From a plasmid, in NCBI RefSeq assembly GCF_054482595.1, contig NZ_JBTHVH010000001.1: a DNA stretch of 64,000 nucleotides. The stretch is one strand, 5' to 3'. The notes below the pieces were generated by a model. That model searched no databases. It worked only from the letters and a program-made list of their open reading frames with translations, and was not told where the DNA came from. The position numbers were made by a program, and so were the translations under genes. Shown piece after piece: positions 1 through 64,000 of the stretch (position 1 is the stretch's first letter; each line of letters starts with the position of its first letter).

Positions 1-538
<538 letters not shown>

Positions 539-577
539 TTGTCATTTGTGACAGTATGCTCGCAATCGTAGTGATTA

Positions 578-1117
578 CTACCACCAACTGCTAGCTTTCT
601 TCTCTCTAGCTTTTCCTTCGCTTTGCAGTAAATCTTTACTTCCTGTAGAAATATTTCTATTTGCATCAGCCTCAGACTGAATTACATCTGTCTTAGCTGC
701 TCTCTCCTTCAACTCCTGCTCTATAAAATCGTTTTCTCGCTGGACACGAGCCGCTTTTGCTTGCAGTTCGAGTTTCATGCTTTCGAGTTGCAGCTTGCGA
801 AGCTCATCCTCATAAGCTTGATCTCGCTTCTTGTCATTTGCTAGCTCGGCTTCTCGTTTCGCTCTACGTTCATTTTCTGCAGCAACACGCTGTTTTTCGC
901 GTGCAGCAGCGGCAGATGCTGCTTTTTCTCTTCTAATACGTTCAGCTTGTGCTTGTTGGCGAATAAGTTCTTTTCTGGCATCCTCAGCTTGCTGCTCTTT
1001 AGCTCGCCCTTCATTTTCCGCTTGAGCAATAGCAGCAATTTGACTTTGCAACGAGTTAGCCAAGGCAGTGCCTACACTAAACGTAGAAAAGATTAGAAAT
1101 AAAATAATTTTATTCAT
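578..1117 (-). CDS. secreted or membrane-anchored coiled-coil protein (A/E/R/K/Q-rich), unknown function
   Basis: N-terminal hydrophobic signal MNKIILFLIFSTFSVGTALA, then a long charged heptad-like region. 4 nt downstream of the lipoprotein gene. AT-rich locus. Confidence 0.7.
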   Translation of the reverse strand: MNKIILFLIFSTFSVGTALANSLQSQIAAIAQAENEGRAKEQQAEDARKELIRQQAQAERIRREKAASAAAAREKQRVAAENERRAKREAELANDKKRDQAYEDELRKLQLESMKLELQAKAARVQRENDFIEQELKERAAKTDVIQSEADANRNISTGSKDLLQSEGKAREKKASSWW

Positions 1118-1120
1118 AAA

Positions 1121-1642
1121 TTATTTCTTTTCTGGACAAGTAGCATTTGGCTGAATTCGAGTTTCATTATCTTTAGTTGAAATAAGCACAGCAAGCCCCG
1201 TTGTAAACTGGCATGCTTTACCAACTTGAGTTGAAGTGAACACCTTAGTTCCTTCTTTATAAGTCAGTGAAACACCTTCAACAATTGTTTTATCACTAAC
1301 CAAAGAACCAGCCGCTGCACCAAGAGCCGCACCACCAGTACCGCCAGCTACAGCACCCAGTGTCGATGTGCCTTTAACATTATAACCGGCAACGCCCCCA
1401 GCAACAGCTCCCAGTACCGCACCAAATGTCTGTGCCGCTTCTTTATTAGCTTTATTATCAACTTTCACTTTAGCTGGAAGCACAGAGATAATATTGACTG
1501 TCTTTGTTTCCTGCTTCGAATTCAATTGAGCGGTATCATAAACATCGGCAGCATAATCAGCACCGCTAGATTGACACCCAGAAAGAAGAATTGCAGATAC
1601 AACAAGAGCGCATAAAGTATACTTTTTAGACATAAGAATCAT
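1121..1642 (-). CDS. lipoprotein with glycine-zipper segment
   Basis: Lipobox LLSGC after a hydrophobic leader. G/A-rich zipper AVLGAVAGGVAGY...AVAGGTGGAALGAAAGS. Alternative ATG at 1633. Confidence 0.75.
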   Translation of the reverse strand: MILMSKKYTLCALVVSAILLSGCQSSGADYAADVYDTAQLNSKQETKTVNIISVLPAKVKVDNKANKEAAQTFGAVLGAVAGGVAGYNVKGTSTLGAVAGGTGGAALGAAAGSLVSDKTIVEGVSLTYKEGTKVFTSTQVGKACQFTTGLAVLISTKDNETRIQPNATCPEKK

Positions 1643-1923
1643 CCCAGAAAAACAAAAACCGGCGAGAAGTTACCACGAGAACGGAAAGTAAACAAGAATA
1701 CTCCCATTGACTTATATCAATTAATCAACTTTTTATAAGCTATCCCTAACTTATTGTGTATAGCTGAAAAGTCAGAGACAAGTTCACCATCTGCATTATT
1801 TCTTAAGTTAATAGTTTATTGCTAACTTAATTTATGTATCGACTATTGATATCCATCTTAAAGTTACAATATCCCTCTGCATTATTTTTCATCACAAATA
1901 ATATATCTATTGCACGACACTAA

Positions 1924-1940
1924 TCTGCTCTAATAAATTT
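1924..1940 (+). promoter_or_regulatory. C1 operator (Op51-like) in front of immI module 1
   Basis: TCTGCTCTAATAAATTT, 15/17 to the remembered consensus ATTGCTCTAATAAATTT. Confidence 0.8.
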
Positions 1941-2127
1941 GTATTTTTAAGTCGCGAATGCTATCTTTTTGCATCATATTGACCTTTTAATCGTTCAGGC
2001 TTATAGTTTCGCCGTCGTAGCAAATTCTGCGACCGGGTTTAGCAGCCTGAATGATTGTGCGGACAGCCGCAGATATCCGATATTGCGGTATTTTTGTGTC
2101 CGTAAAACTGCGTTACGCCCAAATTAT

Positions 2128-2204
2128 GGTGGGGCGTGATGGGGAGGCTTCGGCCTGCTGGTTTCACAATCGCCAGTCTGCTAACCCCGTCACGTCCTGC
2201 CACC
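2128..2204 (+). ncRNA. c4: c4 antisense RNA of immI module 1 (77 nt)
   Basis: GGTGG...CCACC terminal stem, internal CTTCGG hairpin. Boxes a' CACAAT (2165-2170) and b' CTGCTAA (2178-2184) are complementary to ATTGTG at 2054 and 2238 and TTAGCAG at 2039 and 2208. The 77-nt span matches the published c4 size. Confidence 0.8.
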
Positions 2205-2254
2205 TGTTTAGCAGCGGGTAGCAGGTTGTTAAACCTGATTGTGAGGCCGTAACT

Positions 2255-2476
2255 ATGGTTAATGCCAATCCTTGCGCACGCCAAGAATTCATCTGGCGTT
2301 TCTATTCCTGCAAAAAACACCACTATCACTTCGTCATCGCAGCAACAGAAGACGAAGCACGCTCTCAATTGCCTGATGGCCCCTGCATTTTTACTGCCCG
2401 TTTTTCAACTAACTCGCGCAATTCACTTAGTTACTGGAACCTCCCCTTCTCTTCCGACGTTCAGGGGGTTTTATGA
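2255..2476 (+). CDS. icd: Icd (cell-division inhibitor, leader ORF of ant)
   Basis: 73 aa. RBS GAGG is immediately preceded by the c4 target ATTGTG. ATGA overlap with ant. Confidence 0.85.
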   Translation: MVNANPCARQEFIWRFYSCKKHHYHFVIAATEDEARSQLPDGPCIFTARFSTNSRNSLSYWNLPFSSDVQGVL

Positions 2477-3516
2477 AAAAACCTCTCGTCACCCGTAATG
2501 ACATAGCCGAAGCGATCGCACTGCATACTGCCTGTATGCCGACACGGGAGATCCCCGGCGCAATTGCCAACTATTTCATGATAACCAGACGTTTTTATAC
2601 CCGAACAGATAAGGCTGTGATCAACAGGCTACTGATAGCCGAGATCAGGGATTATTTGATTGAACAAGGACGTCTACGTTACGCAACGGTGGCAGCAGAA
2701 ATGAGAAAGGAGGCACATAGAATGACCAGTAATAATTTGAATGTTAAAAAACCAGCATCTGTTGCTTCAGCTACGCCATCACCAGCTGTGAATGTTATCT
2801 CCAACACTGGAGACACAATCGACAGCCAGACGCTGTTAAAGATGGTCAATGAAGCGCGTAAGTTATGTGGGGAACCAGAGGTTCGGAACAACAAATTCAT
2901 CAAAAAAATACTCGACGAATTAGAAGGTGAGGACGGTTACACAAAAAGTGCAACCGTGCCGCCAGGTGGCGGTACGCCTATGGTTGTCATAACCATGACC
3001 TACAAACAAGCCCTGCGAGTCGCCGCGCGCGAGTCAAAAGCAGTCCGCCGTTCGCTGATCGACAAACTGGAAGAATTGCAGCAGGCAAACTCCCCTGCCC
3101 CATCGATCCCCCAAACATTACCAGACGCTCTACGCCTGGCTGCCGAGTTGGCAGAACAGAAAATGCAGTTGGAACAACAGCTGGTGGCCGCAGCCCCTAA
3201 AGTCGATTTTGCCGACCGGGTATCAGCGGCTAATGGAATCCTGATCGGGAACTTTGCAAAGGTCGTTGGACTTAAGCAAAACGCCCTTTTCTCATGGTTG
3301 CGCCAGAACGGCATTCTCATGGCTTTTGGTGCGCGCAAAAACGTACCGCGCCAGCAGTACATTAACGCCGGGTATTTCACGGTGAAAGAAGTGGTGCTGG
3401 ATGATGAAAATGGCTACCAGATACGGCTGACGCCCCAATTAACGGGTAAAGGCCAGCAGTGGTTAACTCGCAAGCTACTTGATGCTGGTTTGTTAAAACC
3501 AGTAGCAATAGGTTAA
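2473..3516 (+). CDS. ant1: antirepressor Ant, module 1
   Basis: 347 aa. Central Rha-like segment and C-terminal KilAC-type domain (LPDALRLAAELAEQK...APKVDFADRV...GNFAKV) shared with KilA and the other two Ant copies. Confidence 0.85.
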   Translation: MKKPLVTRNDIAEAIALHTACMPTREIPGAIANYFMITRRFYTRTDKAVINRLLIAEIRDYLIEQGRLRYATVAAEMRKEAHRMTSNNLNVKKPASVASATPSPAVNVISNTGDTIDSQTLLKMVNEARKLCGEPEVRNNKFIKKILDELEGEDGYTKSATVPPGGGTPMVVITMTYKQALRVAARESKAVRRSLIDKLEELQQANSPAPSIPQTLPDALRLAAELAEQKMQLEQQLVAAAPKVDFADRVSAANGILIGNFAKVVGLKQNALFSWLRQNGILMAFGARKNVPRQQYINAGYFTVKEVVLDDENGYQIRLTPQLTGKGQQWLTRKLLDAGLLKPVAIG

Positions 3517-3593
3517 CAAAAGAAAAAACCTGCCAGCAAACTGGCAGGTTTCTGAGCAGATCGACCAACCCGATCTGGATCGAGTCAGAAAAA

Positions 3594-3610
3594 TTTGCTC
3601 TAATAAATTT
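3594..3610 (+). promoter_or_regulatory. C1 operator (Op53-like) controlling kilA-repL
   Basis: TTTGCTCTAATAAATTT, 16/17. Confidence 0.8.
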
Positions 3611-3679
3611 CGTTTTCTAAGTGCAAAGAATCACCATTTCGAGCTGGTGATTGAAGGTTGATGCAAATTTGGAGAAAAA

Positions 3680-4480
3680 ATGCAACAAACATTCAATGCG
3701 GATATGAATATATCAAACCTTCATCAAAATGTCGATCCTTCAACCACTCTGCCCGTTATTTGTGGTGTTGAAATTACGACCGACCGCGCTGGCCGTTACA
3801 ACCTTAATGCTCTACACAGAGCGAGCGGACTCGGTGCCCATAAAGCGCCAGCTCAATGGCTAAGAACGCTGTCAGCTAAACAGCTCATCGAAGAGCTTGA
3901 AAAAGAAACTATGCAGAATTGCATAGTTTCGTTCGAAGGCCGTGGCGGCGGCACTTTTGCCCATGAATTGCTCGCAGTGGAGTACGCTGGTTGGATTTCT
4001 CCCGCGTTTCGGCTGAAGGTAAACCAGACATTTATCGACTATCGAGCCGGAAGATTACAACCTGCTATTCCGCAGAGTCTCCCTGAAGCTCTCCGTTTGG
4101 CTGCCGACCTGGCAGAGCAAAAGCAACGGCTGGAACAAAAAATGCTTATGGATGCACCTAAAGTCGAATTCGCCGAACGCGTTGCTACCGCCAGCGGGGT
4201 TCTAATCGGCAACTATGCCAAAGTGCTCGGTCTGGGCCAAAACTATCTCTTCACCTGGTTGCGTGATAACGGAATTCTGATCGCAACCGGTGAACGCAGG
4301 AACGTCCCCAAACAAGAATACATATCCCGTGGGTATTTCACCCTTAAAGAAACCGTGATCGATACAAGCAATGGAAGCAGGATTTCTTTCACGACTCGTA
4401 TAACCGGCAAAGGTCAGCAGTGGCTGATGAAGCGATTGCTTGATACTGGTGTGCTGGTACCTGTCGCGGCAACGCGCTAA
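3680..4480 (+). CDS. kilA: KilA
   Basis: 266 aa. KilA-N-like N-terminus plus KilAC C-terminus. P1 synteny. Confidence 0.85.
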   Translation: MQQTFNADMNISNLHQNVDPSTTLPVICGVEITTDRAGRYNLNALHRASGLGAHKAPAQWLRTLSAKQLIEELEKETMQNCIVSFEGRGGGTFAHELLAVEYAGWISPAFRLKVNQTFIDYRAGRLQPAIPQSLPEALRLAADLAEQKQRLEQKMLMDAPKVEFAERVATASGVLIGNYAKVLGLGQNYLFTWLRDNGILIATGERRNVPKQEYISRGYFTLKETVIDTSNGSRISFTTRITGKGQQWLMKRLLDTGVLVPVAATR

Positions 4481-4509
4481 CAGACGTAGTAAGAACCACC
4501 AGCATTGTA

Positions 4510-5355
4510 ATGCTGGCTAAAGTCACTTTCCTGAGCTGTATAACGATGAGCGATTTTACTTTTTCTGGCTATGAATTGGCCTGCTTTGTAACACACTCCG
4601 GTCTATCCCGTAGCGCCGGGCATATCCTGTCGCAATGTGCAAATCTAGCGGCAACAACCAGTGAATACTTCATTCACAAGCCTCACCGCCTGATCGCGGC
4701 AGAAACTGGTTATAGCCAATCAACCGTCGTTCGTGCATTCCGTGAAGCTGTAAACAAAGGAATTCTGTCTGTAGAGATTGTTATCGGCGATCACCGTGAA
4801 CGTCGCGCTAACCTGTACCGGTTTACACCATCCTTTTTGGCCTTCGCACAACAAGCCAAAAATGCGCTGATTGAAAGCAAATTAAAGATCTCTTCAGCGG
4901 CAACCAAGGTTAAAGCTGTTCTCGCTAAGACATTGGCTTTATTTAATTTTTTATCCACACCCCCATGTCAAAATGATACCCCCTCCCCCTGTCAGGATGA
5001 CGTGGCAATAAAGAATAAGAAGTCACAAGTTAAAAAAACAAAAAGATCAGTTTCCGGCGGTGCCGGAACGACCAGACTCAAAAAATTGACTTCATGGATC
5101 GCTGAGGCAAAAGCAAAGGCTGACAATCTGCGGTTATCCAAAAAACGCGCTCAAAAACATGAGTTCAAGCAGAAAGTAGAGGCGGCAGCGCGGAAATATG
5201 CTTACCTGAAGAACAAGCGTTCTCCTGATATTGACGGGGTATCAAACTTCGATAATTTGCCGCATTGCATGACGGTAAACGAAGCTCTTAATGCGGTTTT
5301 AGCCAAAAATAAAGATAACGAACAATGGGGTATACCGGCAGGATTCAGAGGGTAA
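4510..5355 (+). CDS. repL: RepL lytic replication initiator (oriL lies inside the gene in P1)
   Basis: 281 aa, same length and sequence as I recall for P1 RepL. Confidence 0.85.
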   Translation: MLAKVTFLSCITMSDFTFSGYELACFVTHSGLSRSAGHILSQCANLAATTSEYFIHKPHRLIAAETGYSQSTVVRAFREAVNKGILSVEIVIGDHRERRANLYRFTPSFLAFAQQAKNALIESKLKISSAATKVKAVLAKTLALFNFLSTPPCQNDTPSPCQDDVAIKNKKSQVKKTKRSVSGGAGTTRLKKLTSWIAEAKAKADNLRLSKKRAQKHEFKQKVEAAARKYAYLKNKRSPDIDGVSNFDNLPHCMTVNEALNAVLAKNKDNEQWGIPAGFRG

Positions 5356-5523
5356 TGAATTGTTCTAATTATAACCATGCATACTTTCAACGCCTCTAGT
5401 TTGCCATGAGGCAAACTCATAGGCGTCCTGGTAAGAGGGCACTGTTGCCAAAACTGGACGTCCCATTATTGCAATTAATAAACAACTAACGGACAATTCT
5501 ACCTAACAATAAGTGGAGTTAAC

Positions 5524-6228
5524 ATGTTGAACCGAAGAACATTTAATGTATTCTGCGATGAATCCTGTCACCTACTAAATGATCATAATAAAGTCATGGT
5601 ATTGGGTGCGCTTTGGTGCCCTGGCACTATCACAAAAAAAATTGCTAGAGACATCAAGGAATTAAAATTAAAACACAATCTAAAACCTGATTTCGAAATC
5701 AAGTGGACTAAAGTATCTGCGTCCAAGGTTGAATTTTACTTAGATGTCGTAGATTACTTCTTCAGCAACCCAGCATTGCGCTTTAGAGGTGTTGTTGTTC
5801 CTGATAAAGAGCAACTGGACCATGCTCGATTCCATCAAGATCATAATACTTTCTATTATAAGATGTTTTTTTATGTCTTAAAAAACATAATAGAAAGTAA
5901 CAACACATACAATATCTACCTAGATATAAAAGATACTTTAGGTATTGAAAAAATTGAGAAATTAAGAGGAGTTCTTCACAATGATCGCTATGATTACAAT
6001 CATGAGTCGATAAACAGAATTCAACATATACGATCTCATGAAGTGCAACAATTGCAGCTAACGGATCTTTTCATTGGTGCGTTAGGCTACGTTCATCGAG
6101 GAATGAATAGCAACGCGGGAAAAATCCAAGTCATAAACAGGATAAAATCACATACAAACAGGGATTTACTAAAAAGCACTCTTCCAACAGAAAGTAAATT
6201 TAATATTTTCGTGTGGGAGGCTCGCTGA
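5524..6228 (+). CDS. DUF3800-like protein (positional equivalent of P1 rlfA)
   Basis: N-terminal FCDESCH, mid IKWTKV, C-terminal LQLTDLFIGALGY; this resembles the DUF3800 pattern from memory. Roughly 35% GC by eye. Confidence 0.6.
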   Translation: MLNRRTFNVFCDESCHLLNDHNKVMVLGALWCPGTITKKIARDIKELKLKHNLKPDFEIKWTKVSASKVEFYLDVVDYFFSNPALRFRGVVVPDKEQLDHARFHQDHNTFYYKMFFYVLKNIIESNNTYNIYLDIKDTLGIEKIEKLRGVLHNDRYDYNHESINRIQHIRSHEVQQLQLTDLFIGALGYVHRGMNSNAGKIQVINRIKSHTNRDLLKSTLPTESKFNIFVWEAR

Positions 6229-6692
6229 TGCTTCAAATGCCAGATTTATTGTACTTCAATGGAAGTTGGCAAGAGTATATAGACGATGTATATTATGTTG
6301 TCAGAGAAGACATTTTAATCTCTAATATAACGTTTAAGGGTCTCCCTGTTCGGTTACGTTATTCACCGGAATATGATGGGAAAGAGTTCGGATTTTGGCA
6401 TTTAGTATCAGAGGGAAAAATAGAAGAAGAACGAATACCTGATCTTGAACGGTGTAAGCGGATCCGCTGGATCGCGCATATGATAAGGAATTATAACCAT
6501 TCCGATATATCATGTTGGTCTGAAAGACGAGGACCAACTGAAGAATGGGTAATCTGGAACGAGTGTGAAAACTACGTTGTTGTGCTATCCGCACGTAGAG
6601 ACTATTGGCTTCTTAAAACAGCCTATGTTGTAACCTATAACAGTAAAATCAGAACACTCAAACAAAGCAGAAAAAGAGCGCTTGGGACATAA
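6228..6692 (+). CDS. hypothetical protein translationally coupled to the DUF3800-like gene (positional equivalent of rlfB)
   Basis: TGATG stop/start overlap at 6226-6230 with GGGAGG 8 nt upstream. 154 aa, no recognisable motif. Confidence 0.6.
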   Translation: MLQMPDLLYFNGSWQEYIDDVYYVVREDILISNITFKGLPVRLRYSPEYDGKEFGFWHLVSEGKIEEERIPDLERCKRIRWIAHMIRNYNHSDISCWSERRGPTEEWVIWNECENYVVVLSARRDYWLLKTAYVVTYNSKIRTLKQSRKRALGT

Positions 6693-6699
6693 AAAAGCT

Positions 6700-6731
6700 G
6701 AACCCGACACATATTGCTATGTATCGGGTTC
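6700..6731. terminator. 13-bp stem hairpin between convergent genes
   Basis: GAACCCGACACAT/ATGTATCGGGTTC with one mismatch, flanked by an A-run (5') and a T-poor tail. Confidence 0.5.
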
Positions 6732-6858
6732 GATCGCTCTTTCTACACATGGTAGATGAGTAAGGCAAATCTAACCGATCTACTTTAGCTTTTCAATAGC
6801 TAGCTATAACTTTCCGCACATATTCTTCTGATAATTCCAGTATGGCTGTTGGGTTTTC

Positions 6859-7155
6859 TTATGCTTTTCTGCGCAGAGGTGCACATTTATTCAGCAACAA
6901 TAAATGTAATTCTTTGTTATTCCTAAGTATTTCGACACACCAATATCGTAACGTGTTCACTTCAAGTGTAGCCAGCACCTTATGTCGAAGTCCTCCCTCC
7001 CCTGCACATAACGATGACTGACATTCTGCTAAGGCACATAACCATGTATTGGCATCATAGAGAATCCAATAATGCTCCTCTGAAATAGTTTTGCATCCAA
7101 TTATTTCGAATCTTCGTTCTATCGTTTCAGGAGAGTATGAAAAATCAATTTCCAT
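6859..7155 (-). CDS. hypothetical 98-aa protein, AT-rich (positional equivalent of pmgF)
   Basis: ORF only. Separated from the structural operon by the terminator at 7206-7230. Confidence 0.45.
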   Translation of the reverse strand: MEIDFSYSPETIERRFEIIGCKTISEEHYWILYDANTWLCALAECQSSLCAGEGGLRHKVLATLEVNTLRYWCVEILRNNKELHLLLLNKCAPLRRKA

Positions 7156-7205
7156 AATATGCTCAAAATTTCGCTATACCAGCATAATTTAAGCACAAAA
7201 AAAGC

Positions 7206-7230
7206 TCCCGCAGGAGCTTTAAAATACAAG
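7206..7230 (-). terminator. rho-independent terminator ending the 23-22-21 structural operon
   Basis: AAAGCTCC-CGCA-GGAGCTTT, followed on the minus strand by T7. Confidence 0.75.
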
Positions 7231-7239
7231 GGATGACTC

Positions 7240-7749
7240 TTAATCCCACTCAATCCAGTTGTAAACGATACGAAGTGACGGGCGCACAGCGGCAGTCACA
7301 TCTTCGGTACTAAAGTCGATTGCATCACTGTAGATTTTGCAGTCCAACATTTCAATTGTTGTAGCAGCTTTTGTCACAGCGTTAACCCCGGAAGATTTGG
7401 ATTCAGGGGTCGCAGCCATCGTGATATCAACATAGTCCTTCGCCGCAATGCGATCCTTGATGAACTGAAGAATATCGCCTTCGATAGTCTCCACGCACTG
7501 GACCTGGATTTCCCCAGAGTTTCGAATTGGTCCGTGCTGGTTGAACTTCACACCATTCGGACCATAGTCCTCCACATCCTCGCGGGTCATTTCAGGAATT
7601 TGCGACGTGCGAACCAGTACGCTGATATCTTCATGGCCTGCAAAAGTGAGCTGGAATTCAGAAGATACCAGTCGTTCGCCTTTGGCCGCGTTGGCAGTAT
7701 AGCGGCCCTTAATAAATTTACGGTTTCCCTTAGTGTTATTGTGCCCCAT
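7240..7749 (-). CDS. tail tube/baseplate-type structural protein
   Basis: 169 aa. The C-terminal ...IVYNWIEWD resembles the T4 gp19-type tube ending (from memory). P1 synteny suggests bplB. Confidence 0.6.
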   Translation of the reverse strand: MGHNNTKGNRKFIKGRYTANAAKGERLVSSEFQLTFAGHEDISVLVRTSQIPEMTREDVEDYGPNGVKFNQHGPIRNSGEIQVQCVETIEGDILQFIKDRIAAKDYVDITMAATPESKSSGVNAVTKAATTIEMLDCKIYSDAIDFSTEDVTAAVRPSLRIVYNWIEWD

Positions 7750-7760
7750 ATAAAATCCTT

Positions 7761-8342
7761 TTACTGGAACGCCCGAACAATATCGGAGCTGTTATATATC
7801 GAAGAACCGGTCAACTGGAGGTTGACGGTGTTTTTCAGGAAATGCCCATTGCTGTCCCTGGGCGCATCGAGATCGAAACTTATGTCCTGGATAGCGACAT
7901 CAATGATGTTGATCCGGCGACCAATGTTTAGCGTCACACGCTCCGGGATTCGACCACCAATACTGGCATCTTTAAGTTCCGGGCTAATCATCGCTGACAA
8001 TGCGGCGATAGCTCCTGAAACCTCCGTGAATGGGTCAAACAAAGCGATGAAAGTTACTGGCAGCGTGAAAGTCGGCGGTGTTCCCCCTTCCCAAACCATT
8101 AAGCTGTTCCAACGGGCAACCGACGTTGTTTCAGTACCAACCTGCGCAAAACCACTGAAGGCACCAGCAACAGATCCCATGGACATACCGGTAAACGGCG
8201 CTTCCCAATTCTGGGCCATGTTCATTGCCGCTCCCTGGCTGATATATCCGGTAACCTGGTACTGAGAGTTCGTTAAAGTAACTTTCAGATATGGCGATAC
8301 ACCGTCAGCCTGGCTGTAAACCCCATAAGGTATAGGTGCCAT
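7761..8342 (-). CDS. structural protein (P1 pmgG position)
   Basis: 193-aa ORF in the late operon. Confidence 0.6.
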   Translation of the reverse strand: MAPIPYGVYSQADGVSPYLKVTLTNSQYQVTGYISQGAAMNMAQNWEAPFTGMSMGSVAGAFSGFAQVGTETTSVARWNSLMVWEGGTPPTFTLPVTFIALFDPFTEVSGAIAALSAMISPELKDASIGGRIPERVTLNIGRRINIIDVAIQDISFDLDAPRDSNGHFLKNTVNLQLTGSSIYNSSDIVRAFQ

Positions 8343-8377
8343 TCAAGTTAAAGGCCGGAGTTCTCCGGCCTCCTCCT

Positions 8378-9193
8378 TTAGCCAAGGCGCTTACGGCGCA
8401 GTTTCATTGACTTTTTGCGGGCAAGTTTTGCCGCGCCGGTCTGGGCTTTTCGACGCGCTTTTTTCAGCGCCGATTTTTGAGCCGCAGTCAGACGTTTTTT
8501 ACGCAGGCGTTTACGGATGAGTTTGATCTCACCGTTACGAACAACCTTCTTAAATGCTTCAGTCAGCATTTCATCAGAAGTGCCAGCAACAACAAACGCC
8601 GCTTCCAGTTCGTCGCGGTCGTCGCTATCTAAACCAGCGATAGAGGCACCAACATCAGCAGCAGCGTCGTCGTCTTCATCGTCAGCCAGTGCTTCGATCA
8701 GGTCATCATCTACACCGCATGCTGCGAGGAAGTCAGCAACATTTGCCCATGCTTCGTTATAGGCATCGTCCTGTTCTTCTGTAACTTCGGAGTCGTCGTC
8801 ATCAGAGATACCAGCGATAGCCTGAACGAAACCATCAAGGGAGTCGAAAGTCAGATCACCGCTATCAGCCCAGGCGAAAACGGCGTCGGCCGCATCACTC
8901 AACGCATTCTGCATAGCACTTCGATTTGCAGCTTCCAGAATCATCTGGTGCGCCTGTTCGACGGTCCATTCTTTACCGTCTTTCCCTTCCAGGATTTGCT
9001 CAGGAGCCGGGGCAGATGGAACGTTATCGTTAGTCTGTGCCGCCGGTTCCGGATTATTATTAATAACCGGATCTGTTGGCGGTTCGGCGCTTGCTCGGGC
9101 AGACTCCATCAGCTGCACAGGATCAGAGTTCAAAGCGAAACGGGACAGTCCATTCCCCAAAAATGCCCCGGATTGAAAAAAGTTTTTGCTCAT
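8378..9193 (-). CDS. structural-operon protein with very acidic body and basic tail (P1 gene 21 position)
   Basis: 271 aa. D/E-rich centre and a K/R-rich last ~50 aa. Confidence 0.6.
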   Translation of the reverse strand: MSKNFFQSGAFLGNGLSRFALNSDPVQLMESARASAEPPTDPVINNNPEPAAQTNDNVPSAPAPEQILEGKDGKEWTVEQAHQMILEAANRSAMQNALSDAADAVFAWADSGDLTFDSLDGFVQAIAGISDDDDSEVTEEQDDAYNEAWANVADFLAACGVDDDLIEALADDEDDDAAADVGASIAGLDSDDRDELEAAFVVAGTSDEMLTEAFKKVVRNGEIKLIRKRLRKKRLTAAQKSALKKARRKAQTGAAKLARKKSMKLRRKRLG

Positions 9194-9202
9194 TGTATTC
9201 CC

Positions 9203-10792
9203 TTACTTAATAAGCAGCGGTACGCCCTGGATACGACGGGCTACGCCAGTCGGGCAGCAGGCCCAGACTACTTCCCATTTATCGAATTCCGCCTGCGTAA
9301 CTTTCAGCACATACGGTTCTGTACCGTCAGCATCAGGATCACGAGGAGCCACCAGAGCGCCGGAGGCGACAAAGCGATCCAAAAGTTTGGTCATCCCTTT
9401 AGTCAGACCAGCGGCAGTAATACCGTCAGGGCTATGCTTCATCTGGCGGGCTAACTGGACAAAGAAACGGCTGATTGCATTCATCAGGGATGGGACGTGC
9501 TGGAAGTGCAGATAGTTATCCTGCGTGCAGCAAGTTAAAGCATCGTCGATGATCATCTGGCCAGAGGTGCCAACAGATACTTTATTGAGGCGGCCCTTAA
9601 CCATTGCTTCTTCGTCCGGGGTATCTTCCGGATACAGCGGTTGAATTGACGCACGAGCAATGACGGCACGTTCTTCACCAGCCGGTGAGTAATGCCAACC
9701 GCCGACATCAGAGTTTTTCTTGACGCCACGAGCTTTCGCCGCATACGCCGCGCCAGACAGACCGAAGACCACACGGGATTGGGTCCATTTGTCTTTGCAG
9801 GAGAACGGGAAGTGATAGACAGAACAGCTTACATAATCGGTACCAAGTAAACCGGTGCCCTCAACAGCTGTTAGTGCTTCTGCGTACCTTAATGTCGGTT
9901 TGACATCAAAGAAGCCATCAATCAGGCGATCAGAACAGATATTACCTAACGCAGTGATCGCCGCATTGTCATAGCACCCCAGGCCGAGAACAGCGGTGTA
10001 CATGTACGGCGCATTGTTCAGCACTTTCACCGCACGCAGGTACGCAGCGGTTGAGATTTTCGACTGATCGCCGTTGGTACCGCCAGTGAACGCCAACGAT
10101 TTTTTGTTTGTTACTTTCGCTGTCGAAATCAGCTCTTCATTAACAACCGCGCGCAGATATTTAGAACGGGCTTCCAGAGCCGTAGGCAGATAACACAAGC
10201 GGCCCATGTCATCTTTCGCTTCTTCCGCCAAAGACACAGTGTGTGTCTCCAGGGTCGTTACCACGCCGAGCGAAGTCGTCTGGGTCAGTTTTAAGAGGAA
10301 GCGTTCATTACCCGCGCTGTCCGCTGTTGCCGTTTCGATGGTTAACTCACGGGTAGGTGAAATACACGGATCACCATCATCAACGTAGATAGCAAAGGCT
10401 TCGCCACTATCAAGTTCAATTTCAGAACCGTATGGCAACGCACTGTAAGCCGGTTCGCCTGATTCATCGAACATAATAATCGGGAACTTCGCATCATCCG
10501 GAACAGCGCGAACAACATAACCAGACGTTTGCTGAATAGCTTCGTATACATGGCGAATTGGTTCGAACTGTGAGCCGGAAGACGGCTTCAGCGGTTCGCC
10601 GAGAACATCTTCGTAATTGGACTCAGTAACCGCAAGAACAGTAAACGGCTTGCCACGCGCAAATACGCCAATACCAGCCCACAAGCTGCTATTTAATGCA
10701 ACACCGGTAGATAACGTCGCATCGGCATTGATCGGGCTAACAGCGACGCCGGATGCATTACCTAATGACTGTTGAATTGAATATTGAGACAT
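9203..10792 (-). CDS. 22: contractile tail sheath protein
   Basis: 529 aa. P1 synteny, downstream of the capsid gene. Confidence 0.8.
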   Translation of the reverse strand: MSQYSIQQSLGNASGVAVSPINADATLSTGVALNSSLWAGIGVFARGKPFTVLAVTESNYEDVLGEPLKPSSGSQFEPIRHVYEAIQQTSGYVVRAVPDDAKFPIIMFDESGEPAYSALPYGSEIELDSGEAFAIYVDDGDPCISPTRELTIETATADSAGNERFLLKLTQTTSLGVVTTLETHTVSLAEEAKDDMGRLCYLPTALEARSKYLRAVVNEELISTAKVTNKKSLAFTGGTNGDQSKISTAAYLRAVKVLNNAPYMYTAVLGLGCYDNAAITALGNICSDRLIDGFFDVKPTLRYAEALTAVEGTGLLGTDYVSCSVYHFPFSCKDKWTQSRVVFGLSGAAYAAKARGVKKNSDVGGWHYSPAGEERAVIARASIQPLYPEDTPDEEAMVKGRLNKVSVGTSGQMIIDDALTCCTQDNYLHFQHVPSLMNAISRFFVQLARQMKHSPDGITAAGLTKGMTKLLDRFVASGALVAPRDPDADGTEPYVLKVTQAEFDKWEVVWACCPTGVARRIQGVPLLIK

Positions 10793-10852
10793 AACTTTCC
10801 CTGTTATGCGCCCCGCACGGGGGCGCTATGTTAAACGGAGAACTTCCCCTGA

Positions 10853-12580
10853 TTACTCAGAGTCACCGGCATCAATCGTGTCGCCGCTTATGAAGTTAAG
10901 CCCGCCTTTTTTGGCCATTGTCAGCGTTACACGAGTGAAGTAATCAGCGCCGTTGCGTGGGTGCATATCATTGATAGCCGAACCCCACAGCGTGGTACGA
11001 TTGACCAGCGCCGGAGTGGTCGGATGCTGGAACGGGATGGCCGGGACAGCATCACCAGTCACGAAGCCTGCTTTACCCGGATTTTCATCACGGACGTAGC
11101 ACAGCACATCCATCGAGCTGAACTGAATGTTCTCTGTCGTTAAGTTCTTACAAATACCAGCAGGTACTTCGTACACTTTCACGTTACCGAACAGGGTACC
11201 GATGTAGTGAACATACGGAGTCTGGATATAGTCTTCGGCTGGCTGGAAGAAATCCTTCGGCAACTGTTTGAAGAAAGATGCTGCATCAGCACCAGCAAAC
11301 ATCCCCATCGCACCAGAAGATTTAACGCGCTCAATAATGTCGCGATATACAGTCTGGAATTTGCCACGAATGATGGTTGCCCATACATCAAAGGACTGGT
11401 TAACCGGCAGAGCGATGTCAAAGGTGTCGGTCGCAAGAGTGCGCCAGATCATGATGCGAAGACGCAGCATATCCTGTTCATGAGACAGGTATTCCTTCAG
11501 GGTGCGGAACTGTAGGGAACCCAGGTCCAGACCAAATTCACGCTGTGCTTCATACGCCGCCTGTACCGTGTGCTCAGCCGCGATAACGAACTGACTTGGG
11601 AACAGGGTGTATTTCTTCATTTCGTGGTTGATCAGCGGGATCAGCTCAGGAGCGGCTTCAATATTGATTTCCGTCTCAATTGCGATCTCAGTGCCTTTAT
11701 CCGGCGCTTTGGAGAACGACAGGGCAATCTGACCAATGTTGTAGTTCAGAGAGCAGGTAACAGTGATTTGCTCACCAGCAGCATTAGTAAACGAGTGAAG
11801 TAGGCTGCCGGAACCGTTATCAACAACAGACTTAATACGGTTAACGTAGATGTTAGTGCGACCTTTTCGGATTGGTACATTCCGGCCTTCGAAGTCTTCC
11901 ATCTTGAAGGTTGCGGTTTTGCTGGTGCCATCGGAGCTTGCCACCAGCACATAGCGGCGGCGTAACTGGCTGTACACACCGACGGATTGCATGTCCAGAA
12001 CATCACCAGCAGCATAAGAACCAAAAGAGGAACCTGCCACGTTAAAGACTTCATAGATGTCGGACTGGTCACGCGTAACCGGAATGAAGGTACACGCATC
12101 AGCGGTAGCTGCCCCCAACTGAACAGGCAGGATCATCGCGAGGAATAAAGGCAGACGCATAACACCGTCAGAAACGCTCATCATCTCTGCTGCGACGGAT
12201 TCCAGCATCGCTTTATTAGTGGCATCCATGCTGTTGCGGGTGGACTCAATCAGGCAGTTTTCCAGCGTCTGGTGGCAGGAGGCCAGAATTTCCGGACGCG
12301 GCATAGATTTATGTGCTGCGGCGTAGTCAGCCAGTGCACTTGCCCACGCTGTAGCGATTTGAGCGGTGGCATTATCAGAGATACCCGCAAAAATTGGGTC
12401 TTTACGTGCAGCTTCAAGGATAGATGCGGCACGCGCGGCATCATCTTTAATGAATTGGTTATCAGTACCGAACTGCGCAGTGCTTGCCCAGCCAAGCACA
12501 GCTTTAGAGCGTTTTGCGATATCTGCAATACGATTCTGGTATTCGCGTAAGTTACTCAATTTACTCTTCCTTAAACACAA
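10853..12580 (-). CDS. 23: major head protein
   Basis: Large late ORF. The likely real start is TTG at 12559, 7 nt after AGGAAG (568 aa). Confidence 0.8.
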   Translation of the reverse strand: MCLRKSKLSNLREYQNRIADIAKRSKAVLGWASTAQFGTDNQFIKDDAARAASILEAARKDPIFAGISDNATAQIATAWASALADYAAAHKSMPRPEILASCHQTLENCLIESTRNSMDATNKAMLESVAAEMMSVSDGVMRLPLFLAMILPVQLGAATADACTFIPVTRDQSDIYEVFNVAGSSFGSYAAGDVLDMQSVGVYSQLRRRYVLVASSDGTSKTATFKMEDFEGRNVPIRKGRTNIYVNRIKSVVDNGSGSLLHSFTNAAGEQITVTCSLNYNIGQIALSFSKAPDKGTEIAIETEINIEAAPELIPLINHEMKKYTLFPSQFVIAAEHTVQAAYEAQREFGLDLGSLQFRTLKEYLSHEQDMLRLRIMIWRTLATDTFDIALPVNQSFDVWATIIRGKFQTVYRDIIERVKSSGAMGMFAGADAASFFKQLPKDFFQPAEDYIQTPYVHYIGTLFGNVKVYEVPAGICKNLTTENIQFSSMDVLCYVRDENPGKAGFVTGDAVPAIPFQHPTTPALVNRTTLWGSAINDMHPRNGADYFTRVTLTMAKKGGLNFISGDTIDAGDSE

Positions 12581-12610
12581 GGCACTTGTGTGAATCCCTT
12601 TTCGGAAGAG

Positions 12611-12627
12611 ATTTTATTGAAAGTCAC
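12611..12627 (-). promoter_or_regulatory. late-promoter-like motif GTGACTT-N4-TAAAAT upstream of gene 23
   Basis: Minus strand reads AAGTCAACAAGTGACTTTCAATAAAAT. Inverted half-sites AAGTCA/TGACTT. Confidence 0.5.
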
Positions 12628-12697
12628 TTGTTGACTTTCTCGTGACAAGCAATTTTTTTATTTTTTTCGGGAGTAGGGGAGGAAGGTAAAATCCAAG

Positions 12698-12780
12698 GTG
12701 AAATCGTGGCGATTTCACCTTGAAATTTTAGAGGGATTTACTTTAAAAACAGTAGGTTAATAGTGAAATTTAAATGGCGA
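12698..12780. other. parS: parS partition site
   Basis: Box A heptamers ATTTCAC/GTGAAAT at 12698, 12712 and 12763. Box B TGGCGA at 12707 and 12775. AT-rich IHF-type spacer. Confidence 0.85.
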
Positions 12781-12784
12781 AAGT

Positions 12785-13786
12785 TTAAGGCTTCGGCTTT
12801 TTATCGAGGCTCTTTCTAAGGATATGCCCAATCATCCTGTCGAGTTCTTCCTGTAGCTCTTTTGAAAGTCGATTAAACTCATAAGAAAATGCACGGCCTT
12901 TCACGCGCTTCCTTGCAAAGCGATCCTTGTCCTCAAATTTCCATAATTCAGTAACTACGGACTTATCTTTAGAACCTTTATCCGTGAGTAGTGAGGCTTC
13001 CTTTGTTATCAAGCGCAGGATTTTATTTTTAACTTCATCTTCGGCCATTTCTTCAATGGATAAGATGTCGTTTATTTCCGGGGATATGTTTTGAATAAGC
13101 TGATCAAACTCTAAATTCTTGTTCCCCATTTCGTCGCCAACAGCACAAAGCGTTTTGTAGTCCGAAAAGGTTAATTCCGACTGCACAGGGAAAAGGGCGA
13201 CTAATTCTTCCGGAGCACTCGCTGCCTGGAGAGCACGCGTGACCTTCGCCTGAGACAGCCCTTCTTTGGCTGCAATATCCTTCTGACTCATCCCATCATT
13301 TTTCATTCGCATCAAACGCAGACCTATTTCTCGAATGCTGTGCTGCAATGCTGTCTGAACGTCTTTCGCTAAATTTTGCGCTTCCTGAACGCTGATCTCC
13401 TGGTCCGTGACTAAAACCCGCAACCCTACGTTCTCTAAGATGGCAGAAGCTCGACGCCGGGAACCATCCAAAATTTCAATTTTCCCTGTAGCCCGTCTGA
13501 CACCTATTGCAGGGTAAAATTGCTGATGCTTAATAGTGCTTCGGATACTTTTTAATGATTTTGGCGTAAGAGATGCCTGGTCACGCCCGTTGTTATGCTG
13601 ATCAACAAAGGTATCGCTTTCTACCTGGTTCGGAGGTATTACCTCTTCAATAAATGTGGCCTGGCGACCAGTTGATAACTTGAATACCTGCTCGACTCGA
13701 TCGCCAGAGGCTGAAGAACTATCAAATCCGCTTAATATTGAAGGATTAAGGGTTCGCCCAATTGTTGGTCTGTTTTTCTTTGACAT
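12785..13786 (-). CDS. parB: ParB
   Basis: 333 aa, P1 length and synteny. Confidence 0.9.
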   Translation of the reverse strand: MSKKNRPTIGRTLNPSILSGFDSSSASGDRVEQVFKLSTGRQATFIEEVIPPNQVESDTFVDQHNNGRDQASLTPKSLKSIRSTIKHQQFYPAIGVRRATGKIEILDGSRRRASAILENVGLRVLVTDQEISVQEAQNLAKDVQTALQHSIREIGLRLMRMKNDGMSQKDIAAKEGLSQAKVTRALQAASAPEELVALFPVQSELTFSDYKTLCAVGDEMGNKNLEFDQLIQNISPEINDILSIEEMAEDEVKNKILRLITKEASLLTDKGSKDKSVVTELWKFEDKDRFARKRVKGRAFSYEFNRLSKELQEELDRMIGHILRKSLDKKPKP

Positions 13787-13802
13787 GGGGGTTTCTTACT
13801 CC

Positions 13803-14999
13803 TCAGTTAGATCTGATAAATTCAATACGGTCAAAAACTGCTTTAGCAAAATCTTCCGCAGCAATTCGCGCGTTCTTCAATGCATCAGCACTACCAACAT
13901 ACGTTGCCGGGTTAGCTGAAATAACAGTGTCAAAAGACTCGCCGCAGCGTTCAAAACCGTCAAGGCGAGGGAGGACAACATCAAGCATATCCCCACCGAA
14001 CACTTCTTTAGCCAGGCTATGGCAATACTTATGGTCTGCCTTGTTACTCAACTTGGACATAAAACCAATGTTAGTTGCAAGCTGACACTCGCAGCCTTCA
14101 TCCGAAATGAGTTTCACCAACTCAGGAAGGCGGGCAACGTATTTAAGCGATGAGTGGAAATCAACCGTTGCAGGCGGCAGAGGTGTAAACAGTATATTGG
14201 CCGAGGCCAAAGCATTTTTCAGGAAGGCGTCAAGGTGAGGACCACTATCAACGAGGATAAAGTCATAATCGCTCTTCAGCTTATCAATCACATTCTCTTT
14301 CAGGACAGCATGGATGTTCTGACCCGGTAGATGCTCATTGCACAGCTCTCTCCAATCGGATGCAATAAAGGCATCGTCAATCGACGCAGGCATAACGTCA
14401 ACCCCAGGTACAACAGAAGGAACAATAAACTCCTCTAACAGCTCTTCACGGCTTACATTCTGCAACATAGCCTGTGCAGATGTTGCGTTTACGATACCAA
14501 TAGAGTGTTTATGGCTTAAAAACATCGTTGCTGAAGATTGCGGATCAAGGTCAATAACCAGAATCCTTAAATCTTCCATCAGAAGATGAGGGTGGGCACG
14601 CATTGCATGCGCCAGAGAAACCGTCGATACAGTTTTTGACACACCGCCTTTAAGATTGGAGATGAAAATCACATACGCTTCGCTGTAGCGATCCCGGTAT
14701 TTTGGCACTCCGCGATGTTCATATATGTCAATGATGTTCTGAATTGACATCGCATATTTCATTGAAGAGCCAGCAGGGCGTTTATCGAAAACATAACCCT
14801 TTTCTTCCATTTCACTTACGGCATAGTCAACGTTCGCACGAGTCAGTAGAGGCAATTTTGCCAGTGCCGCTTTCGCATAGACCTGGTAAAACTCGTTCGC
14901 GTGTAGCTCATCCTTTTGCAACTGTACTTGTTCAGTCAGAACATTGAGCATTCTATTTGCTCTTTGAGCAACCTTGTGAAGCTGGCTGGAATCACTCAT
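13803..14999 (-). CDS. parA: ParA partition ATPase
   Basis: 398 aa. Deviant Walker A KGGVSKT. Confidence 0.9.
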   Translation of the reverse strand: MSDSSQLHKVAQRANRMLNVLTEQVQLQKDELHANEFYQVYAKAALAKLPLLTRANVDYAVSEMEEKGYVFDKRPAGSSMKYAMSIQNIIDIYEHRGVPKYRDRYSEAYVIFISNLKGGVSKTVSTVSLAHAMRAHPHLLMEDLRILVIDLDPQSSATMFLSHKHSIGIVNATSAQAMLQNVSREELLEEFIVPSVVPGVDVMPASIDDAFIASDWRELCNEHLPGQNIHAVLKENVIDKLKSDYDFILVDSGPHLDAFLKNALASANILFTPLPPATVDFHSSLKYVARLPELVKLISDEGCECQLATNIGFMSKLSNKADHKYCHSLAKEVFGGDMLDVVLPRLDGFERCGESFDTVISANPATYVGSADALKNARIAAEDFAKAVFDRIEFIRSN

Positions 15000-15138
15000 C
15001 GAAAGTCATCCTTTATGCTGTATTTTTGAATTTAATTAAAAATGCTGCATAAAATAATAATGTATGCGTAGATGCTTGTACATAGCATTCTCTGCATGTT
15101 TGGTTCATTTTGCACGATTGAGAGTTACAAGGAGGGCA

Positions 15139-15160
15139 CAAAAAAGCCCCGTTCAGGGGC
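15139..15160 (-). terminator. terminator after the inserted 134-aa gene, just upstream of the par promoter region
   Basis: GCCCC-GTTCA-GGGGC, with a T-run on the minus strand. Confidence 0.65.
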
Positions 15161-15167
15161 ATCAGTG

Positions 15168-15572
15168 TTATTTGCTAAGAGCAGCGAATAATCGTTCGAA
15201 ATCGATAGTATCTATAGCACGCGTAAGCGCCGGAAGTTCAGCCTCAAAGTACCCGTGTCGATCGTAAAAGAAGGGACCGAAGAGCGAGGCATGTTGGATT
15301 CTACTTCGCCCCAGCCCGGACACACAGTTAAGCCCATTACCGGCTAAAAGGCTAAAAAACTTCTCTGGATTATCGTGGTAAAGCTGGGAATCAATGGTGG
15401 CGGTTAACTCTTCCATAGGGAAGCACACCCGCCCTGTATCCCAGGGATATTTAGTCCGAAGCATAAACATTGCTTTCAGCAATTCACATTGAGCGCGGAT
15501 CGCGTCCGGTTCATAGCCAGATATGGAGACATAAGCCACGTCCCTCATTCCTGCGTCATCTTTGAAAGTCAC
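15168..15572 (-). CDS. hypothetical protein, GTG start
   Basis: 134 aa. The frame stays open about 95 nt further upstream without an ATG, so it is possibly truncated. Confidence 0.45.
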   Translation of the reverse strand: MTFKDDAGMRDVAYVSISGYEPDAIRAQCELLKAMFMLRTKYPWDTGRVCFPMEELTATIDSQLYHDNPEKFFSLLAGNGLNCVSGLGRSRIQHASLFGPFFYDRHGYFEAELPALTRAIDTIDFERLFAALSK

Positions 15573-15698
15573 GATAGAAGTAACATCCAGCTCTTTTTCG
15601 AAAGAGCAAGCAGCATCTACTGGACGCTGAAGTAAATCATTCGACTTAATGCGCTCGAGAATCCCTCCCTACATATCATTTAGATATTCGATATGAGC

Positions 15699-15977
15699 CT
15701 AAACCTTATCAAGACACTCTCGTGTAAACCATTCAGTATGCCCGCCACCGGCGCTTTTCTCCCACGGCGCATTCCAGGGGAAAAAGGTTGCGTGTAAAGC
15801 CCGCTCAAGATTAACTATTGCCAAACGCGTACCACGATAGACCCGTGAAAGCGCAAAATCGGGACTCACTTGTAGCCCTTTAAACCGTGCCAATGGACCA
15901 CATGAAATGCCGATTTTAAAAGTATCTCCATTCTCCGGCACCAGAACGTAGAGGTAGTGTTGTTTCTCTTCTTGCAT
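15699..15977 (-). CDS. small T5orf172/MUG113 (GIY-YIG-like) domain protein
   Basis: YLYVLV...KIGIS...ERALHATF...HTEWF pattern. Confidence 0.5.
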   Translation of the reverse strand: MQEEKQHYLYVLVPENGDTFKIGISCGPLARFKGLQVSPDFALSRVYRGTRLAIVNLERALHATFFPWNAPWEKSAGGGHTEWFTRECLDKV

Positions 15978-16009
15978 ATCAATACCACTGCTTGATGAGA
16001 ACCGCGCAA

Positions 16010-16240
16010 ATGTTGACTATGCGCGATGTGACTACAGTCAAAAGTTGACTGTAGTCGATTTAACTCCACCAAAGATCGACTATGTAAGATATTGTCGGGA
16101 GAAACGTTGACTATACGCGATGAAATGCCCCTAAAAGCCATCTCAATAGCGACTTGCAGAATATTGACGCCAGCAAAAATCCACCAGCGTCAACGAATGT
16201 CGCCTATAGTCAACTTCTCGCTATCGCATATAGTCAATAT
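16010..16240. repeat. incA: incA-type iteron array (at least 9 copies, both orientations, core AGTCAA/TTGACT)
   Basis: Cores at 16013, 16036, 16045, 16107, 16207 and 16231, plus degenerate copies. Confidence 0.75.
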
Positions 16241-17124
16241 TATGGATTGCGCTTATGGATCTGGAAGCCGATTTTCCTGCCGTTTTTTATCTCTGAAAAT
16301 TTAAGATATTCAATAGCTTCCAAATCTTTCATGGCTTTTCTGATAACGCTATTTTGCACGCTAACGGATGATTTGAGATTAAGCCTCGCTCTAAGGCGCT
16401 CAATGCTGACAGGTGCCGGGTTGGCGGGTAGAGCCTCAAAGAATGTATACAGTACCTTGGCCGTCTCTTTGCGCCCTAGTTTATCCAGCATCTTCAGCTT
16501 CAGGATTCGCTTATAGTCAACATAGTAAAGTTCAGATAGCTGTTTCTGCGGCTGGATCTCGATAACATCAAGCTCGGTATTCAGGCTGCTATATGCCAAC
16601 AAGTTGACGTTAATGTTATTGAGATGACCTTTTGCCGCCGGGAAGCGGAATTTGACAACTGTCTGCTGAATGCGTGTCAGAGAGTCATCAATACTTTTAC
16701 GGAACGCCTTTGAAAGGCGCTTACGTGGATAGCCGCATCGATCGGCAAACTCGGAGAATGGCAGGGTGATTATGCCGTCATCATCAGGTGCGTAGTCAAA
16801 CAACGCGGAGGTTATGCCCACCCACACCTTAAAATCAGTATCCATATCCAGGCGTGGACCATGAATTTCAATTCCCTCATAGCCTTCCTGCTCAACAATT
16901 TTGAGGCTTGATAGTTCTTCAGTTGCGTTCGTTGTGTTTGTTGTAACTGACGATCCGCGACGTAGCGCCACATTGGTAGATTTTAAGGTTGGCACAAACA
17001 CACCTAAGCGCAACAAAGCGATGGGTTGTATAGTGCTGTTGTTATTGGGCTTCAGGCTGTGGATTTCTCCTGTATTTCCTGCAACTTCTTCAACGCTAAG
17101 GAAGCCTTTACTTTCTTCCGGCAT
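16240..17124 (-). CDS. repA: RepA plasmid replication initiator (diverged from what I recall of P1 RepA)
   Basis: Shares GPRLDMDTDFK and other blocks with remembered P1 RepA. ATG at 17124 with GGAGAA. 294 aa. Confidence 0.8.
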   Translation of the reverse strand: MPEESKGFLSVEEVAGNTGEIHSLKPNNNSTIQPIALLRLGVFVPTLKSTNVALRRGSSVTTNTTNATEELSSLKIVEQEGYEGIEIHGPRLDMDTDFKVWVGITSALFDYAPDDDGIITLPFSEFADRCGYPRKRLSKAFRKSIDDSLTRIQQTVVKFRFPAAKGHLNNINVNLLAYSSLNTELDVIEIQPQKQLSELYYVDYKRILKLKMLDKLGRKETAKVLYTFFEALPANPAPVSIERLRARLNLKSSVSVQNSVIRKAMKDLEAIEYLKFSEIKNGRKIGFQIHKRNP

Positions 17125-17204
17125 CACGGTTTCTCCATGTGTGGCGCGGCCTGACGTCAATTTGGATGGCTGTTATCAACAGCTGTGAATATTCAGACTC
17201 TAAA

Positions 17205-17310
17205 ATCGCTTACAGTCAATGTTTCTGTCGCGTATAGTCAACAATAAATCGCGTGCAGTCAACAATAAATCGTGCACAGTCAACATAAAATCGCGTATAG
17301 TCAATGTTGA
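17205..17310. repeat. five direct origin iterons (incC) with 21-22-bp spacing
   Basis: AGTCAA cores at 17214, 17236, 17257, 17278 and 17299, in CGCGTATAGTCAAC-like units. Confidence 0.8.
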
Positions 17311-17420
17311 TCCCATTTCAGGCCAGTAATGACGCGGCTTACAGCGATCCGGGATCTTCTTTGGATCTTCCTAGGTTCTCTTTAGGATCTGTTTATTGGA
17401 TCTATGCTGTGGATAAGTTG
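17311..17420. other. oriR: oriR-type region: GATC cluster plus DnaA box
   Basis: Six GATC sites between 17313 and 17400. TGTGGATAA at 17408-17416. Confidence 0.7.
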
Positions 17421-17459
17421 AATAAACCGGCCAACAAAGCCGGTTGGAAGGAAGTCATA

Positions 17460-17852
17460 TTATTCTACGCTTTCGATAAGAAGACCATGTTCATAACATT
17501 TAAGCTCATCGCCTTCGTACAGGAATTGGTATCCAATACCACCATTTTCATGGACATTAGGGAATAACTCATAACTCACTGAAGAGCAAATCACACCAAT
17601 GCAACGATCAACGCCTTCTCGTTCTTCAGTGCTGAAAAAATCCTCTTCGGTAAGAACATGAGTACATTGCTCATCAGCATAGGTCGGAAATACATGCTCG
17701 ATGCAATCCGGGTGTTTTAAACCAAGCTGATCGGCAAGCTCGAAAGCATGACGGTATTGTTCAGATCCTGGCTTGCCAACAGTGATGTGCTCAATTTTGT
17801 AGATTGAAGTCGCTTTGTTGATAGTTTGCTTTACTGTTACTTTATCAGACAT
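17460..17852 (-). CDS. hypothetical protein (P1 upfA position)
   Basis: 130-aa ORF. Confidence 0.6.
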   Translation of the reverse strand: MSDKVTVKQTINKATSIYKIEHITVGKPGSEQYRHAFELADQLGLKHPDCIEHVFPTYADEQCTHVLTEEDFFSTEEREGVDRCIGVICSSVSYELFPNVHENGGIGYQFLYEGDELKCYEHGLLIESVE

Positions 17853-17863
17853 AAAAATCCCTT

Positions 17864-18196
17864 TTAGTTACCGCTGATAGCGCGGTTGTAATCATTAACG
17901 TTGCGATTCTTCCTGTTAATCCCCATCAGCATCGTTTCTGTATCGAGGATATACGCTGGCAGATCATCAAAATATTCACTGCTAAACTCTGGCATCCTGC
18001 ACATAAATGCACTTTTTGGGGCAGGGTGGTTAACCTTTGTCGGCGTCGGCGTTAAATTCGCTGATCGACTCCCGGAGCAACCGCTGAGTGTCAGCAGGAA
18101 TACGCTGGCGAACATTACCCGCCGCAACCAGTTGTTTCTGAACTTCAGCTTTTCGTTCCATTTGCCTGTCAGCATATTTGGCTTGTTCTGATTCAT
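17864..18196 (-). CDS. mlp: small lipoprotein
   Basis: Lipobox LTLSGC. Start uncertain (ATG options at 18196, 18175 or 18115). Confidence 0.55.
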   Translation of the reverse strand: MNQNKPNMLTGKWNEKLKFRNNWLRRVMFASVFLLTLSGCSGSRSANLTPTPTKVNHPAPKSAFMCRMPEFSSEYFDDLPAYILDTETMLMGINRKNRNVNDYNRAISGN

Positions 18197-18452
18197 TTTT
18201 CACTTCCTGGCTGTGAAAATGTTGCTCTGCTTTGTTCATCGTCTCAATGGTCTGGTTAAGATCCATTATTGACTTATCACGTTCCTTAACAGCCTGATCA
18301 AGACTGCCAATTTTCTCGATGGCTTGCTTTAGCTGATGACGTTCCCATGCAAACCCAGCACCAACAAGTGCGCAAATCAGAACAAGAACACCAGTAGCAG
18401 CAAGTTTCTCCTTCAAAGACAAAGCTGTTTTTAACGTAGAAAAGAATGACAT
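18030..18452 (-). CDS. membrane-anchored coiled-coil protein (P1 ppfA position)
   Basis: ATG at 18452 after AGGAGG. N-terminal TM helix. Overlaps mlp in another frame. Confidence 0.6.
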   Translation of the reverse strand: MSFFSTLKTALSLKEKLAATGVLVLICALVGAGFAWERHQLKQAIEKIGSLDQAVKERDKSIMDLNQTIETMNKAEQHFHSQEVKNESEQAKYADRQMERKAEVQKQLVAAGNVRQRIPADTQRLLRESISEFNADADKG

Positions 18453-18491
18453 GTCTTCCTCCTGAAGAAAAATTATCAATGAAGTCCTTTG

Positions 18492-19280
18492 TTACTGTGC
18501 CGCTTTGTTTAATTCATCAAGAACAGAATCAGGAACCAAAGCAGCAACTGCGCTGGCTGTGCTGGCCTTATTTGCTGATGCTTCCGCAAGCGCAGTACCG
18601 ATAGCATGGTTATAAGCAGTTATGGCTACATTGGCGCTTTCATTCGCTCGTTCATACTGCTGTTGTAACGCAGTTGTGGGTGCTGTTGTCTGGTTGAAAA
18701 CAACCCCAAACTGTTCAGTTGCTACTTTCAGAGATTCAATTTGCTCTTCTGTTAGTGCTGGTGGGGGAGTGGCAGTGCCGCCGCCTGAACCAGAGCCTGA
18801 CGAGCTTCCTGAGCCAGTGTTAAGGGTCTGGTTAATCTCCCCCATAGCAGCGACTAAACTTGATGTATTAAGCGCGTTTACAGCGTCCTCAAGCGATTTA
18901 GTAATAGTCACATCACCAATGGCAATAGAGATCGGCAGTTCTGAAACTTCTCGCTCATTAGCACGACAGTAAACATCCCAACCAATATCGAGTTGAAGGA
19001 GCATTGACAGATCAGCATAACCAGCCAACAGGTCCGCGTGCTTAGTTGCCAGTTCTCCAATGTTCGTTAAGCCGGTTGTGGTTGTTCTGATCGTTGAAAC
19101 ATAGCTGGTAATAGTGTCGGGATAGACAATTGTATCCAGAATTAATCCGGTCAATTCTTCTGCAAGCAGTTTTGCTGTGTTAGCACTGTTTCGTGCCGAT
19201 GTTATGGCACCAGGTGTTTTCATCCCACCGGCGGCGGCCAATTTTTTATATGCGGATAACTGGTAGTCTTTTTCCAGCAT
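18492..19280 (-). CDS. hypothetical protein with internal S/G-rich linker (P1 upfB position)
   Basis: ATG at 19280 after AGGAG. 262 aa. Confidence 0.6.
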   Translation of the reverse strand: MLEKDYQLSAYKKLAAAGGMKTPGAITSARNSANTAKLLAEELTGLILDTIVYPDTITSYVSTIRTTTTGLTNIGELATKHADLLAGYADLSMLLQLDIGWDVYCRANEREVSELPISIAIGDVTITKSLEDAVNALNTSSLVAAMGEINQTLNTGSGSSSGSGSGGGTATPPPALTEEQIESLKVATEQFGVVFNQTTAPTTALQQQYERANESANVAITAYNHAIGTALAEASANKASTASAVAALVPDSVLDELNKAAQ

Positions 19281-19288
19281 GATATCTC

Positions 19289-19573
19289 CTAACTTACCTG
19301 AACCAGGCCGTCTCCGGACGCTACGGTAGATCCGCATGAAACAGGGTCACCAACGCATACGATCCCTTTACCATTGACGGTAAACCATGCCCTGGTTGAT
19401 ATAGCTTGCCCACCGTGCGTACTGTTTCCATCGGTATGCTGTGCATATTGCTTACCATCAACTAACACTTCGACTCCGTTGACTTTAAGTAGTGCTTCAC
19501 TCTCTACAGGAGGCCTGGATGGGAATCCTCCGTGCCCCGAACAAATGCTGTCTTTTGTTGCAATACTTGCCAC
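19289..19573 (-). CDS. PAAR-like small protein (P1 upfC position)
   Basis: 94 aa. The G/C/H-rich pattern CSGHGG...HGG...GDPVSCGSTVASG resembles PAAR spike-tip proteins. Confidence 0.45.
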   Translation of the reverse strand: MASIATKDSICSGHGGFPSRPPVESEALLKVNGVEVLVDGKQYAQHTDGNSTHGGQAISTRAWFTVNGKGIVCVGDPVSCGSTVASGDGLVQVS

Positions 19574-19654
19574 GTTATCACCAATTATTTGCTCTGATTT
19601 TCGTTATTTTAACTCAGGTTGTTTGTGGTCTACATGGAGTTCAACTATTGCAAA

Positions 19655-19671
19655 ATTGCTCTAATAAATAT
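19655..19671 (+). promoter_or_regulatory. C1 operator upstream of uhr-hrdC-dmt
   Basis: ATTGCTCTAATAAATAT, 16/17. Confidence 0.8.
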
Positions 19672-20027
19672 TGTTTTTTATGTCGTATTTTCGGTACCAT
19701 TCAGCCATCGCCCTTCAATGGGCATTTGTTTGGAGTCGTCAGATGCAGATGGAGCTAATAAGCCGCAAAGAGTTCGATAGCCGTGTAACCAGCGGTGAAC
19801 TCGACAACTTGCAGGCTATCAAGGTGAAAGAAGGCTTTTGCCTCATTGGGAATCAGAGCGGAACAAATCGCGTTTTTATGCTTCGCCGTACGGATTTGAA
19901 GCCATTTGTCTGGAAGAACGAAATTGGTCCCAGCTCATACGCTCAAACGAGGGGGTGCCACAACCTGGCCTTTTTCTACAAAGACGAGCTTTCTGTGGTT
20001 GATATTCAAGGGTTACAACATGTTTAA
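19671..20027 (+). CDS. uhr: hypothetical protein upstream of hrdC
   Basis: ORF. The more likely start is ATG 19743 (GGAG upstream). Confidence 0.55.
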
Positions 20028-20925
20028 GCACTGGAAAAACATTACTATTTATAAACTTTCTCGTGAGGCGGATCTGACCGACTTAGAAGATAAAAAGAAA
20101 ATGATCCTTTTCACACCATGCGGTAGTCAGGATATGGCCAAGTTCGGTTTTGTATCTCCATTTGGTGATAATTCCGAAGTTATCGCTATGCATGGAAATG
20201 GTTTTATCCTTGTTGAAGCAAAGCGCGAAACAAAAATTCTTCCCCCGCCGGTTATCCAGCGAGCTATTCAAGAAAAAATTGAAAAACTTGAGCAAGAACA
20301 AGCGCGTAAACTGAAGAAAACAGAGAAGGACTCCCTGAAAGACGAAGTTCTGCATTCTCTTCTGCCACGGGCTTTTTCAAAGTTTTCTGTTATCCAGGCG
20401 ATCTACGACGGTTCAACTAAACGTATCTATATCAATGCCAGCGCGCGGCAGGCAGAGGATATGCTCGCGCTTATGCGTAAGTCTCTGGGTTCTCTTCCTG
20501 TTGTTCCCCTGAGTGTTGAAAATCCCATTGAATTAACGCTGACCGACTGGGTACGTGATGGTAGTGCTCCACAGGGATTTCAAATGGGGGATGCGGCAGA
20601 ACTTAAGGCAGTGCTTGAGGATGGCGGTATTGCCCGAGTGAAAAAGCAGGATTTGGGAAGCGATGAAATTTCCACACACCTGGAAGCTGGCAAGCTCGTT
20701 ACTAAGTTGGCACTCGACTGGCAGAACCGCATTAAATTTACACTGGACCATAACTTCAGCCTTACCAGCGTCAAATTTGCGGATGAATTGCTTGAGCAGA
20801 ACTCTGATATTGATAGTGAAGATGTTGCGCAGCGACTGGACGCAGATTTCTTCCTGTTGACCAGTGAAATTTCGTGCCTGGTTGATGCTCTGGTAAATGC
20901 CCTTGGTGGAGAGGCTAAGCAGTGA
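20020..20925 (+). CDS. hrdC: RdgC homologue
   Basis: [16 protein letters not shown]...[14 protein letters not shown] matches the RdgC N-terminus from memory. Confidence 0.85.
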
Positions 20926-23186
20926 AAGAGCTGTGCTATGGATCTGTTTGCAGTGGAATTGAAGCCGCGAGTATTGCCTGGGAACCGTTGGGTATGCGTC
21001 CGGCGTGGTTTGCTGAAATCGAGCCTTTTCCATCTGCCGTTCTTGCGCACCGCTGGCCCCATGTCGCCAACCTTGGCGACATGACAAAACTTGCCAAAAA
21101 AGTCCTGGCTGAGGAAATCGAATCCCCTGATGTGCTCGTCGGGGGTACGCCTTGTCAGGCATTCAGTATCGCGGGCTTACGTGGTGGGCTTGATGATGAA
21201 CGCGGCGCGCTAACTTTGAAGTATGTGGAGCTTGCAAATGCAATTGACGACAAACGGTCTGAGTCCTTCCTCAAACCGACAGTTATCGTCTGGGAAAATG
21301 TCCCAGGAGTCCTGTCATCGGCAGATAACGCCTTCGGATGTTTCCTTGCCGGATTGGCTGGAGAAGATGCGCCATTCGAACCAGGTGATCGACCTGAATC
21401 AGGAAAAAGTAACTCGTTCTGGCGGTGGGATGTCAAAACCGGTTGCCATGCTCCAAAGTGGCCGCAGTGTGGTTGTATTTATGGACCGCAGCGAAAGGTG
21501 GCCTGGAGAATCCTTGATGCCCAATACTTCGGAGTGGCACAACGACGCCGACGCGTGTTTGTTGTCGCAAGTGCTCGAACAGACCTCGATCCCGCAACGG
21601 TACTTTTTGAGTTCGAAGGCGTGCGCCGGAATATTGCGCCGAGCCGAAAAAAGAAGGAAATCGCTTCCGCCATTATTGCAAATGGCGCTGCAATCAGTGG
21701 CGAAAGCCTAAATCCATGCCTACACGCTGACATGCCACCCGGTATGAAATCGACGAAAGCCGTAAACGCTTTCAGGATGGCAGCATTTGGGGAATATATT
21801 GACGATGAAACCGCATCGACAGTAAAGGCAAGAGATTTTAAAGATGCCACTGACCTTGCCGTTTTTAGCAGCACAGGAGCAGGTTTTTGGTCAGAAGGGC
21901 ATGGTACATTGCGGGCACGTGAGCAAGAAAGCCATGAGCATCTTGTTACATTGGCTTTTCCTGAGCGTATGAGCGGTACACAACATGCTGCAACTAAGAA
22001 TACTTCACCATCTCTAATGGCTAAAAATCCAACAGCTGTTTGCTATGAAGTAAGAAACGCAGAAGTAGCTGTCCGCCGTCTTACCCCTGTCGAATGTGAA
22101 AGGCTGCAAGGTTTTCCTGATGGGCATACGTTGATCCCGACGGAAAAGCGTAAAAAAGTTAATTCAGATGAACTGGCATATCTTCGCAATCACTATCCAG
22201 ATTTAAGCGAAGAAGAGGCCGCGATGCTTGCAGCTGACGGACCGCGTTACAAAGCGATCGGCAATAGTATGGCAATACCAGTAATGCGCTGGATTGGCGA
22301 TCGGATTACTAAGGCCGTATGTCGGCAGAAAGAAGGAAGTGAAACAAAAGAGCGAAAAGTTAAACCAGCGGCAGAATTCGAACGGTCCATATTCAAATGG
22401 GCTGGTGGAAAATTTGGTGTTCTGGAACAAATCTTTCGCTATTTGCCAGAAGGGAAGCGCCTGATTGAACCTTTCGTTGGTGGCGGAGCTGTCTTCATGA
22501 ATGCCGGATACCAGGAAAATCTGCTAAATGATGTGAATGCTGACCTGATTAACTTTTACAAGACTCTGCAACGCGAGGCGAATTCACTTATCACTCTGGC
22601 ACATCGTTTCTTCCAGGACTACAACACACAGGAAGGATACCTGGCAGTACGGAATGCGTTTAACAAACAAGTCTATGATGATTTACATCGCGCAGCGGCG
22701 TTTTTGTTCCTGAACCGACATTGTTTTAACGGATTGACGCGTTACAACCAGGCCGGTGAGTTCAATGTCGGTTATGGGAAGTATAAAACTCCGTATTTCC
22801 CATTACAGGAGATGGAAGCCTTCCTCGGTGCGGAAGGGCGGTCTGAGTTTGTATGCGGTGATTTTGCAGCGGTGATTGAAGCTGCCGGAGAAGGAGATGT
22901 TATCTTTTGCGATCCGCCGTATGAACCGCTTCCAAATACAGAGGGATTCACGAACTATTCCGGTCATGACTTTAAGTTTGAAGAGCAAAAACGCCTGGTG
23001 TCTCTGTTGACGGATGCTCATCGTCGAGGTGCAAAGGTTCTCATTACTAACAGTGGCGCGCCAAACATCAGAGAGCTTTATCATGACAGTGGCTTCAGAG
23101 TGGAACCTCTTTTTGCCAGACGTTCTGTGTCTTGTAAGGGGGACACTCGAGGTGTAGCTCATGACGTTTTGGGCATATTGCTCTAA
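20922..23186 (+). CDS. dmt: bifunctional DNA methyltransferase (C5-cytosine-type N-half, Dam-type N6-adenine C-half)
   Basis: 754 aa. GGTPCQAFS and ENV motifs in the N-half; FCDPPY in the C-half. Confidence 0.9.
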
Positions 23187-23204
23187 TAAATTTATTAGTG
23201 TAAT
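23177..23204. promoter_or_regulatory. overlapping inverted pair of C1 operators
   Basis: ATTGCTCTAATAAATTT (17/17) overlapping the reverse ATTACACTAATAAATTT. TAATAT -10-like hexamer at 23201. Confidence 0.8.
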
Positions 23205-23209
23205 ATCGC

Positions 23210-23392
23210 CCCAATGAATCGTGATTTATAGAGCGATTTAGCTGTTAGCCGCGACAGGCGCGGCGGTAAGCATGGCTGGGCCTAGTCCTCCCAGACAAAC
23301 CACCGAGTTGCCAGGTTGACCATGCGCCTAAGTGGCAACGCCGAAGTGCGTTACGAGCTTCCAGTTTGCCCATCTTCGGGTGGGCGTTTTTT
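23210..23392 (+). ncRNA. candidate C1-controlled structured RNA ending in a strong terminator
   Basis: Hairpins GCCGCG/CGCGGC (23249-23265), CTGGG/CCCAG (23274-23294), GTTGCCA/TGGCAAC (23308-23338). Terminator GCCCATC-TTCG-GGTGGGC plus T6 at 23368-23392. No credible ORF. Confidence 0.45.
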
Positions 23393-23573
23393 CAGGGTTT
23401 TCGTCATGGTTAGCGACTTTGCGGCGGTTTAGAAACTGACCATTAAAGTAAATGCAAACGATGATCTGATGATGGTAGCGGCCTAAGAAACCAGATGCCA
23501 CGGGGTATGAGTCGTCCCCCGTCAAAAAAATCGACCGCAGAGTGTCCCCGTCTGTGTATTAGGGAACGGGGAG

Positions 23574-23656
23574 GCACAACAGGTAAGGGCGCTGGTGTGA
23601 TTAACCAGATGAACGAGAAGGGGCCATCTGTTGGTCAGCGTCCTTTCCTGTTGCGT
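23574..23656 (+). ncRNA. structured hairpin unit A of a four-member family
   Basis: Arms 23578-23594 and 23636-23652 pair over 17 bp (one mismatch, one G-T). Shares the base ACAGGTAAG/CTTTCC-GTT with units B and D. Confidence 0.45.
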
Positions 23657-23858
23657 TTTCTTTTCAGCGTAACAGCGGTGCTTAACAGCACTTTGGGTAC
23701 AGTTCCACGAATTTACGGGTATATCCCGTCATGCTGAAGGCGCTAATCACGCTGGAAGCCAGGGTTGTGCATCCCCTGTTACCGAATTGCAGCCAGGGCG
23801 CGGTGCGCCGAAAAGCATACGGAGGTGGAAGCCCTCGCCGGAGACGTACCCGGCAAGT

Positions 23859-23934
23859 GATGGTGTAGCTCAGCGGTTAGAGCGGTTGACTGTTAATCAA
23901 CGGGTCGATGGTTCAAATCCATCCACCATCGCCA
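23859..23934 (+). tRNA. trnA: tRNA-Asn (GTT)
   Basis: Manual cloverleaf: acceptor GATGGTG/CACCATC, anticodon loop CTGTTAA, T-loop GGTTCAAATCC, encoded CCA. Confidence 0.9.
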
Positions 23935-23936
23935 AT

Positions 23937-24012
23937 GCCGGTTTAGCTCAGTTGGTAGAGCGCCTGCCTTGTAAGCAGGATGTCAGCGGTTCGAGTCCGT
24001 TAATCGGCACCA
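23937..24012 (+). tRNA. trnT: tRNA-Thr (TGT)
   Basis: Acceptor GCCGGTT/AATCGGC (one G-T), anticodon loop CTTGTAA, T-loop GGTTCGAGTCC, encoded CCA. Confidence 0.9.
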
Positions 24013-24110
24013 GCACAACAGGTAAGGGTATTTTGCGACGTCGGAGATCGCCGAGCTTGGCAGAGGGTTCGAATCCCTACGAAGTACCCTTACCGTTGTG
24101 ATGAAGTGCA
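24013..24110 (+). ncRNA. hairpin unit B with tRNA-like interior, beginning at the base after the tRNA-Thr CCA (stem starts at 24016)
   Basis: 14-bp stem 24016-24030/24085-24098 with a bulged A. Interior has GCGA-N9-TCGC and a canonical T-arm AGGGTTCGAATCCCT. No D-arm. Confidence 0.5.
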
Positions 24111-24235
24111 GCTCTTTGAAGCAACCAGAAGATAAGCATCTGGCTTCACAACATAAACCGCAGGAACGACCAATAAACGGTAGTCCGTATGGAGAACACC
24201 CCGTTGAGGAAGAGGCCTGGCCGGAACCGTAACCG

Positions 24236-24345
24236 GCACTACAACGTTGAGAACACTGGCGTAACGGGGTCATATCCCAATCTACGAATAAATGTTGCGT
24301 TGCAGCGTGACAACCAGTGTTCTCAACATTGTGGTGAATGCACAG
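24236..24345 (+). ncRNA. hairpin unit C
   Basis: 19-bp stem 24241-24259/24314-24332. Interior motif GTAACGGGGTCATATCCCAATCTAC. 3' tail GGTGAATGC. Confidence 0.45.
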
Positions 24346-24510
24346 GCTGATGTGCCGCAACTACAGTAGTGCGCGCTTTGCGGGGCTTGCTACAACCCTG
24401 TGTCGGAGTTCAGCACCGACCATCACAGTTTGATTCTCTGGCATGAGCATAACGCTGAAATAAGTCCAGCCTGGTGCGGCCCGATCACCCGCCGTTAGCT
24501 CCACGAAACG

Positions 24511-24605
24511 GAGCACGTAACAGGTAAGAGCATTCTCCTGTAACGGGTTCATATCCCAATCTACAGGTCCACCAAGAATGCTCTTTCCGTTGCGGTGAAT
24601 GCGGC
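24511..24605 (+). ncRNA. hairpin unit D
   Basis: Stem 24518-24536/24575-24592. The interior GTAACGGGTTCATATCCCAATCTAC is near-identical to unit C. 3' tail GGTGAATGC. Confidence 0.45.
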
Positions 24606-24744
24606 TAAGCACACGCGGGGAAATGGTTATATCAGTCCATTCATTTCTCCTTGTTTCCCCGTCCACGGTGGATAACCAGCCAAAGGACACCGGGAGGCAC
24701 CCGGCACCGCAGCTTTTTTATTCGTTAAATAATGGAGTGAGAGG

Positions 24745-24981
24745 ATGCAGAACAATCCGAACAAATGTCGAACGCTATGGGTGCGGTTATATATTTATGC
24801 CGTCCTCTGTTTGATTGTGTCACTGGTTCTGTATGTTTGGCTTTTGCCAAATATGATCTCATCTAACAGCACAATACTTGTATTGTTGGGAGTCCTTCTC
24901 GCGCTCATTTACCCGGCTTTCGCAGTAGTCTTTTTTCGTGAAAAAACCAGGAAATTAATTAATGAAAAAAACGTTGATTAG
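24745..24981 (+). CDS. small two-TM membrane protein
   Basis: 78 aa with two hydrophobic helices. Overlaps the next gene by 20 nt. Confidence 0.6.
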   Translation: MQNNPNKCRTLWVRLYIYAVLCLIVSLVLYVWLLPNMISSNSTILVLLGVLLALIYPAFAVVFFREKTRKLINEKNVD

Positions 24982-25789
24982 TGCAGCGATTATTTTGGGT
25001 TCTTTATGTCTGACCGGATGCGATCGGGTAGAGCCAGGTAACGTAGGGATCAAAGTAAATAAGCTGGGGGATGATAAAGGTATCGGTGAAGTAGTTGGCG
25101 TTGGTCGCTACTGGACAGGCTTGAATACTGAAGTTTATATCTTCCCGACCTTTAAGCAAATGAAGACATACGATGAGCCGTTCAGCTTCCAGATGAGCGA
25201 CGGAACAACCATTGGTTACCACATCGGCGTAGCCTACAAGGTTGATCCAGCAAAAGTCACAACGGTATTTCAGACCTATCGCAAAGGTGTAGATGATATT
25301 ACTGATACCGATCTACGCCAGAAGGTTGCAGATGCTCTGAACCGGTTAGCCAGCAAAATGACCACCGACAAATTTATCGACGGTGGCAAATCTGAATTGC
25401 TTGATGCAGCCCTTAAAGACATTCAGGAAGAAATGACGCCAATCGGCATTCAGGTGATGAGCCTCTCTTATGTAGGTAAGCCAGAATACCCGCCAACAGT
25501 TATTGACAGTATTAACGCCAAAGTCACGGCAAACCAAAAAACCCTGCAACGCGAGCAAGAGGTCAAACAACGTGAAGCAGAGGCCAACATGCTGCGCGCG
25601 GAAGCTGCCGGACAGGCTGATGCTATTCGCACAAAAGCCCAGGCCGAAGCTGATGCCATTCGTTTACGTGGTGAAGCTCTGCGCCAGAACCCCGGTGTTA
25701 TGGAGTTGGAAGCGATCAACAAATGGAACGGTACATTACCGCAGTATATGACCAGTAATACCGCTGTTCCGTTTGTTCCGGTGAAATAA
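24962..25789 (+). CDS. SPFH/band-7 family lipoprotein
   Basis: Lipobox CLTGC. SPFH-like core. C-terminal A/E/Q/R coiled coil. Confidence 0.75.
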   Translation: MKKTLISAAIILGSLCLTGCDRVEPGNVGIKVNKLGDDKGIGEVVGVGRYWTGLNTEVYIFPTFKQMKTYDEPFSFQMSDGTTIGYHIGVAYKVDPAKVTTVFQTYRKGVDDITDTDLRQKVADALNRLASKMTTDKFIDGGKSELLDAALKDIQEEMTPIGIQVMSLSYVGKPEYPPTVIDSINAKVTANQKTLQREQEVKQREAEANMLRAEAAGQADAIRTKAQAEADAIRLRGEALRQNPGVMELEAINKWNGTLPQYMTSNTAVPFVPVK

Positions 25790-25816
25790 AAGCGTAAGCA
25801 AAATTGGCAGTAATCC

Positions 25817-25892
25817 GGCCCTTTAGCTCAGTGGTTAGAGCTGGCGACTCATAATCGCACGGTCACCGGTTCAAGTCCGGTAGGGGCCACCA
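25817..25892 (+). tRNA. tRNA with CAT anticodon (Met or lysidine-type Ile; the P1 counterpart is annotated trnI)
   Basis: Acceptor GGCCCTT/AGGGGCC, anticodon loop CTCATAA, T-loop GGTTCAAGTCC, CCA. Confidence 0.85.
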
Positions 25893-26178
25893 TATTTGGT
25901 TGTAACACGGCGTCTGGCACATGCGTCGTTAGCGGTCTGGTGACGTTAAAAGGGGGGAACCTTGCCCCTAGCTCAGGCAACGAACCAGGTAGCCGGAATG
26001 TGCAAGCCACCGTTTGTTGTTTCTCGGGTAAAGGGATTCACCATCCTGGCGATTCGGTGTGACAGCCGGGAAAAGTCCGGCGCATTAATCCTGATTTTCT
26101 GGTGATGACTCATATCGTTAGGAGTGATTTGAGTATGCCGATTATATCTGACATTCAGCACGCCTGGGTGGAGTGCTA

Positions 26179-27543
26179 ATGTCTGCATCCCCTCTTGAAT
26201 CCATGCCAAATTCCCTTAGTGCAGAACAAGCTGTACTTGGTGGCTTAATGCTTGATAACTGCCGCTGGGATGAAGTTGCAGATCGTATAGTTGCTGATGA
26301 TTTTTATACCAGTGCTCATCGTGAAATTTTCAGTGAGATGGAGAGGTTATTAAGTCATGGCAAACCGATTGATTTGATAACACTTGCTGAAGCACTTGAA
26401 CAGAACGGTAAATTAGAACGCGCCGGTGGTTTTGCGTACCTTGCGGAGATGTCAAAGAACACGCCCAGCGCGGCAAATATTTGTGCTTATGCGGATATCG
26501 TTCGTGAACGCGCGGTTGTTCGTGAAATGATTTCCGTCGCAAATGAAATAGCCGAAGCTGGATATGCGCAGGATGGCAGGGGCAGCAATGAATTGCTGGA
26601 TATGGCCGAGCGTCGCGTTTTTGAAATAGCTGAAAAACGACAAAAGAGCGGTAGTGGTCCAAAAGATATCGCCAGCATTCTCGATGCGACGGTATCTCGC
26701 ATAGAAGAGTTGTTTCAGCGACCACATGATGGTGTAACGGGGCTTGATACGGGATTTACCGATCTCAATAAGAAGACGGCAGGGCTTCAGCCGTCCGATC
26801 TCATCATTGTCGCCGCCCGCCCATCTATGGGGAAGACCACGTTTGCGATGAATCTCGTCGAAAATGCCGCAGTTCGTAACGATAAGCCCGTATTGGTTTT
26901 TAGCCTTGAGATGCCGAGCCACCAGCTGATGATGCGCTCACTGGCTTCTCTTGCACGCGTTGATCAGACTCGTATTCGGACAGGGCAACTTAACGACGAG
27001 GATTGGGCGCGGGTTTCTGGCGCAATGGGTATTCTGTTGGACAAGCAGAATATTTTTATTGATGACTCAAGCGCCCTGACGCCGACAGAGCTACGTTCCC
27101 GCGCTCGTCGTGTTTATAAAGAAAATGGTGGTTTGAGCATGATTATGATCGACTACCTGCAACTTATGCGCGTCCCCGAGCTGCAAGATAACCGAACGCT
27201 GGAAATTGCCGAGATTTCTCGCTCACTGAAGGCGTTGGCGAAGGAATTACAAGTACCGGTGGTGGCATTGTCACAACTTAATCGATCGCTTGAACAGCGT
27301 GCGGACAAACGACCGGTAAATTCAGATTTACGTGAATCAGGAGCAATTGAGCAGGACGCAGACCTGATTATGTTTCTGTATCGCGACGAAGTTTATCACC
27401 CGGATAGCGAAATGAAGGGCATTGCCGAGGTAATTATCGGAAAGCAACGAAATGGCCCAATTGGCACGGTGAGATTGGCTTTTAACGGCCAATACTCACG
27501 GTTTGATAACTATGCCGGTGCTGACTGGCAAGAGGATTATTAA
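26179..27543 (+). CDS. ban: DnaB-family replicative helicase Ban
   Basis: Walker A ARPSMGKTT and DnaB motifs. ATG 26179 after GGTGGAG. Confidence 0.9.
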   Translation: MSASPLESMPNSLSAEQAVLGGLMLDNCRWDEVADRIVADDFYTSAHREIFSEMERLLSHGKPIDLITLAEALEQNGKLERAGGFAYLAEMSKNTPSAANICAYADIVRERAVVREMISVANEIAEAGYAQDGRGSNELLDMAERRVFEIAEKRQKSGSGPKDIASILDATVSRIEELFQRPHDGVTGLDTGFTDLNKKTAGLQPSDLIIVAARPSMGKTTFAMNLVENAAVRNDKPVLVFSLEMPSHQLMMRSLASLARVDQTRIRTGQLNDEDWARVSGAMGILLDKQNIFIDDSSALTPTELRSRARRVYKENGGLSMIMIDYLQLMRVPELQDNRTLEIAEISRSLKALAKELQVPVVALSQLNRSLEQRADKRPVNSDLRESGAIEQDADLIMFLYRDEVYHPDSEMKGIAEVIIGKQRNGPIGTVRLAFNGQYSRFDNYAGADWQEDY

Positions 27544-40103: not shown

Positions 40104-40982
40104 GTGAGTATGCATCAAGTCGTCAGCTTTTCAGGTGGACGAACATCGGCTTATCTCGTTCATCTGATGGAAGCACAGCGAAAAGCTGGCGCTAGCGTCC
40201 ATTTCATTTTTATGGATACCGGCTGTGAACATCCTCTGACGTATCGCTTTATTCGTGAGGTTGTGAAGTTCTGGAACGTACCGCTAACGGTGTTGCAGGT
40301 CGATATAAATCCAGAACTTGGGCAGCCAAATGGTTATACGGAATGGGAACCAAAGGATATTCAGACGCGAATGCCGGTGCTTAAACCGTTTATGGACATG
40401 GTTAAAAAGTACGGTACGCCATACATCGGCGGCGCGTTCTGTACCGACAGGCTAAAACTCACCCCTTTCACGAAATATTGCGATGACCATTTTGGGCGAG
40501 GGAATTACATCACATGGCTCGGTATTCGTGCGGACGAACCCCGTAGGCTGAAACCGAAACCGGGCGTCCGGTATCTTGCCGAACTGTCAGATTTTGATAA
40601 GTCGGATGTTATCCGGTGGTGGCGAAAACAACCTTTTGATTTGCAAATCCCGGAGCACCTCGGGAACTGTGTTTTTTGCATCAAAAAGTCAACGCAAAAG
40701 CTGGGGCTTGCATGTAAAGACGAACCAGGTCTGATGCGGGTTTTTAATGAACTGGTTACAGGCAAACACGTCAGGGATGGTCATCGCAGAACAGGTAAAG
40801 ACGTTATGTACCGTGGCCACCTGACGCTTGACGGGATTGCCAGAATGTATGCCGACAGTGACTACAGAAATTTGTATCAGGCGATGGTGCTGGCCAAGCG
40901 GTTTGATACTGGTTCGTGTTCCGAATCATGTGAAATCTGGGGTGACCAATTGGAGTTGAAATTCGAAGAGGTAGTGGAATGA
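40104..40982 (+). CDS. PAPS-reductase/PP-loop ATPase family protein
   Basis: SFSGGRTS PP-loop. Cys-rich C-terminus. Confidence 0.65.
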   Translation: MSMHQVVSFSGGRTSAYLVHLMEAQRKAGASVHFIFMDTGCEHPLTYRFIREVVKFWNVPLTVLQVDINPELGQPNGYTEWEPKDIQTRMPVLKPFMDMVKKYGTPYIGGAFCTDRLKLTPFTKYCDDHFGRGNYITWLGIRADEPRRLKPKPGVRYLAELSDFDKSDVIRWWRKQPFDLQIPEHLGNCVFCIKKSTQKLGLACKDEPGLMRVFNELVTGKHVRDGHRRTGKDVMYRGHLTLDGIARMYADSDYRNLYQAMVLAKRFDTGSCSESCEIWGDQLELKFEEVVE

Positions 40983-41182
40983 CAATCGTAAAAACCCATA
41001 CCGGTACCGTGATCACCAAAGATGGCCCGAAGGTAAAAAAACTGCACCAAACAGAGCGGATGTGGGTCGTTGGCAAAAACGAGTTTTACCACAAAGAAAC
41101 TGGACGCCGCCACTTTGCAGAAAATACGCGCCGTCGACTGCTGTTAGACACCATCAAGCCTATCGAGGTGAAGCATGTTTAA
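40979..41182 (+). CDS. hypothetical small protein
   Basis: ORF with ATGA coupling. Confidence 0.5.
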   Translation: MTIVKTHTGTVITKDGPKVKKLHQTERMWVVGKNEFYHKETGRRHFAENTRRRLLLDTIKPIEVKHV

Positions 41183-41414
41183 ACAGAACGAAAAGGCTAT
41201 CGCTCAAATTGCTGATTATATCCCGCGTGCGTGCCGGGGTATGCAGTTGCAGGAAGCCAAAGCGCGCCTGGAGAAAAAAATTGCGCTCTATATTGATGAC
41301 GGCTGTGATGCTGCTGTTCTTAACGCAGCGTTCGCGCCAGCTCTTAACAGTCATACGCGGGAGTCTTTTTTTTCGCGCATCGCAGCGCAGATCCGTAAAG
41401 GAGGCAACCAGTGA
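41175..41414 (+). CDS. hypothetical small protein
   Basis: ORF, overlapping coupling. Confidence 0.5.
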   Translation: MFKQNEKAIAQIADYIPRACRGMQLQEAKARLEKKIALYIDDGCDAAVLNAAFAPALNSHTRESFFSRIAAQIRKGGNQ

Positions 41415-42058
41415 GCAAGATTGATTATCAAAAGCTTCGTGAAATCGCTGAAAAAACAAAAATTGCTGGTGAAGCACCTGTAATGCCTTTCGATCAGCGA
41501 ATTAATGCGCTTAACGATTTTATGAAGCACTTTTCGCCAGATATCGCGCTGGCATTGTTGGATGAACGGGAAAGAAACCAGCAATACATCAAACGCCGCG
41601 ACCAGGAGAACGAGGAAATTGCGCTAACGGTAGGGAAGCTGCGTGTTGAGCTGGAAGGCAAAGACAGCAAAATAGCCAATCTTACCGCCGAACGCGATGC
41701 TCTTCGTGAAGGTGAGATGGGCGACGCTAGGCATAGCAACACACGGGCCGCAGCTGATATCTACTTCCAACTGGTCGAGGAGTGCGAAATTCCTGCTGGC
41801 GGATCTCTGGTCGAGTACGTTGACGATATGCGCGAGAAGCTGGAAGCCGCAGAGAAGCGCATTGCAGAGTTAGAAAGTGGTTCTCAGGCACAAAAGTTAG
41901 TTGAAGCAATCATTGTTGCGATAGAAAACGAACAGGAAAGGCTTTTTGATGAAGATTACCTAATGGATTCGAAAGAATGCATTGACGTAATTCGTGAAGA
42001 AGTAAAGCGATGGAATGATTCCCGTGCCGCTGGCATTCGCATCAACGGAGGTGAGTAG
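41411..42058 (+). CDS. Ea22-like coiled-coil protein
   Basis: The N-terminal IDYQKLREIAEKT...ALALLDE pattern is typical of lambdoid ead/Ea22-like proteins (memory). Confidence 0.55.
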   Translation: MSKIDYQKLREIAEKTKIAGEAPVMPFDQRINALNDFMKHFSPDIALALLDERERNQQYIKRRDQENEEIALTVGKLRVELEGKDSKIANLTAERDALREGEMGDARHSNTRAAADIYFQLVEECEIPAGGSLVEYVDDMREKLEAAEKRIAELESGSQAQKLVEAIIVAIENEQERLFDEDYLMDSKECIDVIREEVKRWNDSRAAGIRINGGE

Positions 42059-42234
42059 TGCGTGTGGCATGTATCGGCTTGTTACCGTACCCGACTCGTT
42101 TTTGGGCTTCTGCGCTAATTGCAAAGCCACATGTCCTGATGGCTGACAACATCATCCCGGCACCAAAGCGCCGCCATACCGGTATTGCAGCGGCACGACG
42201 AGCAGCAAAGAGACGCAGGAGAGCAAAGCGATGA
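42058..42234 (+). CDS. 58-aa basic-tailed ORF, GTG start
   Basis: TAGTG overlap upstream and ATGA overlap downstream. Below the track cutoff. Confidence 0.35.
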   Translation: MRVACIGLLPYPTRFWASALIAKPHVLMADNIIPAPKRRHTGIAAARRAAKRRRRAKR

Positions 42235-42419
42235 AAAACCGTAAAGCAAAGATTCTGTTAGTTCGTAGAAACGCTCCTGGCGTCTGGCAGTGGGTGAGAC
42301 TCAGCAACCGACGGATGGGGTTAATGAAACATTACGGGATGATGGATTGTGGTTTTTGCAAAAAGCCCAGCGCGGCGCAAAACCGCTGGAAAAACCACTT
42401 GCGCACTAAAGGAGAGTGA
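42231..42419 (+). CDS. hypothetical small basic protein
   Basis: 62-aa ORF. Confidence 0.45.
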   Translation: MKNRKAKILLVRRNAPGVWQWVRLSNRRMGLMKHYGMMDCGFCKKPSAAQNRWKNHLRTKGE

Positions 42420-42420
42420 T

Positions 42421-42936
42421 ATGGCGTTAACACACCGCGAACTCTGTCAGATTGCGTACAAGTTCCTTAAGCGCAACGGGTTCAAGGTTTGTTTTCATGA
42501 CCGCTTTATAGCTGTAACCAGTACCGGAGAACAGCCAGATGCTATGGGATTCAGAAATTCAGCATCATGCCTGATAGAGGCGAAATGTTCTCGTGCTGAC
42601 TTGTTGGCAGATAGAAAAAAGCGTTTTCGTAAAAATCCGTCTCTTGGAATGGGCGACTGGCGATTCTTTATTAGTGAGCCGGGAATTATTTCAATTGAGG
42701 ATTTACCACCTGGCTGGGGATTACTTCACGTTGTTAACGGAAGAGTACGGAAAGTACATGGGTGGCCCAAGGGTAATTGCTGTTGGGGTAATCCTGACGA
42801 TAAGCCATTTACTGGAAATAAGCAGGTTGAATGCGATTACATGTTATCTGCATTAAGGCGCATGGAGTTAAGAGGGCACCTTAATGAAATATATGACGGT
42901 GTAATTGTTAATAAGAAAGAAGGAAACGCGGCATGA
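42421..42936 (+). CDS. MmcB-like PD-(D/E)XK nuclease-fold protein
   Basis: ATG 42421 after AAGGAGAG. ...PDAMGF...LIEAKCSRADL motif. Confidence 0.55.
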   Translation: MALTHRELCQIAYKFLKRNGFKVCFHDRFIAVTSTGEQPDAMGFRNSASCLIEAKCSRADLLADRKKRFRKNPSLGMGDWRFFISEPGIISIEDLPPGWGLLHVVNGRVRKVHGWPKGNCCWGNPDDKPFTGNKQVECDYMLSALRRMELRGHLNEIYDGVIVNKKEGNAA

Positions 42937-43841
42937 TCACTATTACCAAAGAGCGACTACTGACAATCAAGCAGTGGCGCGAAACATACGGACCTGGTAG
43001 CAACGTTGTACTGCCAGCAGAAGAAGCGGAAGAACTGGCACGAATTGCTCTGGCATCGCTGGAGCAGAATGTACTATCGGGCAACTCTCCGCTTATTCCT
43101 GGTGAAGTGTTGTCCGCAATCCGGGAGGTTGCCAGGATTCGTGCCGATTTCGATGATTTTGACGGTGACAGGCGAGGTATCGGTGATTGTCTGGATGAGG
43201 CCGAGCAAGAGCTTATCGTTACCATTAACAAATATGCCAGTCAGTTGGCAGCAGAACCGATAGCGACTAATGACGTTCGAGAGCAAACAGCCGTTCCGCC
43301 AATACAGGCTGATGTCGCGCAAGCAATTGAAAATCTCAAGCAGAAGTTAGTGGAATGCAATCGCTATAACTACTGCGCAGATGCAGTGAAGAACGTAGAG
43401 GATGCCTGCCGTGCTGTTAGCTATAGCCAAGCCGACAATCAGCCAGCATCTGGCAACCAGGCTGCCGAATCCAATCGCGGTAATGAGTGGACTGGCAATC
43501 CTGATATTGATAACGCCATCATCATGCTCGACCGCATAGATACGCTGGAAAATTGCGATGATGACCGTATTGAGGCTGTTAAGGCTGTTTTGCGTAGACT
43601 GGCTGGCAACTCTCCGGTAACTCCGGATGGTTGGATAAGCTGTAGTGAGCGAATGCCGGATACCAAAACAGCCGTTCTTGTTGCCAGGGAGTTTGACAGG
43701 AAAGGTGACTGGCGAATGAAATGGGCGACTTACATCCCGGGGCATCCTGACGCTAATGATGGGTGGGTAATACCTGGTGCGTCGTGGATTCCATCACACT
43801 GGATGCCGCTACCAGAACCGCCGCAGGAGGTGAATCAATGA
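42933..43841 (+). CDS. Ea22-like N-terminus fused to DUF551-like C-terminus
   Basis: The C-terminal GWISCSERMPD...WMPLPEPP pattern is typical of DUF551. Confidence 0.6.
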   Translation: MITITKERLLTIKQWRETYGPGSNVVLPAEEAEELARIALASLEQNVLSGNSPLIPGEVLSAIREVARIRADFDDFDGDRRGIGDCLDEAEQELIVTINKYASQLAAEPIATNDVREQTAVPPIQADVAQAIENLKQKLVECNRYNYCADAVKNVEDACRAVSYSQADNQPASGNQAAESNRGNEWTGNPDIDNAIIMLDRIDTLENCDDDRIEAVKAVLRRLAGNSPVTPDGWISCSERMPDTKTAVLVAREFDRKGDWRMKWATYIPGHPDANDGWVIPGASWIPSHWMPLPEPPQEVNQ

Positions 43842-43921
43842 GCTGGCCTGAAGCATTCACCACGGTAGGAATTGTGATGGCGGCAGCACTGGGTTTGTAT
43901 TCAATTTGTCGCTGGTGGTAA
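43838..43921 (+). CDS. 27-aa hydrophobic peptide
   Basis: ATGA overlap with the upstream stop. MSWPEAFTTVGIVMAAALGLYSICRWW. Confidence 0.35.
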   Translation: MSWPEAFTTVGIVMAAALGLYSICRWW

Positions 43922-43923
43922 CG

Positions 43924-44157
43924 ATGGGAAAAATAACTTTTGTAGTCGAATTTGAGGATGGCAAAGAGCCACCTGTTAGCGCCAATCTTGATGTTGCTGG
44001 TGGCAGGCTTGTTTCGGTTCTATTTGGTGACTACCGAGATGACTTCTTCCAACCAGAAGAAGTTGATGTAGTGCGAGAGGCATTAAACGAGTTAAGTGTT
44101 GATAACGATGATGCTCATGCGGAAATCATCCAAAAAATGGAACTGCTAACTCACTAA
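43924..44157 (+). CDS. hypothetical small acidic protein
   Basis: ATG 43924 in frame with track ORF 43906..44157. Confidence 0.5.
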   Translation: MGKITFVVEFEDGKEPPVSANLDVAGGRLVSVLFGDYRDDFFQPEEVDVVREALNELSVDNDDAHAEIIQKMELLTH

Positions 44158-44205
44158 ATTATCAATTATGGTGCTATCACCTACGACACCGAGAGAAAAT
44201 TTATA

Positions 44206-44328
44206 ATGTCAAAAGTAAATGTTTTGATTTTTTCAGCAATTGTTGGCTTTGGTTTTACTGCCGGAGTGCAGATTTATATTACGTGGGAAAAAATCATCAA
44301 CTACGCATGGAGTTGTTTTATTAAGTGA
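44206..44328 (+). CDS. 40-aa hydrophobic peptide
   Basis: MSKVNVLIFSAIVGFGFTAGVQIYITW... Below the track cutoff. Confidence 0.35.
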   Translation: MSKVNVLIFSAIVGFGFTAGVQIYITWEKIINYAWSCFIK

Positions 44329-44335
44329 GGTAAGT

Positions 44336-44629
44336 ATGTGGAGAGGTAATAGTCATGGCAAAAGCCAGATGATACTTACCGAATATCAGTTTGACCATAA
44401 AACCAATAAATCACGTTCAGTATATTTGCTTCGGCACAATAGCCGCGTAAGGAATACCGTGCTGGAGCAAAATCTGACTGTTGAAATAGATAGTTACGGG
44501 GGCTTCAAGCCAACAATTTCGCTTGATGATTTTCCTCGTGGTTTAAGCGAAAGAGAAGCAATGCTGAAATTAGCAGAATGGCTACAAAGATTAAGCATTG
44601 CTATTGAAGATAACTGGTCTGAACCTTAA
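44336..44629 (+). CDS. hypothetical protein
   Basis: ATG 44336, in frame with the track ORF. Confidence 0.5.
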   Translation: MWRGNSHGKSQMILTEYQFDHKTNKSRSVYLLRHNSRVRNTVLEQNLTVEIDSYGGFKPTISLDDFPRGLSEREAMLKLAEWLQRLSIAIEDNWSEP

Positions 44630-44635
44630 ATTTAT

Positions 44636-45010
44636 ATGATGACACTAAAACATTTTCTTGACCGCCCATTATGGGCGGCAGCCGCAGGCTATGACTTTAA
44701 TTATATGGATTGCATGTCTTATACCGCCAATGCATACGACTATTCCTTCAGTCTGCTGCTTAATTCTTTAAGAATATTGCCGCAAACAGAAGTTGGAGAG
44801 CTTCATTTATGGCTATTGGGCTTTATCGCGGCTGTCGTTGGTATTGCTGTATGGCCTTTTATTTTCTGGCTGGTGGCTGTTGTAGTGTGGTTTAAGTGCA
44901 AGACATACCGGAAAAAGTATTTCTTAGGTGATGGAATGACTGATATTGCCAAAATGAACATTGAAGAATGGACTAAGGAATGTGAAAAGAAATGGCGCAA
45001 AAAGAAATGA
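44636..45010 (+). CDS. membrane protein
   Basis: 124 aa with central TM helices. Confidence 0.55.
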   Translation: MMTLKHFLDRPLWAAAAGYDFNYMDCMSYTANAYDYSFSLLLNSLRILPQTEVGELHLWLLGFIAAVVGIAVWPFIFWLVAVVVWFKCKTYRKKYFLGDGMTDIAKMNIEEWTKECEKKWRKKK

Positions 45011-45849
45011 CCAGAATAACTGAAGAGCGCATATCAGAGATTATTTCCCGTATCGAAATGTATGGTCACGGTGCTGGATATACGGCAGATGAAGGATTGG
45101 AAATAGCCCAGCAGATGCTGGCCTTGAGACAAAAAGAGCAACATGAAAGTAATACGTGTAGATTGAATTTTGAGCATTGGCTGGAACAGCAACGCGGAAA
45201 AATCGATGTGGACTGTGGTTGTGTGTCCACTGAAACATTCATGCACTGGCTGTGGGTAGCTTACGAGGCTGGCAACTATCCGGATATTCCGGATAGTTCG
45301 GTGCCAGCGCCAGGAAAGGGCGTCACCGGTGAACGTATCCGCATTAAGCCGCATGTTTATCGCGAACTGGTTAACCGTCTCCACGATACAGCGATCAAGT
45401 GTGCTGGCACCCAGCAATTACGAGAAAGAATTAGCCGTGTTTTGGGCGACGTTATTACACCAGATCATCATAAACAAGCCGAGAAAAGTGACCTGGAAAG
45501 GTGTCACCTTGAGGCGGCATTAAACATTAAGCCGGGGCATACGCTTGGCATTATTGATGCACTATTGGTTCATAAGATGGCCAGGGCTTTATTGCCGCTG
45601 GTGGCTGAAAAAGAGAACGCGAGCCTCAAAAAAATGCTGTCGCGGGCGGAAAGGGAATTATCAGGCAAATTATTGCCAGAAGAACTGCCACCAGCAGATA
45701 TACCAGATCGAGTGTCCCAGTGGATGAAGTCTTTTGGTTTGCCGTGGGAGGCTTTTTGGTGCTACGACCATCGCAGATGGTGTGATGAACTTGATAGCAA
45801 TTTTCCCTACTTTGCGGAAGGGAACACCTGCCCTCAATGCAGGGGATAG
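44992..45849 (+). CDS. Ea22-like-N-terminus protein, Cys pair at C-terminus
   Basis: 285 aa. ITEERISEIISRIE... Ends in CPQCRG. Confidence 0.55.
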   Translation: MAQKEMTRITEERISEIISRIEMYGHGAGYTADEGLEIAQQMLALRQKEQHESNTCRLNFEHWLEQQRGKIDVDCGCVSTETFMHWLWVAYEAGNYPDIPDSSVPAPGKGVTGERIRIKPHVYRELVNRLHDTAIKCAGTQQLRERISRVLGDVITPDHHKQAEKSDLERCHLEAALNIKPGHTLGIIDALLVHKMARALLPLVAEKENASLKKMLSRAERELSGKLLPEELPPADIPDRVSQWMKSFGLPWEAFWCYDHRRWCDELDSNFPYFAEGNTCPQCRG

Positions 45850-46184
45850 CATTTGACGAAATCGATCACCCTATCCTGAACTTCAGAAAGAAGGTCTTTT
45901 TCACGCGCCAGGACGTCAGGATATTGACGTTCTGGCCTTACCAGATGCCGGAGCTTCCCATTAAGCAGAATGGCCTCAGAAAACACTTTTACGCTGTGCT
46001 TTATCCCCTCTGTTTCACTTTTCAGCGTCAAAATAAAGCGCAATTGCTTATTAGCCTGATTCGGATTCAATACACGAATTTGCAGTTCGTCTATGCTGTT
46101 TCGCAATGGGATTGATGCCACCACACTGGTGCAGTCTCTGATTGTCTGAATTGAACGGCTAACATTGAGAACGTTATTGTGCAT
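45834..46184 (-). CDS. lxr: hypothetical protein (P1 lxr position)
   Basis: 116-aa ORF, divergent from hot. Symbol assigned by synteny only. Confidence 0.5.
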   Translation of the reverse strand: MHNNVLNVSRSIQTIRDCTSVVASIPLRNSIDELQIRVLNPNQANKQLRFILTLKSETEGIKHSVKVFSEAILLNGKLRHLVRPERQYPDVLAREKDLLSEVQDRVIDFVKCYPLH

Positions 46185-46216
46185 GTGCCTGATCCACTAA
46201 CTCCTGGAGGTTTCTT

Positions 46217-46468
46217 GTGTCAGATCGAAATATAGCAGCTAAAAGCCAGGAAGAGCGAGACAAGGTGAACGTAGACCTTGCCGCCAGCGGCGTTGCTTAC
46301 AAAGAACGGCTGAATATACCTGTGATTGCAGAGCAGGTGGCCCGTGAGCAACCGGAAAACCTGCGCGCCTATTTCATGGAACGGCTACGGCACTACCGGC
46401 AGTTAAGCCTCCAGTTGCCAAAAGGGAGCGATCCGGTGTATCAGAACGAGGATGCACCAAAAAAATAA
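46217..46468 (+). CDS. hot: homologue of DNA pol III theta subunit
   Basis: [33 protein letters not shown] matches the HolE pattern. Confidence 0.85.
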
Positions 46469-46553
46469 CGGCAAGATGGGGGAGAAATGTGATTAGCCCC
46501 CAGCGTGGCGCGCCTACAAACCCCGCTTTCACAAACTATGCCTTTTCAATGTA

Positions 46554-46573
46554 TACTGTATGAATAAACAGTA
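46554..46573. promoter_or_regulatory. LexA box upstream of humD
   Basis: TACTGTATGAATAAACAGTA (CTGT-N8-ACAG). Confidence 0.85.
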
Positions 46574-46591
46574 TCATTGAGGTAAAACGCT

Positions 46592-46981
46592 ATGGGCTTC
46601 CCTTCTCCTGCGGCGGATTATGTTGAAAGCCGAATTTCTCTTGATCAGCAGATAATTAGACATCCTTCAGCGACCTACTTCATGCGGGCAGCTGATAGCC
46701 ATCACCGTGAGGGAATATTGCAGGGTGCTTTGCTGGTGGTTGATTCCTCGCTTACTCCGGTTGATGGTTCTCTGCTTGTGTGCGCTATGGAGGGTGAATA
46801 TCGCATAAAGAGATACAGGAAGTATCCGCGCCAGCACCTGGAGGACTTAAGCACCGGGAAGAAAGAGGCGTTACCAGTAGATGACGATGGATACACGGGC
46901 AGTAATGCTGTTTTTGGTGTGATCACTCATGTCATCAATGATGCCCGAAGTGGGGAATTTGATGATTGTCCGGTTATTTAA
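46592..46981 (+). CDS. humD: UmuD'-like protein
   Basis: 129 aa. S24 peptidase-like C-terminal core. Confidence 0.8.
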   Translation: MGFPSPAADYVESRISLDQQIIRHPSATYFMRAADSHHREGILQGALLVVDSSLTPVDGSLLVCAMEGEYRIKRYRKYPRQHLEDLSTGKKEALPVDDDGYTGSNAVFGVITHVINDARSGEFDDCPVI

Positions 46982-47053
46982 GCTGCAAAGTGCTGGTGCT
47001 TTATGCCTGTGAAGTTTATAATTGTGTACACATAACGAGTACACGAGGTGTTT

Positions 47054-47275
47054 ATGCAATCCATTAACTTCCGTACCGCGCGTGGCAACCTTTCTGAAGT
47101 GCTCAACAATGTTGAAGCCGGGGAAGAGGTTGAAATCACCCGCAGAGGCCGTGAGCCAGCAGTAATTGTCAGCAAGGCTACTTTCGAAGCCTACAAAAAA
47201 GCGGCGCTGGATGCTGAATTTGCATCCCTGTTTGACACCCTGGACTCCACCAACAAGGAACTGGTTAACCGATAA
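47054..47275 (+). CDS. phd: Phd antitoxin
   Basis: [32 protein letters not shown]..., 73 aa. Palindrome TGTGTACACA upstream. Confidence 0.9.
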
Positions 47276-47655
47276 TGAGGCATATATCACCGGAAGAACT
47301 TATTGCGCTTCATGATGCGAATATAAACCGCTACGGCGGCCTGCCGGGAATGTCAGATCCGGGTAGGGCAGAGGCCATTATCGGGAGAGTTCAGGCCAGA
47401 GTTGCCTACGAAGAGATCACCGACCTTTTCGAAGTCTCCGCCACCTACCTGGTGGCTACAGCGAGAGGGCATATATTCAATGATGCCAATAAGCGTACCG
47501 CGCTAAACAGCGCGCTGCTATTTCTACGCCGTAACGGGGTGCAGGTATTTGATTCACCTGAACTGGCAGACCTTACTGTAGGCGCTGCGACTGGCGAGAT
47601 ATCTGTATCTTCTGTCGCCGACACGTTACGTAGATTGTATGGTTCTGCGGAGTAG
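47275..47655 (+). CDS. doc: Doc toxin (Fic-fold kinase)
   Basis: 126 aa. [10 protein letters not shown] Fic-like motif. Confidence 0.9.
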
Positions 47656-47659
47656 ATTA

Positions 47660-47839
47660 ATGGCACGCAAATACAACAAATTGTCCCGTGAAGCGTTAAA
47701 GATGCTTCTTGATGGCGTGAGTCGCCGCAAGGTAAAGCAATACCTGGTTGGTAAGCAAATTGGAGTCAGGACCGCTATTGCTGTGTTATGCCGTCAGGAA
47801 ATGGTTGTGCTTAAACAGAGAATGCCGGGCAGCAGATAA
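47660..47839 (+). CDS. pdcA: small protein downstream of doc
   Basis: ATG 47660. Symbol assigned by synteny. Confidence 0.5.
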   Translation: MARKYNKLSREALKMLLDGVSRRKVKQYLVGKQIGVRTAIAVLCRQEMVVLKQRMPGSR

Positions 47840-47866
47840 AGCCCAATCAGTGATTAAAGGTGTGAT

Positions 47867-48910
47867 GTGAAAGCCGTAATTACTCCCTTTGTACAGAAAG
47901 AGCTTGGCCTCGCCACGTTCAAAGTGGATCAGGAGGTCAGAAAGCTGGTGGAGGCTGGCCGTAAATTTATTATGGAGCCGGTGCCGCGTGAGTTAATCGA
48001 GCACATGGAAGACGGCCTCGTTGTTACCGAGCAAACCATGGCAACAAATGAGGCGTTGCAGCCGTTTTTTAACAGCGATGAACTGTTTCGCCGTATTGGT
48101 GGAATTGACGCGCTGGTGGCGTGGTTGCGTAGGAAAGAGAGTCAATGCCAGGCCGCAGATCGTAGTTGGTGTGACAACCATATTGTCCACGCTGAACGAG
48201 ACAATAGCGCGGTGTTGTTGTGCTGGCATCACGATAACCATTACCGGATGCGTGGTTTTAATGAGCTGAAAGAAACGCTGCACAATAATCGCGTTAACTG
48301 GATACTGGATGTCGCCCGTCAGGAAATGGGCCTTTCAAATAGCCATGATTTAAGTATTCAGGAGTTGTGCTGGTGGGCTTTCATGCGCAACATGATGCAC
48401 CTGATGCCGGAAGAAGTCTGCCGCATATCAATAAATAAGATGAAGGCTACTCCGCAGGATAGCGGACCTCTGAAAGAGGCGGATATTCGCCCGTATGACG
48501 ATCGCGCTACAGCATATGTTCAGATGATGGAAGAACGCGCCGCGCCGATGCGTGCAAAAGTATGCCCTGTGGATGTTGACTCCGACCCTGGCATGGCGCA
48601 TTTCAAAATACCAAAACTGCAATCGCTAAAATTACCTGAGTACATGGACTTTGTTGCTTCCCGTCCATGCTGTGGGTGTGGAGCGGCGGGAGCTGGCGCT
48701 CACATTACGCCTTATATCGTTCGTCATAGTCGATTATGCGCGCATGACATTTACGCAATTCCTCTGTGCCAGTCATGCCAGCGTGATATTGAGCGTGACC
48801 GCGATAATTGGGAGAAGACGCACGGTAGGCTGGCGATGCATCAACGATTGTTCTTTGATTACGCGCTTGGAGTCGGCGCTATCACAAGTTACTCGTCGAG
48901 TGTTAGATAA
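47867..48910 (+). CDS. pdcB: protein downstream of doc, Cys-rich C-terminus
   Basis: 347 aa, GTG start. CCGCG...CQSCQ. Confidence 0.6.
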
Positions 48911-48911
48911 A

Positions 48912-48928
48912 ATTACTCTAATATATTG
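48912..48928 (+). promoter_or_regulatory. C1 operator-like site upstream of lpa
   Basis: ATTACTCTAATATATTG, 14/17. Confidence 0.55.
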
Positions 48929-48998
48929 CTATTTCTTTAATCGATGGTATTATATTCCACGTTGATTAGTTGACATGAGCTAATCAGTAGGTGACAGG

Positions 48999-49451
48999 AT
49001 GTTACTTAACTGGCAGGGACGCCACTTCATGGAAATAAATCACTCACGAATAACATCGTACGAGATTGCGGATTACATGATCCGCACTAAATCTCTTCTA
49101 TCAGCGAAAGAACTCGCAGCAATTCTTGAAAAGGAATACCCGCATCTGGATGTCGATAAGCGCGATGTTTATCTGCGCTTAAAGGCTATCGCTGTGTCTA
49201 AGTATTCGTCTGTTTTGATTGATGACAGTACACGCCCACGTAGATTTCAGATCCACTCTCTGAATCCTGAATTCTTTCGCCGTAGCCGCGCTCCGCGCCG
49301 GTTTGATGAAAAACTCCAGAACGAACTCTATATGACGCAGGACGAAAAGGAACGCCGGGAGCACCAGCCTTGGGTAATGGCGCGTCAACTTTTCAATAAG
49401 GTGGCCCGTCAGCACCGTCATTACGGTAATGCCACATCCGCACGTATCTGA
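48999..49451 (+). CDS. lpa: late promoter activator
   Basis: 150 aa. P1 synteny directly upstream of pacA. Confidence 0.75.
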   Translation: MLLNWQGRHFMEINHSRITSYEIADYMIRTKSLLSAKELAAILEKEYPHLDVDKRDVYLRLKAIAVSKYSSVLIDDSTRPRRFQIHSLNPEFFRRSRAPRRFDEKLQNELYMTQDEKERREHQPWVMARQLFNKVARQHRHYGNATSARI

Positions 49452-49477
49452 TTGATTGCTTGCCCGTTCCGGGCCTT

Positions 49478-49501
49478 TTGACATGTGACTTTCGTTACCC
49501 T
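49478..49501 (+). promoter_or_regulatory. late-promoter-like TTGACA + GTGACTT-N4-TACCCT upstream of pacA
   Basis: Read directly. Same heptamer spacing as at gene 23 and the mat-like gene. Confidence 0.5.
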
Positions 49502-49536
49502 CGCGTCAAAAAGAGTTTTTACGAAAGGAAGCATAA

Positions 49537-50730
49537 GTGACCTGGGACGATCACAAGAAGAATTTTGCTCGCCTGGCGCGAGATGGTGGTTACACCATCG
49601 CACAGTATGCCGCCGAGTTTAATCTTAACCCTAATACTGCACGTCGTTATCTCCGTGCCTTCAAAGAAGACACCAGGACAGCGGACAGCCGCAAGCCAAA
49701 TAAGCCAGTCAGGAAGCCACTAAAAAGCATGATCATTGATCACTCTAATGATCAACATGCAGGTGATCACATTGCGGCTGAAATAGCGGAAAAACAAAGG
49801 GTTAATGCCGTTGTCAGTGCCGCAGTCGAGAATGCGAAGCGCCAAAATAAGCGCATAAATGATCGTTCTGATGATCATGACGTGATCACCCGCGCCCACC
49901 GGACCTTACGTGATCGCCTGGAACGCGACACCCTGGATGATGATGGTGAACGCTTTGAATTCGAAGCTGGCGATTACCTGATAGATAACGTTGAAGCGCG
50001 GAAGGCCGCTCGCGCTATGTTGCGTCGGTCCGGGGCCGATGTTCTGGAAACCACTCTTCTGGAAAAGTCTCTTTCTCATCTCCTTATGCTGGAGAACGCC
50101 AGGGATACGTGTATTCGTCTGGTGCAGGAAATGCGCGATCAGCAAAAAGACGATGATGAAGGGACTCCGCCTGAATATCGTATCGCGAGCATGCTAAACA
50201 GCTGTTCCGCGCAGATAAGCAGCCTGATCAACACCATTTACAGCATCCGGAATAACTATCGAAAAGAAAGCCGGGAGGCGGAAAAGCACGCTTTATCTAT
50301 GGGGCAAGCTGGCATTGTTAAGCTGGCATACGAACGAAAGCGTGAAAATAACTGGTCAGTGCTGGAAGCAGCTGAATTCATCGAGGCGCATGGCGGAAAA
50401 GTGCCGCCCCTGATGCTGGAGCAAATCAAAGCCGATCTGCGTGCTCCTAAGACCAATACCGATGATGAGGAAAGGCAAACAGCCGTCGGTGGCCCTTCTC
50501 TTGAAGATCTGGACAAAGTTGCGCGAGAACGGGCCGCCAACCGCCGCGCCGATGCCGCATTGTGGATTGAGCAGCGTAGGGAAGAAATCGCCGATATCGT
50601 TGATACAGGCGGTTATGGAGATGTTGATACTGAAGGTGCATCAAACGACCCATGGCTGGAACAAGACCTGGACGAAGACGAGGAGGAAGACGAAGAAGTT
50701 ACCCGCAAGCTATACGGGGATGATGATTAA
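49537..50730 (+). CDS. pacA: terminase (pacase) small subunit
   Basis: 397 aa, GTG start. Contains the pac site. Confidence 0.9.
49730..49888. other. pac: pac packaging site: 4 + 3 TGATCA/G hexamers
   Basis: Hexamers at 49730, 49737, 49749, 49764 and at 49860, 49872, 49883. Confidence 0.9.
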
Positions 50731-52214
50731 TGGCCAGAAGTTGCGTAACGGATCCACGTTGGCGCGAGCTGGTGGCGCTATATCGTTATGACTGGATTGC
50801 TGCCGCTGATGTTTTGTTCGGCAAAACACCTACCTGGCAGCAGGATCTGATTATTGAGTCTGTGCAGGAACAGGGTAGCAAGACATCTGTTTCGTCTGGT
50901 CACGGTACCGGGAAATCAGACATGACTTCTATCATGATCATGTTGTTCATAATCATGTATCCCGGTGCCCGCGCCATTATCGTTGCGAACAAAATTCAGC
51001 AGGTAATGACCGGTATATTCAAGTACATCAAGATAAACTGGGCTACTGCCACCAGCCGTTTTCCATGGCTTGCTGATTATTTTGTTCTGACAGAAACCGC
51101 TTTCTATGAGGTTACTGGTAAAGGTGTATGGACTGTAGTACCGAAGGGCTTTCGTCTGGGAAGTGAAGAAGCTCTCGCCGGTGAACACGCAGATCATCTT
51201 CTGTATATTATCGATGAAGCCTCCGGTGTCAGTGATAGAGCTTTCGGTATCATCACCGGTGCTCTTACCGGACAGGATAACCGCATCTTATTACTGTCAC
51301 AGCCTACACGCCCAAGCGGCTATTTCTACGATACTCATCATAAACTGGCCAAGCGTCCTGGTAACCCTGATGGCGTTTATACGGCGATCACGCTTAACAG
51401 TGAGGAATCACCGCTGGTAACGCCAGCATTTATCAAAATGAAGCTGGCGGAGTACGGCGGGCGCGATAACCCTATGTACATGATTAAGGTACGCGGCCTA
51501 TTCCCTAAATCACAGGATGGCTTCCTTCTTGGACGTGATGAGGTTGAACGTGCAACGCGGCGGAAAGTCAAGATTGCCAAAGGATGGGGCTGGCTTGCAT
51601 GTGTGGACGTTGCTGGTGGTACGGGAAGGGATAAGTCCGTTATCAATATCATGATGGTGTCCGGCCAGAGAAATAAACGCCGTGTAATCAACTATCGAAT
51701 GCTGGAATACACAGACGTTACAGAAACGCAGCTTGCCGCCAAAATTTTCGCAGAATGTAATCCTGAGCGATTCCCAAATATCACCATAGCGATAGACGGC
51801 GATGGGCTGGGTAAAGCAACAGCGGATCTGATGTACGAGTATTATGGTATTACCGTACAGCGTATACGCTGGGGTAAAAAGATGCATAGCCGTGAAGATA
51901 AGAGCCTGTACTTTGATAAACGTGCTTATGCCAACGTTCAAGCCGCAGAGGCCGTAAAATCTGGTCGTATGAGACTGGATAAGGGTAATGAAACTATTGA
52001 GGAAGCGTCGAAAATCCCTGTAGGGATTAACTCCGCAGGTCAATGGAAGGTGATGAGTAAGGAGGATATGAAGAAAAAACTCAACCTGCACTCACCAGAC
52101 CATTGGGATACATATTGTTTCGCTATGCTGGCGGATTATGTTCCCCAGGACGAAGTGCTTAGCGTCGAAGACGAAGCGCAGGTTGATGAAGCTCTGGCAT
52201 GGCTTAATGAATGA
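50730..52214 (+). CDS. pacB: terminase (pacase) large subunit
   Basis: 494 aa, ATG overlapping the pacA stop. Confidence 0.9.
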
Positions 52215-52217
52215 ACA

Positions 52218-52234
52218 TTTGCTCTAATAAATTG
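52218..52234 (+). promoter_or_regulatory. C1 operator in front of immI-like module 2
   Basis: TTTGCTCTAATAAATTG, 15/17, 4 nt after the pacB stop. Confidence 0.75.
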
Positions 52235-52417
52235 TGTTTTTTAACTACCGATGTTACATTGAACCTGACCTCTTGCGCCTTGAGGCATTTTCGGTTTATG
52301 CTTATCAGGCACCTCAGTAAAACGGGTGCCGGGATTGGCCTCCCGCTTAAGTCTAAGGCGATACAGACGCCGCTCGCGTCTTTTTTTTGTATCGGCGTAC
52401 ACGCACACCTCTACAAT

Positions 52418-52493
52418 GGTGGGCTGTATGGGGCTACCTTCGGGTAGGCTGGTTACCTTGGACGCCAGTAAGGCCAACTCCGTACAGTCCACC
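52418..52493 (+). ncRNA. c4-like antisense RNA, module 2 (76 nt, different recognition boxes)
   Basis: Same architecture as c4 (GGTGG...CCACC ends, CTTCGG hairpin). a' CCTTGGAC (52456) pairs with GTCTAAGG at 52351 and 52535. b' AGGCCAA (52471) pairs with TTGGCCT (52335) and TTGGTCT (52504). Confidence 0.65.
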
Positions 52494-52553
52494 GCCAGCA
52501 AGATTGGTCTCTTCTGCGGTGGTTACATACCAACGTCTAAGGAGGCTGCCAAT

Positions 52554-52775
52554 ATGGCTACTATCCCTACCCCAACTCATCCTGAATTTATCTGGCGCTT
52601 TTACTCCTGCCAAAAACGTCACTATCACTTCGTTATTGCACCGACAGAAGATGAGGCACGTTCTCAGCTTCCTGACGCCCCATGTATTTTCTCTGCCCGT
52701 TTTTCCACTGATTCACGCAATTCTCTCAGTTACTGGTGCCTCCCTGTTAACGCTTCTGCTCAGGAGGGACTATGA
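52554..52775 (+). CDS. Icd-like leader protein, module 2
   Basis: ATG 52554, 9 nt after AAGGAGG, which overlaps the a2 target. 73 aa, homologous to Icd from residue ~10. Confidence 0.75.
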   Translation: MATIPTPTHPEFIWRFYSCQKRHYHFVIAPTEDEARSQLPDAPCIFSARFSTDSRNSLSYWCLPVNASAQEGL

Positions 52776-53890
52776 GAACATCGTTAGTTACCCGTGAAGA
52801 GATGATCGAGGCAATTGAACAGCACACTGCCTGTATCAGTACCAGGGATATACCAGGCGTTATTGCCAACTACTTCATGATCACCAAACAACTTTACCGG
52901 AGAAAGGACAAGAACGCGGTTCACCGTATCCTGTTGTCTGATATCCGCGAATACCTGCTCGAACAGGGTCATCTGAATTACGCAACCGTCGCAGCCGAAT
53001 CACGCAAGGAGGCACACAGAATGAAAGCAACTAACGTTAAATCAGAAAAAATTCATGCACCTTCAGTTCAGGAATCGGAGCTGGTGGTTGTTCAGAATCA
53101 GTCTGATGAAATTCCCGTTCTGGAATGGCAGGGAGTGCGTGTAGTGACAACCGAGACTCTTGCTAGAGGGTATGGGACAGAAACAATCCGTATTCGCCAA
53201 AATCATCATGAGAACAAAGTACGCTTTGTTGAAGGGAAGCACTTTTTCAAAGTTGAAGGAGAATCATTGCGCGAGTTGAAGCACAGAGTAGCTTTAAACT
53301 ACTCTGTAAAAATTGCTCGCAATGTTCGCTCACTCACCCTCTGGACAGAACGCGGCGCAGCCCGCCACGCTAAAATGCTCGAAACCGATCAGGCATGGGC
53401 ATTCTTTGAAAAACTGGAAGACAGCTACTTCCGACAAAAAGAACAGCAACCGATCGCAATCCCCCAAACATTACCAGAAGCCCTACGCCTGGCTGCCGAA
53501 CTGGCTGAACAAAAGCAGCTTCTGGAACAGAAAGCCCACCAGCTAAATCAGCAGCTGGTGGCCGCCGCTCCTAAGGTCGATTTTGCCGACCGGGTATCAG
53601 TAGCTAAAGGGATCCTGATTGGGAATTTTGCAAAGGTTGTTGGACTTAAGCAAAACGCGCTGTTTGTCTGGTTACGGGAGAACGGCATCCTGATAGCGTC
53701 CGGTGGACGTAAAAATGTGCCGTTCCAGCAGTACATCAACGCGGGGTATTTCACGGTGAAAGAAGTGGTGCTGGATGATGAAGATGGCTACCAGATACGG
53801 TTGACGCCTCAATTAACGGGTAAAGGCCAGCAGTGGTTGACGCGTAAACTGCTCGATGCTGGCTTGTTAAAACCGGTGGCGGCTGAATAA
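52772..53890 (+). CDS. antirepressor Ant-like, module 2 (ORF6N/KilA-N-type central domain)
   Basis: 372 aa. N-terminal 85 aa and C-terminal KilAC region match module 3. The centre differs (VLEWQGVRVVTTETLARGYG...). Confidence 0.8.
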   Translation: MRTSLVTREEMIEAIEQHTACISTRDIPGVIANYFMITKQLYRRKDKNAVHRILLSDIREYLLEQGHLNYATVAAESRKEAHRMKATNVKSEKIHAPSVQESELVVVQNQSDEIPVLEWQGVRVVTTETLARGYGTETIRIRQNHHENKVRFVEGKHFFKVEGESLRELKHRVALNYSVKIARNVRSLTLWTERGAARHAKMLETDQAWAFFEKLEDSYFRQKEQQPIAIPQTLPEALRLAAELAEQKQLLEQKAHQLNQQLVAAAPKVDFADRVSVAKGILIGNFAKVVGLKQNALFVWLRENGILIASGGRKNVPFQQYINAGYFTVKEVVLDDEDGYQIRLTPQLTGKGQQWLTRKLLDAGLLKPVAAE

Positions 53891-53897
53891 TGGAAGA

Positions 53898-53926
53898 ATG
53901 CCCGGTTGATGCCGGGCATAATTTAT
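53898..53926. terminator. hairpin between convergent ant-like and c1 genes
   Basis: ATGCCCGG-TTGATG-CCGGGCAT. Confidence 0.6.
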
Positions 53927-54774
53927 TGCGCGCTTTCGGGGTTGTCGTTTACTGGCTGCCCCTTCTTGGTTTTACGGCTGCGCGTAACTGATGCGGCTGA
54001 CTTAACCTTTTTCTCTTCGCGAGTGATGGCAATTTGTTTTTTTACATTTTCAATATCTGCCAGGCGATATATTTTTGCTTGCGGCCAGCGGTCGCAGATG
54101 ATCGGTTCTATGGAGTCATAAAGGCTAAATTTTGCTTTTTCGAATTCACCGTTGATGATAATTCCATCACGGAGAGTTTCATCGCAGATAAACACGCCAC
54201 ACAGTGGCACATGGTAACTAACTGATTTACCATCATTGTAGTTAGGGCTACTGGAAATGTAGTGGACGCGCAGCATTGTTTCGCTAAAGCCGTGTACGCG
54301 CATACGGAATTTTTCATCCTCCGGGTACTGCCTCATTAGCTCTTTTGTTGCTTCCAGGTTCTCTATGTATTTCGCACTGTGCTCATTGATCCCCGCGCTT
54401 TTTTGGATGCGAATGTCCTTATCAATCAGATGAATAATGCGGCCAGCGGTCATGTTGACGCTGTTCACAGCTTCTGTCTGATAAGTTGTAACCTTGCGCA
54501 CACCGCGAAGGATGTTAGGCACTGGATATAAAATAGTCTTTGGGATATTGAGGTCTGGGTACTGTTCCAGTTCCCGCGCCATTAAAGTCCATTTATCAAT
54601 TTCAGCCTGAATGCTGTCTGTTTCTTTGAACGGTAGAACGACAACCGGGCGTACAGGACGACCGTCGCTGGCGGCATCAACGTGTTGGGCGCGTGCAACA
54701 GCTTTTTTTAGAAAGAGATCCCTGAAGCTGACGAACTCCTGGTACAGTTGTTCGCCGTAGACATAATTTATCAT
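53923..54774 (-). CDS. c1: C1 master repressor
   Basis: 283 aa. MINYVYGEQLYQEFVSFRDLFLKK... as I recall for P1 C1. Confidence 0.9.
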   Translation of the reverse strand: MINYVYGEQLYQEFVSFRDLFLKKAVARAQHVDAASDGRPVRPVVVLPFKETDSIQAEIDKWTLMARELEQYPDLNIPKTILYPVPNILRGVRKVTTYQTEAVNSVNMTAGRIIHLIDKDIRIQKSAGINEHSAKYIENLEATKELMRQYPEDEKFRMRVHGFSETMLRVHYISSSPNYNDGKSVSYHVPLCGVFICDETLRDGIIINGEFEKAKFSLYDSIEPIICDRWPQAKIYRLADIENVKKQIAITREEKKVKSAASVTRSRKTKKGQPVNDNPESAQ

Positions 54775-54868
54775 TGATCCTCCTCCAGAATTGACATGGT
54801 CAATAACGCCCGGCTGAGAAAACCGGTCATTACTGACCTATATTATAGAGGGATCAAACAAAAATAAT

Positions 54869-54885
54869 AGATTTATTAGTGCATT
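54869..54885 (-). promoter_or_regulatory. C1 operator (Op99a-like) upstream of c1
   Basis: Reverse strand AATGCACTAATAAATCT, 14/17. Confidence 0.65.
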
Positions 54886-55094
54886 TATTGTGAGTCTAAC
54901 TGGTTAGTTGTCATGAGATATTCGATTGTGTCAGTGAGGTCATCCAGGTCGTCTTGGGTGATGCGGTACTCCTGATTGGATATCTTTGAGTAGTGTTCAG
55001 CAATGGCGCGGGCAGCGTCGGTTTCGGCAGGGTCTACAGATAAAGCGTTAGAGCAATGTCTAACGTCGTCGATGGTTGGTTGAATGAAAGCCAT
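54885..55094 (-). CDS. coi: C1 inactivator
   Basis: 69 aa. P1 synteny. Confidence 0.8.
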   Translation of the reverse strand: MAFIQPTIDDVRHCSNALSVDPAETDAARAIAEHYSKISNQEYRITQDDLDDLTDTIEYLMTTNQLDSQ

Positions 55095-55331
55095 AATTAT
55101 GCCTCACTGTATTGACAACACAGAGCCCGAAGCTCTGACCTACTGTTTCACCCATGATCCATGCTGGGGTAATCTAACAACATTGCGCTGTGTGTAAGAT
55201 GAGCAATGCATAGCTGTAATGCCGTTGTATAAGGTTTCCCTGTTTGCTCATTTCCTTCTGAGCCGCTCTACAACGCTGAAGACACATTAAATAGTGAATC
55301 CAAAGTCGTATTACGTAACGGCGGCAAAACT

Positions 55332-55348
55332 ATAATTTATTAGAGCAA
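55332..55348 (-). promoter_or_regulatory. C1 operator (Op99 cluster)
   Basis: Reverse strand ATTGCTCTAATAAATTA, 16/17. Confidence 0.8.
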
Positions 55349-55415
55349 TTGTCAAACAACTATGAAAAACAATCCAGTTTTTAGCTGGTGGAGTGGGATT
55401 TTTCTCTCAAAATTT

Positions 55416-55432
55416 ATTGCTCTAATAATTCT
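55416..55432 (+). promoter_or_regulatory. C1 operator (Op99 cluster)
   Basis: ATTGCTCTAATAATTCT, 15/17. Confidence 0.7.
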
Positions 55433-55475
55433 TGATTTTTATGCGCAGCTGGACGTAAACTCCTCTTCGGATCTA

Positions 55476-55509
55476 ATAACTTCGTATAGCATACATTATA
55501 CGAAGTTAT
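55476..55509 (+). other. loxP: loxP recombination site
   Basis: Exact ATAACTTCGTATA-GCATACAT-TATACGAAGTTAT. Confidence 0.98.
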
Positions 55510-55698
55510 ATTAAGGGTTATTGAATATGATCAATTTACCTGTAAATCCATACAGTTCAATACTGTAGCAGGTCAAATAGTGACCACTTGATCATTTGAT
55601 CAAGGTTGCGCTACGTAAAATCTGTGAAAAATTGGCGGTGTTAGTCCTACAGATTTCGCGTAGCGCACTTAGCACCACCAATCAATCAGAGGTGAAAA

Positions 55699-55920
55699 AT
55701 GGGATATTCAACTGCTAAAGTGTCCACTCATCTTGAGCTTGAGAAAAACCGTGGTTACTGGCGGGCAAAAGGGTTTGATCGTGATAGTTGCCAACTGTCA
55801 TTATCGCGCGGTGAAGAGAAAATAGAACGCACGCGCGGTCGCTGGCGTTTCTATGACGAGAACCATAAACAGGTAAAGGCAGAGCCGATCCTGTACACTT
55901 TACTTAAAACCATTATCTGA
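55699..55920 (+). CDS. cra: small protein upstream of cre
   Basis: 73-aa ORF. P1 synteny. Confidence 0.7.
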   Translation: MGYSTAKVSTHLELEKNRGYWRAKGFDRDSCQLSLSRGEEKIERTRGRWRFYDENHKQVKAEPILYTLLKTII

Positions 55921-55927
55921 GTGTTAA

Positions 55928-56959
55928 ATGTCCAATTTACTGACCGTACACCAAAATTTGCCTGCATTACCGGTCGATGCAACGAGTGATGAGGTTCGCA
56001 AGAACCTGATGGACATGTTCAGGGATCGCCAGGCGTTTTCTGAGCATACCTGGAAAATGCTTCTGTCCGTTTGCCGGTCGTGGGCGGCATGGTGCAAGTT
56101 GAATAACCGGAAATGGTTTCCCGCAGAACCTGAAGATGTTCGCGATTATCTTCTATATCTTCAGGCGCGCGGTCTGGCAGTAAAAACTATCCAGCAACAT
56201 TTGGGCCAGCTAAACATGCTTCATCGTCGGTCCGGGCTGCCACGACCAAGTGACAGCAATGCTGTTTCACTGGTTATGCGGCGGATCCGAAAAGAAAACG
56301 TTGATGCCGGTGAACGTGCAAAACAGGCTCTAGCGTTCGAACGCACTGATTTCGACCAGGTTCGTTCACTCATGGAAAATAGCGATCGCTGCCAGGATAT
56401 ACGTAATCTGGCATTTCTGGGGATTGCTTATAACACCCTGTTACGTATAGCCGAAATTGCCAGGATCAGGGTTAAAGATATCTCACGTACTGACGGTGGG
56501 AGAATGTTAATCCATATTGGCAGAACGAAAACGCTGGTTAGCACCGCAGGTGTAGAGAAGGCACTTAGCCTGGGGGTAACTAAACTAGTCGAGCGATGGA
56601 TTTCTGTCTCTGGTGTGGCTGATGATCCGAATAACTACTTGTTTTGCCGTGTCAGAAAAAATGGCGTAGCTGCGCCATCTGCCACCAGCCAGCTATCAAC
56701 TCGCGCCCTGGAAGGGATTTTTGAAGCAACTCATCGATTGATTTACGGCGCTAAGGATGACTCTGGTCAGAGATACCTGGCCTGGTCTGGACACAGTGCC
56801 CGTGTCGGAGCCGCGCGAGATATGGCCCGCGCCGGAGTTTCAATACCGGAGATCATGCAAGCTGGTGGCTGGACCAACGTAAATATTGTCATGAACTATA
56901 TCCGTAACCTGGATAGTGAAACAGGGGCAATGGTGCGCCTGCTGGAAGATGGCGATTAG
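55928..56959 (+). CDS. cre: Cre tyrosine recombinase
   Basis: 343 aa. MSNLLTVHQNLPALPVDATSDEVRKNLMDMFRDRQAFSEHTWKMLLSVCRSWAAWCKLNN... Confidence 0.98.
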   Translation: MSNLLTVHQNLPALPVDATSDEVRKNLMDMFRDRQAFSEHTWKMLLSVCRSWAAWCKLNNRKWFPAEPEDVRDYLLYLQARGLAVKTIQQHLGQLNMLHRRSGLPRPSDSNAVSLVMRRIRKENVDAGERAKQALAFERTDFDQVRSLMENSDRCQDIRNLAFLGIAYNTLLRIAEIARIRVKDISRTDGGRMLIHIGRTKTLVSTAGVEKALSLGVTKLVERWISVSGVADDPNNYLFCRVRKNGVAAPSATSQLSTRALEGIFEATHRLIYGAKDDSGQRYLAWSGHSARVGAARDMARAGVSIPEIMQAGGWTNVNIVMNYIRNLDSETGAMVRLLEDGD

Positions 56960-56976
56960 CCATTAACGCGTAAATG

Positions 56977-56993
56977 ATTGCTCTAATTCTTTG
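56977..56993 (+). promoter_or_regulatory. weak C1 operator-like site (Op2 position)
   Basis: ATTGCTCTAATTCTTTG, 13/17. Confidence 0.45.
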
Positions 56994-57009
56994 ATATTTA
57001 TGGCGACAT

Positions 57010-57321
57010 ATGAGAAAGAATTTCAACATCGACGGAAAATATGTAGTGCTGTCAGTGAGCACTAATATTCAGTCGCCAGCCGTCATTGTCACTGTAAAGC
57101 TGAGCGATAGAATGCCTGATATTGACTCAATATCCGTTGCGTTCCCTGTCAGAAGTATGCGTAGTGCTGAACATTTCGTGATGAATGCCACCGAGGAAGA
57201 AGCACGGCGCGGTTTTGCTAAAGTGATGTCTGAGTTTGGCGAATTTTTGGGGCACGTTGACAAAGCCCTCTCAATCAGTTCAGCAAGATCCAAAGCATTA
57301 ACAGCTTCCATGATGAAATAA
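57010..57321 (+). CDS. hypothetical protein downstream of cre (c8 position)
   Basis: 103-aa ORF. Identity with P1 c8 not verified. Confidence 0.5.
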   Translation: MRKNFNIDGKYVVLSVSTNIQSPAVIVTVKLSDRMPDIDSISVAFPVRSMRSAEHFVMNATEEEARRGFAKVMSEFGEFLGHVDKALSISSARSKALTASMMK

Positions 57322-57326
57322 AAAAA

Positions 57327-57345
57327 GCCTGGCAAGGAGCCAGGC
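57327..57345 (-). terminator. minus-strand terminator (end of the module-3 transcript)
   Basis: GCCTGGC-AAGGA-GCCAGGC, with T7 on the minus strand. Confidence 0.65.
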
Positions 57346-57523
57346 TGCACAAAAGAGCGGGTTTGTATTCCGCATCCAATCAATCAAGAAGGAGTATAGC
57401 ACACAGGTACTGACGTGAAAAAATATGATTCGCGATAAACAAAATACCTATCATTGCTCTAATTGAGCCGCAGTTTTTGTCAACTACGAAGACGTGGCCA
57501 TTACCTACTCCTTTGAAATCATT

Positions 57524-57547
57524 GGCGACCATTAGGCCGCCTTTTTT
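57524..57547 (+). terminator. plus-strand terminator
   Basis: GGCGACC-ATTA-GGCCGCC (one mismatch) plus T6. Confidence 0.5.
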
Positions 57548-57549
57548 AA

Positions 57550-58602
57550 TCATTCAGCCGCCACCGGTTTTAACAAGCCAGCATCAAGTAGCTTGCGAGT
57601 CAACCACTGCTGGCCTTTACCCGTTAATTGGGGCGTCAGCCGTATCTGGTAGCCATTTTCATCATCCAGCACCACTTCTTTCACCGTGAAATACCCGGCG
57701 TTGATGTACTGTTGGCGCGGTACGTTTTTGCGCGCACCAAAAGCCATGAGAATGCCGTTCTGGCGCAACCATGAGAAAAGGGCGTTTTGCTTCAGTCCAA
57801 CGACCTTTGCAAAGTTCCCGATCAGGATTCCATTAGCCACTGATACCCGAACGGCAAAATCGACTTTAGGGGCTGCGGCCACCAGCTGCTGATTTAGCTG
57901 GTGGGCTTTCTGTTCCAGAAGTTGCTTTTGTTCAGCCAGCTCGGCAGCCAGGCGCAGAGCTTCGGGGAGTGTTTGGGGGAGCACTGGAGAAGCAGTGTTA
58001 GCCTGCTGCAATTCCTCCAGTTTGTCGATCAGCGAACGGCGGACCGCTTTTGACTCGCGCGCGGCAACTCGCAGGGCTTGTTTGTAGGTCATGGAGATAG
58101 TTTCAGATGTTGTGTTGTTTAATTTTTGCACTACGAAAATTTCGTAGTACTCACCATCCAGTTCATCCTTAACTCTGGCAATAAAATCATTATTGCGAAC
58201 TGGTTTTTCGCTGCATAATTTCCGCGCTTCATTGACCATCTTCAACAATGTTTGGCTGTCTATTGTGTCGCCGCTGTTGGGGATAACATTCACGGCTGGT
58301 GCAGTTGTTCCCAAAGACTTCGTAACTACAGCGTCTGGTTTGCTTGCTTTCATTCTGTGTGCCTCCTTGCGTGTTTCGGCTGCGACGGTTGCGTAATTCA
58401 GATGCCCCTGTTCGAGCAGGTATTCACGGATATCGGTTAGCAGAATGCGGTGAACCGCGTGTTTGTCCTTTCTCCGGTAAAGTTGTTTGGTGATCATGAA
58501 GTAGTTGGCAATAACGCCTGGTATATCCCTGGTACTGATACAGGCAGTGTGCTGTTCAATTGCCTCGATCATCTCTTCACGGGTGACTAATGACGTTCTC
58601 AT
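57550..58602 (-). CDS. antirepressor Ant-like, module 3
   Basis: 350 aa. Centre and C-terminus resemble module 1; the N-terminus resembles module 2. Confidence 0.8.
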   Translation of the reverse strand: MRTSLVTREEMIEAIEQHTACISTRDIPGVIANYFMITKQLYRRKDKHAVHRILLTDIREYLLEQGHLNYATVAAETRKEAHRMKASKPDAVVTKSLGTTAPAVNVIPNSGDTIDSQTLLKMVNEARKLCSEKPVRNNDFIARVKDELDGEYYEIFVVQKLNNTTSETISMTYKQALRVAARESKAVRRSLIDKLEELQQANTASPVLPQTLPEALRLAAELAEQKQLLEQKAHQLNQQLVAAAPKVDFAVRVSVANGILIGNFAKVVGLKQNALFSWLRQNGILMAFGARKNVPRQQYINAGYFTVKEVVLDDENGYQIRLTPQLTGKGQQWLTRKLLDAGLLKPVAAE

Positions 58603-58820
58603 AGTCCCTCCTGAGCAGAAGCGTTAACAGGGAGGCACCAGTAACTGAGAGAATTGCGCAAATCGGTAGAAAAGCGGGCAGAGAAAATACAGGGAGCATC
58701 CGGAAGCTGAGAACGTGCCTCATCTTCTGTTGGTGCGATAACGAAGTGATAGTGACGTTTCTGGCAGGAGTAAAAGCGCCAGATAAATTCAGGGCGTGCG
58801 CAAGGATTGGCATTAACCAT
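58599..58820 (-). CDS. Icd-like leader protein, module 3
   Basis: 73 aa. MVNANPCARPEFIWRFYSC... Confidence 0.8.
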   Translation of the reverse strand: MVNANPCARPEFIWRFYSCQKRHYHFVIAPTEDEARSQLPDAPCIFSARFSTDLRNSLSYWCLPVNASAQEGL

Positions 58821-58870
58821 AGTTACGGCCTCATGTACAGGTTTAACAACCTGCTATCCGCTGCTAAACG

Positions 58871-58947
58871 GGTGGCAGGACGTGACGGGGTTAGCAGACT
58901 GGCGTACATGAAACCAGCAGGCCGAAGCCTCCCCATCACGCCCCACC
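58871..58947 (-). ncRNA. c4-like antisense RNA, module 3 (77 nt; a' box CATGTA instead of CACAAT)
   Basis: Near-identical to c4 of module 1 except the a' hexamer. Both targets are changed to TACATG (forward-strand coordinates 59016-59021 and 58832-58837). Confidence 0.75.
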
Positions 58948-59121
58948 ATAATTCGGGCGTAACGTGGTTTTACGGACACAAAAATACCGCAATATCGGAT
59001 ATCTGCGGTTGTCCGCATGTACATTCAGGCTGCTAAACCCGGTCGCAGAATTTGCTACGACGGCGGAACTATAAGCCTGAATGACAGGAAGATCAATAGT
59101 CTGGCGTTCAATGGTAGTATT

Positions 59122-59154
59122 TTTGCTCCAATAAATCAAATCTATTAGAGCAAT
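59122..59154 (-). promoter_or_regulatory. bipartite C1 operator between module 3 and the MBL-fold gene
   Basis: Reverse strand ATTGCTCTAATAGATTT (16/17) at 59138-59154, plus weak TTTGCTCCAATAAATCA at 59122-59138. Confidence 0.7.
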
Positions 59155-59296
59155 AAATTATTATCCCAAGCTTTACAGTGCGCTGTAAAATTCAAACCTT
59201 CGGGTCAGTGGCGGAATCGTATTTCACTCACGGAATGAGTATTATTAGTTTTGTCATACATAGCTAGGTAATGAATCACTTGAAGGAACTACGAAC

Positions 59297-60097
59297 ATGT
59301 CCGTGACCATTAGCGTCCTGCTGGAAAACAGACTTAAGCTTGGAGTTAAAAACTCGCTGCGTGCTAAAGCAGGACTTAGTCTGTTGATACAGGATGAAAA
59401 CGATTCAATCCTGTTTGATACTGGGCCTGATGATAGCTTCATGTATAACGCAGGTTTAATGGGGGTCGATTTGACAAAACTGACCGCAGTTGTACTTTCC
59501 CATGGTCACTATGACCACTGCGGAGGTGTTCCGTGGATACCAGACACATGCAGGATAATATGCCATCCTATGGTGTCGGATGAGCGCTATTCGGCAATCA
59601 GGTTTTTAGGCTATACCGCCAGAATAAAAAAATTATCATTACATAATGATTTTTCACGTTTCCGCATGGAATACAGCAACACACCATTGCATATCAGTGA
59701 GCGTTTTATGTGGTCAGGAGAGATCCCTGTTGCCAGGCCACGCGCTTACGGTGTTATCGGGTGTAAGAATACGAAAGAAGATTACGTAAAAGATGAGGGG
59801 GTTTTAATTTATAAATCAGACTATGGGTTGATCATTTTTATCGGTTGTGGTCATTGCGGGGTAATTGATATTGTGCGCCACTGCCAAAATATAACCGGGA
59901 TAAATCATATTCATGCAATTTTTGGTGGTCTTCATCTGCGCTGTGCGTCCCCTCTTATGCTCTGGAAGGTGAGACAGTTCTTACGCCTTCATAAACCAGA
60001 TAAGATAATGGGGTGTCATTGTACTGGCAAATGGGGACGCTTGTGGTTACCGGAATCAACCTCTCCGGCAACAGGTGATGTTTATGTTCTTGGATAG
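59297..60097 (+). CDS. metallo-beta-lactamase-fold hydrolase
   Basis: HGHYDHCGG (HxHxDH) motif, with downstream His/Cys/Asp ligand candidates. 266 aa. Confidence 0.75.
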   Translation: MSVTISVLLENRLKLGVKNSLRAKAGLSLLIQDENDSILFDTGPDDSFMYNAGLMGVDLTKLTAVVLSHGHYDHCGGVPWIPDTCRIICHPMVSDERYSAIRFLGYTARIKKLSLHNDFSRFRMEYSNTPLHISERFMWSGEIPVARPRAYGVIGCKNTKEDYVKDEGVLIYKSDYGLIIFIGCGHCGVIDIVRHCQNITGINHIHAIFGGLHLRCASPLMLWKVRQFLRLHKPDKIMGCHCTGKWGRLWLPESTSPATGDVYVLG

Positions 60098-60211
60098 ACA
60101 TGGTGCTGTTTCTGTTCATGTCGATTGTGTGGTTGGGGGCAAGAAAGAATTCACCTTGCTGAATAAGTCAGAGATGGAGTTGCTGGCTGACGCCTATGAG
60201 ATGGCAAACGT

Positions 60212-60282
60212 CATGCACTAATAAATATATTATTTTTAATGATAAATGATTGACAACTGACAAGTGACTTCAGCCAGAATCA
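60212..60282 (+). promoter_or_regulatory. composite control region: C1 operator-like site, TTGACA, GTGACTT-N4-CAGAAT
   Basis: CATGCACTAATAAATAT (13/17) at 60212. TTGACA at 60250. GTGACTT at 60264. This matches the published description of dual C1/late control of P1 mat. Confidence 0.5.
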
Positions 60283-60414
60283 TCACACGCCCGGTACGGA
60301 TGGATCCCTTTTCAAATATTCCATGGACGGCACAGTCTGAGTACCGGGCGCTACCTTCAGTTGTATGTATTGCTAAGCCGCCGCTGGTGGCTTTTCTTTT
60401 TTGTAGGGGGCGCT

Positions 60415-61056
60415 ATGGATAAGAAAATATGCGTTGTTTCGATGAGCGTCGGCAAACCGGCGTCAATGACTGCTGCATGGATCAATAACGAGCTGATAAT
60501 GGCTGAGCGGACCAGCTACCCTGAACGCCGCCGCGATATGGAACTCCAGCTGCTGCGCGAATTGCGAGAAAAAGAGGAAAAGGGGTTTATCGTGCTGGTG
60601 GAAGAGGAAAACAGCTTTATTACTGGTCGAGTTGGCCAGCGTGTAAGGTTGCGCGATCCCTTCATGAACGGCAGGCCGGTACTAATTGAGGCAATGCAGA
60701 TTTATAAGGAGTTGGAACGCCAGAAAGCAATCAAGTTACCGCGCAAGGAATCCGGCAAATACATCCTCCACCAAAGCATCTTCGATTCCGAACACGATAA
60801 AAAAGGCGATGAATTTTTCAACATCAACTGGAGCGAAATAACGACAGAGCATGTTCTGACGTTACTATGTTGCTTTGCGACGGAATACAACAACGTTGCC
60901 AGCGCCGACTACATCAGGGCAATGGCTGGAGAAGTTGAGGCACGCCAGGAACCATCGTTACTAAGCCCTCTGATTAACATAATTCGCAGAACCCAAACAC
61001 TGGCGCAAAAACAAGTACCACAAGGGGAATTGACGGGTAAAGGTAATTATCTCTGA
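60415..61056 (+). CDS. mat: hypothetical protein, possibly the particle maturation function
   Basis: ATG 60415 after AGGGGG. 213 aa. Symbol inferred only from position and promoter architecture. Confidence 0.45.
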   Translation: MDKKICVVSMSVGKPASMTAAWINNELIMAERTSYPERRRDMELQLLRELREKEEKGFIVLVEEENSFITGRVGQRVRLRDPFMNGRPVLIEAMQIYKELERQKAIKLPRKESGKYILHQSIFDSEHDKKGDEFFNINWSEITTEHVLTLLCCFATEYNNVASADYIRAMAGEVEARQEPSLLSPLINIIRRTQTLAQKQVPQGELTGKGNYL

Positions 61057-61095
61057 AAGATGCCCGGCGATAGACCGGGCAAAAGGGCGGAAAGT

Positions 61096-61344
61096 TTAAT
61101 CAGCATTCAGGAGCAATGCGTTATCTATGATGATCTGCTCCCATTCTTCGAATGCCCGATCGCGGACGCCCTGGGGAACACTGTTAGTTTTGAAATCGAC
61201 GACCGTACGCCATTTCCCGTCCGGACGGTACATGCGCAGAGCTTTACTTCCCCCTTCCCTGCGCACCTCAACGTTATGCTTGTCAGCAAACTCTTGTAAT
61301 GCTCGTAACGTCCCATGCTTTACTGTGTAGTATCGCTTTTTCAA
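61096..61344 (-). CDS. lxc: 82-aa protein, probable Lxc (Bof) C1 co-repressor
   Basis: Length and position (upstream of ulx/darB) match P1. Sequence not verified. Confidence 0.55.
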   Translation of the reverse strand: MKKRYYTVKHGTLRALQEFADKHNVEVRREGGSKALRMYRPDGKWRTVVDFKTNSVPQGVRDRAFEEWEQIIIDNALLLNAD

Positions 61345-61781
61345 GTTTTCTCTCCAGCCTGTGCCAAGGCTTCAACTTCCAAATCATAAGACTCAAACTC
61401 ATAGTCCTGGTCGTCAACTTCTTCAGGCACTGGCAGTAAATGCCAGGCTGAGTATATCTGACCATTATCAAAACGCTCCTGGCTGTAGAGCGTAGCGGCT
61501 ATGAGTGTTAGCGCCGGGCGGTCATAACGGTAAATTTTGCGAACGTCACGGTCAACGAGACGACCGAAATTACCATAACCGCGCTCCAGTAATAATTTTT
61601 TAATTTCCGGCCAGTATGGACCATAGCTGCGGTACAGGCGGGGATTTTTCAGTAATCGCCCGCGTAGCCCTGACAGGAAGAAATCAACGTATTCGTCTTC
61701 TGTCTTTCCTAACAACGCCGTACGCAGTACCGCCTCAAGATATGTTTTATTCGGTTTTATTGTATCAGATAGTGTGGCCAT
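61341..61781 (-). CDS. ulx: protein upstream of lxc
   Basis: 146-aa ORF, ATGA-type overlap with lxc. Confidence 0.55.
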   Translation of the reverse strand: MATLSDTIKPNKTYLEAVLRTALLGKTEDEYVDFFLSGLRGRLLKNPRLYRSYGPYWPEIKKLLLERGYGNFGRLVDRDVRKIYRYDRPALTLIAATLYSQERFDNGQIYSAWHLLPVPEEVDDQDYEFESYDLEVEALAQAGEKT

Positions 61782-61814
61782 ATTATGCGACGCCCGGCGA
61801 ACCGGGCGCTCCTG

Positions 61815-64000
61815 TTATGCGTATTGTTGGATGACGGCCAGAACGTCCGCCACGTTGTGTTTTGTCTCGATAATCCACCAGTTACCCGGGAAATCGCTGT
61901 TCTTTGCCTTCGCTGGCAGCCAGCGAGCGCCGAATTTCGCCTTGATTGCGTCTTTCGCACGGAAAAGAATGCCTTTCATGCCGGACGCCTCCTGAAGCCC
62001 AAATACCTCGCCAGCGGCGAATTTTGGTGCGTACATCATCTTCAGGTCGGCGGTGGATACGCGATAATTCAGACCAAGAGACTGAGCTATGCTGGTGGCA
62101 TCACCCTGTATTGATGATAACTCTTCTTGTTTCTCGTTTCTGGCGGCAATTTCTTCCTCCGTGATGTTGCCAAGGGCCAGGTTTATCCGATCAGCGTCGG
62201 CCTGTTTCTCTTCATCGGTGCGCCCGGCAAGAACCGTGTTAATTCTCTGCAATATCTCCACATGATTCTTGCGCATGCTGAGCAATTCCGGCGTAACCTC
62301 GTTAAGATCCACCAGCCCAAGGATGGCAAGGTCGGAAAACATTGATACCAGGTTGTAGGTCATGCGATAGCTGAGTTGGCCATAGGCTGATGGCAACTGC
62401 ACCGCATCCATTTTATAGGCATCCATAAATTTAGAGCCGTCGTTTACGACATCCGCAATTGCCGGTGTGATTTTCCCTGTGGTGGCGGCCTCCCTGATTG
62501 CTGTTACCCACGATTGAGTCAGTGCGGCGACTGCATGATTCAGATTGGCTTCCCGTTCTGCTGCGATGCGCGCGCTTGCTGCGTCCATTGCCTGCTTGAT
62601 CTCGGCTTTATTGCTGTAAATGCCAATGGTGCCAAACTGTGCTGTGGTGATCTCATAATCTGACGCCCGGAACTCATGGGTACCGAAAATGGCATTGGTG
62701 ACCTCAAGTTCAGAATCCCCGTTACGAGTAGCCCCCTGGCTTGTTTTCTCCGGCATTCTGGCGATCGCATCCGCTATTTTCTCCTGAATTGCTTCAGGGG
62801 ATAGCGTATCTCCATATGACGCGATTACATCGCCATAATTGGAGCCAAACAGTTCAGTCAGGAATACTTCTGCCAAACGGACCTGGCGGTTATTCCCTTC
62901 AGACATCATACCAAGCACCCATTTTGCAATTGACGACTTCAGCGCGCCGTCACGGCGATCCGGGTAAACCGCATGCTTCAGTGGGTCCGTATAGGTACCA
63001 ACAAAATCAATGCTATAGCCTGACTCTGTAGTCTGAACGCCGTATGAGTCAGTGATTTTGATCATGCCGCGCTGCTGGAAACGGTAGAAATCGTCACAGG
63101 AAATGATGTCGTTAATCCCGGCGATGGAGACGCCACCACTGATTTTCTGCATAACAGCATCTTCATCGGGAGTTACATCCACCTGTTTATCCAGCGTCTT
63201 CACATCCCAGTTACCCGATTTGGTGCCTCTTAAGGTAAAGATGATCTCCACGTCTGCGCGCTGGCTGTCGAAGTCCAGCGACTTAATGCGAACGATATCA
63301 CCGGCACAATCGTAGTATTGGCCTACACGCCATGAGCGATCGCCGATAACAAGGAACTCATTCGCATGGTTAACCAGATCAGGATCAACATCCAGAATGC
63401 CTTTATTTATTGCATCCTCCACCAGCGGGCGCAGGCGTTTGATATCCGTCGCGGCCTTCTGAGTACGGTTCAATAATTTCTCATAGCGGGAGATGGCCTG
63501 AGAGATATTAGCCTTGCGCTGAATGGCGCTTTTCAACGACGCGCGATACTGTGCTAACAACATACGGTCTGTGTGATGGACACTCCCCCAGCGGGCCTTC
63601 CAGTCTGCGTTATCCGCTGCCTTGGCCATTGCCGCCTGTTTGAATTTAGCTACCTCGGCGGTGGTCTTTTCAAGTTCCGCTTTGCTTCGCTCTAATTCAG
63701 CGGTAAGTACCTCCACATCCTCGCCAGCTGCGTGCTGCGCCTTGATGTAGTTCTGAAGGTCGATAGTAGCCTGTTCTTTCTGGCGAGCGCGTTTCGCAGC
63801 TTTCGCCTTATCCATTTGAACCTGCATCATTGCCAGACGTTCGCCGTCATCCTTCGCGGTATACATCTGCATTTCGATCATGTCATTGGCGTCGGCGTTC
63901 TCCATTTCTGACTTATCTGAACGGAGGATATCGGAGATCCAGCCTGCTTTACGCTTCAGCGTCTTCAGTCGGTATTCATCGAAAGACCCCTTGCCGCAGT
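61815..64000 (-). CDS. 3' part of a very large ORF (DarB-like position); open to the right edge
   Basis: The track starts it at M 63905, but the frame has no stop up to 64000 (...CGKGSFDEYRLKTLKRKAGWISDILRSDKSEMEN...). Confidence 0.6.
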   Translation of the reverse strand, partial: CGKGSFDEYRLKTLKRKAGWISDILRSDKSEMENADANDMIEMQMYTAKDDGERLAMMQVQMDKAKAAKRARQKEQATIDLQNYIKAQHAAGEDVEVLTAELERSKAELEKTTAEVAKFKQAAMAKAADNADWKARWGSVHHTDRMLLAQYRASLKSAIQRKANISQAISRYEKLLNRTQKAATDIKRLRPLVEDAINKGILDVDPDLVNHANEFLVIGDRSWRVGQYYDCAGDIVRIKSLDFDSQRADVEIIFTLRGTKSGNWDVKTLDKQVDVTPDEDAVMQKISGGVSIAGINDIISCDDFYRFQQRGMIKITDSYGVQTTESGYSIDFVGTYTDPLKHAVYPDRRDGALKSSIAKWVLGMMSEGNNRQVRLAEVFLTELFGSNYGDVIASYGDTLSPEAIQEKIADAIARMPEKTSQGATRNGDSELEVTNAIFGTHEFRASDYEITTAQFGTIGIYSNKAEIKQAMDAASARIAAEREANLNHAVAALTQSWVTAIREAATTGKITPAIADVVNDGSKFMDAYKMDAVQLPSAYGQLSYRMTYNLVSMFSDLAILGLVDLNEVTPELLSMRKNHVEILQRINTVLAGRTDEEKQADADRINLALGNITEEEIAARNEKQEELSSIQGDATSIAQSLGLNYRVSTADLKMMYAPKFAAGEVFGLQEASGMKGILFRAKDAIKAKFGARWLPAKAKNSDFPGNWWIIETKHNVADVLAVIQQYA

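Follow-up and report, generated by a model that had tools for sequence, protein, structure and literature searches.

A mobile rlfA-rlfB cassette of phage-plasmid P1 with a conserved small RNA: a candidate RNA-controlled nuclease module

The 64,000-nt stretch of plasmid DNA analyzed here (the window) carries an AT-rich island that is, judging by its sequence, the known but uncharacterized rlfA-rlfB-pmgF cassette of the phage-plasmid P1. Just downstream of rlfB, on the opposite strand, lies a previously unannotated and highly conserved small RNA (sRNA) gene, found beside all RlfAB pairs examined and counted here as the third component. We propose that a nuclease (RlfA), its partner (RlfB) and the sRNA would together form a self-contained module of three parts, one that moves horizontally and is optional cargo for P1. 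Our best guess for its role is an RNA-controlled nuclease module in phage-host conflict. The published P1 annotation describes the same genes as 'possibly associated with lytic replication' and, unlike the map presented here, contains no RNA gene between rlfB and pmgF.

A variable P1 cassette and its protein-coding genes

As the earlier note had supposed from position, the island fills the slot of P1 rlfA-rlfB-pmgF (rapA-rapB-upf52.1 in P7), with the same genes between repL and bplB. Comparison with reference P1 gave 96.5% DNA identity, few substitutions separating the two, and identities of 99.6% for RlfA, 97.4% for RlfB, and 92.9% for PmgF. The low GC content that had drawn attention to positions 5524-6692 was borne out by window composition (0.366, or 0.375 for the whole cassette at 5370-7195, versus 0.477 in the left flank and 0.507 in the right). 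A C1 repressor operator, equivalent to P1 Orlf/Op55 (ATTGTTCTAATTATAAC, 5359..5375, plus strand, position transferred from the P1 annotation), differs from P1 by one mismatch (C->T). This operator contains, or immediately precedes, the left breakpoint of the variable cassette (~5370), and in alignments with plasmids bearing alternative cargo the left homology stops after ...CTCTAAT. The right breakpoint (~7195) lies just before the intrinsic terminator that follows bplB, a minus-strand hairpin with a T-run. A terminator had been noted at this end of the island; it does exist, but at 7201..7220 rather than 7206-7230, and it belongs to the conserved P1 backbone outside the island. Upstream of rlfA, a perfect 8-bp inverted repeat (AGTTTGCC-ATGA-GGCAAACT, 5398..5417) is found in the window and in P1 and is absent upstream of rlfA homologues in other contexts. 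A sigma-70 promoter, PrlfA (TTGCAA-17-GACAAT, 5469..5497, plus strand), is carried over from the P1 record, which lists it only as a prediction; its sequence is conserved in the window.

The cassette is clearly swappable. It occurs in only 98 of 710 P1-like plasmid records matching the flanks, or about 1 in 5 of those that keep both flanks, and in the remaining plasmids the same breakpoints enclose hokD, an Ail/Lom porin or other genes, as befits the acquired accessory cassette proposed previously. The commonest alternative cargo is hokD, itself an RNA-controlled toxin. Among complete E. coli genomes, 120 of 5426 contain an rlfAB-type cassette. Much of the variability and the low GC content has already been published (PMC9603915, PMC6906374), and the cassette is dispensable for P1 lytic growth (PMC10695390). 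Expression of rlfA/B is induced early in lytic infection along with repL (bioRxiv 10.64898/2025.12.28.696737), which, together with the C1 operator upstream, suits a lytic-phase role no less than protection of the lysogen.

The first gene, rlfA (5524-6228, plus strand, ORF and HMM matches), encodes a 234-aa protein that matches Pfam DUF3800 (PF12686) over profile positions 1-148 of 149 with 54.1 bits (cut-off 21, E 3.6e-14), confirming the DUF3800-like assignment made earlier by eye. Its CDES (D12 E13) and QLTD (Q178..D181) motifs, both invariant in 35 homologues, correspond to the N-terminal DE and C-terminal QxxD motifs described for DUF3800 (PMC7736814). In a structure model, RlfA adopts an RNase H fold (RNase H superfamily, RNase H2/H3-like nucleases) and places the invariant carboxylates, candidates for a four-residue DEDD catalytic site, at the end of strand 1 (D12, E13), after strand 127-133 (D134/D137) and in helix 175-191 (D181). 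The protein models as an RNase H2/H3-like, putatively metal-dependent nuclease, and the earlier statement that no catalytic motif could be recognized no longer holds. At two homologue loci with high-GC DNA (L054 and L074), long ORFs that look like RlfA fusions probably reflect errors of ORF calling.

The second gene, rlfB (6228..6692, plus strand, ORF and HMM match), overlaps rlfA by 1 nt. Its ATG at 6228 lies inside a TGATG, 7 nt downstream of the Shine-Dalgarno sequence GGGAGG (6215-6220), so that the 154-aa partner is translationally coupled exactly as first described. The predicted fold of RlfB finds its best structural neighbor in the colicin D tRNase, a weak resemblance; we regard the protein as a new family whose core is possibly RelE/colicin D-like (the BECR fold of the RelE, ParE and colicin D toxins), and which may be an RNase of that fold class. 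The invariant residues H58, R69, D72, R75, and R78 are candidate functional residues only. RlfB carries the PHROG label 'replication protein'; this and the annotation 'oxidoreductase' are likely mis-annotations.

HMM searches, which matched DUF3800 in Pfam, also matched both proteins in PADLOC: RlfA to PDC-M04A (E 1.2e-95) and RlfB to PDC-M04B (E 2.5e-51). The likeness to PDC-M04 consists in both component HMMs matching adjacent, co-oriented genes. PADLOC-DB (v2) is described as a set of models of known and candidate defence systems; PDC-M04 has candidate status only, with no mention found in the literature searched. Its definition is protein-only and apparently does not include the sRNA, a difference from the module described here.

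The convergent 98-aa ORF reported previously is pmgF (6859-7155, minus strand, phrog_7349), an orphan with no Pfam or PADLOC match. A longer homologue of 198 aa, found at the same position beside other cargo, shares 42% identity with the N-terminal 65 aa of PmgF. The description of a three-gene island is therefore correct only in part: pmgF lies inside the variable cassette, but outside the conserved module, as it is missing from non-P1 RlfAB loci. The gene runs into the sRNA region, and one terminator serves both. It is non-essential in P1 (PMC10695390).

A conserved small RNA gene downstream of rlfB

The sRNA gene, predicted from conservation and covariation, encodes a transcript of ~71 nt on the minus strand (6761→6691; 5'-ACUCAUCUACCAUGUGUAGAAAGAGCGAUCGAACCCGAUACAUAGCAAUAUGUGUCGGGUUCAGCUUUUUU-3'). 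A conserved 5' hairpin (6760-6737) is followed by the terminator hairpin (6731-6700), and the U-tail (6696-6691) shares positions with the stop codon of rlfB. The hairpin at 6700-6731 had been taken as a mere separator between the rlfAB pair and pmgF; its 14-bp stem is indeed present, but with its minus-strand T-run it is the terminator of the sRNA gene. A consensus scan predicts a promoter at 6768..6796 on the same strand (-35 TTGAAA, 6796-6791; 17-nt spacer; -10 TAGATT, 6773-6768), and the best -35/-10 pair lies at the same distance in 63 of ~80 loci, the -10 ending 7-10 nt before CUCAUC. Wherever the region 3' of rlfB is available, the element is there in essentially all loci across phyla.

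Homologues were collected by anchor-based extraction, which replaced a noisy automatic hairpin-based procedure. In the resulting alignment, compensatory changes support 15 of 19 base pairs (RNAalifold), and 96.2% of cells are paired, a proportion that none of 500 shuffles reached (82.5%) and that falls to 36-48% in slid controls. The paired positions contain 126 G.U cells versus ~11 A.C cells, which assigns the RNA to the minus strand. A covariance model, R1, has a single match in the 64-kb window (72 bits, E 1.5e-16) and matches all held-out loci. The sRNA is single-copy downstream of rlfAB, with two copies only in L074. Its core is present in 119 E. coli genomes against 120 with rlfAB, the two numbers being compared as totals and not genome by genome. 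No Rfam 15 family matches the sRNA in the window (E<=10), in 20 loci at the gathering score or in 9 loci at E<=5, while the same scans do detect DUF3800-VII and -VIII elsewhere.

One may ask whether the element is an RNA gene at all, rather than a bidirectional terminator combined with a DNA site (recombination or cassette boundary) or a 3'UTR element of rlfAB. Its location at the end of the operon, the A-run and U-rich stretch flanking the hairpin, and its position near the module edge in different mobile contexts would all suit such an element. Against this, the excess of G.U over A.C pairs holds for the minus strand, the -35/-10 pair keeps its fixed distance on that strand in most loci, and the 5' hairpin shows covariation and far more conservation than a terminator needs. 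Furthermore, the element keeps a promoter of its own at a locus where it runs in the direction of A-B (L095), and copies found apart from rlfAB are co-oriented with tRNA genes (93/94). We consider a non-RNA element highly improbable.

The convergence with rlfAB and the overlap of the U-tail with the rlfB stop first suggested a cis-antisense regulator of the rlfAB 3' end. As a general mechanism this reading was rejected, given that the L095 RNA is co-directional and most viral copies stand without the genes. The same two observations, co-direction at L095 and gene-free phage copies, separate the module from type I toxin-antitoxin systems with a 3'-overlapping antisense RNA. Type I toxins are moreover small membrane peptides, from which RlfA (234 aa) and RlfB (154 aa) differ in size and in their predicted globular folds. 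In E. coli, the sRNA core matches only rlfAB-carrying replicons and finds no sequence relative in the core genome; any mimicry by the sRNA would therefore need to be structural. To the eye, the 5' hairpin (GCUCA...GAGC) gives the impression of a tRNA D-arm.

Genomic contexts and proposed function

The RlfA-RlfB pair is strictly conserved across >10 phyla. Neighborhood analysis revealed the island association that the earlier note had anticipated, with type I restriction-modification (R-M) genes within 10 kb at 41 of 85 loci from many phyla, usually in the order hsdM-hsdS-A-B-hsdR; at ~40% of the RlfAB homologue loci, the pair is inserted between hsdS and hsdR. In Algoriphagus (L008) the gene order is R-M, RT, A-B, hsdR, pAgo, and other defence-type neighbors include TIR and MmeI. 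Directly behind integrases, the pair is found in islands of Enterobacter, Burkholderia, and E. coli (in E. coli together with a NACHT NTPase), and it occupies a moron-like position in a lambdoid Serratia prophage. Homologues are thus by no means confined to P1 replication contexts.

These contexts bear directly on the traditional view of the cassette, in which the RNase H-like RlfA and RlfB would aid replication from oriL in the lytic phase, perhaps through the processing of R-loops or primers that arise as transcription passes through repL. The genes do lie immediately after repL/oriL and a C1 operator, they are co-induced early with repL, an RNase H fold is the type of activity used at transcription-primed origins, and RlfB bears its 'replication protein' label. 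Such labels are, however, positional and not experiment-based. The cassette is non-essential for lytic growth and absent from most P1-like plasmids that retain repL, and the pair and the sRNA occur in type I R-M operons and beside integrases in many phyla, without any P1-type context. A replication-linked function accordingly appears very unlikely.

Because of the PDC-M04A/B matches, the type I R-M embedding and the integrase neighbors, a role in defence or addiction is the best-supported reading. More specifically, we lean, with little better than even confidence, towards a PDC-M04-type defence, abortive-infection or toxin-antitoxin-like system whose role lies in phage-host or plasmid conflict rather than in the lytic replication of P1. 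Addiction and defence roles are not mutually exclusive. Pure addiction, that is, post-segregational killing by a plasmid or island with an RNA antitoxin and no anti-phage role, would agree with hokD filling the same slot in most P1-like plasmids, with a labile-looking sRNA that has its own promoter beside a possible toxin-fold protein, and with the location of the module at the edges of integrative elements. Yet the chromosomal type I R-M embedding and the pAgo, RT, TIR, and MmeI neighbors are those of defence islands rather than of replicon maintenance, P1 already has phd-doc, and orphan sRNAs in lytic-type phages with tRNA arrays are hard to account for. We judge addiction on its own to be unlikely.

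These orphan sRNAs form a sizeable group. The sRNA core was found on 120 viral contigs, of which 26 also encode the proteins and 94 lack RlfAB. A tRNA gene lies within 1 kb of 44 of the 94 orphans, and 93 of 94 such nearby tRNAs are on the same strand as the sRNA. Orphans also adjoin DUF3800-VII and DUF3800-VIII RNAs, ROOL, and abiF RNA. Their carriers include Bacillus phi3T/SPbeta, Vibrio, Rhizobium jumbo, Geobacillus, and Streptococcus phages, the copies often lying within phage tRNA arrays, as in Bacillus phi3T, and protein-free copies occur in cultured lytic and temperate phages alike.

Such a distribution could also point to counter-defence or host takeover, with RlfAB and the sRNA expressed early to neutralize host defences, for example by degrading RNA or DNA signals or by protecting tRNAs; on this joint reading the chromosomal copies would be domesticated or prophage remnants. 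Early lytic expression and the upstream C1 operator would agree with it, as would an sRNA widespread in phages beside tRNA genes, which are known counter-defence cargo, and its protein-free copies in cultured phages. The protein pair, however, resides mostly in non-phage chromosomal contexts, co-oriented within R-M operons, it matches candidate defence models in PADLOC, and the proteins are present at only 26 of the 120 viral sRNA loci. We therefore find this joint reading quite improbable.

In the defence-type module that we favor, the sRNA would be made constitutively from its own promoter just downstream of rlfAB, and would bind RlfA-RlfB and hold both inactive, either as an RNA antitoxin or as a pseudo-substrate. 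Infection, or loss of the element, would upset the balance between sRNA and proteins, and the freed, presumably toxic nucleases would attack RNA, the favored target being tRNA or some other universally conserved RNA species. For a phage with only the sRNA in its tRNA array, that sRNA would then serve as a decoy. A broader version of this proposal, possible but rather doubtful as a whole, is that the sRNA is a universal antidote (a structural pseudo-substrate) for a DUF3800 nuclease defence family whose target is tRNA or another conserved cellular RNA, and that phages captured it as an anti-defence decoy. The orphan phage sRNA could instead have a phage function of its own.

Relation to known systems and significance

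In type III toxin-antitoxin and abortive infection systems such as ToxIN, a protein nuclease is restrained by a dedicated small RNA, and phage PhiTE escapes ToxIN through a pseudo-ToxI, the RNA alone serving as antidote. We use ToxIN and PhiTE as a working analogy for the orphan sRNA copies. The ToxIN antitoxin consists of tandem repeats upstream of the toxin gene, whereas the sRNA described here is a single hairpin-plus-terminator unit downstream, and RlfAB comprises two proteins with other folds. Pfam and PADLOC searches with RlfA and RlfB found no ToxN-like protein, and the module thus falls outside the ToxIN-like class. Another parallel is PrrC, an anticodon nuclease that resides within the type I R-M locus EcoprrI. 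It is an RNA-directed effector between hsdS and hsdR, as RlfAB would be at many loci, and the best predicted fold match of RlfB is a tRNase. RlfAB lacks the ABC-ATPase and HEPN-type domain of PrrC; while PrrC sits in type I R-M, the RlfAB module of P1 and prophages stands alone, and any tRNA target is hypothetical.

DUF3800 RNase H-like proteins have also been described beside defence systems with non-coding RNAs, namely type VII retrons, Cas12a2/Cas12a3, and type VI-F CRISPR (PMC7736814, PMC10910872, PMC12669027, PMC13594972). Type VII retrons and TPR-DUF3800 CRISPR accessories come with RT, TPR or cas genes, none of which is found at the RlfAB cassette here, and RlfA keeps the QxxD motif that the retron VII proteins lack. 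No retron RT is encoded in the window region; among the homologue loci, an adjacent RVT_1 gene occurs only in Algoriphagus. The closest likeness on the RNA side is to the DUF3800-associated RNAs (DUF3800-I to -XI) reported by Weinberg et al. 2017 (PMC5737381), which are likewise small and structured, are encoded next to a DUF3800 gene whatever the orientation, and end in an intrinsic terminator. The Rfam covariance models, among them those of DUF3800-I (RF02969), -VII (RF02967), -VIII (RF03075) and -IX (RF02968), have no match here. Since the comparison covered Rfam 15 models only, the sRNA may equal one of the 2017 motifs outside Rfam.

P1 is a classic model phage, and for twenty years its rlfA and rlfB have stood under a purely positional 'replication-linked' label. 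The present analysis re-files rlfAB: the cassette is one allele of a cargo hotspot, and its protein pair belongs to the phylum-spanning candidate defence family PDC-M04. An unannotated sRNA joins the pair as the obligatory third part. That many unrelated structured RNAs are drawn to DUF3800 genes has been known since 2017, without a hypothesis as to why. A genetically tractable example in P1 and E. coli, together with orphan RNAs in the B. subtilis phage phi3T, makes the DUF3800-RNA question directly testable, and a possible outcome may be a new form of RNA-controlled nuclease immunity with a matching phage decoy strategy. If the sRNA were indeed a universal antidote, P1 rlfAB and the DUF3800 RNA motifs, long a mystery, would both gain a function.

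The rlfA-rlfB-pmgF cassette and its cargo slot

The AT-rich genes described in the earlier note were all recovered: rlfA (5524-6228, plus strand, 234 aa), rlfB (6228-6692, plus strand, 154 aa), whose ATG lies within TGATG behind GGGAGG at 6215-6220, a hairpin with a 14-bp stem (6700-6731), and the convergent 98-aa ORF pmgF (6859-7155, minus strand). GC content falls to 0.366 in 5524-6692 and 0.375 in 5370-7195, from 0.477 and 0.507 in the flanks. The slot is indeed that of P1 rlfA-rlfB-pmgF (rapA-rapB-upf52.1 in P7), with 96.5% DNA identity to the P1 region and protein identities to reference P1 of 99.6% (RlfA), 97.4% (RlfB), and 92.9% (PmgF). Furthermore, E. coli plasmid NZ_AP026785.1 matches 5524-6800 at 100% identity, indicating that the window derives from a P1-like phage-plasmid. 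Upstream, 2473-4480 is the ordinary P1 immI/kilA-repL region, in which ant1/ant2 and kilA share a KilAC (ANT) antirepressor domain and kilA additionally carries KilA-N.

Searching with the stretch from repL to pmgG gave 710 matching plasmid records, 98 of which hold the cassette. An estimate based on entries sampled across the ranking puts the records that keep both flanks at roughly 450, and most of these hold cargo other than rlfAB. Between repL and bplB, P1-like plasmids have a cargo hotspot, of which at least four alleles were distinguished: rlfAB-sRNA-pmgF; an 81-aa ORF with hokD, the commonest; the 81-aa ORF with a 198-aa ORF on the minus strand; and the 198-aa ORF with an Ail/Lom porin, seen in E. 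albertii. IS421 or TnpB insertions were also seen in some records. The low GC, the presence in 98 of 710 records, and the alternative cargo bear out the proposal of an acquired accessory cassette, and earlier papers had already described the three genes as a variable, low-GC part of P1-like elements (PMC9603915, PMC6906374). Of 5426 complete E. coli genomes, 120 carry the cassette, which sits on plasmids at 122 places and on chromosomes at 5.

Alignments place the left breakpoint at ~5370, inside the C1 operator Op55 or immediately behind it, and the right one at ~7195, just before the intrinsic bplB terminator (7201-7220, T-run on the minus strand), which the earlier note had placed slightly further right and which is backbone, outside the cassette. 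Between Op55 and the predicted rlfA promoter lies a perfect 8-bp inverted repeat, AGTTTGCC-ATGA-GGCAAACT (5398-5417), also present in P1 and absent upstream of rlfA homologues in the other contexts examined; possible readings are a regulatory site specific to P1 and what is left of a repL-operon terminator.

Over its first 65 residues, PmgF shares 42% identity with the 198-aa protein of the other-cargo alleles (locus L011, 1825-2421, minus strand), and PHROG 7522 also matches the shared part; Pfam and PADLOC searches with both proteins gave no match. By this similarity PmgF looks like a short allele of the 198-aa protein. Of the three ORFs in the island, pmgF is therefore a separate variable gene outside the rlfAB unit.

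A conserved structured RNA 3′ of rlfB

The ~70 nt 3′ of rlfB are conserved at the DNA level across unrelated enterobacterial contexts, and in other phyla, too, virtually all loci show a recognisable version behind RlfB. The consensus, on the strand opposite rlfB, is NCUCAUCUACC-AUGU-GUAGAAGGAGCAUNCGAAGCCGYCC-loop-GGGCGGCUUCAGCYUUUU. RNAalifold analysis of 69 distinct sequences gave a 5′ hairpin with an internal loop, a second hairpin and a U-run, with 15 of 19 pairs staying paired through two-sided changes. In all, 96.2% of cells are paired, compared to 82.5% in column shuffles (0 of 500 reaching the observed value) and 36-48% when pairing partners were slid. Moreover, 126 G.U cells against ~11 A.C cells fix the sRNA strand, opposite rlfB in the window. 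A predicted promoter with -35 and -10 elements, a 17-nt spacer, and an end 7-10 nt upstream of CUCAUC was found in 63 of ~80 loci; in the window, the predicted elements are TTGAAA (6796-6791) and TAGATT (6773-6768) on the minus strand.

A covariance model recovered every locus kept out of the seed alignment and gave a single match in the 64-kb window (6761→6679, 72 bits, E 1.5e-16), one in reference P1 and none in alternative-cargo plasmids. The gene thus delimited is ~71 nt long (6761→6691, minus strand), its U-tail overlapping the rlfB stop codon. Given the conserved structure and the model match, the hairpin at 6700-6731, present as described but taken for a separator, is most probably the terminator of this sRNA. 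The G.U bias, the promoter at fixed distance, and the co-orientation of orphan sRNAs (copies without RlfA or RlfB nearby) with tRNAs contradict the view of the element as just a terminator or a DNA site.

In an alphaproteobacterial MAG (locus L074, 10442-10592, minus strand), two tandem sRNA copies lie downstream of one RlfB homologue, and an extra insertion in the 5′-hairpin loop was noticed by eye in ~9 loci (L009, L036, L041, L053, L054, L061, L074, L091, and L092).

The sRNA is unannotated in the reference P1 record, under any P1-like or other phage match examined, and in E. coli RefSeq records among the matches listed (25 of 121), and it matches no Rfam 15 family. DUF3800 genes are known to have eleven structured RNAs as companions, unrelated to one another and without an assigned function; several end in a 3′ terminator, and both orientations occur (PMC5737381). 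The sRNA behaves as a further member of this group, in a comparison made with those motifs that have Rfam 15 models.

A predicted nuclease, its coupled partner and their neighbourhoods

RlfA is, by its Pfam match, a bona fide DUF3800 protein, as had been suspected. Its residues D12, E13, D134, D137, Q178, and D181 are kept in all of 35 homologues, which come from several phyla, so the earlier remark that no catalytic motif was recognised does not hold. DUF3800 proteins are described as RNase H-fold nucleases with DE and QxxD motifs (PMC7736814, PMC10910872, PMC13594972), with which the RlfA residues agree; we infer their exact superposition on the DEDD site. RlfB has no sequence relative in Pfam, NCBIfam or PDB. 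Its family comprises ~1767 clusters at 50% identity, and nearly all of the best 150 are stand-alone proteins of roughly 150-190 aa. A structure model (pLDDT 91.6) gave no significant Foldseek match, and a putative BECR-type RNase core offers a lead. No domain or fold search supports the labels "oxidoreductase" (NCBI) or "replication protein" (PHROG 16230, RefSeq P1) attached to RlfB.

Both proteins match the PADLOC candidate defence system PDC-M04 very strongly; a literature search for that name found no mention. Among species-representative genomes, 411 contain RlfB relatives; the 80 best loci, which were examined, include Proteobacteria, Planctomycetota, Nitrospirota, Saccharibacteria, Gracilibacteria, Chloroflexota, Cyanobacteria, Bacteroidota, Verrucomicrobiota-type lineages, and Elusimicrobia. 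In 79 of these 80, RlfB is immediately preceded by a co-oriented RlfA homologue, the last locus being cut by a contig end. RlfA, RlfB, and the sRNA strictly co-occur. In total, 119 E. coli genomes contain the sRNA core, a figure close to the total carrying rlfAB (120), and the E. coli core genome holds no sequence similar to it. Split (frameshifted) RlfB beside an intact sRNA was seen in Methylomonas (L006, 10684-11178) and another Methylococcaceae locus (L016), and split RlfA among L017, L064, and L086, perhaps a sign that one component is decaying or being selected against.

The module resides in defence-type neighbourhoods. Unbiased clustering and Pfam annotation of neighbour genes in 85 loci revealed type I R-M genes within 10 kb in 41, usually in the order hsdM-hsdS-A-B-hsdR or hsdR-hsdM-hsdS-A-B (A, RlfA; B, RlfB), and recurrent Fic, TIR-FGE, YhcG nuclease, MmeI, RhuM, and integrase neighbours. 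For example, A-B lies between hsdS and hsdR in Methylomonas and within hsdMS, RT, A-B, hsdR, pAgo in Algoriphagus; it directly follows the integrase of a lambdoid prophage in Enterobacter, of a genomic island in Burkholderia, and of an E. coli island that encodes a NACHT NTPase as well, and takes a moron-like position in a Serratia lambdoid prophage. Homologues are thus clearly not confined to P1 replication contexts; such confinement is what the earlier note would have counted against its own proposal. These non-P1 contexts, together with the dispensability of rlfA, rlfB, and pmgF each for lytic growth (PMC10695390), contradict a role of RlfAB as an accessory to P1 lytic replication. Likewise, a phage counter-defence function is contradicted by proteins that are mostly chromosomal and R-M-embedded.

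Orphan sRNAs in phages and the role of the module

Scanning viral contigs for the 24-nt sRNA core yielded at least 120 loci; among the 120 listed, RlfA/B are nearby in 26 and absent in 94. The covariance model confirmed the sRNA in all 20 viral loci tested (19 orphans and L095, which has RlfA and RlfB), most with the full two-hairpin form; the second hairpin is shortened or replaced in tRNA-array copies. Orphan copies occur in phage tRNA arrays: among the listed loci, a tRNA gene lies within 1 kb of 44 of the 94 orphans, and 93 of 94 tRNAs near orphans share the sRNA strand. Obligatory cis-antisense action is unlikely, since in L095 the sRNA runs in the same direction as A-B, with a promoter of its own.

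Rfam annotation around orphans revealed tRNA arrays, ROOL RNA, and one abiF RNA (RF03085, ~140 nt upstream of the sRNA in L108). The viral contigs L124, L127, and L131 carry ROOL RNA (RF03087, 283-312 bits) and long tRNA arrays a few kb from the orphan. DUF3800-VII or DUF3800-VIII RNA lies ~50-120 nt from some orphans in phi3T/SPbeta-like and other phages, with no DUF3800 protein gene recognised near the pair in the examples L215, L120, and L099. Phages seem to hold DUF3800-type RNAs in small arrays. In Bacillus phi3T (L215, 3503-3688; KY030782, ~49,000), the orphan is followed by DUF3800-VIII RNA upstream of yonK, with no annotated or recognisable DUF3800 gene within 3.5 kb. Besides phi3T, cultured phages with an orphan include SPbeta-like Bacillus phages, Vibrio phage 1.084.O, where it adjoins a tRNA, and Rhizobium jumbo, Geobacillus, Mammaliicoccus, and Streptococcus phages.

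Taken together, RlfA, RlfB, and the sRNA form a mobile module of a predicted RNase H2-like nuclease, a coupled partner, and a dedicated sRNA. We slightly favour a conflict or defence/TA-like role. A more specific scheme is tentative and rather doubtful: the sRNA, serving as RNA antidote or pseudo-substrate, would bind the RlfA-RlfB nuclease(s) and hold them in check, infection or element loss would free them to act on a conserved RNA, perhaps tRNA, and phages would carry the sRNA as a decoy. The 26-nt 5′ hairpin is near-invariant across phyla while RlfB falls to ~40% identity, suggesting constraint beyond one protein partner and favouring mimicry of a conserved cellular RNA. The commonest alternative cargo, hokD, is likewise an RNA-controlled toxin. 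Against the scheme count the C1 operator upstream of the P1 cassette, the early induction of P1 rlfA/B with repL (bioRxiv 10.64898/2025.12.28.696737), and the weak fold evidence for RlfB. Much of the evidence fits a pure addiction module, but such a module leaves the R-M embedding and the orphan phage copies unexplained.

The genes, their variability and low GC, candidate-defence HMMs, and the general link between DUF3800 and structured RNAs are already known. As far as our searches show, three points are new: that in phage P1 this sRNA is an obligatory third component of the RlfAB/PDC-M04 module; that orphan sRNAs occur in phage tRNA arrays beside other DUF3800-type RNAs; and the structural reading of the two proteins, firm for RlfA and tentative for RlfB. 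Ordinary as "P1 rlfAB", the cassette yet gives, through its sRNA module, a direct experimental route into the unexplained association between DUF3800 and RNA.

Follow-up and report, generated by a model that had tools for sequence, protein, structure and literature searches.

The window (the whole stretch of DNA analysed, 64,000 nucleotides) is approximately 99% identical to phage P1, and window positions are locus positions plus 21599, the P1 reference record being NC_005856. At the 3' end of dmt, two overlapping C1 operators, inverted relative to one another (the pair Obanab, formerly Op72ab), coincide with a promoter, and downstream of these lie a structured segment and a terminator. The features, in order of position, are as follows.

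23161–23192, + strand: predicted promoter P2ban, from the NC_005856 annotation.
23177–23193, + strand: C1 operator Obana (formerly Op72a), an exact match to ATTGCTCTAATAAATTT, at the same place as a protein_bind feature of NC_005856.
23178–23206, + strand: sigma-70 promoter P1ban, with the −35 at 23178–23183 and the −10, TAATAT, at 23201–23206, from the NC_005856 annotation.
23188–23204, − strand: C1 operator Obanb (formerly Op72b), two mismatches to ATTGCTCTAATAAATTT, annotated in P1 and P7.
23215–23240, + strand: 5' leader hairpin, AAUCGUGA...AGCGAUUU, found in P1-type copies only (−7.0 kcal/mol, z = −1.9).
23249–23263, + strand: helix P1, CCGCG-ACAGG-CGCGG (96% of cells paired in 76 distinct copies, no compensatory changes).
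23264–23305, + strand: helix P2a, CGGU (23264–23267) with ACCG (23302–23305) (99.7% paired, U-A to C-G in P7-type copies).
23270–23325, + strand: pseudoknot, GCAUGG (23270–23275) with CCAUGC (23320–23325) (98.9% paired, C-G in P1 versus U-A in lambdoid copies).
23276–23294, + strand: helix P3, CUGGG...CCCAG, a variable hairpin (at least 8 stem sequences keep the pairing, 3 pairs change on both sides).
23307–23339, + strand: helix P4, GUUGCCA...UGGCAAC, with the 19-nt loop GGUUGACCAUGCGCCUAAG (98.1% paired, C-G in P1 versus U-A in lambdoid copies).
23340–23366, + strand: single-stranded spacer, reading GCCGAAGUGCGUUACGAGCUUCCAGUU, which holds the position of the DicF seed of Qin and is unrelated to it in sequence.
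23367–23392, + strand: intrinsic terminator, UGCCCAUC-UUCG-GGUGGGCG followed by U6 (stem of 8 pairs at 23367–23386, T6 extending to 23392).

The operators and promoters agree to the base with Obana, Obanb, Obanab, P1ban and P2ban of NC_005856. When the 17-bp consensus ATTGCTCTAATAAATTT was used to search for C1 sites, 15 with at most three mismatches were identified across the window, against 0.28 expected by chance. A reading made earlier from the sequence alone had proposed an overlapping inverted pair of C1 operators with a TAATAT at 23177–23204; the pair was recovered with zero and two mismatches, the TAATAT is the annotated −10 of P1ban, and C1 control of this promoter is already documented as Op72ab/P1ban. 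Judging from the position of the −10, transcription from P1ban would start near 23213, such that the conserved core of the structured segment begins about 36 nt past the start and the strong terminator follows about 25 nt past the core. The P1 tRNA genes are located 470 nt farther on, past a terminator, and ban, which the P1 record annotates as controlled by Obanab, lies 3 kb downstream of that operator; between Obanab and ban, the record annotates no promoter on the same strand. The same record labels 23301–23402 a "dicF-like region", an existing GenBank annotation that the sequence-only reading missed.

The terminator at 23367–23392 shows the features of an intrinsic (Rho-independent) terminator, namely, a GC-rich hairpin with a U tract directly after it, and its predicted stability is exceptional (−12.8 kcal/mol, z = −4.3, with none of 200 shuffles folding as well), which bears out its initial description as canonical and strong. 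The absence of a fitting open reading frame was likewise upheld: no frame is open in all copies, the lengths of which are 125, 126, 127, 128, 130, 131 and 132 nt, and a conserved coding frame among relatives, named in the sequence-only reading as a refutation, was looked for and not found. A minus-strand frame of 42–43 amino acids is open in P1 and P7, but not across the family, and was rejected as protein coding. A tRNA- or tmRNA-like gene was rejected as well, given that ARAGORN and the Rfam tRNA clan yield just three true tRNA genes; weak matches to the tmRNA family (23357–23524 and 23382–23486) both fall outside the core and far under the threshold.

The core spans about 95 nt (23249–23343) and comprises four helices and a pseudoknot. 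Helix P2a encloses the 5' arm of the pseudoknot together with helix P3, whereas the 3' arm (23320–23325) sits in the loop of P4. The three clean hairpins noticed from the sequence alone correspond to helices P1 (23249–23263), P3 (23276–23294) and P4 (23307–23339), the latter two with compensatory changes; the pseudoknot and the fourth helix, which tie the hairpins together, had escaped notice. In the 76 distinct copies, 95.9% of the cells are paired; sliding the partners lowers this to 30–58%. Both members change in 10 of the pairs, in an alignment of low diversity (effective number of sequences 1.5) in which many of the compensatory changes trace to one split, between P1-type and lambdoid copies. 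The G-U pairs in the core fit the + strand only. Among the copies collected with a search pattern, the P4 loop is identical save the four free positions of the pattern, an invariance that is partly by construction because the pattern fixed the loop; blastn matches made without the pattern also cover the loop. Support for the core comes from comparison with relatives, because the folding energy of the single sequence does not single it out (z = 0.0 for 23249–23343 and −1.1 for the whole leader). Comparison of the aligned copies demonstrates selection on the predicted fold in both the P1-type and the lambdoid lineages. The changes between P1-type and P7-type copies keep the pairing of P3, P2a and the pseudoknot and, therefore, the fold is still selected within the P1 lineage.

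Searching 754 kb with the covariance model R1 gave 80 matches in 80 loci, one copy per locus. The window copy scores 85.3 bits (E = 2e-24) and forms all five R1 pairings (P1, P2a, P3, P4 and the pseudoknot), with the loop GGUUGACCAUNCGC. It is missing the outer helix P0 (GUUGUGGC with GCUGCAAC), for which just 5 of the 8 positions can pair. A boxA-like motif, UGCKCUYYNSG, stays at the 5' edge of the core even when all sequence farther upstream differs (the boxA consensus is UGCUCUUUA); in the window copy, this motif is degenerate, GAGCGAUUUAG. The 5' leader hairpin at 23215–23240 is absent from the lambdoid copies. As many as 4,267 of the 5,426 complete E. coli genomes carry the core, as do at least 45 lambdoid phage records; about 470 P1-like plasmids keep it as well. 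A scan of Rfam 15, also suggested in the sequence-only reading, returned no match for the core in P1 (E ≤ 1) or Qin (E ≤ 5), riboswitch and ribozyme classes included. A literature search with strings of the core sequence found nothing, and the element upstream of DicF has no RefSeq annotation and no mention in the DicF literature examined.

Sequence comparison shows the core to be homologous to an element that many lambdoid phages and prophages have downstream of pL and ahead of a DicF-type terminator, a widespread relationship that the sequence-only reading did not detect. Positions 23249–23343 match positions 1501–1597 of the Qin locus (L003) with approximately 77% identity, and Qin DicF lies just 3' of this match, at 1622–1673; the R1 score is 85 bits for the P1 copy and 152 bits for that of Qin. 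The order of parts in the Qin operon (ydfABC-dicF-dicB) is the same: a folded element first, then a short spacer and lastly a hairpin and U tract at which some transcripts stop; both loci lie within early, repressor-controlled phage operons, and in P1, as in Qin DicF, the segment 3' of the folded element ends at the terminator. In Qin, the operon continues past the DicF terminator to dicB (PMC5069750, PMC9438474). P1 differs from Qin DicF in that it lacks the 5' sequence that pairs with ftsZ, UUUCUGGUGACG, and has an unrelated terminator stem. DicF itself was rejected for P1: at a criterion of an RF00039 covariance model match of at least 48 bits, window positions 22000–26500 gave no match at E ≤ 1, compared to 76.7 bits for the Qin control, and the seed UUUCUGGUGACGUUUGG is absent. 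A duplex energy test of ftsZ targeting by the P1 spacer, run against the ftsZ leader, was uninformative, as it separated neither the spacer nor true DicF from shuffles. The label "dicF-like region" is thus imprecise, the likeness being, from the alignments, mainly to the part upstream of DicF, and this region of P1 is better read as homologous to the leader that precedes DicF, with no DicF gene.

In the lambdoid phages, the core follows pL, at the usual place of N/nutL or putL, with the boxA-like motif at its 5' edge. In the Stx2c phage, the order is cI, the cI terminator, pL (near-consensus, TTGACA-16-CATAAT), a 275-nt leader, the boxA-like motif, the core, a terminator and the early genes, and in the loci of cdtI, mEp460, F1055 and the Actinobacillus phage, a terminator follows the core and a repressor gene lies upstream on the same strand. 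Among the 78 distinct sequences downstream of the core, a terminator was detected automatically in 76, with unrelated stem sequences and at variable distance (only about 12 nt in the cdtI-type and about 25 nt in P1); in one of the two missed by the automatic check (the L007 type), a GC-rich stem and a T run were seen by eye. Phage D6 keeps the terminator and the downstream leader, with the core replaced by unrelated sequence. No N-like protein was found among the 18 neighbouring ORFs, a search that small or unrecognised N analogues could escape.

Tentatively, we favour the explanation that the region serves the ban/tRNA operon, which C1 represses, as its promoter-proximal leader and acts in cis on terminator read-through. 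Since ban is under Obanab and no promoter is annotated in between, transcripts would have to pass the terminator. By analogy with nut and put sites, the core might influence, in cis, the very polymerase from which it has emerged, so that a fraction of the transcripts would pass the adjoining terminator and reach the tRNA genes and ban, probably also escaping Rho along the long untranslated stretch downstream. Transcripts stopping at the terminator would then give an RNA of about 180 nt as a by-product, much as early termination gives rise to DicF in Qin. The earlier proposal of a C1-controlled structured RNA holds with respect to C1 control, structure and the lack of coding; between the small RNA and the leader of the tRNA operon, which it had left as a choice, the ban context leans to the tRNA/ban operon leader over a discrete small RNA. 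The missing P0 and the degenerate boxA-like motif of the P1 copy count against a cis-acting leader, and the ever-adjoining terminator would suit a terminated stable RNA equally well. No antitermination experiment at this leader and no transcript map for it were found in the literature searched, and the P1 transcriptome papers do not resolve the leader.

More doubtful, although conceivable, is the broader proposition that the core represents a hitherto unrecognised class of phage RNAs that antiterminate in cis, differ from put in sequence and fold, and gate passage through DicF-type terminators. Under this proposition, the core would be loaded onto RNA polymerase, perhaps jointly with Nus factors by way of the boxA-like motif, and the class would cover the early-left transcription of many N-less lambdoid prophages as well as the P1 ban/tRNA operon. 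The put RNAs (HK022 putL and putR and the HK639 putL-like sequence) occupy the same place, in the early operon, after the promoter and before terminators, and no N gene was found adjoining either in the put-type phages or in the lambdoid carriers of the core. The put RNA suppresses termination via the β' zinc-binding domain of the transcribing polymerase, and an action of the RNA, while still being made, on the polymerase making it would, by analogy, be shared. However, put consists of two adjacent stem-loops of about 70 nt, whereas the core element has four or five helices and a pseudoknot in 95–125 nt. Homology to put was rejected: local alignment scores of 12–18 are within the shuffle range (putL versus HK639 scores 64), and R1 finds nothing in HK022 22000–33500 or in the whole of HK639. 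For these comparisons, HK022 putL was reconstructed, with numbering that agrees with the residues in PMC9378689, and HK639 was represented by its annotated putL-like feature. Short words common to the core and put (GCGCGGCGG, ACCAUGCG and CAGGNUGA) looked suggestive, yet local alignment does no better than shuffles.

The lambdoid copies resemble lambda-type nut sites and the rrn leader in that the boxA-like motif immediately precedes the structure on its 5' side, and the core likewise heads a transcript that is long and untranslated and on which Rho could otherwise act. The resemblance to boxA is partial in the lambdoid copies and weaker in P1; furthermore, N binds the boxB of nut, which is a hairpin of 15 nt, whereas the core structure is large and is accompanied by no N-like gene among the neighbouring ORFs. 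The EAR RNA of the Bacillus eps operon, about 120 nt long, structured and pseudoknotted, lies within the operon and favours read-through of distal terminators; it is a precedent for a complex fold in an antitermination role, by analogy only, for it differs in phylum, sequence and fold, and the core has no Rfam match. The RfaH ops element (consensus GGCGGTAGnnTG) was rejected by inspection, as GGCGGUAAGUAUG fits the consensus only with one base deleted and P7 reads GGCGGCAAG.

Few bacterial small RNAs have been known for longer than DicF, and laboratories use P1 as a standard phage, and yet the best-conserved RNA feature of their loci, a pseudoknotted domain upstream of the terminator, appears to have gone undescribed. 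If the core controls read-through, expression of dicB and ban across a strong terminator would be explained. In prophages present in most E. coli strains, the core would then decide whether the small RNA alone is made or whether dicB/kil, recombination genes or ban are expressed along with it. It would also constitute a second structural class of RNA-only antitermination, which now rests mainly on put and EAR, and would open a way to study how toxic inhibitors of cell division are gated by the cryptic prophages of most E. coli strains.

A serious if rather unlikely rival to the cis-acting leader is a separate small RNA that acts in trans; about 180 nt long, it would be transcribed from P1ban as far as the terminator once C1 is lost. 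The core would be a scaffold, a protective 5' structure or a protein-binding part, and the spacer, terminator hairpin and U tail would form an Hfq- or ProQ-type regulatory module, in effect a modular cassette with a conserved 5' domain and an exchangeable 3' module. The near-constant presence of a terminator after the core (76 of 78) is compatible with such an RNA, as is a GC-rich hairpin with U6–U7, typical of small-RNA 3' ends; the spacer is the same in P1 and P7, whereas helix P3 has diverged, and the homologous Qin locus yields a terminated small RNA, DicF (PMC9438474). However, the lineages have no common sequence between core and terminator, and in the cdtI-type this interval is only about 12 nt long; a shared seed is therefore lacking. 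The P1-like copies include spacer variants, one of which tolerates a 4-nt insertion, and the downstream genes depend on transcription across the site.

It is improbable that the core is a biogenesis or stability module that positions RNase E or RNase P, or blocks 5' decay, for correct excision of the RNA downstream, DicF-type small RNAs in the lambdoid phages and a tRNA precursor in P1. The P1 C4 RNA precursor is an RNase P substrate, and the four-way-junction topology of the core is cloverleaf-like, both of which count in favour of such a module, as does the 5' end of Qin DicF, which is cut by RNase E (PMC5069750) about 20 nt past the element. Conversely, ARAGORN finds neither a tRNA-like nor a tmRNA-like gene here, the P1 tRNA genes lie 470 nt away, past a terminator, and a pseudoknotted fold whose loops are invariant goes beyond the adjacent stem-loops that guide RNase E in MicL, the one other processed small RNA cited (from a title listed in PMC9438474).

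A riboswitch-like attenuator, with the core sensing a ligand or factor and the terminator as expression platform, is very unlikely. The layout, a conserved pseudoknotted domain and then a terminator, is the usual one for riboswitches, and in the lambdoid copies, the 5' arm of the terminator repeats GGCGGUA of helix P2a and could compete for the ACCG strand; this repeat is missing from the P1 terminator, however, the distance from core to terminator is variable, ranging from about 25 nt to more than 100 nt, and there is no Rfam riboswitch match. A riboswitch-type alternative pairing with the terminator was rejected, being conserved in no cross-lineage comparison.

Least credible of all is an inert relic, a lambdoid dicF locus gained by recombination whose terminator merely stops dmt transcripts: P1 does contain the flanking parts of the lambdoid locus on either side, namely the core and, at 24591–24715, a piece resembling STnc100, and phage D6 manages without the core, but the differences between P1-type and P7-type copies preserve the pairing in P3, P2a and the pseudoknot, and the P1-like plasmids keep the element.

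The C1 operator pair that the sequence-only reading had placed at 23177-23204 is present, with an exact match to the C1 consensus at 23177-23193 and a match with two mismatches on the opposite strand at 23188-23204; C1-type sites number 15 in the window compared with 0.28 expected by chance. Phage P1 records are 99.2-99.7% identical to positions 23100-24950, and in one of them, NC_005856, the operator is annotated as Obanab with the remark "controls expression of ban"; the same operators are present in P7. The terminator described in that reading was likewise recovered, and its observation at 23177-23392 is correct. Existing records already carried the operator, the promoter and a "dicF-like" label. 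Window positions equal P1 locus (L001) positions plus 21599. The annotated and predicted features are:

23177-23204, divalent C1 operator Obanab (formerly Op72ab), the first 28 bases of the 23177-23392 stretch (NC_005856)
overlapping Obanab, promoters P1ban and P2ban (NC_005856)
23301-23402, misc_feature "dicF-like region" (NC_005856)
23367-23386, stem of an intrinsic terminator (UUCG loop, then T6), much more stable than shuffles (z = -4.3)
23859, tRNA-Asn (ARAGORN and Rfam)
23937, tRNA-Thr (ARAGORN and Rfam)
about 23982-24551 (2383-2952 of the P1 locus, L001), minus strand, CDS plp and upl (P1 record)
25817, tRNA-Met/Ile2 (ARAGORN and Rfam)

The new point is that the part which is conserved is not DicF; it is an apparently undescribed pseudoknotted RNA domain, as supported by the comparison of many copies. 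When 5,426 complete E. coli genomes were searched by blastn with sensitive settings (query 23205-23860), 4,267 had a match, and among the chromosomal matches listed, nearly all were limited to 23249-23343 (hereafter, the core), at ~77% identity. The K-12 W3110 match is part of the Qin prophage and falls between ydfC and dicB (1501-1597 of the Qin locus, L003), and DicF proper (RF00039, 76.7 bits) is located just 3' of it, at 1622-1673; at the corresponding position, P1 has a spacer and a terminator hairpin, both unrelated. Thus, the common part is the sequence that precedes DicF, and not DicF itself.

The order in Qin is core, DicF, a sub-threshold STnc100-like structure (34 bits) and dicB. 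A homologous STnc100-like piece is found in P1 at 24591-24715 (+) (35.9 bits against an Rfam cut-off of 47), matching L003 1685-1825 (34.1 bits), the leader stretch that in Qin separates dicB from the DicF terminator, with compensatory changes (CCGGG/CCCGG in P1 vs CCTGG/CCAGG in Qin). P1 therefore has the two flanks of this lambdoid locus, split by 1.2 kb that includes the tRNA genes, and its leader resembles one of lambdoid dicF type in which DicF was lost and tRNA genes were gained. Separately, an Stx2c phage carries TCTGGTGACGTT, the same as the DicF seed, within its pL leader (L151 4283-4295), ~200 nt 5' of the core, and this phage's own terminator module lacks the DicF seed.

The Rfam scan proposed in the sequence-only reading left 23205-23356 without a hit, with E up to 1 allowed; with Rfam 15, none was found over the core in P1, nor in Qin at E ≤5. 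No RefSeq annotation underlies the chromosomal core matches, core sequence strings were not mentioned in the literature searched, and ARAGORN and Rfam identified only the three tRNA genes nearby. The claim that no ORF fits also survived comparison with relatives, no frame being open in all core copies (the best in 42 of 76). A minus-strand ORF of 42-43 aa, open in both P1 and P7, was rejected as a conserved gene, not being kept across the family.

A pattern search yielded 141 core copies (76 distinct; 125-132 nt, most commonly 127 and 128), aligned as A1, from which the covariance model R1 was built; 80 copies realigned to R1 constitute A3. The proposed fold comprises hairpins P1, P3 and P4, helix P2a closing an internal loop, and a 6-bp pseudoknot between this loop and the P4 loop, with an outer helix, P0, added in lambdoid copies to form a four-way junction that plain energy minimisation also recovers. 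Standard pairs occupy 95.9% of A3 cells, compared with 30-58% after shifting the 3' partners by 1-3 columns, in an alignment fitted to R1 itself and with the P4 loop fixed by the search pattern. The proposed covariation check revealed two-sided changes at ten pairs (48 cells vs 7.5 in shuffles), at least one in every helix but P1, in a set of low diversity (effective number of sequences, 1.5) where several such changes trace to the single split between P1-type and lambdoid copies. Helix P3 is represented by at least eight different stems, all pairing. P0 and P3 are rich in G-U pairs, which the opposite strand would turn into A-C mismatches; the structure is thus that of the + strand transcript. 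The window copy (85.3 bits, E = 2e-24 against R1) forms P1, P2a, P3, P4 and the pseudoknot, with P0 weak.

At least 45 lambdoid phage records contain the core (mEp460, cdtI, Stx2c phages, 2H10, Ayreon, Salmonella F1055 and others), as do ~470 P1-like plasmids and prophages of Escherichia, Shigella, Citrobacter, Trabulsiella and Erwinia; the loci searched have one copy each (80 matches in 80 loci). Of 78 distinct downstream sequences, 76 have an intrinsic terminator within ~50-140 nt by an automatic check; one of the two missed (L007 type) shows, on inspection by eye, a GC-rich stem and then a T run. The terminators vary by lineage (true DicF, several DicF-like hairpins sharing only a GGCGG/CCGCC base, the P1 hairpin), as does their distance from the core. 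In most E. coli genomes, prophages carry this pseudoknotted domain together with DicF-type terminators. Phage D6 is without the core and keeps CCCCGCTGCAACG, the exact sequence of the P0 3' arm in Qin, ~230 nt 5' of its terminator (L149 1274-1287), perhaps all that is left of the element.

In lambdoid phages, the core and terminator form a unit in the early-left operon, 3' of the repressor gene; in an Stx2c phage, the order is cI, cI terminator, near-consensus pL, 275-nt leader, core, terminator and early genes. Directly 5' of P0, a UGCKCUYYNSG motif resembling boxA (UGCUCUUUA) is kept even where the whole sequence beyond it differs. None of 18 neighbouring ORFs matched an N-type antiterminator family. 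Because of the core's position, a relationship to put RNA was tested and rejected: HK022 putL and putR and the annotated HK639 putL-like RNA align strongly among themselves but not significantly to the core, and R1 found no match in HK022 22000-33500 or in the complete HK639 sequence.

The P1 operon combines a repressor-controlled promoter, a selected fold and an adjoining strong terminator, followed on the same strand by the tRNAs and ban, which the P1 record attributes to Obanab; no other same-strand promoter is annotated in between. Transcripts would have to pass the terminator, and the fold might enable this passage or set its efficiency, acting in cis on polymerase in the manner of nut or put sites and perhaps shielding the long untranslated leader from Rho as well. 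We tentatively favor such cis control of read-through. The main rival, in which the ~180-nt terminated RNA would itself be the product, with an action in trans, is a serious though less likely one; both could be true, as with DicF in Qin. A role in processing or stability and a ligand-sensing attenuator, the latter suggested by a fold beside a terminator, are less likely still. So is an inert relic: differences between P1-type and P7-type copies preserve pairing in P3, P2a and the pseudoknot, so selection on the fold continues in the P1 lineage.

Between the terminator and tRNA-Asn, 466 nt (23393-23858, +) contain no convincing ORF and are >95% identical among P1, P7 and D6, although D6 is completely different from P1 and P7 5' of the terminator. 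At ~23577-23660, folding predicts a long hairpin that has one compensatory change, variation being too low for a structure test; a direct repeat, CACAACAGGTAAGGG, lies at ~23577-23591, in the leader 5' of the tRNA genes, and again at ~24014-24028, just 3' of tRNA-Thr (+). The plp gene overlaps tRNA-Thr, and plp and upl, in a stretch otherwise resembling untranslated operon RNA, may not be real genes. Similarity to reference P1 ends near 24711, and the position of tciA-tciB-tciC is taken by two ORFs, 24745-24981 (78 aa, largely hydrophobic) and 24962-25789 (275 aa).

Follow-up and report, generated by a model that had tools for sequence, protein, structure and literature searches.

The four long hairpins in the window (the whole 64,000-nucleotide stretch of plasmid DNA that was analysed) are copies of a widespread RNA element of enterobacterial phages, which is unannotated in the records checked. 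They are not specific to phage P1, being members of a family with at least 100 distinct copies, phage lambda included. The element is transcribed in the sense direction within the long untranslated leader of a phage operon, which is the ban operon in P1 and the late operon in lambda. Judging from the sequences, its role is most likely RNA processing or small-RNA display.

The P1 leader and its four units

The region is 99% identical to reference P1, and the annotation transferred from the latter has the whole leader driven from P1ban/P2ban of the C1-controlled ban operon. The features of the leader are as follows.

23161..23206, + strand: P1ban/P2ban promoters and C1 operator Op72 (Oban), transferred from the reference P1 annotation (L001 1512-1557, offset +21649)
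23301..23402, + strand: 'dicF-like region' of reference P1 (annotation), with a strong intrinsic terminator, 23367-23392, at its end (terminator scan)
23546..23571, + strand: small hairpin P0 before unit A (CCCCG...CGGGG), seen in the sequence and part of the MFE fold of 23555-23700
23575..23655, + strand: unit A, arms 23577-23595 / 23636-23653 (fold z, inverted repeat I2)
23859-23934 and 23937-24012, + strand: tRNA-Asn(GTT) and tRNA-Thr(TGT) (ARAGORN; Rfam tRNA 74.5 and 72.9 bits)
24014..24100, + strand: unit B, arms 24016-24035 / 24080-24098 (fold z, inverted repeat I6, T-arm scan)
24098..24156, + strand: tail of unit B, with GUGAUGAAGUGC, a hairpin, and a second CACAAC at the end, a short variant of the downstream module (sequence and fold of 24005-24175; limits set by eye, 3' end approximate)
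24221..24236, + strand: small hairpin P0 before unit C (CCGG-AACCGUAA-CCGG; fold)
24240..24333, + strand: unit C, arms 24242-24259 / 24314-24331 (fold z, inverted repeat I1, repeat D2)
24331..24426, + strand: module 2 (type 1) after unit C (sequence, family comparison)
24498..24514, + strand: small hairpin P0 before unit D (GCUCC-ACGAAAC-GGAGC; family comparison)
24516..24594, + strand: unit D, arms 24518-24536 / 24575-24592 (fold z, inverted repeat I4, repeat D2)
24591..24719, + strand: module 2 (STnc100-like) after unit D (Rfam STnc100, sequence)

The order of promoter, dicF-like region, and terminator is similar to the layout pR'-6S RNA-tR' of lambda; the Rfam DicF model has no match at E<=10 in 23100-24800. 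The two tRNA genes sit between units A and B, and unit B begins 3 nt past the CCA of tRNA-Thr. The region is GC-rich, as had been noted (G+C 0.51-0.56, against ~0.45 in the flanks). The terminator scan calls only 23367-23392 and none of the units, the U-rich tail of unit A failing its rule. ARAGORN and the Rfam tRNA model call only three true tRNAs, and find no cloverleaf in any unit.

All four units were found on the + strand where the initial annotation had placed their stems, and each is covered by one of the inverted repeats I1, I2, I4, and I6. The long stems are present in the MFE folds of the + strand, which have energies of -44.8, -43.1, -49.2, and -37.4 kcal/mol for A, B, C, and D, respectively, and z values of -5.71, -5.72, -6.17, and -4.19 against dinucleotide shuffles; none of the 200 shuffles folds as well. 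The reverse complements fold more weakly (z of -4.37, -3.60, -4.71, and -2.62 in the same order).

The scaffold consensus of the family is CA-CAAC-A-GGUAAGAGCAUUG...CAGUGCUCUUUCC-GUUG-UG, of ~19 bp. It consists of a 6-bp base (CACAAC/GUUGUG), a bulged A, and GGUAAGAGCAUUG/CAGUGCUCUUUCC with a conserved U.U mismatch. The bulged A follows the fourth pair, and after it comes GGUAAG/CUUUCC with the non-Watson-Crick U.U. The stem measures ~19-23 bp (the 6-bp base plus 13-14 bp, longer in some copies), with one bulge and one mismatch, and carries an exchangeable apical cargo of 25-130 nt.

The basal helix (CA)CAAC / GUUG(UG) is found in all four P1 units, and the basal sequence AACAGGTAAG(G/A)G is indeed common to A, B, and D (repeat families D1 and D6). 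The bulged A is likewise seen, as first reported, in B (24020) and D (24522); in unit A, the A at the usual bulge position pairs with an extra U, and unit C belongs to a no-bulge class that also occurs in other phages, with a C.A mismatch at the fourth pair. Unit D has the U.U mismatch and a U.G as its first basal pair, and unit B has CUUACC instead, giving a U-A pair where U.U is usual. The cargo of unit B joins a D-arm-like hairpin (24035-24051, loop CGUCGGAGA with GG) to a T-arm-like hairpin (AGAGGGUUCGAAUCCCU, 24062-24078), without an anticodon arm. The cargos of C and D hold the interior motif, here called motif alpha, at 24261-24285 and 24540-24564; 24 of its 25 positions are identical (repeat D2), in agreement with the original description. 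C and D also have the 3' tail TGTTCTCAACATTGTGGTGAATGC / TGCTCTTTCCGTTGCGGTGAATGC in common (repeat D4).

A larger arrangement had been missed initially. Each unit is only the 5' part of it, with a small hairpin upstream and a second scaffold downstream. The P0 hairpin of unit D is found in identical form ahead of 19 other units. In the family, most units have a second conserved module behind them. (U/C)GGUGAAU and such a module follow C and D; unit B has the variant UGAUGAAG, and unit A has a U-rich 3' tail (CGUUUUCUUUUC) without GGUGAAU. The module after C runs GUGGUG-AAU, a GCACA(GGCUGA)UGUGC hairpin, a variable insert, a GUCGG(AGUUCAGCA)CCGAC hairpin, and CAUCAC, and the loops of its two hairpins are complementary (GCUGA/UCAGC). 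The module after D is closed by GCGGUG...CACCGC, holds a CCGGG(AGGCA)CCCGG hairpin, and is followed by a T-run (24714-24719). A 9-bp alternative pairing of GUUGUGGUG with the downstream CACCACAAC is possible in C, D, and many lambdoid copies; it was not adopted because the downstream CAAC is poorly conserved.

The module that flanks unit D is probably a distant relative of STnc100. The Rfam model of the latter (RF02076) aligns with 24591-24711 over model positions 31-147, taking in UGGUGAAU and CACCGGGAGGCACCCGGCACC, at 35.9 bits (E 9.4e-06), which is less than its gathering score of 47, and reaches 36.0 bits over the full model at a related locus. This probable relationship concerns the flanking module and not the hairpin, as model positions 1-30 have no correspondence to the hairpin scaffold and the family hairpins fall outside the model. 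STnc100 is a prophage-encoded sRNA reported from Stx2 phages, located 75 nt downstream of stx2, and PasA of the same prophage regions is reportedly cut out of a longer transcript (PMC12370729; bioRxiv 10.64898/2026.05.13.724894). STnc100/PasD are described as having a conserved fold with differing seed regions (bioRxiv 10.64898/2026.05.13.724894). These prophage-encoded, Hfq-associated sRNAs occupy the same niche as the present element, namely the untranslated stretch that follows pR' in lambdoid and Stx prophages; the hairpin family goes unmentioned in these STnc100/Pas papers (PMC12370729; bioRxiv 10.64898/2026.05.13.724894).

Range and covariation of the family

About 100 distinct copies were taken from viral contigs. 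The lambda copy lies at 44,789-44,860 (72 nt), 9 nt past the T-run of tR', and further copies occur in P1 relatives, in Klebsiella lambdoid phages, and in a virulent Ackermannviridae phage. Phages of Escherichia, Klebsiella, and Serratia that belong to different families have nearly identical scaffolds, and the wider lambda-type query also matched in Salmonella phages. Of 5426 complete E. coli genomes, 1115 (about a fifth) carry the element, on chromosomes and on P1-like plasmids. When bacterial genome contigs were scanned with CCGTTGNGGTGAATGC, two real units were present among the 120 matches listed, the rest being chance. The late leaders of phi80 and of the K-12 prophage DLP12 contain no unit. 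Therefore, the element is not essential for late-operon expression, and DLP12 provides no link to the K-12 annotation. Full-text searches of the literature turned up no description of the scaffold or module-2 sequences.

The distal stem was said to vary while remaining complemented, and the family bears this out: among 75 distinct arm pairs, 13 of the 18 pairs are changed on both sides. Compensatory cells number 123, against 38.7 in shuffles, and none of 500 shuffles reaches 123. In the same arm pairs, 91.4% of the cells are paired, a figure that falls to 81.5% for shuffles and to 37-61% when the partners are slid; the U.U mismatch is present in 53 of the 75 arm pairs. The basal 6-bp helix is 97.4% paired (71 sequences). 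G.U outnumbers A.C in the family stems by 181 to 33. A mini covariance model (R1; arms only, with the cargo replaced by GAAA) did not recover units A-D, probably because real units exceed its maximum hit length. Such retention of structure under changing sequence is what a functional + strand RNA would show, and it points to one here. The initial view of a conserved structure with drifting sequence thus holds for the structure; the drift lies mostly in the apical cargo, and the scaffold is highly conserved.

The units are consistently oriented with their surroundings. The 92 tRNAs that lie within 1 kb of a unit all share its strand, and ~82% of the flanking ORFs are co-oriented. Adjacency to tRNA genes, which the initial annotation had emphasized, is frequent and not obligatory, since a tRNA is found within 1 kb of 36 of the 102 units. 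Its interpretation as functional RNA next to phage tRNAs is thus supported in part: it holds for a functional RNA on the + strand, and is too narrow for a family that extends beyond P1 and beyond tRNA neighbours. Eighteen of the 102 units begin right after a T-run terminator, as in lambda, seven begin 3 nt past a tRNA CCA end (CCA-GCA/ACA-CAAC), and ~45 are preceded by a small hairpin. The untranslated tracts that hold them extend over 1.5 kb in P1, ~400 nt in lambda, and 3.2 kb in the Ackermannviridae phage MDA2066.

The cargos behave differently from the scaffold. The 93 inner sequences fall into 56 unrelated clusters, and cargo is replaced wholesale; P1 and P7 carry different cargos in the same slot, and RCS47 has one extra unit in tandem. 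T-arm-like hairpins are found in 10 of the 93 cargos, against 0.27 expected (~37-fold). Motif alpha is kept in C and D although their stems differ, and it recurs in lambdoid units with covarying closing stems. The conservation of motif alpha and the T-arm enrichment indicate that, in at least some copies, selection acts on the cargo itself. In general, the cargos are weakly structured (mean z -0.43, with 5.7% below -2), which fits neutral filler and single-stranded seed regions alike.

No known family covers the hairpins. Rfam models, applied at gathering score to the window and 20 related loci and at E<=10 to 23100-24800, gave nothing on them beyond chance microRNA-type matches. The comparisons offered initially do not extend to the units. 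YrlA reaches 25.6 bits (gathering score 69) at 23879-23996, over the two tRNAs, with no match on a unit; ROOL and GOLLD have no match at E<=10 in 23100-24800, and none at gathering score in the window and the 20 related loci. Several other candidates were set aside. The phi80 'M3 RNA', an RNase P substrate and candidate member, is annotated as the oop homologue; a hammerhead would need the A9 that CUGAUG lacks (by eye); a retron msr/msd has no reverse transcriptase; and UGAUGA taken as a C/D box or k-turn, P0 loops of lambda boxB type, and a 4.5S or 6S mimic were dropped by eye.

Possible roles of scaffold and cargo

The reading tentatively preferred, which falls somewhat short of being probable, is that the scaffold may be a standard processing or stability cassette of tRNA-sRNA-mRNA leader transcripts. 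Host endonucleases would cut, or be blocked, at the double-stranded stem with its conserved single-stranded GGUGAAU at the 3' foot, RNase III acting on the stem and RNase E or RNase P at the stem base. The effect would be to punctuate the precursor (tRNA-hairpin-sRNA-mRNA), releasing the 3' end of the tRNA that lies 3 nt upstream and setting the 5' end of the downstream STnc100/PasD-like module. The apical cargo would be left as a discrete small RNA, some cargos having the look of a tRNA elbow. Reading by conserved host machinery would account for the constancy of the scaffold, and the cargo would be free for swapping by recombination inside the conserved arms.

The placement of the units after terminators, tRNA CCA ends, and small hairpins fits the punctuation of a precursor. 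The stem has the geometry of an RNase III signal (dsRNA of ~20 bp, largely unbroken and with an internal irregularity, co-oriented within operons), and by analogy it resembles the known RNase III signals of phage polycistronic RNAs, such as T7 R1.1 and the lambda N leader. The downstream partner also counts in favour of processing: UGGUGAA follows ~60% of the units anchored on the 5' arm, and the STnc100 match follows unit D. A processing signal, however, needs no cargo, yet some cargos are selected, and this is an argument against pure processing. Equally, the bulged A and the U.U might serve to bind a protein or to keep RNase III from cleaving.

One close parallel is with the RNase III signals of T7 (R0.3-R18.5) and lambda (N leader, sib), which likewise form an inter-cistronic family of ~20-bp hairpins with internal irregularities. 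They lie inside long phage transcripts and leave protective hairpin ends after cleavage, and the sequence they have in common is due to their being read by a single host enzyme. They have no sequence relation to the present units, however, and the T7 sites have small apical loops and are not shared by unrelated phage families, whereas the units carry 25-130-nt exchangeable inserts. The tRNA region of phage T4 yields stable, structured small RNAs (species 1 and 2; rnaC, rnaD) that are co-transcribed with the tRNAs and matured from the same precursor; these are single genes, in contrast to a scaffold family with variable inserts, and we know of no sequence or structural relation between the two. 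GOLLD and ROOL, which are expressed in lytic growth, are also non-coding, next to or enclosing phage tRNA genes, and built of conserved and variable parts, but each is one large multi-domain fold, whereas the present element is, as far as seen here, a chain of small modules.

It is possible, if somewhat doubtful, that the cargo is the effector and the scaffold a stable handle presenting variable RNA ligands, whether tRNA-elbow mimics, motif alpha, or seed-like single-stranded stretches. Such ligands would titrate RNA-binding proteins of the host, its sRNAs and mRNAs, tRNA-directed enzymes, or defence nucleases, with fast turnover in an arms race. The unrelated cargo clusters on a near-invariant scaffold, the enrichment of T-arm-like hairpins, the pairing of a D-arm-like hairpin having a GG loop with a T-arm in unit B, and the retention of motif alpha across differing stems are in keeping with this, as are the anti-sRNAs and the Hfq-bound sRNAs, conserved in their bodies and variable at their ends, known from the same prophage region (PMC4104026; bioRxiv 10.64898/2026.05.13.724894). 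It is opposed by the slight structure of most cargos by themselves, by the failure of every Rfam family, YrlA included, to match the units, and by the lack of an anticodon arm in the tRNA-like cargos, which would therefore be poor decoys for anticodon nucleases. An extended form of the idea, which must be called doubtful, makes the scaffold a universal adaptor for one conserved host or phage factor and the hypervariable cargo an RNA effector library, swapped within the arms by unrelated enterobacterial phages. This RNA cassette system for counter-defence or host take-over would reside in the most heavily transcribed leaders of lambda, P1, Ackermannviridae, and N4-like phages, joined there to a second scaffold that is tRNA-shaped and has a loop-loop kiss. 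That the units are YrlA-type Y RNAs, which bind Ro/Rsr through a long stem and a tRNA-like domain, seems very improbable. Bacterial Y RNAs (RF02553), some of them phage-encoded, do have a bulged long stem closed by the 5' and 3' ends and a tRNA-like D/T elbow, and unit B is of this general design (long irregular stem with D-like and T-like arms). A T-arm, however, occurs in only ~10% of the cargos, most members of the family having no tRNA-like cargo, the YrlA model matches no unit, no Ro/Rsr context is known for the units, and to our knowledge E. coli K-12, classically the host of both lambda and P1, lacks a Ro orthologue.

The hairpins may, on the other hand, be passive, keeping a long ribosome-free leader folded and limiting Rho loading and exonuclease entry; 3' hairpins would then stabilize an upstream tRNA or 6S-type RNA, and the apical part would be unconstrained filler. 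The long untranslated tracts of P1, lambda, and MDA2066, the G+C-rich and hairpin-dense region, and the replaceable, weakly structured cargos agree with such a role, but it is unlikely, as it leaves unexplained the near-identity of the scaffold across phages of three host genera, the conserved U.U and bulged A, and the conserved single-stranded GGUGAAU; the GC skew in the leader is unremarkable as well. The unrelated inserts between conserved arms, the CACAAC at both ends of the composite unit, the spread over unrelated phage families, and the break-points of cargo swaps and tandem duplications, which fall in the arms, might instead suggest an element acting as DNA, whether as recombination linkers, a MITE-like mobile element, or a hairpin site in single-stranded DNA comparable to an integron attC. 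Recombination would then supply the variable inserts, with the RNA structure as a mere by-product. The units do have in common with attC sites and with ERIC and REP elements the imperfect inverted repeats with conserved ends, extrahelical bases, a variable centre, and horizontal spread. A DNA-level origin is nevertheless quite improbable in view of the strand asymmetry of G.U over A.C, the strict co-orientation with tRNAs (92 to 0) and that of most flanking ORFs, compensatory changes that keep pairing rather than sequence, and the conserved unpaired nucleotides adjoining the stem. No recombinase or transposase is consistently near in the annotated contexts examined, and there is no integrase context; the inserts are too short for an attC gene cassette, and we know of no relation in sequence to ERIC or REP. 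It is preferable to view recombination in the arms as resulting from their conservation. Finally, the hairpins would be incidental if plp and upl, annotated on the minus strand over B-D in reference P1, were real genes, which is exceedingly improbable. The initial annotation had found no credible ORF here; these two are annotated, but neither behaves like a gene. Plp (125 aa, 'putative lipoprotein') and Upl are annotated in reference P1 and in RCS47, and ORFs of 125 and 109 aa are present in the window. However, when they are aligned to relatives by tblastn (RCS47, P7, Ro157c2YLVW, SJ46, and reference P1), the frames switch (-3/-1/-2) or are truncated in all five. Neither ORF matches a Pfam family, plp runs antisense through the 3' end of tRNA-Thr, and the substitutions are patterned as in paired stems.

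Significance for phage biology

A conserved RNA element has thus been left unannotated in lambda and P1, whose genomes rank with the most thoroughly studied in biology. The lambda copy comes straight after tR', beneath the hypothetical orf-64, and in P1 the element lies beneath the doubtful plp and upl; plp and upl, and possibly orf-64, are gene calls due for re-examination. The element is found in temperate and virulent phages of several families. If the scaffold is a processing signal, it would explain how phage tRNAs, sRNAs of the STnc100/PasD type, and lysis or toxin mRNAs are carved from one leader, and this would cover the stx-bearing region of Shiga-toxin phages. If the cargo is active, it would offer phages a modular route by which small RNAs may be evolved and traded.

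The ban operon leader and its four hairpins

The window derives from a P1-like phage/plasmid (Punavirus), and 23150-24750 is 99-99.8% identical to P1 isolates. The counterpart of the hairpin region in reference P1 is the C1-repressed ban operon leader, in which the dicF-like region is followed by trnA and trnT (tRNA-Asn and tRNA-Thr) and then, far downstream, by ban. The earliest plausible plus-strand ORF in the window begins at 24745; therefore, about 1.5 kb of the transcript is untranslated.

Features of the leader and of other structured RNA loci in the window
23161-23206: P1ban/P2ban promoters and operator Op72 (mapped from reference P1)
23186: end of dmt (reference P1 annotation)
23301-23402: 'dicF-like region' (mapped from reference P1)
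23577-23595/23636-23653: arms of unit A
24016-24035/24080-24098: arms of unit B
24242-24259/24314-24331: arms of unit C
24518-24536/24575-24592: arms of unit D
23983-24360, minus strand: plp, antisense over the units and the end of trnT (reference P1 annotation)
24361-24690, minus strand: upl, antisense over the units (reference P1 annotation)
24331-24426: module 2, a second conserved scaffold, after unit C (also seen at L011, L021, L071, L104 and other related loci)
2001-2207 (plus), 52309-52499 (plus), 58868-59074 (minus): C4/a1b1/isrK-like RNA loci (Rfam)

The four hairpins of the initial annotation (units A-D) fold on the plus strand as claimed (z = -5.71, -5.72, -6.17 and -4.19, respectively; 0 of 200 shuffles as good), and their reverse complements fold more weakly. 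The shared basal sequence, the common 3' tail and the interior motif common to C and D (25 nt, identity 24/25) were recovered independently by a repeat finder. The described interleaving with tRNA genes was reproduced by ARAGORN and Rfam, which find tRNA-Asn and tRNA-Thr in the A-B interval; 3 nt past the tRNA-Thr CCA, unit B begins. The region is GC-rich, as reported (G+C 0.51-0.56 vs. ~0.45 in the flanks). The Rfam scan that had been suggested placed no Rfam 15 family on the units.

The statement that the region lacks a credible ORF needs qualification, since the reference P1 record has two minus-strand annotations, plp and upl, over units B-D. It is upheld in that neither frame is kept: switches or truncations occur in RCS47, P7, Ro157c2YLVW, SJ46 and reference P1 itself. 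Pfam matches neither ORF, and on these grounds both are doubtful as genes. plp also extends antisense into tRNA-Thr. Judged from these sequence comparisons, plp and upl are probably not genes, and the region of units B-D is treated as non-coding. Lambda orf-64 (NC_001416 44621-44815) likewise lies over tR' and part of the lambda unit, its 5' arm, as plp and upl lie over the P1 units.

A strong intrinsic terminator (23367-23392) lies within the dicF-like region, only ~180 nt 3' of the ban promoters; DicF itself has no Rfam match there at E ≤ 10. The layout of ban promoters, terminator and units resembles that of lambda, where pR', 6S RNA and tR', the 6S RNA terminator, are followed by a unit. 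Downstream, a 78-aa ORF (24745-24981; a membrane protein according to the annotation of a related phage) and a gene for an SPFH/Band 7-domain protein (24962-25789; Pfam E 9.7e-31; a lipoprotein in the annotation of relatives) occupy the place of tciA, tciB and tciC in reference P1, so the passenger genes of the ban operon are exchangeable. Elsewhere in the 64-kb window, Rfam detects three C4 antisense RNAs, two c4-a1b1 target sites and one isrK-like RNA, with two C4/a1b1 sets inverted relative to each other near opposite ends.

Scaffold, covariation and cargo

When the arms of each unit were paired by local alignment, ~100 distinct units (a lower bound) were obtained, with lengths of 60-159 nt (median 81 nt). 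The scaffold, a conserved ~19-bp stem, has the consensus (GCA)CAACAGGTAAGAGCATTG ... CAGTGCTCTTTCCGTTG and two conserved irregularities: a bulged A 3' of the fourth pair and, in 53 of 75 arm pairs, a U.U at the next-but-two pair after the bulge. The base extends by two further pairs to CACAAC/GUUGUG, giving a helix that is 97.4% paired, in which A-U pairs switch to G-C in the P1 unit-D type.

For the covariation analysis of these 75 distinct arm pairs, a tetraloop stood in for the cargo (the exchangeable apical insert), and units without the bulged A, such as unit C, received an N in the bulge column. Standard pairs occupy 91.4% of the cells, compared with 81.5% in shuffles and 37-61% with slid partners, and both sides change in 13 of the 18 pairs. 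Compensatory cells number 123 against 38.7 expected (0 of 500 shuffles as high), counted per cell among related sequences. Evidence for a genuine signal comes from the slid controls and from the abundance of independent stem variants.

G.U exceeds A.C in the stems (181 vs. 33), and all 92 tRNAs within 1 kb are on the strand of the unit, as are ~82% of the nearest flanking ORFs. Therefore, the functional form is the sense-strand RNA. The data establish a base-paired RNA scaffold that is conserved, sense-strand and variable at its exchangeable tips, and that is embedded in untranslated leaders alongside tRNAs and sRNA-like modules; the hairpins very likely constitute a real, functional RNA family. 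The proposal of a structure-conserved functional RNA is thus borne out by covariation, G.U bias and co-orientation, but the family is widespread, lambda included, and extends beyond four P1 units.

The 93 distinct cargos form 56 clusters with no similarity detectable between them. A T-arm-like hairpin (4-bp stem and UUYRANN loop) occurs in 10 of the 93, compared with 0.27 expected from shuffles; the unit B cargo combines it with a D-arm-like hairpin with GG in the loop, an 'elbow' alone, since the anticodon arm is absent. Motif alpha (ACGGGNYCAUAWCCCAAU), the interior motif of units C and D, is found in 14 of 93 cargos, and in lambdoid copies its closing stem covaries (CUGUA/UACAG vs. GCGUG/CACGC). 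Considered in isolation, cargos exceed shuffles in structure by only a little (mean z -0.43, p ~1e-4; 5.7% below -2). Some cargos are thus modules under selection, and many might be loops with loose constraint or seed-like stretches that stay single-stranded.

Distribution and flanking modules

Close P1 relatives differ by whole modules. P7 carries another cargo in the unit-B slot (L005 1667-1730), and RCS47 has an extra tandem unit and an extra module 2 (+197 nt; L003 1452-1650). In Ro157c2YLVW, tRNA-Tyr is inserted between the Asn and Thr tRNAs (L002 1290-1376 and 2104-2165 differ from P1), and motif alpha of unit D has lost its core to a 13-nt deletion. Both D6 and P7 have a tRNA-Ser-like gene (L006 2125-2211), its amino acid uncalled by tRNAscan-SE in the D6 record, and directly after it a further unit without the bulge (L005/L006 2200-2307), whose 5' arm CAACGUUAAGAGUAUUUGG starts at the tRNA 3' end.

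Two collection scans used exact anchors with 120 loci listed each, so that the counts are lower bounds biased toward the consensus. The 3' foot CCGTTGNGGTGAATGC occurs at at least 120 loci in viral contigs, with the scaffold kept around wholly different interiors in ~85 of the 120 listed, and the 5'-arm-anchored scan gave at least 76 distinct units. The lambda unit (NC_001416 44,789-44,860) begins 9 nt past the tR' T-run, under the hypothetical orf-64. In two Klebsiella lambdoid phages, the interval from a Q-tRNA cluster to the holin gene contains a hairpin of the unit-D kind, and a virulent Ackermannviridae phage has a complete unit and downstream module in a 3.2-kb non-coding tract adjoining tRNAs. 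Matches of 40 nt also lie in an N4-like Schitoviridae phage (adjoining tRNAs) and in other Klebsiella phages. Of 5426 complete E. coli genomes, 1115 contain a 41-nt junction (3' arm and downstream module), which maps to 969 chromosomal and 376 plasmid sites, with no annotated feature under it among the 40 matches listed. The element is absent from the late leaders of phi80 and the K-12 prophage DLP12. The phi80 M3 RNA, a classical non-tRNA RNase P substrate, was rejected as a member: it is an annotated oop RNA homologue (L254 36229-36288), unrelated to the hairpins.

Upstream contexts were tallied over 102 units. A T-run terminator lies directly 5' of 18, a tRNA 3' end directly 5' of 7, the hairpin GCUCC-ACGAAAC-GGAGC 5' of 19 and similar small purine-loop hairpins 5' of ~26. 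Downstream, UGGUGAA follows ~60% of units (matches listed in the 5'-arm-anchored set). Module 2 has the consensus GUGGUG-AAU-GCGCA(GGCUGA)UGCGC, a variable insert of 10-150 nt, and GCCGG(AGAUCAGCA)CCGGC-CACCAC, and is cloverleaf-like overall. At least 27 distinct copies have two hairpin loops that complement each other (GCUGA/UCAGC), and a double change to GUCGA/UCGAC in one lineage (L071, L104) suggests a loop-loop kiss. The module after unit D is of a second type, aligned to STnc100 (35.9 bits, gathering score 47, E 9.4e-06; Rfam) and terminating at a T-run; the hairpins themselves fall outside the STnc100 model. The same late-leader region is the reported source of STnc100 and its relative PasD (bioRxiv 10.64898/2026.05.13.724894; PMC12370729), two prophage-encoded sRNAs described as having a common fold and different seeds (bioRxiv 10.64898/2026.05.13.724894). 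CACAAC recurs at the unit 5' edge and the downstream-module 3' edge (window 24014-24019 and ~24151-24156; many lambdoid loci, …CACCACAAC), so GUUGUG at the hairpin foot has two possible partners; the repeat may allow alternative pairing or be a remnant of unit duplication.

Possible function and novelty

The top-ranked reading, held tentatively, is that the element would be a processing and stability cassette, favoured because units directly follow terminators or tRNA 3' ends and abut an sRNA-like module on its 5' side. In stem length and irregularity the units resemble phage RNase III signals, and the conserved single-stranded GGUGAAU at the hairpin foot could plausibly be cut by RNase E. Display of the cargo, or its use as a decoy, ranks second, as a distinctly less probable possibility that bears on the T-arm-like and motif alpha cargos, and a passive anti-Rho or anti-exonuclease structure is a doubtful third. 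The remaining readings are unlikely: a DNA-level repeat has a slim chance, a Y RNA a slimmer one, and coding sequence, despite plp and upl, is the least probable of all. The rest of the probability goes to an explanation not yet thought of.

No annotation lies under the family matches inspected, and full-text search returned no description of the scaffold, although subscription journals may hold one. Together with the absence of an Rfam family, this leads us to call the family a fresh example of a known group, the RNAs with a structural or processing role in polycistronic phage leaders, with the unusual property of a universal scaffold and a swappable cargo.

What the first reader, a model, noticed from the sequence alone, without database searches (positions are those of the whole stretch)
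24013..24110. tRNA-like element immediately following tRNA-Thr
**Position.** Hairpin unit B begins at the base after the encoded CCA of tRNA-Thr, and its stem starts 3 nt further on.

**tRNA-like interior.**
- The long terminal stem encloses an anticodon-arm-like GCGA-CGTCGGAGA-TCGC with a 9-nt loop instead of 7.
- It has a perfect T-arm, AGGGTTCGAATCCCT.
- It has no D-arm.

**Possible roles.** It could be a decayed tRNA, a tRNA mimic (a decoy for anticodon nucleases or modification enzymes), or a processing signal for the tRNA operon.
Basis: seen in the sequence. Interest (0 to 1): 0.55.

Follow-up and report, generated by a model that had tools for sequence, protein, structure and literature searches.

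The report
Conserved tRNA-like RNA cassette in P1
The sequence right after phage P1's tRNA-Thr is not a broken tRNA: it is an unannotated, conserved, folded RNA module, a two-turn hairpin carrying a tRNA-like "elbow", that recurs in many enterobacterial phages and whose function is unknown.

Summary
Window 24013-24110, from a P1-type phage in the C1-controlled ban operon leader, folds into a 21-bp helix. The helix encloses a 3-4 bp hairpin with a 9-nt GG loop, a 3-bp stub and a canonical T-arm.

It is neither a tRNA nor a decayed tRNA.
- ARAGORN and Rfam do not call it.
- No relative has an intact tRNA at this site.
- The same 46-nt interior is almost invariant in about 115 viral contigs: P1-like plasmids, lambdoid prophages and Uetakevirus podophages.
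- The enclosing helix changes by compensatory substitutions (12 of 21 pairs).

Outside P1 the element is usually not next to a tRNA. P7-like relatives keep the helix but carry a different interior at the same site.

The helix is a shared scaffold. At least 14 different interiors sit in it, and four units lie in this window.

About 590 nt upstream lies a tmRNA-like tag template (ANDDLMMVAA*). It sits on the same strand as the cassette in 98 of 121 loci.

Best reading (inferred, not shown): a modular non-coding RNA cassette released or stabilised from polycistronic phage transcripts, whose interior mimics the tRNA body.

It is not in Rfam and I found no paper describing it.

The parts
23937..24012 (+). 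tRNA-Thr(TGT) with encoded CCA. It is the immediate upstream neighbour of the cassette.
   Evidence: ARAGORN; Rfam tRNA model, 72.9 bits.
24013..24110 (+). Unit B, the 'T-type' cassette: long helix, tRNA-like interior and 3' tail.
   Evidence: Fold z = -4.76. Covariance model R1 scores it at 102.9 bits. The family is found in about 115-118 viral contigs.
24014..24035 (+). 5' strand of the scaffold helix: CACAAC, bulged A24020, GGTAAGGGTATTTTG.
   Evidence: Twelve of 21 pairs show changes on both sides within the T-type family. Thirteen of 19 do so across interior types.
24036..24050 (+). Hairpin 1: CGA/UCG stem (GCGA/UCGC if G24035 pairs with C24051) with a 9-nt loop, CGUCGGAGA. It is D-arm-like.
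   Evidence: Invariant in alignment A1 except two pyrimidine positions in the loop. It stays conserved when left free in the search pattern. The D-arm reading is my inference.
24051..24060 (+). 3-bp stub (CCG AGCU UGG) in the place of an anticodon arm.
   Evidence: Alignment A1 columns 52-62. The pairs are A-U in 12, G-U in 3 and unpaired in 6, with no change on both sides. Support is inconclusive.
24064..24078 (+). Canonical T-arm, AGGG-UUCGAAU-CCCU, one nucleotide (A24079) from the 3' strand of the helix.
   Evidence: Invariant across the family, also when stem or loop was left free in the search pattern.
24080..24100 (+). 3' strand of the scaffold helix: CGAAGTACCCTTACC + GTTGTG.
24101..24110 (+). 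Conserved 3' tail, GATGAAGTGC. Other units carry GGTGAATGC.
   Evidence: Direct repeat D5. Tails are seen.
23575..23655 (+). Unit A: same scaffold, different interior.
   Evidence: Direct repeats D2/D6. R1 scores it at 17.8 bits. Fold.
24237..24336 (+). Unit C: scaffold variant (CACTACAACGTTGAGAACACTGG / CCAGTGTTCTCAACATTGTGGTG). Its interior contains GTAACGGGGTCATATCCCAATCTAC.
   Evidence: Inverted repeat I1, 23 nt, 91% complementary. Fold.
24517..24595 (+). Unit D: same scaffold. Its interior contains GTAACGGGTTCATATCCCAATCTAC.
   Evidence: Inverted repeat I3. R1 scores it at 35.4 bits. Fold.
23395..23486 (+). tmRNA-like module on the same transcript: conserved leader GGTTTTCGTCATGGTTAGCGACTTTGCGG...TAAAT, then the tag template GCA..TAA at 23454-23486, which encodes ANDDLMMVAA*.
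   Evidence: Translation. Rfam tmRNA_permuted below threshold: 24.1 bits here and 25-33 bits in three other phages. Same strand as the T-type unit in 98 of 121 loci. Ten tag variants, all 10 aa.

Best explanation
Unit B is a real, conserved non-coding RNA module read from the + strand. It is not a tRNA gene, not a tRNA pseudogene, and not part of the 'plp' ORF annotated on the opposite strand in reference P1.

**Anatomy.**
- A helix of about 21 bp (two turns) forms the outside. It has a conserved A-A-G/C-U-U core, a conserved U.G wobble and a bulge 6 bp above its base.
- The helix closes a 46-nt interior whose order matches a tRNA body: helix 5' strand, D-arm-like hairpin with an invariant GG loop, 3-bp stub where the anticodon arm would be, canonical T-arm, helix 3' strand.
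- The T-arm is placed so that it can stack on the helix.
- The result resembles a tRNA with an over-long, closed acceptor stem and no anticodon arm.

**Proposed mechanism (inferred, none of it shown).**
1. The cassette is transcribed as part of the C1-repressed ban operon leader. In lambdoid phages it is transcribed as part of the late, Q-dependent leader.
2. The double-stranded scaffold is the generic part. It is shared by at least 14 different interiors. It probably acts as a processing and stability element: an RNase III-type substrate and/or an exonuclease barrier, with a possible RNase E site in the GRUGAAU tail. This would cut the long untranslated transcript into stable hairpin RNAs and, in P1, free the 3' end of tRNA-Thr.
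3. The interior is the specific part. It presents a tRNA elbow and T-arm to a host or phage factor that normally reads tRNAs. Candidates are TrmA/TruB, RNase P, the CCA-adding enzyme, EF-Tu/SmpB, or a tRNA-targeting defence protein. It would then act as a mimic or decoy.

**Status in the phage.** The interior is an accessory, exchangeable part. P7-like phages carry another interior in the same scaffold at the same site.
For: **Structure.**
- Fold z = -4.76.
- Within the T-type family, 12 of 21 helix pairs change on both sides. 92.7% of cells are paired, against 87.1% in shuffles (0 of 500 reach it) and 29-51% when partners are slid.
- Across 24 units with different interiors, 13 of 19 pairs change on both sides and 93.6% of cells are paired, against 80.5% in shuffles.

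**Strand.**
- G.U pairs are frequent; U.G at one position occurs in 15 of 24 units.
- The model scores the + strand at 78-120 bits and the opposite strand at 14-29 bits.
- Flanking genes run in the same direction as the element.

**Constraint on the interior.** Three search patterns, each leaving different parts free, retrieve the same roughly 115-118 IMG/VR contigs and almost no variants.

**Not a tRNA.**
- ARAGORN gives no call at default or at -ps (95%) thresholds. Only spurious calls appear at 80%.
- Rfam gives no tRNA hit on the unit at E <= 10.

**Independence from tRNAs.** Of 22 non-P1 loci, only one (L031) has a tRNA close to the unit, about 60 nt downstream; one other has an unrelated tRNA about 9 kb away. 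In those loci the element sits between a Q-like antiterminator gene and the lysis genes, or in a non-coding region of about 700 nt in Uetakevirus.

**Exchangeable interior.** P7, Ro157c2YLVW and an E. fergusonii plasmid keep the stem, with compensatory changes, but carry another interior. Among 872 matching plasmids, 503 cover at least 80% of the query; many of the rest match only its 3' arm and tail.

**Recurring design.** Two other interiors (phage Madison and locus L107) also place a canonical T-arm against the 3' strand of the scaffold.

**Annotation.** PGAP annotates nothing at this site in 463 E. coli genomes. The plp-like ORF has no Pfam or PHROG family.
Against: - There is no expression, processing or binding data for this element. 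Every functional step is inferred.
- The D-arm reading and the stub have no covariation support, because both are invariant or ambiguous.
- The near-invariance of the interior could partly reflect recent spread by recombination rather than selection. Chimeric units, with the 5' arm of one stem type and the 3' arm of another, exist.
- The RNase P ruler does not fit. Twelve base pairs from the T-loop falls inside a perfect helix, and there is no 3' RCCA. RNase III antideterminants were not evaluated.
- With no anticodon arm, the element cannot decoy anticodon nucleases.
- The arms in alignment A2 were trimmed by hand, which favours pairing.
Confidence: 0.4

Rival explanations
1. The element is pure punctuation. 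The hairpin is only a cis-acting processing or stability signal: an RNase III or RNase P site, an exonuclease stop and an RNase E tail. It defines the 3' end of tRNA-Thr and segments the transcript. The interior has no function of its own.
For: - In four cases a unit starts 0-3 nt after the CCA of a tRNA: P1 Thr, D6/P7 Ser-like, and pJN2-26 Asn and Ser-like.
- Other units follow a small hairpin ending in CAC or CCA, or follow an intrinsic terminator.
- The scaffold length of about 20-22 bp is conserved across very different interiors.
Against: - A neutral interior would not stay almost invariant over 46 nt while the stem around it diverges.
- Most T-type copies are not next to a tRNA.
Confidence: 0.2
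2. The element is part of a phage-borne, rearranged tmRNA-like system. The tRNA-like cassette would be the tRNA-like domain, or an SmpB/EF-Tu decoy. It would work together with the tag template (ANDDLMMVAA*) on the same transcript.
For: - A tag template with tmRNA-type context lies at 23454-23486.
- Rfam tmRNA_permuted and alpha_tmRNA give hits below threshold in four unrelated phages.
- There are ten tag variants, all 10 aa, of the form AN[DE]..[AV]A, with synonymous changes and a helix-5-like hairpin around the stop codon.
- The template is on the same strand as the T-type unit in 98 of 121 loci. In 9 lambdoid loci the spacing is fixed at about 143 nt.
- An ssrA-3'-end-like CAGCTCCAC is present in L089 (the P1 copy near 24490-24514 reads TAGCTCCAC).
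Against: - The cassette has no free acceptor end, no G3.U70 and no ACCA.
- Its order (D then T, with the long helix in the acceptor position) is neither the standard nor the permuted tmRNA topology.
- T-type units occur without the tag template in Uetakevirus loci and in L099, L103 and L114.
- The tag template occurs without T-type units in P7, IME11 and 6991.
- All tmRNA model hits are below gathering score. ARAGORN calls no tmRNA.
- BLAST similarity to E. coli ssrA is weak (E 0.17 to 9).
Confidence: 0.15
3. The element is structural insulation of a long untranslated operon leader. Dense hairpins, together with a boxA-like or nut-like site just downstream, would protect the roughly 2.9-kb, mostly untranslated ban leader from Rho-dependent termination and from decay. 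The interiors would be incidental.
For: - About 1.4 kb of non-coding, highly structured RNA lies between the C1-controlled promoter region annotated in reference P1 and the first downstream gene.
- The sequence just after unit B (24101-24156) is homologous to the segment between PL and the N-like gene in P22-like phage g341c.
- In lambdoid phages the units sit in antiterminated late leaders.
Against: - This does not explain the sequence invariance of the T-type interior.
- It does not explain the element's presence in a stand-alone, promoter-to-terminator non-coding region in Uetakevirus.
Confidence: 0.1
4. The element works at the DNA level. It would be a palindromic mobile or recombinogenic repeat (MITE-, REP- or attC-like), or part of the minus-strand ORF 'plp'.
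For: - Chimeric and fused units show recombination inside shared sequence.
- Interiors are exchanged between otherwise near-identical phages.
- Reference P1 annotates plp over this region.
Against: - All copies are co-oriented with transcription.
- G.U pairs would be A.C mismatches on the other strand.
- There are no target-site duplications and no nearby recombinase.
- The plp-like ORF starts with TTG, overlaps tRNA-Thr, has no protein family, and is broken in frame by the 13-nt shorter P7 interior.
- PGAP calls nothing here.
Confidence: 0.05
5. The element is a decayed tRNA gene.
For: - It has a perfect T-arm and sits inside a tRNA cluster.
- The 5' arm faintly resembles a tRNA D-region (GGTAAGAGCA versus GGTAGAGCA). 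This comparison is my own reading.
Against: - No relative has an intact tRNA at the site.
- The interior is conserved across unrelated phages that have no tRNA cluster.
- The substitutions are structure-preserving.
Confidence: 0.03

Closest known systems
Bacterial Y RNA-like YrlA (Rfam RF02553)
   Same: A long terminal helix closes a tRNA-like module with a canonical T-arm and a D-arm-like hairpin. It is non-coding. Y RNA genes have also been reported in phages (own knowledge; PMC4201824).
   Different: - There is no YrlA model hit on the unit at E <= 10. The only YrlA hit in the region spans the two real tRNAs.
- The module order is D then T, which puts the long helix in the acceptor position. 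In the Rfam YrlA consensus the order is T then D.
- No Ro60/Rsr partner is known in P1 or E. coli K-12 (own knowledge).
mascRNA / MALAT1-type tRNA-like elements (eukaryotic)
   Same: A cloverleaf-like RNA with a stunted anticodon arm, embedded in a longer transcript next to another RNA end. In that system RNase P uses the mimic to make a 3' end (own knowledge; PMC11693755).
   Different: Here the acceptor-like helix is about 21 bp and closed, with no free ends. The system is bacterial and phage-borne. Processing is untested.
P1/P7 C4 RNA, P4 CI RNA and phi80 M3 RNA: phage small RNAs matured by RNase P through tRNA-like stacking
   Same: These are phage-encoded small RNAs cut out of longer transcripts by tRNA-processing enzymes. 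C4 is encoded in this same window (processing from own knowledge).
   Different: Those RNAs end in CCA and act as antisense regulators. Unit B has no 3' CCA and no known target, and it does not match the C4 clan models.
tmRNA (Rfam RF00023, RF01849, RF04321)
   Same: A tmRNA-type tag template with a helix-5-like hairpin lies on the same transcript. The cassette has a tRNA-like T-arm and D-like loop.
   Different: Unit B lacks a free acceptor stem, G3.U70 and ACCA. It does not enclose the tag template. All model hits are below gathering score, and ARAGORN finds no tmRNA.
RNase III processing hairpins of phage polycistronic transcripts (T7 R sites, lambda N leader and sib); leader-trailer helices of rRNA and pre-10Sa RNA
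   Same: A two-turn double helix with conserved internal features, placed between functional RNAs in a long phage transcript (own knowledge for the comparators).
   Different: Those sites carry small internal or terminal loops, not a 30-110 nt structured interior. Cleavage of unit B is untested.
Large phage-associated structured RNAs found next to tRNA genes (GOLLD, ROOL)
   Same: Unexplained, highly structured non-coding RNA in phages, often beside tRNAs (own knowledge).
   Different: There are no Rfam hits to those families. This element is modular, with units of about 90 nt. The hosts are enterobacteria.

Membership tests
tRNA (RF00005 / ARAGORN) | Detected by the tRNA covariance model (gathering score 29 bits) or by ARAGORN. 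| tested here: not met
   Rfam gives no tRNA hit on 24013-24110 at E <= 10. ARAGORN gives none at default or -ps thresholds. Only spurious overlapping calls appear at 80% thresholds: one in bacterial mode, and six spurious calls besides the two real tRNAs in the 401-nt region in mitochondrial mode.
tRNA (RF00005 / ARAGORN) | Canonical T-arm: G53-C61 pair and UUCRANU loop. | tested here: met
   AGGG-UUCGAAU-CCCU at 24064-24078.
tRNA (RF00005 / ARAGORN) | Anticodon arm (5 bp with a 7-nt loop) and a 7-bp acceptor stem with free ends. | tested here: not met
   Only a 3-bp stub lies between hairpin 1 and the T-arm. The 'acceptor' is a closed helix of about 21 bp.
tRNA pseudogene | Relatives carry an intact tRNA at the homologous site, and changes are random with respect to structure. 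| tested here: not met
   Relatives carry the same element or a different interior. Helix changes are compensatory.
YrlA / bacterial Y RNA (RF02553) | Match to the YrlA model, with module order T-arm, small hairpin, D-arm inside the long stem. | tested here: not met
   There is no hit on the unit. The only hit in the region is 25.6 bits (gathering score 69) across tRNA-Asn/Thr. The order in unit B is D-like hairpin, stub, T-arm.
YrlA / bacterial Y RNA (RF02553) | Ro60/Rsr (TROVE) protein encoded nearby or in the host. | not tested
   I did not scan the window's proteins. P1 and E. coli K-12 are not known to encode Rsr (own knowledge).
tmRNA | tRNA-like domain with a free acceptor stem, G3.U70 and 3' ACCA. 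| tested here: not met
   Unit B is closed. Its wobble at the equivalent position is U.G, not G.U. ARAGORN finds no tmRNA in the window.
tmRNA | Tag reading frame with a resume codon in tmRNA context. This applies to the neighbouring module at 23395-23486, not to unit B. | tested here: inconclusive
   The frame encodes ANDDLMMVAA*. tmRNA_permuted scores 24-33 bits against a gathering score of 47 in four phages. Ten variants of 10 aa keep the frame.
RNase III substrate | About two turns (at least 20 bp) of mostly regular double helix. | tested here: met
   Helices of 19-22 bp occur in all units examined.
RNase III substrate | Cleavage by RNase III, and absence of antideterminant base pairs. | not testable with these tools
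   This needs in vitro cleavage or RNA-end mapping in an rnc mutant.
RNase P substrate (tRNA-like) | A 12-bp T-stem plus acceptor stack ending at a single-stranded 5' leader, with a 3' RCCA. | tested here: not met
   Twelve base pairs from the T-loop lies inside a perfect helix. The tail is GAUGAAGUGC, with no CCA. Actual cleavage is untested.
DNA palindromic repeat (REP/MITE/attC-like) | Occurs in either orientation, and pairs equally well on both strands. | tested here: not met
   Copies are co-oriented with flanking genes. Many G.U pairs are present, and model scores are far higher on the + strand.

The most novel reading that the evidence does not exclude
P1 and many other enterobacterial phages (lambdoid, Uetakevirus, T1-like, N4-like, and a 158-kb Klebsiella phage) carry a previously unrecognised modular non-coding RNA system. 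Its parts are derived from the translation-rescue and tRNA world: a tmRNA-type tag template (ANDDLMMVAA* in P1) and exchangeable tRNA-like cassettes such as unit B. Together they would form a phage-encoded, rearranged tmRNA-like device, or a decoy for SmpB, EF-Tu or tRNA-recognising defence proteins. That device would manipulate host trans-translation or tRNA surveillance during lytic growth.
Probability: 0.17. Interest if true: 0.85.

Novelty: new variant of a known kind. Interest (0 to 1): 0.64.

Why it matters
**A gap in a textbook phage.** P1 is a classic model phage, yet about 1.4 kb of its ban operon leader is non-coding, densely structured RNA. Reference annotation covers it with doubtful minus-strand ORFs (plp, upl).

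**What this work adds.**
- One piece of that leader is a covarying RNA whose tRNA-like interior is under strong sequence constraint and is shared with unrelated phages.
- The piece belongs to a family of hairpin cassettes with exchangeable interiors.
- A tmRNA-like tag template lies on the same transcript.

**Consequences.**
- This gives a concrete, testable entry into phage-encoded tRNA mimicry in E. coli. That topic bears on the current interest in tRNA-targeting anti-phage defence and phage counter-measures.
- It gives Rfam and genome annotators a new family to curate.

**If the element is only punctuation,** it is still a new, widespread processing module of phage polycistronic RNAs.

Tried and rejected
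- **Pattern error.** The scan returned 0 hits because I wrote AG instead of AGA before the T-stem. I corrected it, checked it on the window and reran it.
- **Species-representative genomes.** Only 1 hit was found, so this scan says little about host range.
- **Hairpin finder.** My ad hoc script gave mixed-quality boundaries. I used it only to spot the C/D fusion units. The further interior types came from the model hits folded.
- **Relaxed ARAGORN modes.** The 80% thresholds and the mitochondrial D-armless mode gave only non-specific calls. Trimming Madison's interior to a 7-bp stem plus CCA also gave no tRNA call.
- **BLAST against E. coli ssrA.** Only the resume-codon/tag start and, weakly, the 3' end matched (E 0.17 to 9). 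Homology beyond the tag module is not established.
- **Search for a free tRNA-like domain for the tag template.** I looked for a T-arm followed by 7 nt and ACCA. It found compact tRNA-like elements in IME11 and 6991, but no consistent acceptor pairing across phages. A P2-like long-range pairing (GUUUUCG/CGAAAA) was also not consistent. I dropped both ideas.
- **RNase P ruler and encoded CCA in the 3' strand.** Neither fits.
- **attC-like reading.** The R'/R'' consensus is not met and there is no integrase.
- **Literature.** Eight full-text searches found no description of this element. The P1vir transcriptome papers mention upl and trnA only as differentially expressed genes.
Full report
**Source and setting.** The window is a P1-type phage. 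Segment 23400-26000 is 100% identical to Punavirus P1 MH422554 and about 99% identical, over the shared parts, to reference P1. In reference P1 the homologous region lies downstream of the C1-controlled P1ban/P2ban promoters. It is annotated as follows: a 'dicF-like region', tRNA-Asn, tRNA-Thr, two minus-strand ORFs (plp, upl), tciABC, tRNA-Ile(CAT) and ban. In this window ARAGORN and Rfam find tRNA-Asn at 23859-23934, tRNA-Thr at 23937-24012 and tRNA-Met/Ile(CAT) at 25817-25892. An SPFH-domain gene replaces tciABC.

**The observation.** The element starts at the base after the CCA of tRNA-Thr. Segment 24013-24110 folds to -41.6 kcal/mol, with z = -4.76 and 0 of 200 shuffles folding as well. 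In a joint fold, the tRNA-Thr cloverleaf and the hairpin coexist. The helix has three parts:
- 24014-24019 pairs with 24095-24100.
- A24020 is bulged.
- 24021-24035 pairs with 24080-24094.

The interior holds GCGA-CGUCGGAGA-UCGC, a 3-bp stub (CCG AGCU UGG), and AGGG-UUCGAAU-CCCU. One A separates the T-arm from the 3' strand of the helix. The motif GGTTCRANTCC occurs four times in the 64 kb, in the three tRNAs and here, against 0.16 expected.

**It is not a tRNA.** ARAGORN does not call it at default or 95% thresholds. At 80% thresholds it produces overlapping spurious calls only. Rfam finds no tRNA, YrlA or other family on the unit at E <= 10; its only matches there are two far-below-threshold partial hits to unrelated families (E about 3). 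The YrlA hit in the region is an artefact spanning the T-arm of tRNA-Asn and the D-arm of tRNA-Thr.

**What relatives show.** D6, SJ46 and many P1-like plasmids have the identical element. P7, Ro157c2YLVW and an E. fergusonii IncY plasmid keep the helix, with compensatory changes (GGTAAGAGCA/TGCTCTTACC in Ro157c2YLVW). They carry an unrelated interior with no T-arm, TTCTCCCTTATGGGGCTTGGCTTAAATGCATCGAG, at the same site. The same tRNA-Thr is present in P7-type phages without the T-arm interior. The interior is therefore not needed to mature tRNA-Thr.

**A family with a nearly invariant interior and a covarying stem.** An unrelated podophage, Enterobacter phage BUCT554 (Uetakevirus), has the same interior inside a stem that differs by compensatory changes, and it is not next to a tRNA.

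I scanned IMG/VR with three patterns, each leaving a different part free:
- Linker, hairpin 5' strand and loop start free: 118 contigs.
- Both stems free: 116 contigs.
- Both loops free: 115 contigs.

These were essentially the same contigs each time. Only one true variant turned up (UCAC for UCGC, in L130). The whole 46-nt interior is therefore conserved, not only the part a given pattern imposed.

There are 37 distinct units. In an alignment of 21 of them (A1):
- 12 of 21 pairs of the long helix change on both sides.
- 92.7% of cells are paired, against 87.1% in shuffles (0 of 500 reach it) and 29-51% when partners are slid.
- Hairpin 1 and the T-arm never vary, and the stub shows no change on both sides. 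These three give no covariation evidence either way.

A covariance model built from A1 scores T-type units at 78-120 bits on the + strand and 14-29 bits on the opposite strand. Frequent G.U pairs and co-orientation with flanking genes point to a + strand RNA.

**Genomic contexts.** Of 22 non-P1 loci, only one (L031) has a tRNA close to the unit, about 60 nt downstream; one other has an unrelated tRNA about 9 kb away.
- In lambdoid prophages the unit lies between a Q-like antiterminator gene and the holin/endolysin genes. It often sits directly after an intrinsic terminator (GGGGCTTTTTTGTTTCC|ACAACAGG).
- In Uetakevirus it lies in a non-coding stretch of about 700 nt that runs from a promoter-like sequence to a terminator.
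- In complete E. coli genomes the P1-type copy is present in 463 of 5426 genomes. Of 474 places, 465 are on plasmids, and PGAP annotates nothing there.
- The plp-like ORF (23983-24360, minus strand, TTG start, overlapping tRNA-Thr) has no Pfam or PHROG family.

**A shared scaffold with exchangeable interiors.** The window contains four units with related arms and tails: A at 23575-23655, B, C at 24237-24336 and D at 24517-24595. The same scaffold occurs with at least 14 different interiors in several places:
- After tRNAs in D6/P7 and in the Klebsiella phage-plasmid pJN2-26.
- In HK629 and Sasha.
- In T1-like 6991, N4-like IME11 and the 158-kb Klebsiella phage Madison.
- In many IMG/VR prophage contigs.

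These are documented. In an arms-only alignment of 24 units, 13 of 19 pairs change on both sides and 93.6% of cells are paired, against 80.5% in shuffles (0 of 500). An A-U/G-C core is invariant, and a U.G wobble is conserved. I trimmed the arms by hand, which favours pairing.

The helix length is about 19-22 bp throughout. Two other interiors (Madison and L107) also place a canonical T-arm directly against the 3' strand. Madison's interior additionally has a 7-bp stem, then UA, then a tRNA-Leu-like D-loop. None of these is called a tRNA. Chimeric units and C/D fusion units show recombination within shared interior sequence. Among 872 matching plasmids, 503 cover at least 80% of the query; many of the rest match only its 3' arm and tail. 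The T-type interior is thus an accessory, swappable part.

**The unexpected neighbour.** Upstream on the same strand lies a conserved module, GGTTTTCGTCATGGTTAGCGACTTTGCGG...AAAGTAAAT. It ends in GCA AAC GAT GAT CTG ATG ATG GTA GCG GCC TAA (23454-23486), which encodes ANDDLMMVAA*.
- Rfam's permuted-tmRNA model matches it below threshold, at 24.1 bits. The homologous modules score 33.1 bits in IME11, 26.5 in Madison and 25.2 in 6991. The alignment is driven by the resume-codon and tag region.
- Ten tag variants are all 10 aa long. Examples are ANDEQFLAVA, ANDDVVLMAA and ANEEMYLAVA. They include synonymous changes and a helix-5-like hairpin that holds the stop codon. For comparison, the E. coli SsrA tag is ANDENYALAA (own knowledge).
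- The tag template is on the same strand as a T-type unit in 98 of 121 loci. It lies 592 nt upstream in P1-like phages and about 143 nt upstream in nine lambdoid loci.
- Each element also occurs without the other.
- I found no free tRNA-like domain with G3.U70 and ACCA.

The tmRNA link is a lead, not a finding.

**Interpretation.** The following is shown:
- The element is a conserved, covarying + strand RNA.
- Its interior is tRNA-like and almost invariant in sequence.
- It is a modular cassette.
- It is not a tRNA or a tRNA pseudogene.
- It does not depend on an adjacent tRNA.

The following is inferred:
- Hairpin 1 is a D-arm analogue whose GG loop could dock on the T-loop to form an elbow.
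- The two-turn scaffold is a processing and stability element (RNase III-type, with a possible RNase E site in the GRUGAAU tail) that releases or protects the cassette and frees the tRNA-Thr 3' end.
- The interior acts as a mimic of the tRNA body toward a factor that reads T-arms or elbows.

The RNase P ruler does not fit, and there is no anticodon arm for anticodon nucleases to recognise. Rival readings are pure punctuation, part of a tmRNA-like system, anti-Rho insulation, a DNA-level repeat, and a decayed tRNA. They are ranked in the rival explanations section.

**Novelty.** No Rfam 15 family matches the unit. Eight full-text literature searches found no description of it. The closest known architectures are the Y RNA-like YrlA, which has the opposite module order and no model match, and mascRNA-type mimics. 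I rate the element a new variant of a known kind: a phage-encoded tRNA-like non-coding RNA.

Noticed in passing
window 23395-23486 (tag frame 23454-23486): A tmRNA-like tag template encoding ANDDLMMVAA* lies in the ban operon leader, with a conserved upstream leader. Homologous modules occur in lambdoid prophages, T1-like phage 6991, N4-like phage IME11 and the 158-kb Klebsiella phage Madison. Rfam tmRNA_permuted scores them at 24-33 bits, below its gathering score of 47. No complete tmRNA is called.
   Followed up: partly
L005 1954-2038 (P7); L003 2574-2660 (D6); L007 1570-1654 (pJN2-26): An 85-87 nt tRNA with anticodon UGA (Ser) scores best against the selenocysteine-tRNA model, at 46.6 and 44.1 bits against a gathering score of 47. 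It is followed straight after its CCA by a scaffold hairpin. It is absent from this window.
   Followed up: no
window 24591-24711: A below-threshold match to the prophage small RNA STnc100 (35.9 bits here, 43 bits in P7, gathering score 47). It starts in the 3' arm of unit D and ends in CACCGGGAGGCACCCGGCACCGCAGCTTTTTT. The 3' strand of unit D could pair alternatively with CACCGCA.
   Followed up: no
window 24101-24156; L008 1501-1557: The sequence just after unit B, GATGAAGTGCAGCTCTTTGAAGCAACCAGAAGATAAGCATCTGG, is homologous to the segment between PL and the N-like gene of P22-like phages g341c and epsilon34, which is the position of nutL. It contains a boxA-like GCTCTTTGAAGCAA. It may be a nut-like site.
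   Followed up: no
window 25915-26080; L004 2340-2470: The structured region between tRNA-Met/Ile(CAT) and ban (GGCACATGCGTCGTTAGCGG...GTAGCCGGAATGTGCAAGCC...) is shared with the non-coding region of the unrelated Uetakevirus BUCT554. It is another unannotated RNA module with no Rfam match.
   Followed up: no
window 23302-23392: The 'dicF-like region' of reference P1 ends in a strong intrinsic terminator (23367-23386 plus a T-run) only about 200 nt downstream of the promoter region annotated in reference P1. Transcription reaching the tRNAs and ban must read through it or start elsewhere.
   Followed up: no
window 23983-24360 (-) and 24361-24690 (-): The ORFs corresponding to P1 plp and upl overlay the hairpin units. 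The plp-like ORF starts with TTG, overlaps tRNA-Thr and has no protein family. The upl-like ORF matches only PHROGs of unknown function. PGAP calls nothing under unit B. Both are probably mis-annotations of non-coding RNA.
   Followed up: partly
window 24470-24514; L089 9926-9975: A hairpin followed by (C/T)AGCTCCAC-GAAAC-GGAG resembles the T-arm and acceptor 3' strand of E. coli ssrA folded back on a GGAG strand. That would be a closed acceptor-like hairpin with A-U where tmRNA has G3.U70. The similarity is weak (BLAST E 0.17).
   Followed up: partly
L011 5251-5354 (-); L034 2928-3031 (+); L016 and L037: Chimeric T-type units carry the 5' arm of one stem type and the 3' arm of another. Some units are fused between C-type and D-type across the shared motif GTAACGGGnTCATATCCCAATCTAC. 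Both are signs of frequent recombination inside conserved interiors.
   Followed up: partly
L132 1410-1476 (IME11); L133 1351-1378 (6991): IME11 has a compact tRNA-like element: a 7-bp acceptor, then UA, a 30-nt body, a canonical T-arm and ACCA. ARAGORN does not call it. It lies in a 2-kb non-coding region upstream of a 'gene 66 / N4 gp49' protein. 6991 has a T-arm followed by 7 nt and ACCA.
   Followed up: no
L002 2360-2385 versus window 24540-24564: In Ro157c2YLVW the GGGTTCATATCCC hairpin of unit D's interior is precisely deleted, while the rest of the unit is kept.
   Followed up: no
hits H42-H46 and H65-H72, e.g. phage vB_EcoM-813R1 and RCS47: Many P1-like phages and plasmids carry an insertion of about 196 bp immediately after unit B, at window position about 24105. 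In a separate set of IMG/VR contigs unit B is followed by GATGAATGCGCAGGCTGATGCGCG instead of the tail seen here. I did not determine whether these are the same variant.
   Followed up: no

Follow-up and report, generated by a model that had tools for sequence, protein, structure and literature searches.

An immI-like module between pacB and c1 of a P1-like phage-plasmid carries a C4-type antisense RNA with its own recognition code

Analysis of a 64-kb stretch of DNA (hereafter the window) from a P1-like (Punavirus) phage-plasmid supports the presence of a complete immI-like module, with its ORFs and parts intact, in the slot between pacB and c1. That a small antisense RNA can determine immunity specificity is textbook knowledge from phages P1 and P7, and the cassette described here is very probably a functional second switch of the P1 immI type, in which a C4-type RNA keeps an Icd-like protein and Ant1/Ant2-like antirepressors untranslated. 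The module belongs to a known kind of system that is widespread in sequenced plasmids, and is not a new kind.

In reference P1, the stop codons of pacB and c1 have only 24 bp between them, which bears out the statement of a preliminary description of this DNA that c1 directly follows pacB in P1. Homology to P1 stops at the pacB stop codon and restarts at the c1 stop codon, and a segment of 1708 bp (52215-53922) replaces the spacer; as the two genes are separated by 24 bp in reference P1, the cassette is missing there. The immI region of P1 and P7 sits between sim and kilA-repL, and the true immI of the window is module 1 (~1924-3516), adjoining kilA and repL. Therefore, the cassette represents a paralogous module rather than immI itself. 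Its features are collected in Table 1. All motif coordinates in the preliminary description (operator, boxes, RNA, ribosome binding site and icd-like ATG) were found to be correct, but it uses the labels a and b the opposite way round from the P1 GenBank record, where a is the linker-box target and b is the hairpin-loop-box target at the icd ribosome binding site; thus the terms loop box and linker box are used throughout.

Table 1. Features of the pacB-c1 cassette and neighboring genes, in positions of the window
Feature	Position	Strand	Remark
pacA	49537-50730		
pacB	50730-52214		
C1-operator-like site TTTGCTCTAATAAATTG	52218..52234	+	3 bases past the pacB stop codon
Putative weak promoter TTGTGT-17-TACATT	52231..52259	+	overlapped by operator; read from sequence
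Putative main promoter TTGCGC-18-TATGCT	52273..52302	+	
isrK-type leader RNA	52309..52386	+	Rfam isrK RF01394, 60 bits (threshold 50)
Upstream linker-box target TTGGCCT	52335-52341	+	in leader
Upstream loop-box target GTCTAAGG	52351-52358	+	in leader
Intrinsic leader terminator	stem 52365-52381, then eight-T run	+	terminator scan
C4-type antisense RNA GGTGG...CCACC, 76 nt	52418..52493	+	Rfam C4 RF01695
Hairpin-2 loop box CCTTGGAC	52456-52463	+	in C4-type RNA
Single-stranded linker box AGGCCAA	52471-52477	+	in C4-type RNA
Downstream target region	52504..52545	+	linker-box target, loop-box target, Shine-Dalgarno
Downstream linker-box target TTGGTCT	52504-52510	+	
Downstream loop-box target (C)GTCTAAGG	52534-52542	+	GTCTAAGG itself 52535-52542
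Shine-Dalgarno AAGGAGG	52539-52545	+	overlapped by downstream loop-box target
Icd-like ORF, 73 aa	52554..52775	+	ATG at 52554; NCBIfam NF033153
Ant1-like antirepressor, 372 aa	52772..53890	+	Pfam domains, P1 Ant1 similarity
Nested Ant2-like start ATG	53021 (ant codon 84)	+	AAGGAGG at 53006 upstream
Hairpin between converging ant and c1	53898..53919	+	9 pairs, 6 G-C; weak T tail; likely terminator
c1	53923-54774	minus	
cre	55928-56959		

The operator-like site heading the cassette agrees with the C1 operator consensus ATTGCTCTAATAAATTT at 15 of 17 positions, consistent with the C1 operator previously read at 52218. Sites of this type with no more than three mismatches number 15 in the window, compared to 0.28 expected by chance. 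A distance of 117 nt separates the site from the first target box, close to the 115 nt between Oc4 and a1 in P1, and the site is kept in most cassette variants of the pacB-c1 slot. Two putative promoters follow, the first of which aligns with P1 P2c4 (formerly P51a, TTGTAT-17-TATCTT) and the second with P1 P1c4 (formerly P51b, TTGACC-17-TATAGT). Both are weak and stay under the threshold of a consensus promoter scan. The −10 hexamer of the putative main promoter ends 7 nt ahead of the first base of the isrK match. The cassette leader reaches 20.5 bits against the Rfam c4-a1b1 model (RF03163), under the threshold of 46.7, and so does not fit this model of P1-type a1/b1 targets; the leaders of module 1 and module 2 pass this model with 54.6 and 55.5 bits.

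Search against Rfam revealed three C4 RNAs in the window, at 2122-2207 (plus strand), 52412-52499 (plus strand) and 58868-58953 (minus strand). The cassette RNA is the top-scoring of the three, with 75.9 bits over model positions 1-87 (threshold 45). Its 76-nt core adopts the C4 shape with a folding energy of -40.1 kcal/mol (z = -4.26); the minimum-energy fold is identical to the centroid. As in members of the C4 family, a long terminal stem encloses two hairpins, leaving both the hairpin-2 loop and the linker box unpaired. The covariance-model search proposed earlier, together with this fold, thus agrees with the description of a c4-shaped RNA of 76 nt at 52418-52493.

Each box of the RNA has one target in the leader and one downstream, and all four box-target pairs are located at positions homologous to P1 a1, b1, a2 and b2. 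On both strands of the 64 kb, GTCTAAGG occurs solely at the two target sites (52351 and 52535), the second of which overlaps the ribosome binding site of the icd-like ORF, as had been recognized before. The loop box pairs with this downstream target over nine base pairs at -13.9 kcal/mol, and 7 of 1000 shuffles are equally good. When the pairings were compared with dinucleotide shuffles, three of the four did better (7 to 37 of 1000 equally good), but the downstream linker-box pair (TTGGTCT) alone did not rise above the controls (390 of 1000). What supports the latter pair is where it lies and the matched variation of box and target, not the shuffle test.

The window holds three different codes. 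Module 1 has the exact P7 code, with the loop box CACAATC and the linker box CTGCTAA, whereas module 2, on the minus strand near cre, has the loop box CATGTAC and shares the linker box of module 1. The code of reference P1 (loop CACTAAC, linker CTGTCAA) differs from both. Duplex energies, summed over both boxes and both target regions, were arranged in the 3x3 module matrix suggested in the preliminary description, with the cassette as module 3. The cognate sums are -36.8, -37.2 and -45.6 kcal/mol for modules 1, 2 and 3, respectively, compared to -17.9 to -30.0 kcal/mol over all cross combinations, and the cognate pair is the strongest in every row. The cassette RNA gives -30.0 and -28.4 kcal/mol on the targets of modules 1 and 2, whereas the RNAs of modules 1 and 2 give -19.8 and -17.9 kcal/mol on the cassette targets. 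The loop box of the cassette is clearly orthogonal to the targets of the other modules, its pairing energies being -12.4 and -13.9 kcal/mol with the cognate targets and -5.3 to -6.9 kcal/mol with the others. Thus the claim that both cassette boxes are new relative to the other two c4 modules holds, and the cassette RNA pairs best with its own targets; because both boxes match the cassette targets only, the immunity specificity is expected to be independent of the other two modules. The further claim of a third orthogonal specificity is supported, as the cassette code is distinct, with the qualification that the orthogonality between modules 1 and 2 is incomplete, since both use the linker box CTGCTAA. 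In addition, the cassette boxes are GC-rich and give sizeable non-cognate energies of -28 to -34 kcal/mol, so that orthogonality in vivo is not guaranteed.

Variation of the code was surveyed by an Icd-based scan that collected 80 IMG/VR loci and seven genome loci, together with the P1 and P7 references, about 90 loci in all. A strict C4 regular expression (GGTGG...CTTCGG...CCACC) missed 37 of the 80 loci, namely those with a GGTAG/GAAA variant of the scaffold, and was replaced by a hairpin-2 pattern anchored on the icd gene; the scan of genome contigs with the Icd alignment yielded only the seven loci and added little diversity. The related loci have 13 code types on two scaffolds. In every code type, the loop box and the linker box are each complementary to both of their own targets at fixed positions, and every box keeps at least six contiguous pairs in 45 of 46 distinct sequence contexts. 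When energies were computed for all 13x13 combinations, the cognate one was lowest in each of the 13 rows and each of the 13 columns, with a mean of -39 kcal/mol compared to -22 kcal/mol for combinations without a shared box. The P1 scaffold carries at least five loop boxes and at least two linker boxes, and the isrK scaffold at least three of each. As the loop and linker alleles are found in several combinations, the two boxes reassort. Other single contigs also contain two or three different codes. This matched variation of boxes and targets, a computational result, is the strongest argument for selection on the pairings.

The icd-like ORF noted earlier at 52554 matches the NCBIfam family phage_ICD_like with 49.8 bits (cut-off 25). 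Its product is 88% identical to the Icd-like protein of module 2, the differences being confined to seven of the first nine residues and to residue 54. The stop codon of icd overlaps the start codon of ant in the sequence ATGA (52772-52775). The start codon of P1 ant2 also lies 249 nt inside ant1, the same offset as that of the nested start in the cassette. The product of the ant-like ORF, likewise noted earlier, contains an ANT/KilAC domain (residues 260-361, E = 4.5e-31) preceded by an ORF6N domain (residues 116-202, E = 2e-19), and shares 56% identity with P1 Ant1. The N-terminal 84 and the C-terminal 140 residues are conserved, the latter being >90% identical to P1 Ant.

Compared to immI of P1 and P7, the cassette shows the same order and spacing of parts. 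An operator, in the cassette an operator-like site, comes first, followed by two promoters (putative in the cassette), a pair of upstream targets, a terminator-like hairpin, a C4 RNA of 76-77 nt and a pair of downstream targets, the loop-box target being placed on the icd ribosome binding site. The ATGA overlap of icd and ant, the nested Ant2 start at codon 84 and the conserved Ant termini are also shared. However, the cassette differs in the RNA scaffold, in both boxes and in the leader, which is of the isrK rather than the c4-a1b1 type. Moreover, its Shine-Dalgarno is AAGGAGG instead of GAGG, the first nine Icd codons are different, and the middle of Ant is an ORF6N domain.

Relatives of the RNA unit in other elements indicate that the RNA part did not arise by divergence from P1 c4, and is, from its sequence, of the isrK/C4 type that also occurs in P4-like satellites (immunity RNA units of the CI RNA type) and in Stx-converting lambdoid phages. 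In the chromosome of E. coli ECONIH1, a P4-like satellite shares with the cassette both the C4 scaffold and the linker box AAGGCCAA; the two RNAs differ almost only in the loop box and, correspondingly, its targets. More than 150 Stx-converting phages, for example P13374, have a unit ~79% identical to that of the cassette, and share with it the start AAGGAGGCTGCCAxTATGGCTACTATCCC, which comprises the ribosome binding site and the first five codons. The downstream genes vary: the satellites have an Icd-like gene and a primase gene, and the Stx phages have a Rha-family regulator and antirepressors. The units of satellites and Stx phages are without a C1 operator. As the kin of the RNA unit lie in satellites and Stx phages, whereas the Icd matches that of module 2 beyond the first nine residues, sequence comparison identifies the cassette as a mosaic, in which an isrK/C4 lock is joined near icd codon 10 to icd-ant of the P1 type.

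A third relative is the isrK-STnc1160-orf45-anrP locus of Gifsy-1 in Salmonella, for which a processed STnc1160 RNA of ~80 nt and coupled translation of orf45 and the antirepressor AnrP have been shown experimentally (Hershko-Shalev et al. 2016, PMC4825925). The likeness to the cassette, which rests on the Rfam isrK match and the published description, comprises a leader of the Rfam isrK family, which was defined on Gifsy-1, a terminator with read-through, a downstream RNA of ~80 nt complementary to the leader and, in the cassette, presumably likewise processed, and a small ORF translationally coupled to an antirepressor. In the cassette, however, the small ORF encodes a 73-aa Icd-like protein instead of orf45, the antirepressor is P1 Ant-like, and the host element is a C1-regulated plasmid prophage. 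The Gifsy-1 locus was explained by IsrK-driven refolding of the mRNA, and STnc1160 was likened to the CI RNA of P4, which acts via premature transcription termination; phage P1 and c4 are unmentioned in that paper (PMC4825925). From our comparison, there may be a second class of C4 modules, in which the isrK leader corresponds to the a1/b1 targets of P1, a link drawn neither in the Gifsy-1 paper (PMC4825925) nor in a 2025 review of sRNAs.

By analogy with the functional notes of the P1 record and with the Gifsy-1 isrK locus, we propose that the cassette works by the P1 mechanism. Transcription would start near 52309, downstream of the C1-operator-like site. Most transcripts would probably end at the leader terminator, giving an isrK-like RNA of ~78 nt with one copy of each target box. 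Read-through transcripts would hold the C4-type RNA, which might then be cut out, as the P1 C4 RNA is by RNase P. The hairpin loop CCUUGGAC(G) is predicted to pair with (C)GUCUAAGG on the icd-like Shine-Dalgarno, and the linker AGGCCAA with UUGGUCU, 30 nt upstream of the loop-box target. This pairing, which we infer to operate in trans, would block translation of icd and, through the overlap, that of the coupled ant. When the cognate RNA is missing or titrated, Ant would be made and, by analogy with P1 Ant1/Ant2, would inactivate the C1 repressor.

The leader could alternatively play the active part, as IsrK does in Gifsy-1. The short terminated leader RNA would then work in trans, by activation or as a decoy, to expose the ribosome binding site. 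The C4-shaped segment would exert its effect mainly in cis within the long transcript, rather than as a diffusible repressor that determines immunity. With its 60 bits, the leader is a genuine member of the isrK family. In Salmonella, the short IsrK RNA is bound by Hfq and, when given in trans, activates translation of orf45-anrP (PMC4825925). Moreover, in the minimum-energy fold of the read-through transcript, the leader boxes pair with the C4 boxes in cis, which fits a leader acting as a decoy. Nevertheless, the leader boxes are identical and not complementary to the downstream boxes, so that the leader would still need the same pairing with the C4 boxes; this makes such control a variant of the P1-type model and not an alternative to it. 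In addition, the C4 RNAs of P1 and P7 act in trans and set heteroimmunity (PMC12197685; notes of the P1 record), and the matched variation includes the downstream as well as the upstream targets. Altogether, control in the manner of IsrK appears rather unlikely.

As the ORF6N domain replaces the middle of the cassette Ant and is missing from P1 Ant1, the target of Ant could differ from C1. Ant might be aimed at the repressors of other prophages or satellites, in the way that AnrP acts on the antQ operon of Gifsy-1, and in P4-like satellites and Stx phages a closely related RNA unit indeed precedes unrelated genes. However, this use as a weapon against other elements, outside P1 immunity, is quite unlikely, given that the C-terminal 140 residues are those of P1 Ant at >90% identity, that the N-terminus specific to Ant1 is also conserved, and that the cassette starts with a C1-operator-like site and adjoins c1 itself. 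That the cassette is an inert relic of recombination, hitchhiking in a variable region, would fit its mosaic of isrK-type and P1-type sequence and its absence from P1 and P7, but is highly improbable in view of the intact ORFs, the hundreds of conserved copies and the full box-target complementarity kept by all five code alleles of the slot, since drift would lose such matching.

The cassette is common. It occupies the same place in phages RCS47, vB_EcoM-673R5 and JL22, and is found in 278 of 5426 complete E. coli genomes. In PLSDB, 290 plasmids have it (at least 80% coverage), compared to 558 plasmids with pacB. The exact 40-nt code of the window recurs in 131 genomes, nearly always within plasmids of ~90-120 kb, and the pacB-c1 slot holds at least five code alleles with the isrK scaffold, most of which retain the operator-like site. 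Natural P1-like plasmids thus commonly have an accessory of this kind, which had been sequenced before; roughly half of those in PLSDB carry a cassette in this slot. The words "extra" and "inserted" in the preliminary description apply relative to P1 and P7, but not to such natural plasmids. Venturini et al. 2019 reported ant and two short hypothetical orfs between pacB and c1, as in RCS47, and icd-ant homologues near cre, with no mention of the RNA (PMC6906374). In the literature searched, only ant and the two small ORFs are described for the pacB-c1 slot (PMC6906374), and neither a c4-type RNA there nor several c4 modules in one P1-like genome were found to be described.

Taken together, the data show that wild P1-like plasmids often stack several C4 locks with different codes. 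The immunity specificity appears to depend on two boxes that reassort, the codes evolving by a swap of two short boxes along with their targets. More speculatively, and on balance unlikely to hold in full, up to three independent C4-antirepressor locks per P1-like phage-plasmid, with reassorting boxes, might constitute a combinatorial immunity barcode shaped by competition between related elements, and the RNA lock might be a portable unit across P1-like plasmids, P4-like satellites, Stx-converting phages and Gifsy-1. If so, shared boxes, such as AAGGCCAA in the cassette and in chromosomal P4-like satellites, could allow unrelated elements that reside together to shut off or release the antirepressors of each other. 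In E. coli, P1-like plasmids often carry resistance genes, and the codes offer a simple means, open to testing, of predicting which P1-like elements can coexist and which exclude or induce one another.

The RNA region is not considered to be protein-coding, as neither Pfam nor NCBIfam supports any of the ORFs that overlap the three C4 genes or run antisense to them. The "ash family protein" annotated by RefSeq at the RNA locus is a pseudogene fragment on top of the RNA gene, and we flag this labelling of a C4-type RNA gene as a systematic mis-annotation in RefSeq.

In the cassette between pacB and c1, the leader matches the Rfam family isrK, and three further loci were scanned alongside the window. 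Throughout this set of four, every isrK match lies directly upstream of a C4 match and contains both C4 target boxes. The C4 clan (CL00128) includes C4 and c4-a1b1, the family of the P1-type upstream targets; isrK is absent from the clan list. It looks as if isrK corresponds to c4-a1b1 in both position and function, but in a second scaffold class.

In the predicted minimum-energy fold of the cassette read-through transcript (52309-52575), the upstream boxes GUCUAAGG and UUGGCCU pair in cis with the boxes in the C4 hairpin loop and linker, leaving the downstream ribosome-binding-site region largely open. This model hints at self-inhibition of the unprocessed transcript as a repressor.

The cassette icd is itself mosaic. 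Comparison of window 52554-52580 with 58794-58820 (minus strand) and with ~2030-2060 of L096, another locus compared, placed a junction between isrK-type and P1-type sequence at about codon 10. The ribosome binding site and the first five codons (MATIP) of this icd are common to a Rha-family gene of Stx phage P13374. The RNA lock appears to travel with the start of whichever gene is under its control.

The window holds two further modules. The resident immI beside kilA-repL (module 1) carries exactly the recognition code of P7, not that of P1, as shown by comparison with both reference records. Just past cre, a complete third c4-icd-ant module (module 2, 57550-59154) lies on the minus strand. 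Its loop box, CATGTAC, is unlike those of P1 and P7, but it shares the linker box CTGCTAA with P7 and module 1. Because they share this linker box, modules 1 and 2 are only half-orthogonal. Adjoining module 2 on the plus strand is a 266-aa ORF (59297-60097) with a metallo-beta-lactamase-like HxHxDH motif (HGHYDHCGG); in P1, this variable region is where res-mod lies.

Features of the immunity modules and tRNA genes; L-numbers denote loci compared with the window
Feature	Record	Position	Strand	Source
isrK match	window	52309-52386		Rfam
isrK match	L094	3018-3094		Rfam
isrK match	L095	2993-3069		Rfam
isrK match	L002	4093-4171		Rfam
Module 1, resident immI	window	2122-2207 and 1924-3516		
Module 2 operator-like site	window	59138-59154	minus	
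Module 2 c4-a1b1 targets	window	59022-59074	minus	
Module 2 C4 RNA	window	58868-58953	minus	
Module 2 icd	window	58599-58820	minus	
Module 2 ant, 350 aa	window	57550-58602	minus	
tRNA genes (three)	window	23859-24009 and 25817-25889		Rfam

RefSeq (PGAP) labels the cassette C4 RNA gene (52416-52529) as a pseudogene fragment of an ‘ash family protein’, as it does at 6202-6315 of L093, a locus on the E. coli APEC17 chromosome (NZ_CP178203.1). Of the 30 listed matches to the exact 40-nt code, nearly all bear this label over the code, and Pfam and NCBIfam models gave no support for a protein at the C4 RNA gene. An RNA gene seems to have been mis-annotated systematically here.

The L093 cassette is 100% identical to that of the window and has P1-like flanks (phd/doc, lpa, pacAB, c1 and cre), recorded within a 5.2-Mb chromosome; either a P1-like element has integrated there or the assembly has joined two replicons. 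A metagenome bin labelled ‘Bacillota bacterium OH_SBlB_19’ includes two short contigs that also encode Icd-like proteins, with identities of 96% (L086) and 81% (L087) to the Icd-like proteins of E. coli P1-like elements; their assignment to Bacillota probably reflects mis-binned contigs.

In addition, the window carries three tRNA genes; P1 itself has three.
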